From positions 1-15,587 of the forward strand of contig JAEOTO010000039.1 in the NCBI GenBank assembly GCA_016839805.1: a stretch of DNA of 15,587 nucleotides, in the 5' to 3' direction. A model generated the notes under the pieces. It was not told the DNA's origin, made no database searches, and was given only the letters and a program-made list of their open reading frames with translations. Numbering within the stretch: position 1 is the stretch's first letter; every line of letters begins with the position of its first letter. Of this stretch, positions 1 to 15,587 are shown piece after piece. Origin of the DNA: Candidatus Hermodarchaeota archaeon. GTDB taxonomy: Archaea; Asgardarchaeota; Hermodarchaeia; Hermodarchaeales; Hermodarchaeaceae. The position numbers were made by a program, and so were the translations under genes.

Positions 1-1661
1 AAAATATCCACATCACGTAAGACTAAATCAGATTTCGTTAAAATGGAAATTGGGAAATGTTGACGCGTTAATAATTTCAAGCAATGACGCGTTACTTCAA
101 ATCGACGTTCTATCGGTTGGTAGGCATCAGTCACGCTGGAAAAAAGCACAGGATCCTTTGACAGTTTTTTCTTGCGCCTTAATTGCTGTTGCAAAACCCG
201 TGGAGCATTTACTTTAACATCTACAAAACTCCCCCATTCCTCACCCTGATGCCCAGTATAACGCGACATGAAACGAGCATAACAATTGGACACTGCTGCA
301 TAATTTACTACATAGGTTTTATCTTCATCTACCTGCAAGTTATAGACAAAGCCCCTATACTTTTCATCAAGAATGTCTTTTATGGGGACGAAAGCAAAGT
401 CTTGAGTTAGTCCCACGTATATGTTATGTCCTTCATTTACAGTCCTATTTAATCCAAAAATATCAACAAACTCTTGTCGAAATGTCCCAGCAGGAAAAAT
501 TGTGTAAGCGGTATTCTTTCTCAATCTACCTTTTTTTGAAATTGAGAATCCGCTAGGGATGGAGAGTCGTAATAAAATCAGTTGTACCGCATCTCGAATA
601 TTTGATGAGGTTGTAACGTAATTCGTTGGACGGGCTTTTTTATCGGTAGCATTTCCATCCCCCCGGAATAGACCTTTCAGAAATTCTCTTTGTTTATCTA
701 CAGGAAGAAAAAGAAACCAACTTGGAACTTTCATATTTTCTGATCTTTCACCGAATAGTGTCTCAAAAAAACGTGCTAAAATTGTTGAGCCAACTTCAAC
801 TCGAGTGGTATTTGGTGACCCTGCACGAATTTTTGGCTCAAGATTAAAATGGTGCTTTATCAACTCAAATACGTCATTAATGAACGCTATTTCATCCTCA
901 TGAAATGTAAAGACTAACTCTGCTGAATTAGGCCTATCCGGTTGTGAAATAACACAACCTTCTGCGATATAATAACCAACAAGACGCATGAAATCAATGC
1001 TCAAATCGATGACATTTGGAATGCTTATCTTCCCGCTTCTAAATCTGATATTACCATTCTCGTCGATTTCTAAGAGAGTAGAAAATCTACTTTCTTCTAG
1101 AATCTCTTTCACTTGAATTTCTTTGATATCGATGGAATCTCTAGGAATCGGGATGATCACGAAATCTCCAATTTCCAGCTCTCCTGCTTCGATTAGTTGG
1201 GGCTTTATCTCCCGTTTATTTTTGCATAGATTACACCGTCGAGTTAGATTTGTCCCCTTATCTTTCCTATTTGGGTAACAAATTGAGAAACCATCCATTT
1301 TGCAAATCAGGTCTTTTCGTTTGATCGCTAGAATACGATGGTTAAGAGTTATACAAAAATCTCTAAAATATCTCAAATTAATTCGACGAAGTTGGCCCTC
1401 ATAAAAGTGTTTGAAGGCATACTCGGCTGATTGCAATTGTCCTTTATGAGTGACAACTAGTGGTAGATTTTCCATCTCATCAATGTTTTGAATTTCAGTG
1501 AATCCTTTGTTTGTTAGAATCCGTGATGAGGGATGTAAACAATAGGCGCATGCATGTTGGCATCCCACATAGGGGTTGATGGCATAGGTCACGCCACTGA
1601 TTCGGCTAGGATTTAGAATACTTTTTGCTGAAACCTCGGTGACTCGGAGTTTTGATGGCAA
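1..1661 (-). CDS. Intein-containing radical SAM protein, SplB/Rv2578c-like (DNA-repair-associated) family; 3' end runs off the window
   Basis: Not in the ORF track; hand-translated. The frame is open from TTG 1661 (in-frame TGA at 1670-1668 just upstream) to the window edge. N-extein MPSKLRVTEVSAKSILNPSRISGVTYAINPYVGCQHACAY. C-extein CYARFMSRYTGH..WGSFVDVKVNAP..LFSSVTDAYQPIERRFEVTRHCL..ISILTKSDLVLRDVDI. Splicing restores NPYxGCxHxCxYCYA; the SSxTDxYQPxE and ILTKS..RD motifs are typical of this family. Confidence 0.93.
   Translation of the reverse strand, partial: MPSKLRVTEVSAKSILNPSRISGVTYAINPYVGCQHACAYCLHPSSRILTNKGFTEIQNIDEMENLPLVVTHKGQLQSAEYAFKHFYEGQLRRINLRYFRDFCITLNHRILAIKRKDLICKMDGFSICYPNRKDKGTNLTRRCNLCKNKREIKPQLIEAGELEIGDFVIIPIPRDSIDIKEIQVKEILEESRFSTLLEIDENGNIRFRSGKISIPNVIDLSIDFMRLVGYYIAEGCVISQPDRPNSAELVFTFHEDEIAFINDVFELIKHHFNLEPKIRAGSPNTTRVEVGSTILARFFETLFGERSENMKVPSWFLFLPVDKQREFLKGLFRGDGNATDKKARPTNYVTTSSNIRDAVQLILLRLSIPSGFSISKKGRLRKNTAYTIFPAGTFRQEFVDIFGLNRTVNEGHNIYVGLTQDFAFVPIKDILDEKYRGFVYNLQVDEDKTYVVNYAAVSNCYARFMSRYTGHQGEEWGSFVDVKVNAPRVLQQQLRRKKKLSKDPVLFSSVTDAYQPIERRFEVTRHCLKLLTRQHFPISILTKSDLVLRDVDI
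285..1541 (-). mobile_element. Intein (419 aa) with LAGLIDADG homing endonuclease
   Basis: Block A CLHPSSRILTNKG (Cys1 codon 1541-1539). Block B CITLNH. N4-like AGELEIGDFV. LAGLIDADG motifs RLVGYYIAEG (~983-957) and FLKGLFRGDG (~683-655). Block D NMKVP. Blocks F/G FVYNLQVDEDKTYVVNYAAVSN followed by +1 Cys (284-282). 1257 nt, in frame. Confidence 0.95.
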
Positions 1662-1689
1662 TATCTTTCACACTAACCTTTTGGGCTTG

Positions 1690-1698
1690 TATAATAAA
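1690..1698 (-). promoter_or_regulatory. Candidate TATA box of the radical SAM gene (probably leaderless or short leader)
   Basis: Minus-strand TTTATTATA about 30 nt upstream of TTG 1661. Confidence 0.5.
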
Positions 1699-1790
1699 GG
1701 CTCTTAACCCTCTCGGATAAGTGACCCATAGCGAAGTTGAAAAAATAACAACACAGAAAAGGTAGCAAATCAGAAGGGGGCGACGGTGAT

Positions 1791-2273
1791 ATGCGCATGG
1801 AGAAAGAACAACTTAAAACGTTTCTCAAGGAACAAATTGCATTGGAAGAAAAAATTGTCAGAAAAGCGAAGGCTAGCGTGAAAAATACTAAAAATGAACT
1901 CGTCCGGTATCTAATTCAAGCTATAGCTATCGACTCAAATAAACATGCACTCCTCATTAACGCTATCCTTGCCCGTCTGGAATCTAAAACACCCTTTATT
2001 GATGAGAAGAAACGGGATCAACTTGGATATAATATCAAAGAACACATCAACTTAGAGGCTCATGCTATCAAGACTTATCAAGAACTGATTCCCAAAACTG
2101 AGGATCCTGGCTCAAAGCAAGTTTTAGAATATATCCTCGATGATGAGAAGCGACACCACAATCTCCTCAAACGCCTTTACGAACTGGTCATTGAAAAAGA
2201 AACTCTCACTGAAGAAGACCTCTGGGACCTCACCTGGAAAGACGTTCCATGGCATGGCGGACCGGGTGGCTAA
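1791..2273 (+). CDS. Ferritin-like / rubrerythrin-like di-iron four-helix-bundle protein
   Basis: Duplicated E..(D/E)xxH pattern: QIALEE..DSNKH..HINLEA..DEKRHH. C-terminal tail WKDVPWHGGPGG. GGTGA at 1785-1789 is better spaced for the second ATG at 1797. Confidence 0.82.
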   Translation: MRMEKEQLKTFLKEQIALEEKIVRKAKASVKNTKNELVRYLIQAIAIDSNKHALLINAILARLESKTPFIDEKKRDQLGYNIKEHINLEAHAIKTYQELIPKTEDPGSKQVLEYILDDEKRHHNLLKRLYELVIEKETLTEEDLWDLTWKDVPWHGGPGG

Positions 2274-2344
2274 CTTTCTCCTTCTCACCTAAACCATCAC
2301 TATATTCATTTCTAAAAAATTAAAATTTACCAATAGCTTGGTCT

Positions 2345-3232
2345 TCAGTAGAAGAATGCCAGATACCTCAGCACTTCTAACACTGCTACAACACCAAATC
2401 CAACACCTATCGAGTAGAAGAAATACTTTGCTAGTTTCTCCGATGGCCTCGCTATGATTATACCAGCTAACACAGCACAAAAGACGAGAAAATAACCGAC
2501 AATCATGCCCTGAAAACCCGAAAAGAAGTACGCAATCGTGAAGACCGTTACAGTGAATAAAGATGCCATTCGTTTTCCAAACACAACTGCAAATGTTCGA
2601 TCCCCCACCTGCTTATCAGCAGTATAATCCATAATTGTACTAAATGAATGAATACCCATCACACAAGCGGTGATAAAATAAGCCTGAACTGGAATATCCA
2701 CAAGCGTTGCACCATAACTCGCTCCAAGCAAAACCGGAGCATAAAAGTAGAGGATTCCATTGGACACCGAATCCAATGGCGGACGCTCCTTAAACCGCAA
2801 CGGTGGTGCAGAATAGAAGTAGGAGAAGAATAACAACAAACCGATTGTAAAGATGTTGGTAGGATTCAAGGTTATTACAGCACTTGTAATTAACAAAATT
2901 GTGACAACAATGGACACTTTCCTTACAAAGGGAAAAAATTCTGTTTCCATCTCAACAGCATCGGGAACTGATTTTCGCGGATTTAGTTTATCCGCTTCAT
3001 AGTCATACATGTCATTTGTACCATACAGCAAGATACAGTAAGGAACCGAGAGCAAAATCAATTGAAAAACAGCAAAGGGTGTTATTAGCATTCCGAACGC
3101 CGTTAGACCCAATAGAAAAACGAGTGGACCAATAAACCATCCTAAGGGTCGACTTGTTTTGATGAACAACCACGCTTGAAACTTCACACGAAATTCGAGG
3201 TTGTGTTGGCTAATAACAGTTTGTATCAACAA
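2345..3232 (-). CDS. UbiA-superfamily membrane prenyltransferase, resembling lycopene elongase LyeJ/CrtEb
   Basis: SRPxxW, Asp-rich YGTNDMYDYEADKLNPRK, YSAPPLRFKERPPLDSVSN, second Asp motif DYTADKQVG, multiple TM helices. Start may be GTG 3187. Confidence 0.85.
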   Translation of the reverse strand: MLIQTVISQHNLEFRVKFQAWLFIKTSRPLGWFIGPLVFLLGLTAFGMLITPFAVFQLILLSVPYCILLYGTNDMYDYEADKLNPRKSVPDAVEMETEFFPFVRKVSIVVTILLITSAVITLNPTNIFTIGLLLFFSYFYSAPPLRFKERPPLDSVSNGILYFYAPVLLGASYGATLVDIPVQAYFITACVMGIHSFSTIMDYTADKQVGDRTFAVVFGKRMASLFTVTVFTIAYFFSGFQGMIVGYFLVFCAVLAGIIIARPSEKLAKYFFYSIGVGFGVVAVLEVLRYLAFFY

Positions 3233-4606
3233 TCATGCCACAAAATCAGTTAACCGGCGCTGATAGAGTTGACGGGCCAATAGACTTCCTCCATCTATCC
3301 AGGACTGCAAATTAATCCGGAACCCCGACATCATATACCGAATTGCCTCTTCCCGAGTATCAAACCGCAAATATGGTTGACGTAGAGCTTCACGGACAAT
3401 CTCACGACACTTCCACACACCAAGCGGCATGAGGTGGCTGGGTCGAGATTCACGAAGGACAACGACGGAGGCTTGGCGGCGTTCTTTAGCGAGGTGCTCT
3501 GTCGTCATAGCTCGGACAGCATAATAGCATCCACCAATGGATGCATAGGTTGTTCGACCTTTATGGGGTTCCCAGTCACTACAGATACCAACGTGCCTTC
3601 CAGACGGATTCCAAGAAGTTCCGGGGAACCAGGCTTCCACAAGTTCATAACTCCACGCTTCAGGGCTCATGAGAATTTTGAAGTGGTCTCCAAGGAAGTT
3701 ATGTTCATAAACTCGGTATTCGTTAATGAAAGAATGTTCTTTGACTTGGGCACGAAAGTGACGTCCAACAGTACTGTCGACTGCAGTAATACTCCACCGA
3801 GTAGGAACCATTCGCCGATTCCCTCCAATACCGAAGGAACCCATACTAAATGCTCGAGTAATCTTGGTGAGGTTTACATCATTGTTGTACAGGTCGACAA
3901 CTGCTGGAGCCGCTTTTAGATCTCGGTCCTCATACGCTCGTTCAAGTCGTTTATGCCCCTTCATGGTTCCTAAAACGAATTTGTCTAACATGGCTGAAGG
4001 GCCCATAGGTTGGACTTCTGAGTCAAGTCGGAGGGGGCGTCTGGGACGCTTCTTGAATAGAACCTCAGTTTCTACAGGACCTGAGGAAAGTGTCATGTCC
4101 CTTGTATCATCGATTATGCGACCAGATTGTTCGGGTTCATGTACACTGACTCGGTGCATACCGCGTACAAGGGAATAGCGATACTCCAAAATTTGGTTCA
4201 GGTCCAAATACATCCAATCTTCAGGTGAATCATAAATGGAAGTGTCCCCTATCACGGGTGGGACCAAGGGGCCAGCGTAGACTTTGGGCCATCCAAAGCG
4301 TCCAACGAAGACCCCTGGCGGTGATGATCCCTCAAGATCCGTTCTATCGAGGAGGGGTTTGACTTTCAAAAAAGAGTAAAGCCGGTGCAGGAGGGGGCAG
4401 GAAGATTTCCCGCAGAGCATCTTGCCACCCTTGCAGACAAGACATCGGGTCTGGCTGGAGGAAGGTGACAGTGTCTGCATGGTTACATCTAGGTCCTGGG
4501 CGGCTTCGACGCCATCCACCACAGGGGCTAGATAGGGTGCGACTTTGCGGACTTTCTTCACGAGCTTAACTCGTTTTGTTGAGCCTTTGCTCCTGAGTTG
4601 CCTCAC
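3233..4606 (-). CDS. nreA: Archaeal DNA repair protein Nre (NreA family, PCNA-interacting)
   Basis: Zn-finger-like CLVCKGGKMLCGKSSCP; GSSPPGVFVGRFGWPKV; RRMVPTRWSITAVD; GGCYYA; C-terminal PIP-like QRRLTDF. Start uncertain (GTG 4606). Confidence 0.92.
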   Translation of the reverse strand: MRQLRSKGSTKRVKLVKKVRKVAPYLAPVVDGVEAAQDLDVTMQTLSPSSSQTRCLVCKGGKMLCGKSSCPLLHRLYSFLKVKPLLDRTDLEGSSPPGVFVGRFGWPKVYAGPLVPPVIGDTSIYDSPEDWMYLDLNQILEYRYSLVRGMHRVSVHEPEQSGRIIDDTRDMTLSSGPVETEVLFKKRPRRPLRLDSEVQPMGPSAMLDKFVLGTMKGHKRLERAYEDRDLKAAPAVVDLYNNDVNLTKITRAFSMGSFGIGGNRRMVPTRWSITAVDSTVGRHFRAQVKEHSFINEYRVYEHNFLGDHFKILMSPEAWSYELVEAWFPGTSWNPSGRHVGICSDWEPHKGRTTYASIGGCYYAVRAMTTEHLAKERRQASVVVLRESRPSHLMPLGVWKCREIVREALRQPYLRFDTREEAIRYMMSGFRINLQSWIDGGSLLARQLYQRRLTDFVA

Positions 4607-4745
4607 ATCCGCACCGCCATCTTGTAATTAGAAGCCCAGTCCTTTAAACCAAGAGAGGGCATCTGATAAGTGATGTTAAGTTATGGTGGACTAACCTGTC
4701 TCCTTCGGATTTAAAATCGACGAATAAGCTGTATTGTAACGGACT

Positions 4746-5753
4746 TCAAGAAATGAAGTGTTTTTTGATCTTTGAGTAGTTTCCCCCACTAAATGGGCAG
4801 ACTCGGATGCAAACTGAACAACCATAAAAATCTGCGAAATACGGGAAGCATTTGGTTCGATCAACATATGTGATCTTACCATCCTTATGCGGAATTGGCG
4901 TTCTTAGAATCGCCTTTGGAGGGCACATTTTCACGCATATCTTACATGACTCACAAAATTCTCGAATCCATTCATGCTCATTCCCCTCTTGATAGGGTAA
5001 GTTTTCAATACTCGTAAAGACTGCAGTTAAGCGATTTCTTGGACCAAATTCAGGCGTAATAATGAGACCGTGTCGCCCATGAAACCCGATTCCCGACATC
5101 TGCCCTAGTGGTGGATACAAAGCCATACCACCTAAAGGATGACCCGCATGGGCTCCAAATCCATGCTCCCGTAGAAATTCTGCGATTTTATTCGACGCAA
5201 TTCCTAGTCTATCATAGGTATCCATAATCATTGTCATGGTCTCAAAACTGGGTGCTTTATCCATTCGTTCCTTATCCATTTCCATCGCCAGAATGATGGC
5301 ATTCCCATAAAGCACTGCCATCTCTTGAAAGACGTGTTTAGAGGAAAGTTTGGCAAATCCCACGTGAGAGACACCTAACGACTTTGCATAATCAATGAGA
5401 TCTTCAAAAAATTCTGATGGAGCCGTTTTTCGAGATGGCTGAGGATTCTTTACTAAAGAGCGGACAGATTTGCGCATATTACGCATAATTGATAACATGA
5501 AGTTTACAGGATATCCTCGTTTCATGAACCCTTCTCCCCGTTGAGCTCGTTTCAAGGCTTCCTGAGGAATATTGAATCGCGCTGGGGATTTAGGTCCAGA
5601 AAGAATCGCCTCAGGCCATCTTGCAACATCTTTTTCAAATTTCAGAAAACGGTTCATGAATGGGAGGGCTAATTTCTCGATGAGGACAGTTCTTACCGAG
5701 TTTTTTACTCCCATAATGTATCCTACCCGAGCTTGATTGTAAAGATTTTCCAT
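4746..5753 (-). CDS. Reductive dehalogenase / QueG-like cobamide-dependent 2x[4Fe-4S] oxidoreductase
   Basis: AKSLGVSHVGF; GIGFHGRHGLIITPEFGPRNRLTAVFT; Fe-S motifs CESCKICVKMCP and C..GCSVCIRVCPF. Alternative start ATG 5714. Confidence 0.78.
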   Translation of the reverse strand: MENLYNQARVGYIMGVKNSVRTVLIEKLALPFMNRFLKFEKDVARWPEAILSGPKSPARFNIPQEALKRAQRGEGFMKRGYPVNFMLSIMRNMRKSVRSLVKNPQPSRKTAPSEFFEDLIDYAKSLGVSHVGFAKLSSKHVFQEMAVLYGNAIILAMEMDKERMDKAPSFETMTMIMDTYDRLGIASNKIAEFLREHGFGAHAGHPLGGMALYPPLGQMSGIGFHGRHGLIITPEFGPRNRLTAVFTSIENLPYQEGNEHEWIREFCESCKICVKMCPPKAILRTPIPHKDGKITYVDRTKCFPYFADFYGCSVCIRVCPFSGGNYSKIKKHFIS

Positions 5754-5807
5754 TTGGTAACTCTTCTATTATAACAGGAATCGGGTGCTTTGAGTAGAGC
5801 AAACTCA

Positions 5808-7187
5808 TTACTGTTCTTGTTTATCATATTCCACTGTGCAAACTTCACAAGTCTTAGCCAATATGGGGGCTATCGCTGATTGGATAACCACAGTCATTAA
5901 AACGATGAGAAAAATGTAACCGGCAAGCTGGGGGTACACAAAGCCGTAGTTTAATGCCAGTGTCAGAGAAAAGAAGACTCCTGTAGCAGCGATGACGATT
6001 CCCCGCGGACCAAAGAAACTCATGAATATACGTTCACGAAATGTAAACTCCGTCCTGGCGGTTGACACTAACACAGCCAAAGGACGAATGACCAGAATAA
6101 GTAATCCCACAACAACCAACCCTGCCAGGAAGAATGGAGTGAAAAGCGTCACATAAAGCAGCTCCCAAGTAATGAAAGCGGTTAGTAGGAGAAAGACCGT
6201 GGCGATGGCTAACTGAACAAGATCCGACTGAAAAGTATGGACTCCCTCTTCGATGTGCTGCTTCATGTCATAGGATTCGTAGTCTTCCCAGTCCATTTCA
6301 GGTCCAATCCCAAATTTATCCCGATTCCCCAACATGATACCAGCAATCAACGCCGCAACGATTCCAGCATGGTGAGCAAAAGTTTCAGCAAGAGCAAAGG
6401 CAGCAAATGCTGCGATTAGCATACCAATGCGAGAGAGATGAGCAAGACTGTGGGTGTCAATTTGGTCTTTGTAATGAGAAATGAATCGTGGACCGACCCA
6501 TTGGGAAAGAAAAACGCCAATCCCTCCTACTACCAATCCGGCCAGGATTCCAATAAAGAGGTTAATAGACACGACAACGGGCAAGGCAATGGGCACGCCA
6601 GACAAAGAAGCTAAAATTGCAGTAAATATCGCTGAGGCTAGAATCACCCCTATTGCGTCATTAATTAACCCCTCTCCTTCCAGGGTGAATGCGACGTCTT
6701 CTTTAATTCCCAATCGACGAACAACGGGGTTGATGACTGTTGGTCCGGTAATCATGGTTAAGACTCCCATCAAAAAAGCAAAGGGTGGAATGATTACGGC
6801 AATGAACAAAAAGACGAGAGTCATGAGCACCGCCGTGATTAATCCGCCGATAAGTGATAAACGGAGGACATTCCCGATGAGTCGACGGAATTCTATAGGA
6901 GAGCACGCCTGTTCGTGTGGGAGGCAGCGGTTGAAACTGTAACCACCCTCAAAGACAATCACTGCGACCGCAACAGCTACAACTGCTTCAAGAAATTGCC
7001 CCTGATTGATTTGGAGAATATCAGGATTCAACAAGTTTAGGAATAAAGGGCCAATAATCAAACCGACAATAATATAGAAAATCAAGCGAGGTAATCGTGT
7101 GAGTTCGGAAAAAATGTGTGAAAGAAAAGTTGCACTAACCACTATTGCTGCAAAAATAACAATTAGAAGAGCGAAATCCAAAGCCAT
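5808..7187 (-). CDS. NhaP-type (CPA1) cation/H+ antiporter, paralog 1
   Basis: About 12-13 TM segments; VFEGG, TGPTVI, EGEGLINDA, FFGPRGIV. Confidence 0.9.
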   Translation of the reverse strand: MALDFALLIVIFAAIVVSATFLSHIFSELTRLPRLIFYIIVGLIIGPLFLNLLNPDILQINQGQFLEAVVAVAVAVIVFEGGYSFNRCLPHEQACSPIEFRRLIGNVLRLSLIGGLITAVLMTLVFLFIAVIIPPFAFLMGVLTMITGPTVINPVVRRLGIKEDVAFTLEGEGLINDAIGVILASAIFTAILASLSGVPIALPVVVSINLFIGILAGLVVGGIGVFLSQWVGPRFISHYKDQIDTHSLAHLSRIGMLIAAFAAFALAETFAHHAGIVAALIAGIMLGNRDKFGIGPEMDWEDYESYDMKQHIEEGVHTFQSDLVQLAIATVFLLLTAFITWELLYVTLFTPFFLAGLVVVGLLILVIRPLAVLVSTARTEFTFRERIFMSFFGPRGIVIAATGVFFSLTLALNYGFVYPQLAGYIFLIVLMTVVIQSAIAPILAKTCEVCTVEYDKQEQ

Positions 7188-7307
7188 TCTTACACCAATC
7201 TACAATTCTCTTTCTATATGTATGCTTTGTGAGTTATAATTTAAGGCACATAATTGTACTGTACTTGCTATCCTCTTGATTAGAGGAATTACTAAGCTCT
7301 TGTGTCA

Positions 7308-8705
7308 TTATTTTCCATTTTCAGATTTTTCTACACGCATCCGCTTAGCTAGAATTGGAGCTAAACCACCCTGAACTAAGACACTGACAAAGATTATGAT
7401 GAAAATGTAGAAGAGCAACAATTCTCCCCAAGCAATGTAATATCCTTCTAATATGAATTCTAGCGCAAAAGTAAAGCCAAGAGCTGCAATTATCACACCT
7501 CGTGGAGCAAAAAAACTCATGAAAGCTCGTTCACGCACGGAAAATCCGCTACGGATTGTCGCAATGAAGACACCAAAGGGACGTATGATTAAAATGAGGG
7601 CTATCACAAGAATAACTGCCACAAGTATCACATGAAGATTAATCACATGCAGGATTAAACCAAGATCAACAAAAGCGAGGGCAAGAATGAAAATAGTAGC
7701 GATTGCTATGTTCGTAAGAGGTAATTGAAATGAATGGATTTCTGCCTCTATTATTTCTGCCTCTTCTTTTTCCAGAGCTAGCTGAGAGCTATTGTTCTGG
7801 AAGCGATGACGCTGACCTAAAAGGATTCCTGCGGTGAGAGTGGAAATTATTGCCGCTTCTAACCCAATTAGGCTGCCAAGACCATATGCTATGAAGGCAA
7901 TGCACAGTAAACCCATCTGTTCTATGGCGGTCCAGATACTCGGGTTTAGTCGTGTCCCATAGTGTTTCATAATTTTGGGTTCGATATATTTTGTGAAACC
8001 GATGCCAAGTAAACCAATCCCCGACCCAGCTAAGAAACCCAAGCTGATCGCAATCAGAATCTGTAAGGGAATCAGAATTACTGCGCCTAATCCAGATAGT
8101 TCCAAAATAATTCCGCTAAAAATCGCTGCCGCTACAACTGCAAAAATCCCATCGTTAAACTCTCCCTCGCCCTGCATGGTTTCTGCTACTTCCTCCTCAA
8201 CCTGTAAATCGCGAAGGATTGGGTTAATGACTGTTGGACCGGTAATTGCACATAAAATGCCACCAAGAATTGCCAGCTCTAAAGGAAATCCTGCTAATAC
8301 AACGAAAAGGAACATCATAAATCCGGCTGTAATTAATCCAGTAATCATGACTAACCTCAAAATTTTAGGAAATAAGCGTCGAAATGGTAAGGGTTTACAA
8401 TCTTTCCGGTGATGACCGGTCTGTTTGTCTGTAATAATCTTAAAACACCGATTGAAACTGTATCCCCCTTCAAACACAATTAAGGCCAACGCCATGGCAA
8501 TAACCAAATCAAGAAGATCAATGTTCGGGATGAGGATACCCGGATGTAAGAAACCTACCCCTACTGGACCGATGAAAATTGCAAACAAGAGATAGAAGAC
8601 AATATTAGGAATCCGAGTGATACGGCTTAGAATCTCACTAGCCCATGCAACCAGCACGATAATGCCGGTAAGTAAAAGACCAAAGATCACGAACTCGGAC
8701 GACAA
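7308..8705 (-). CDS. NhaP-type (CPA1) cation/H+ antiporter, paralog 2
   Basis: VFEGG, TGPTVI, QGEGEFNDG, FFAPRGVI; collinear with the neighbouring paralog; TTG start. Confidence 0.9.
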   Translation of the reverse strand: MSSEFVIFGLLLTGIIVLVAWASEILSRITRIPNIVFYLLFAIFIGPVGVGFLHPGILIPNIDLLDLVIAMALALIVFEGGYSFNRCFKIITDKQTGHHRKDCKPLPFRRLFPKILRLVMITGLITAGFMMFLFVVLAGFPLELAILGGILCAITGPTVINPILRDLQVEEEVAETMQGEGEFNDGIFAVVAAAIFSGIILELSGLGAVILIPLQILIAISLGFLAGSGIGLLGIGFTKYIEPKIMKHYGTRLNPSIWTAIEQMGLLCIAFIAYGLGSLIGLEAAIISTLTAGILLGQRHRFQNNSSQLALEKEEAEIIEAEIHSFQLPLTNIAIATIFILALAFVDLGLILHVINLHVILVAVILVIALILIIRPFGVFIATIRSGFSVRERAFMSFFAPRGVIIAALGFTFALEFILEGYYIAWGELLLFYIFIIIFVSVLVQGGLAPILAKRMRVEKSENGK

Positions 8706-8735
8706 AACGAATCCCCTAGTCCTGATATTGACATC

Positions 8736-9089
8736 TTAAACAGTAGCTACATCGACACGCCACTCGCCATCTAAATCCTCATCTCTGATTATGGTAATCG
8801 GTGCAGGACTCGCACTTTTTGAGCCATCAGGTTTATACCGCTGAAAAAAGAATTTCCACCGGTTTTCATCAAGTTGTGTGTCTTTTTCAGGTACACGTTT
8901 GTAAGTATAACCATAATCTCGTTGCATTTTCTGTCCTGCTCGCCAATATAGGTCTGGAGAAGACCCATAACGTTCTGCTTGATCTTGGTGATATTTACGG
9001 AAGGTCAACAACCATTTTTCTTTATCCTGTTCAACTAAGTATTTGTAAAAAAGTTCAGCCACTTCATTTGGTGCAATTCCTTTCTTCAC
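8736..9089 (-). CDS. Hypothetical protein, 117 aa
   Basis: GTG start with AGGAGG about 7 nt upstream. Fills the gap between mch and the antiporter on the same strand. Globular composition; no family recognised. Confidence 0.75.
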   Translation of the reverse strand: MKKGIAPNEVAELFYKYLVEQDKEKWLLTFRKYHQDQAERYGSSPDLYWRAGQKMQRDYGYTYKRVPEKDTQLDENRWKFFFQRYKPDGSKSASPAPITIIRDEDLDGEWRVDVATV

Positions 9090-9167
9090 GAAAAAGCCTC
9101 CTTGAATGAATTCTTGCTCTAACGATGTCTTCTTCCGTTTTTAGGCTTTTGTCGAAGAGAACTAAAC

Positions 9168-10145
9168 TCACTTAAGTGTTGATTTCAAGGCTTCAAGGAA
9201 CAGTTTGGGATCAAGTTGCCCTGCTGTATGGAATAGTCCCGTACGCAAATCATTGACGGTGATATGGGCGGGAGCAAAGAGCATTTTATCAATCTTGTAA
9301 AAGTCGCCTTCTGCATCCTTGAAGATTTGGTGAAAGGGTTTCCCATAATCCGATGACGTTGAGGATGGTACTTGCTTGATAAGATCTGCTAAACCGTCTT
9401 CTTCTGTTGATTGAATGAACAGGAAGGTTTCACCCATCATTAAAATCGCGTCATTAGTAATTCCCATAGCCCACATATCTTTACGTGCGACGGGAACAAT
9501 GGGGCATAAACCAATGCTACTCAGGACCTTTCGGAAATCATAACCCAGAATTTTGAGTTTGTGAATCCCCGTTTCTACAATTCGAGCTGCAATCTGTACG
9601 GAGCCCACAATACTGGCTGTTGGTGCTACGAGGAGATAGAGGTCTTTTTCTTCGATTTTACAAGCTTCAGCAACGTATTCACACACAGCAGGATTAGGTA
9701 GGGTCCGTGTTTCTAAAACCAGAATTGCTTCTTTGTGTTTGTCTTTATAGTTAAGCTTGTCATAGAGTTTTGTCTCGACTTGGGCTCGTGCCCGAGCGGG
9801 ACCAGAGCCGAGGGCAAAGAATCCCTCAACCTTAACATTCCATCCGGCTGCTTGGGATCCAATACATGCAAGGGGCGCATTATCACTGGTAACTCGTGCC
9901 ACTGGAAATGTGGAGCCACCCACAATATTCGTGTCGAGTGCAACAGTCCCTAGTCCACCCATACACACTTCTGCGACGAGGCGGCCCGCTTCAAGGCTTC
10001 CGGGAACATCAATCCCGCAATCGATAATTGTGGCTTTACCTTTGGTTTTGTGTACCTTCACACGAAGCATATCACTTTCAGTGATAAGACGCTCCACCTT
10101 GTGCATTGCTAGTTTGTTGACACTAGGTTGAGATTCATTCACCAT
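9168..10145 (-). CDS. mch: Methenyl-tetrahydromethanopterin cyclohydrolase
   Basis: SVNK..IDCG..GSLEAG..CMGGLG..ACIGSQAAGW..LGSGPARA..APTASIVGSVQIAARIVETGIHKL..DFYKIDKMLFAPA. True start ATG 10145 (MVNESQPSVN), overlapping the fwdC stop (10137-10135). The ORF-track extension to 10421 lies inside fwdC. Confidence 0.96.
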   Translation of the reverse strand: MVNESQPSVNKLAMHKVERLITESDMLRVKVHKTKGKATIIDCGIDVPGSLEAGRLVAEVCMGGLGTVALDTNIVGGSTFPVARVTSDNAPLACIGSQAAGWNVKVEGFFALGSGPARARAQVETKLYDKLNYKDKHKEAILVLETRTLPNPAVCEYVAEACKIEEKDLYLLVAPTASIVGSVQIAARIVETGIHKLKILGYDFRKVLSSIGLCPIVPVARKDMWAMGITNDAILMMGETFLFIQSTEEDGLADLIKQVPSSTSSDYGKPFHQIFKDAEGDFYKIDKMLFAPAHITVNDLRTGLFHTAGQLDPKLFLEALKSTLK

Positions 10146-11028
10146 TATTTCTAGCTCCCAGAATATGACCATTTTTTGGCTTGAATAGGAGTAATTCCCC
10201 TCGACCCCCCGAACCAAAATCGCCAGTAAATCGAAGATAAGGACCGACCCTTTCCTTTTCAGTGAATGTGACTCCTGGAATTTCTTTTTCAATTGCATCG
10301 AGGAGCAATCGCAGAAATAGCATTTCGGAATATTCACCGTTAAACAGATGCGTGGGTATAAGAGAATCTGCCTTGCCAAGGGCGATGATCGTGCCCTTAT
10401 AACGCATGGATGCACCCGCACGAGGACCTAGTTGACCCCGGACAATAATAGTTCCCGCAAGCATCCGTGTTCCAGTAAACGATTCTGTGTCTCCATCAAC
10501 AACAATAACCCCTCGGCGCATCCCCATACCCAGTTCATGACCAACGTTACCTGTAATGTAAAGGCTCCCTCCGTTCATGCCATAATTACTTCCCAGGTAA
10601 GCAGAAGCCGCTTTATCACCCACATTCCCTTTCACACGGATTGCTCCGCCAGACATTTCTGCTCCTAACCAGTGGTCGACATTGCCTTTGACTTCGATCG
10701 TCCCCCCTTTCATGCGTGCTCCTAGATGCATCCCTACATCTCCTTTTACCACGATTTTTCCCGTGGTCATATCTTGCCCAAAGTGGCGACATTGGTGGAT
10801 TTTACCTGATACTTCAATCGTTATTTTCTCAGCGGATTTATCACTCTTACCAGTCACTTCGAATAGTTTTCCAAGGGTGGTGCGTCGATTTCCGTGCCAA
10901 ACTTTCAGTTTGGATAATTTTTCAAGCGATTTTCCTGCCAGTGTATCTGGGGAGATGTTACTCAAATCTATGGGAATTCGCTCGCTAGAATCAAAGGTGG
11001 GGCGTAGTAAGATTTTGGAAGCAGTCAT
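10135..11028 (-). CDS. fwdC: Formylmethanofuran dehydrogenase subunit C (FwdC/FmdC)
   Basis: ISPD..VWHGNRRTTLGKLFEV followed by GXGXG beta-helix repeats (GDVGMHLGARMKGGTIEVKGN, GMNGGSLYITGN, MRRGVIVVDGD). Start reset to ATG 11028 (MTASKILL) because a TATAAAA lies about 30 nt upstream. Confidence 0.92.
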   Translation of the reverse strand: MTASKILLRPTFDSSERIPIDLSNISPDTLAGKSLEKLSKLKVWHGNRRTTLGKLFEVTGKSDKSAEKITIEVSGKIHQCRHFGQDMTTGKIVVKGDVGMHLGARMKGGTIEVKGNVDHWLGAEMSGGAIRVKGNVGDKAASAYLGSNYGMNGGSLYITGNVGHELGMGMRRGVIVVDGDTESFTGTRMLAGTIIVRGQLGPRAGASMRYKGTIIALGKADSLIPTHLFNGEYSEMLFLRLLLDAIEKEIPGVTFTEKERVGPYLRFTGDFGSGGRGELLLFKPKNGHILGARNNGE

Positions 11029-11159
11029 TTTACGGTAACTCCATTGTCGCTCATGTGCTTTTATAGGATATTCGCAAATTGTGGAACTAGCATAAACAGA
11101 TTTAGGTTGTACGGTAACGTTATTATTAATCATTACGACTCTGGTTCGAGGTTTAAGCA
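11029..11159. promoter_or_regulatory. Divergent promoter region for fwdC-mch and ftr
   Basis: Minus-strand TATAAAA (~11065-11058) about 30 nt before the fwdC ATG; plus-strand TTATTATTAAT (11120-11130) about 30 nt before the ftr ATG. Confidence 0.55.
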
Positions 11160-12056
11160 ATGGAACTGAATGGAATAGAAATCGAAGATACCTACGCTGA
11201 AGCCTTTGATATGCAAGTCGCTCGTATTCTCATGACGGCGGAAACCGCGAGTTGGGCTAAAACCTGCGCGCAATCTGCGGCTGGGTTTGCCACCTCCATC
11301 ATTGAATGCAAAGTTGAAGCAGGGATTGACAGATTCATTCCCAAAACCGAAACCCCCGATAAGCGTCCGGGTATAACATTACTCTTTGCTGCGTTGAAAT
11401 CCAAAGATCTAGCAAAACAGCTGCGTAAGCGTACAGGGCAATGTATCTTGACCTGTCCCACCTCAGCTGTGTTCAATGCTTTAGATAATGCTGAAGAATG
11501 GGTGGATGTTGGAGACCAACTTCGGTATTTCGGAGATGGATTTGAAGACCGTAAACGGATTGGAGATAAACTCCTGTTATGGCGGATCCCTGTCATCGAA
11601 GGTGAATTCGTCATTGAAGAGAAATTCGGAATCAAAAAGGGTGTTGGAGGTGGGAACCTTATCCTCATGGGTAAGACCCAGAAGTCAACGCTTAAGGCTA
11701 CAGAAGCAGCGGTAAATGCAATCTATGAAGTTGATGGATGTGTCGCCCCCTTTCCGGGTGGCATATGTCGTAGTGGAAGTCAAGTGGGTTCGAAATACGA
11801 TTTCCTTAAGGCTTCTACTAATGTGAAGCTTTGCCCTACTCTTCGTGAACAGATTCCTGACTCGCTAGTTCCACCCAATGTCAACAGTGTTCTCGAAATT
11901 GTACTCAATGGTATGAGCAAAAACGCGGTTCAAGATGGTATGCGTGCTGCGTTACATGCAGCAGCTAAAGTTCCTGGACTTGTTCGTGTTACCGCTGCCA
12001 ATTTTGGCGGAAAACTTGGTCAACATAAACTGCACCTTAAAGCGATTATAGACTAA
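11160..12056 (+). CDS. ftr: Formylmethanofuran--tetrahydromethanopterin N-formyltransferase
   Basis: MELNGIEIEDTYAEAF..GFATSII.C..EAGID..TPDKRPG..RTGQCILTCPT..GVGGGN..PFPGGICRSGSQVGS..ASTN..ANFGGKLG. Confidence 0.97.
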   Translation: MELNGIEIEDTYAEAFDMQVARILMTAETASWAKTCAQSAAGFATSIIECKVEAGIDRFIPKTETPDKRPGITLLFAALKSKDLAKQLRKRTGQCILTCPTSAVFNALDNAEEWVDVGDQLRYFGDGFEDRKRIGDKLLLWRIPVIEGEFVIEEKFGIKKGVGGGNLILMGKTQKSTLKATEAAVNAIYEVDGCVAPFPGGICRSGSQVGSKYDFLKASTNVKLCPTLREQIPDSLVPPNVNSVLEIVLNGMSKNAVQDGMRAALHAAAKVPGLVRVTAANFGGKLGQHKLHLKAIID

Positions 12057-12221
12057 GCACAATAATCACCAGTTATTCTCCTCCTCTCTTCTCGCAATTC
12101 CTCGAGAGAATATCCTATTTGAACGAAAGACACTTATCCATCTCTTCTAGATACGAATTTGAGAAGAGGCCGGGGAATTAGTCATTTCTCCGTACACCTA
12201 CTTTACCAAAGGTGTATCATA

Positions 12222-14033
12222 ATGTCCCCCAAAAAATCGAAAGTTCCCTCAAAGAGTTCATCCAAACAGCCTACTTTTACATCCCTTGAACCGACATACG
12301 AAAAGGTAATTGCTAGTTCACCCAGTGGTATAGTGGTCACAGACCTGAAAGGCAACGTAACATATGTGAACCAAGCCTTCATTGACCTCATCGGCTACAC
12401 TGACAAAGGTAACGTTGTCGGACAAAGTGCCATGAACATAGTGTTCCATGAGGGGCTGGCTCCACAAATTCTTACGGAACTTCAAGAAAAGGGCTATTAT
12501 AGTGGTGAATACTCTCGATTCCGAACAGATGGAACCCTCATCGATGTCCAAATCCTAGCCTCATTAATAACAGATGAAAAAGGGAATCCCAGTCATTTGA
12601 TGGCGACAATAACTGATATTAGTAAAATCAAAGAAGCTGAAGTCGAATACCGTAGTCTATTTGAAAGTGTCCCTGTAGGAGTATTCAGAACTAAACCTGG
12701 AGTGGGCGAAATTCTTGACGTGAATCCTGCTCTCGTCAATATGCTCGGATACCCTGATAAGGACTCACTCATCAAAAAGAACGCCTCATCATTCTATGTT
12801 GATCCCGACGCACGACATGAATGGGAACGACTGATTACCCAAGCAGGGGTAGTCCGGGGGTTCGAAGCCCAATTTCGCCGACTTGATGGTCGAATTATTT
12901 GGGTTCGGCTCAATAGCCGAGCAGTTCGCAATTCGAAGGGGGTAGTAATCTATTATGAGGGAACGATTGAAGACATCACCGATCGAAAACATGCCCAAGA
13001 AGCCCTTGCGGATAGCGAAGAACGTTACCGTTTATTCTTTGAAAACATCACTGACGTCATTATTCAAATCGATTCAGAACTCAACATCGTCGATGTCTCT
13101 CCTTCCATTGAAAAACACCTTGGCTACCATCCAGATGAACTCAAAGGAAAATCCTATCCGAAATTAAATCTAATTGCTCCCGAATACCTACCCCGAGCGA
13201 TAGAGAACTCCAAACGCTTATTCTCAGGGGAAGTTGTTCCACCTCATGAATACCCCTTTATCGCTAAAGACGGGTCTCGAATATGGGGAGAAGTAAGCAG
13301 CACCATGGTTATGCGAGAAGGAAAAGTAGTAGCGCTTTATTCTTTGGTTCGGAATATTCATGACCGCAAACTAGCAGAAATGGAACTTCAAAACACAAAT
13401 CGTGACCTTGAATTATATGCTTCTTTATTACGACATGACCTCGGCAATGACCTTCAAGTCATTTTTAGCACTGCTGAGGTAGCGAAAATGATTACTCCCC
13501 CAGAATCTGAACTCGCAGAATTCAATGAGGCAACAGGTGCAGCTGCAGAACGAATGGTACGACTTCTAGACGTATTCGGGCGTCCTGATAAAGAAGCAGA
13601 ACGAGAAATTGTAGCCCTTTTAGAACGTGTAGCTAAGCAAGCTATGAAAACTCACAAAGAACTCACGATCTCAATAAAAGCTCCAGCTAAAACCAGGAAT
13701 TTACGAGTTATTGGTGGGCGATTGCTTCCGATGGTCTTTGACAATATCTTTCGCAACGCGGTTCAACATGCAGGTCCTCGACCAAAAGTCAATGTCACGG
13801 TTGCTCAAGATCAAAATCGGGTTAACATTAAAATCATCGATAATGGTTCAGGCGTACCGAAGACACTTCGAGCTAGACTCTTTGAAAGGGGGACCTCAAC
13901 TACGGGGAGTGGTTTAGGTCTCAATCTCTGCAAACGTGTCCTTGAAGCCTACGGTGGTTCTATACAACTTGTCAAATCGCCACCTAACAAAGGAGCCGCA
14001 TTTCGAATCGAACTGCAAATAGAAGAGCATTAG
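12222..14033 (+). CDS. Soluble sensor histidine kinase with three PAS/PAC domains
   Basis: Three PAS/PAC repeats ending TITDIS, IEDITDRK and VRNIHDRK; H-box RHDLGNDL; N-box NIFRNAVQHA; G1 DNGSGV; G2 GSGLGL; no TM helix. Start ATG 12222 with AGGTG upstream, preferred to TTG 12159. Confidence 0.93.
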   Translation: MSPKKSKVPSKSSSKQPTFTSLEPTYEKVIASSPSGIVVTDLKGNVTYVNQAFIDLIGYTDKGNVVGQSAMNIVFHEGLAPQILTELQEKGYYSGEYSRFRTDGTLIDVQILASLITDEKGNPSHLMATITDISKIKEAEVEYRSLFESVPVGVFRTKPGVGEILDVNPALVNMLGYPDKDSLIKKNASSFYVDPDARHEWERLITQAGVVRGFEAQFRRLDGRIIWVRLNSRAVRNSKGVVIYYEGTIEDITDRKHAQEALADSEERYRLFFENITDVIIQIDSELNIVDVSPSIEKHLGYHPDELKGKSYPKLNLIAPEYLPRAIENSKRLFSGEVVPPHEYPFIAKDGSRIWGEVSSTMVMREGKVVALYSLVRNIHDRKLAEMELQNTNRDLELYASLLRHDLGNDLQVIFSTAEVAKMITPPESELAEFNEATGAAAERMVRLLDVFGRPDKEAEREIVALLERVAKQAMKTHKELTISIKAPAKTRNLRVIGGRLLPMVFDNIFRNAVQHAGPRPKVNVTVAQDQNRVNIKIIDNGSGVPKTLRARLFERGTSTTGSGLGLNLCKRVLEAYGGSIQLVKSPPNKGAAFRIELQIEEH

Positions 14034-14070
14034 GTAATATCCAATTCTAATATGAAAAAGCGACAGTTTA

Positions 14071-14214
14071 CTAGGACACGTATTTCTCTGGATTCTTGTC
14101 AAACTCAGCTTTACAGCCAGGGGCACAGAAATAATACATCTTGCCTTTGTAAATCGATTTCCACTTCGCTGTTTTTTCATCAACTTTCATCTTACAGATG
14201 GGATCAATTGCCAT
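14071..14214 (-). CDS. Small YHS/TRASH-domain protein (47 aa), putative copper chaperone
   Basis: Not in the ORF track (too short). Hand translation: MAIDPICKMKVDEKTAKWKSIYKGKMYYFCAPGCKAEFDKNPEKYVS*, a canonical DPxCxM..Y.GK.YYFC...C..F..NP.KY pattern. SD AGGAG at 14228-14224. Confidence 0.95.
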   Translation of the reverse strand: MAIDPICKMKVDEKTAKWKSIYKGKMYYFCAPGCKAEFDKNPEKYVS

Positions 14215-14350
14215 ATCGTCCGTCTCCTATTTCGTTGGTTGAATATACATAAATAACTTATATAACTCGCTGGTGTTACTATCCACTCAGATATATCCAA
14301 TATGTTATGTTTAAAAGAATTACTGTCTTCTCTATCATTAACATAAAATT
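14215..14350. promoter_or_regulatory. Divergent promoter region between the YHS gene and the regulator-copA unit
   Basis: AT-rich. Palindromic TTATATAA at 14258-14265 suits the YHS gene; TTTAAAA at ~14310-14317 suits the plus-strand gene. Confidence 0.5.
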
Positions 14351-15412
14351 ATGATACCAATTCGGGATGTGAGAAATATAACAAAAATCGCAACAGAACT
14401 AACAAAAATTTGGGAAACAGTTCAAGCAAATATGCAATACTACGAAAATAGCGAAGAGGCCGTGAAATCCCAAATTATAATTCCTATCTTAAAGACTCTA
14501 GGTTGGAAAACACTTGATCCTTCAGAAGTGCAACATGGTTATCTTACCAGCGAAGGCATTCCAGATATTACTTTAACTATTAATGGTAAACCAAAATTAA
14601 TCATCGAGGTTAAAAAGCTTGGAATCGATATCTCACAGCTTGAACAATTAAATAAACTATCAAGATATTGCACTAGCGAGGGTGTGAAATACGGAGTTAT
14701 AACAGATGGCAGACACTGGATTCTAATTCAGGCTTTCAGAGAAGGTGTAAAGTTAGCTGACAGAAATCTTTGGAAAATTGATCTATGTGATTTGAAACTT
14801 CCGAAAACAATCCAATTTCTTCAGGTAATATCAAGAGAAAAGATACTGAATATTGAATCCAAACTTATTGCGGGATCGTTTCCTCATCAAACTAAATCTG
14901 ATAAAATCACTGAATCATTAGATGAAATTAAAGAAGAGATAGGTAAGAATGGAATTTTCTCAGAAAAGACTTCCTTGGGCGTTCCATTTGATGATTTTGC
15001 GAAGGTTTACATTTTATTACTCCTTTACGAAAGCCCTTCTCATGGCTATGGTTTAATGACAAAATATCGAAACCGAACTGGTCGTACTTTAAGTGCAGGT
15101 ACTCTATACCCATTTCTTGAATATTTGGAAGAACATGGATTTGTCTCATCGAAAAGCAATCCAACAGGAAAACGACCAAGACGAGTGGTTAGTTTTACCG
15201 AGAAAGGTCGAAAGGGAGCAGAGCTTCTCTTCTCAAGATTTGCTTCAATCACGGCTGCGGTTTTTGAATCTAACCTACAAGTGTGTGCAAGTTGTGGCTG
15301 TAAAGTCTATGAGGGTGCACACTTCGAAGAGGTCAATAGTAAAAAATTGGCCTTTTGCTGCCACCATTGTGCGACTGCGTATAAAACGCAGCTTCAGGAG
15401 AATATTAGTTAA
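14351..15412 (+). CDS. Fusion protein: HsdR_N-like PD-(D/E)xK nuclease domain + PadR wHTH + TRASH metal-binding domain
   Basis: aa ~33-165: NSEEAVKSQIIIPILKTLGW..EV..PD72..IIE86VK88..Y..GVKYGVITDGRHW. aa ~215-298: ILLLLYESPSHGYGL..LSAGTLYPFLEYLEEHGFV..RPRRVVSFTEKG. aa 312-340: CASCGC-..-LAFCCHHC. One open frame with no internal stop. Confidence 0.88.
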   Translation: MIPIRDVRNITKIATELTKIWETVQANMQYYENSEEAVKSQIIIPILKTLGWKTLDPSEVQHGYLTSEGIPDITLTINGKPKLIIEVKKLGIDISQLEQLNKLSRYCTSEGVKYGVITDGRHWILIQAFREGVKLADRNLWKIDLCDLKLPKTIQFLQVISREKILNIESKLIAGSFPHQTKSDKITESLDEIKEEIGKNGIFSEKTSLGVPFDDFAKVYILLLLYESPSHGYGLMTKYRNRTGRTLSAGTLYPFLEYLEEHGFVSSKSNPTGKRPRRVVSFTEKGRKGAELLFSRFASITAAVFESNLQVCASCGCKVYEGAHFEEVNSKKLAFCCHHCATAYKTQLQENIS

Positions 15413-15436
15413 TGAGGTTGGAGCTGGTGATGAGTT

Positions 15437-15587
15437 TTGAACGAAACTAATGGTAATGATCAGAAAACGCAACGACTTTCTATGCGGATTGAAGGCATGC
15501 ATTGTGCAGCCTGTGTGGCAACAATTGAAAAAGCACTTGTACAAAATCAAGGTGTGGCCAAAGCTTCAGTAAATCTGTTAGAAGAGA
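15437..15587 (+). CDS. HMA-domain protein, N-terminus of a probable CopA-type P1B ATPase (or a stand-alone CopZ); runs off the window
   Basis: Not in the ORF track. TTG 15437 follows GGTGA (15426-15430) and an in-frame TGA (15431-15433). Translation MNETNGNDQKTQRLSMRIEGMHCAACVATIEKALVQNQGVAKASVNLLEE contains GMxCxxC. Confidence 0.88.
   Translation, partial: MNETNGNDQKTQRLSMRIEGMHCAACVATIEKALVQNQGVAKASVNLLEE

Follow-up and report, generated by a model that had tools for sequence, protein, structure and literature searches.

CopR of Pyrococcus furiosus is an octameric, TRASH-containing regulator of the Lrp/AsnC family (PMC7830388). Here we describe an Asgard archaeal gene that resembles archaeal CopR and CopT in its C-terminal TRASH sensor, its position beside copA and a small metal chaperone gene, and its divergent promoter region, but that differs from CopR in having a PadR winged helix-turn-helix (wHTH), a 7-6-7 palindrome, and an extra N-terminal domain of nuclease fold. 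Its direct orthologues are stand-alone Asgard PadR-TRASH proteins, which likewise lie between YHS and copA genes and share its invariant cysteines, but which lack the nuclease domain, usually have a perfect operator, and carry a wHTH only 55–62% identical to the fused one. The N-terminal domain shares its fold (Z 10–13) and motif order (I-II-III-QxxxY) with type I HsdR subunits (EcoR124I, EcoAI-like) and type IIG/IIL enzymes (BpuSI, DrdV); unlike these, the fused protein has no helicase, methyltransferase or specificity subunit, and KxxxY (K102-x3-Y106) replaces QxxxY. In EcoR124I HsdR, the same Gln-to-Lys change (Q179K) abolished cleavage under any condition and left binding and translocation nearly normal (PMC2475608).

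Two more distant parallels are relevant. As in homing endonuclease elements, unfused alleles have been replaced along a conversion-like tract, but there is neither an intein nor an intron, and targeting would have to come from a host transcription factor. As in RecC, a dead PD-(D/E)xK fold may have been retained for a new role, although RecC is a repair subunit rather than a regulator (PMC1185551). The fused gene is neither a member of a type I restriction-modification system nor an Lrp-type CopR, although its likely regulatory role is CopR-like. At a probability of roughly one half, we read its product as a copper-sensing repressor of copA and the YHS gene that carries a pseudo-nuclease accessory domain.

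A Nuclease-Fold Domain and a Metal-Sensor Regulator Share One Reading Frame

The window is a whole 15,587-nt contig (C30) from the 2.3-Mb genome (G000) of an Asgard archaeon in the genus of Ca. Hermodarchaeum. A 353-codon ORF on its plus strand (14351–15412, 353 aa, no internal stop) joins an HsdR_N-type PD-(D/E)xK domain to a PadR-TRASH regulator (Table 1). The first-pass annotation had proposed this three-domain architecture, and it is borne out by Pfam matches above cutoff for HSDR_N (residues 68–127, 45.1 bits vs. 25.1) and PadR (residues 221–288, curated cutoff 27), as well as by the presence of every motif residue that had been named (E35, D72, E86, K88, KLSRY and C312/C315/C336/C337/C340); TRASH-type matches at residues 312–348 are weak and fall under the cutoff. 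An AlphaFold model of residues 10–175 (pLDDT 94.8) has its best structural matches in the nuclease domains of BpuSI (Z-score 13.4), Vibrio HsdR (12.6), DrdV (12.0) and EcoR124I HsdR (10.4), with which Foldseek agrees, while a full-length model built from six sequences was poor (pLDDT 51). The N terminus of the ancestral regulator, MSEK, aligns with F204-S-E-K of the fused protein. PADLOC and NCBIfam returned no system-level match for the fused gene, and a search of the ESM Atlas gave only low-score HSDR_N leads.

Table 1. Features of the fused gene and its surroundings (window coordinates)
Feature	Position	Strand	Remarks
YHS-domain small protein, 47 aa, probable copper chaperone	14071..14214	-	Pfam YHS E 5e-18; divergent from regulator
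Laterally exchanged block: divergent promoter, nuclease, linker and wHTH	14215..15260	.	54–63% identical to G013 in homologous parts vs. 75–92% to L062
Degenerate operator array	14277..14310	.	Intact central 8-bp palindrome at 14290–14297
Probable true translation start	14364..14380	+	Shine-Dalgarno-like GGGATGTGA, then ATA (Ile10); GTG 14369 is an alternative
HsdR_N-type PD-(D/E)xK domain (residues 10–170)	14378..14860	+	E35, D72, E86, K88 and Y106 kept; Gln of QxxxY replaced by Lys102 (codon 14654–14656)
Linker (residues 171–203)	14861..14959	+	Fast-evolving, in frame; dN/dS 0.2–0.8, near-saturated between clades
PadR winged helix-turn-helix (residues 212–293)	14984..15229	+	Pfam PadR 52.5 bits; orthologue of stand-alone regulators
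TRASH metal-binding domain, C312-x2-C315-x20-C336-C337-x2-C340	15284..15370	+	Cys invariant in aligned fused and unfused regulators; Pfam TRASH-type matches weak
copA 5′ end (HMA domain of P1B ATPase)	15437..15587	+	Pfam HMA; cut by contig end

The Fusion Arose Once within the Hermodarchaeum Group

Stand-alone PadR-TRASH proteins of ~150 aa occur in 88/251 Asgard genomes, are nearly always unfused, and in most of the family's genomes are located between the YHS gene and copA. Among the same 251 genomes, the 356-codon fused frame is found only in G000 and G006; a further locus, in G005, is cut by contig ends, and the same nuclease begins there after YHS. Including the query there are six full-length fused proteins. 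The other five, at 49–82% identity, come from independent samples and rule out both an assembly chimera and a singleton fusion, the latter having been named beforehand as a result that would count against the architecture; each of their genes immediately precedes a long gene, which carries a CopA annotation wherever it is complete. Read support for the junction had also been marked for checking; a Logan contig from what is probably the source run, not independent of the assembly, crosses it without a difference. Of the fused relatives that have a name, Ca. Hermodarchaeum yapensis, an Asgard archaeon in the same genus as G000, is the nearest.

The fused genes group together in a single clade (support 97/93 in the regulator tree and 97 in the nuclease tree), which splits into clade I (G000, G006, P0002 and P0004) and clade II (P0005 and P0006). 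A DNA-level wHTH tree flags the join of the two clades as the meeting of two long branches, and we base this join on the shared architecture together with the nuclease tree. A single fusion event, in an ancestor inside the Hermodarchaeum group, accounts for all the fused genes. A literature search (TRASH with PadR, copper in Hermodarchaeia, and HSDR_N regulator fusions), which took in a minority of subscription papers, found no description of the fusion, in keeping with the earlier suggestion that the architecture is undescribed.

The nuclease domain derives from a family of stand-alone HsdR_N proteins of roughly 330–370 aa. An exhaustive profile search (hits down to E 5e-43) recovered a large family of proteins, mostly 300–380 aa long, with the same N-terminal domain and variable C termini, a few of which match SeqA_C, RAMA, DUF4268 or Mrr_N. 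We take these C termini to be DNA-reader domains, and the proteins to be type IV-like stand-alone restriction nucleases. Members are up to 41% identical to the fused N-terminal domain and share its start register, and the fused clade nests inside the family; in the fused proteins, by contrast, a metal-sensing regulator stands in place of the reader, and either the Gln of QxxxY or the Asp of the PD motif is lost. The host genome holds no other member of this nuclease family, and the nearest stand-alone nucleases are mostly found on short contigs. Elsewhere in the family, four stand-alone members (P0080, P0110, P0119 and P0132) have each lost three to five active-site residues, and pseudo-nucleases therefore recur within it. 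In a likely defence island (G030:C4, L060, 1202–7253), an intact stand-alone HsdR_N plus SeqA-like protein is encoded with a probable PLD-type nuclease gene on one side and a probable type IIG restriction-modification gene on the other.

Comparison with the parent family also bears on where translation begins. The first-pass annotation had the frame right, but its start, ATG 14351, is absent in relatives, and ATA 14378 or GTG 14369 is more likely the true start. Counted from 14378, the invariant Trp is residue 43, which is also the family mode (36/110) and the value in P0005. Three observations indicate that the nuclease gene probably came in with its own start: Met1 of the stand-alone nucleases most often falls at Ile10 of the query (where clade II starts too), ATG 14351 lacks conservation, and a Shine-Dalgarno-like stretch precedes ATA 14378 by 5 nt. 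An arrangement as two genes with an internal start at TTG 14975, also raised earlier, is unlikely: this codon is CTG in P0004 and absent in clade II, and no GTGA-type site lies upstream of it. A different TTG, aligned in register with the start of the ancestral regulator, is present in clade II, and a short regulator form may possibly be made from it; the ancestral start position in clade I reads TTC, ATA or similar.

Active-Site Residues Are Lost in a Domain under Purifying Selection

Residues E35, D72, E86, K88, Q102 and Y106 are each 95–98% conserved across 110 stand-alone members, and all six are kept in 101/110 of these vs. 0/6 fused proteins. All four clade I proteins carry Q102K with E35, the PD-ExK triad and Y106 intact, whereas the two clade II proteins carry D72L or D72A, and one of them also Y106H; the six fused sequences represent only two independent active-site events. 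Gln is found at position 102 in 107/110 stand-alone relatives (97%) and Lys in two. An intact triad with degenerate accessory motifs, as first described for the window's protein, holds for the triad of clade I and fails for that of clade II, where the Asp is lost, and the supposedly accessory Gln is among the conserved residues of the parent family. The Q-to-K result comes from EcoR124I only; by analogy it may carry over to the fused family, but residual, altered or weak nicking activity is possible in clade I, because its triad is intact.

The nuclease part is under purifying selection. Its dN/dS is 0.10–0.15 within clade I (dS 0.5–1.0) and 0.23 within clade II, compared with 0.07–0.11 for CopA and the adjacent kinase, which rules out the neutral decay that the first-pass annotation had put forward as a possible refutation. 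Ten checked structural positions are kept in 6/6 fused proteins. The linker is near-neutral by dN/dS yet always in frame; a stop-codon simulation of the linker was weak (27–60% of neutral end states were stop-free) and was not used.

These patterns could also arise if the nuclease gene simply landed in frame, the regulator lost its own start, and a functionless domain then rode on a favourable promoter/wHTH allele, being kept only since stops or misfolding would ruin the regulator. We consider this unlikely. The loss of different catalytic residues in each lineage, the replacement of the ancestral start codon in clade I, the near-neutral linker, and the better conservation of structural residues are what it would predict. 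However, at ~0.1 the dN/dS is the same as for functional neighbouring genes, in-frame deletions of the domain are not seen despite ~50% protein divergence, and the block has displaced working unfused alleles at least twice (see below).

Less probable still is the proposal, made from the sequence at first reading, of an active nuclease under copper control via TRASH and targeted by the wHTH, which under copper stress would act in defence, dormancy or DNA processing. In its favour, clade I has an intact triad under purifying selection, and the parent family resembles stand-alone restriction nucleases, one of which adjoins a TIR/Cap12-like gene. Against this, the clade I substitution matches one that kills EcoR124I cleavage (PMC2475608), clade II has kept the domain without the catalytic Asp72, the setting is a housekeeping copper divergon, the predicted wHTH target is the promoter of the cell's own copA, and PADLOC gave weak partial matches only. 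The second option offered at that stage, a nuclease fold co-opted for a noncutting role, fits best: active-site residues are lost in both clades and the domain is retained.

The Fused Gene Lies in a Copper-Export Divergon with a Predicted Operator

The copper-export context recognised in the first-pass annotation is confirmed and extended. The HMA ORF begins 24 nt after the stop of the fused gene, and its frame runs on, through an overlap, into contig C23, where it encodes a complete CopA-type P1B ATPase, 77% identical to a relative's 889-aa CopA with a CPC motif. The divergent YHS gene holds the same position in fused and unfused relatives. The fused protein is the sole TRASH protein of its Cys pattern in its genome. 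No SF2 helicase, hsdM or hsdS is present in the fused protein or the window, nor at the relatives' loci, and no defence genes are present at the locus.

Eight genomes have a perfect ATATATC-N6-GATATAT palindrome ahead of the unfused regulator gene, three have one ahead of copB, and controls gave 0 hits; this pattern lends comparative support to a predicted copper regulon. In the window, one site (14291–14310) has two mismatches to this palindrome and an overlapping one (14277–14296) has three. The perfect operator is absent from the three clade I genomes searched and present in one to three copies in nine other genomes of the genus; copB of G005 has only a three-mismatch site. Imperfect operators are seen, too, in three unfused genomes (G007, G015 and G018). 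Since clade II keeps a perfect operator, fusion does not generally lead to operator decay.

Several further loci contain parts of this candidate regulon. In G013, G001 and G008 (L162–L164), a copB island, which encodes a His-rich P1B ATPase with a CPH motif and a small divergent membrane gene, bears perfect or tandem cop operators; the island is absent at the matching site in G000, so that the lack of second operator sites in G000 is uninformative. On G014:C39 (L058), two PadR-TRASH paralogues (450–923 and 6352–6822), each with an operator-like sequence upstream, flank copA and a Lon-like AAA gene; identity does not support the origin of the fused wHTH from a G014 paralogue. A perfect operator on G014:C47 (L165, 2265–2284) precedes an ABC transporter permease/ATPase pair, possibly a further regulon member, and on G011:C51 (L166, 2267–2318) copA comes straight after a kinase gene, with neither YHS nor a regulator at the locus. 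A widespread PadR-TRASH copper regulon in Asgard archaea is apparently undescribed, and no paper on the stand-alone Asgard PadR-TRASH regulator was found in the literature searched.

The Fused Allele Is a Mosaic That Has Moved between Species

The sister species of G000, as judged by rpoB/rpoA DNA (93% for G013; 72–80% for others), has an unfused regulator at this locus. Identity between the two is 93% in the YHS gene, which forms the left homology arm, 88% in TRASH and 93% in copA, but only 54–63% in the promoter and wHTH that lie between. Conversely, the nuclease and wHTH of the window are 88–92% identical to those on the contig of P0002, the flanks of which are at 71–80%; its backbone is given no firm placement by the tree. 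Unfused alleles have been laterally replaced together with a flanking tract, and the ends of the mosaic are sharp: informative sites flip at 15259/15262 (96:13 vs. 8:67), and the drop against G013 is already over near 15238. A Fisher P value for the switch at ~15260 is overstated, as the breakpoint was chosen post hoc.

Because the ~1-kb block is far closer to that of a distant lineage than to the unfused allele of the sister species, it has spread between species by recombination. The clade I block is 80–92% identical across backbones that are only 72–74% identical, and it occupies at least three backbones, implying at least two transfers; two of these backbones are nearest to unfused relatives, and the transfers apparently went onto unfused backgrounds. 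Such replacement is not routine, since 0/227 syntenic G000/G013 orthologues fall below 70% identity; two contain an 80-aa window at ≤62%.

The unusual replacement raises the possibility of a homing-like selfish cassette, in which the restriction-nuclease domain has hijacked a copper-sensing transcription factor as its guide. The clade I protein, as a weak nuclease or nickase steered by the PadR wHTH, would nick unfused alleles at their perfect cop operator; repair templated by the fused copy would transfer the block, its own degenerate operator being protected, and the cassette would drive itself through Hermodarchaeum, with clade II as a dead end-state. Along with the mosaic itself, this scenario would account for the inclusion of the operator in the exchanged tract, the absence of perfect operators from the clade I genomes searched, the three-mismatch copB site of G005, and the perfect operator of Asp-less clade II. 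A LAGLIDADG intein on the same contig shows that homing elements exist in this host. Nevertheless we regard the scenario as improbable. All spreading copies carry Q102K, the counterpart of which abolishes cleavage in EcoR124I, and no self-splicing element is involved. The ends of the tract are explained simply by where homology resumes, the pairing of an intact triad with a degenerate operator and of a dead site with a perfect one is a single two-clade contrast, imperfect operators also occur in unfused genomes, and missing second sites carry no information in a genome without the copB island. If the scenario were true, the fused gene would be a homing element that lacks both intron and intein, relies on a host regulator for targeting and is possibly copper-gated; should the clade I protein still nick, it would represent a new type of homing element.

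A Possible Route from Restriction Nuclease to Regulatory Accessory Domain

A copper-sensing repressor with a pseudo-nuclease accessory domain, the reading we prefer, could have arisen and could act as follows. The N-terminal domain of a stand-alone nuclease was fused once to the YHS/copA regulator; entering downstream of the cop operator, the nuclease gene probably brought its own start, and PadR-TRASH took the place of its presumed C-terminal DNA-reader domain. A PadR dimer would bind the ATATATC-N6-GATATAT-type operator between the genes and repress them, and Cu(I) on the TRASH cysteines would release or remodel the regulator, allowing expression of copA and the YHS chaperone. The nuclease domain probably no longer cuts efficiently and would be kept folded as an accessory module, which most likely adds nonspecific DNA contacts beside the operator and may permit a degenerate operator. 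The block of promoter, nuclease and wHTH has replaced the unfused allele in other species by homologous recombination via YHS and the TRASH/copA arm, and some advantage presumably lies behind its spread.

The locus appears to catch a defence-type nuclease domain entering a housekeeping metal sensor, with one fusion, two active-site losses, purifying selection, and lateral spread between Asgard species that differ by ~20% in DNA. With fused and unfused alleles occurring naturally, two versions disabled in different ways, and an operator prediction, the system offers ready pairs for studying the origin of pseudo-enzymes in regulators.

The rest of the contig holds genes of other kinds. A radical-SAM-like gene that runs off the contig end (3–1661, minus strand) is interrupted by the LAGLIDADG intein, identified by Pfam LAGLIDADG_3 and Intein_splicing and inserted immediately ahead of the third Cys in the gene's CxxxCxxC motif. 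A cluster of methanopterin C1 genes at 9168–12056 comprises mch, a GXGXG FwdC-like gene and ftr, in the same order as in relatives. Two tandem, similar genes with 12–13 transmembrane segments lie at 5808–8705 (minus strand), the first of which matches a Na+/H+ exchanger family, and an archaeal Nre DNA-repair protein (Nre_N, Nre_C) is encoded at 3233–4606 (minus strand).
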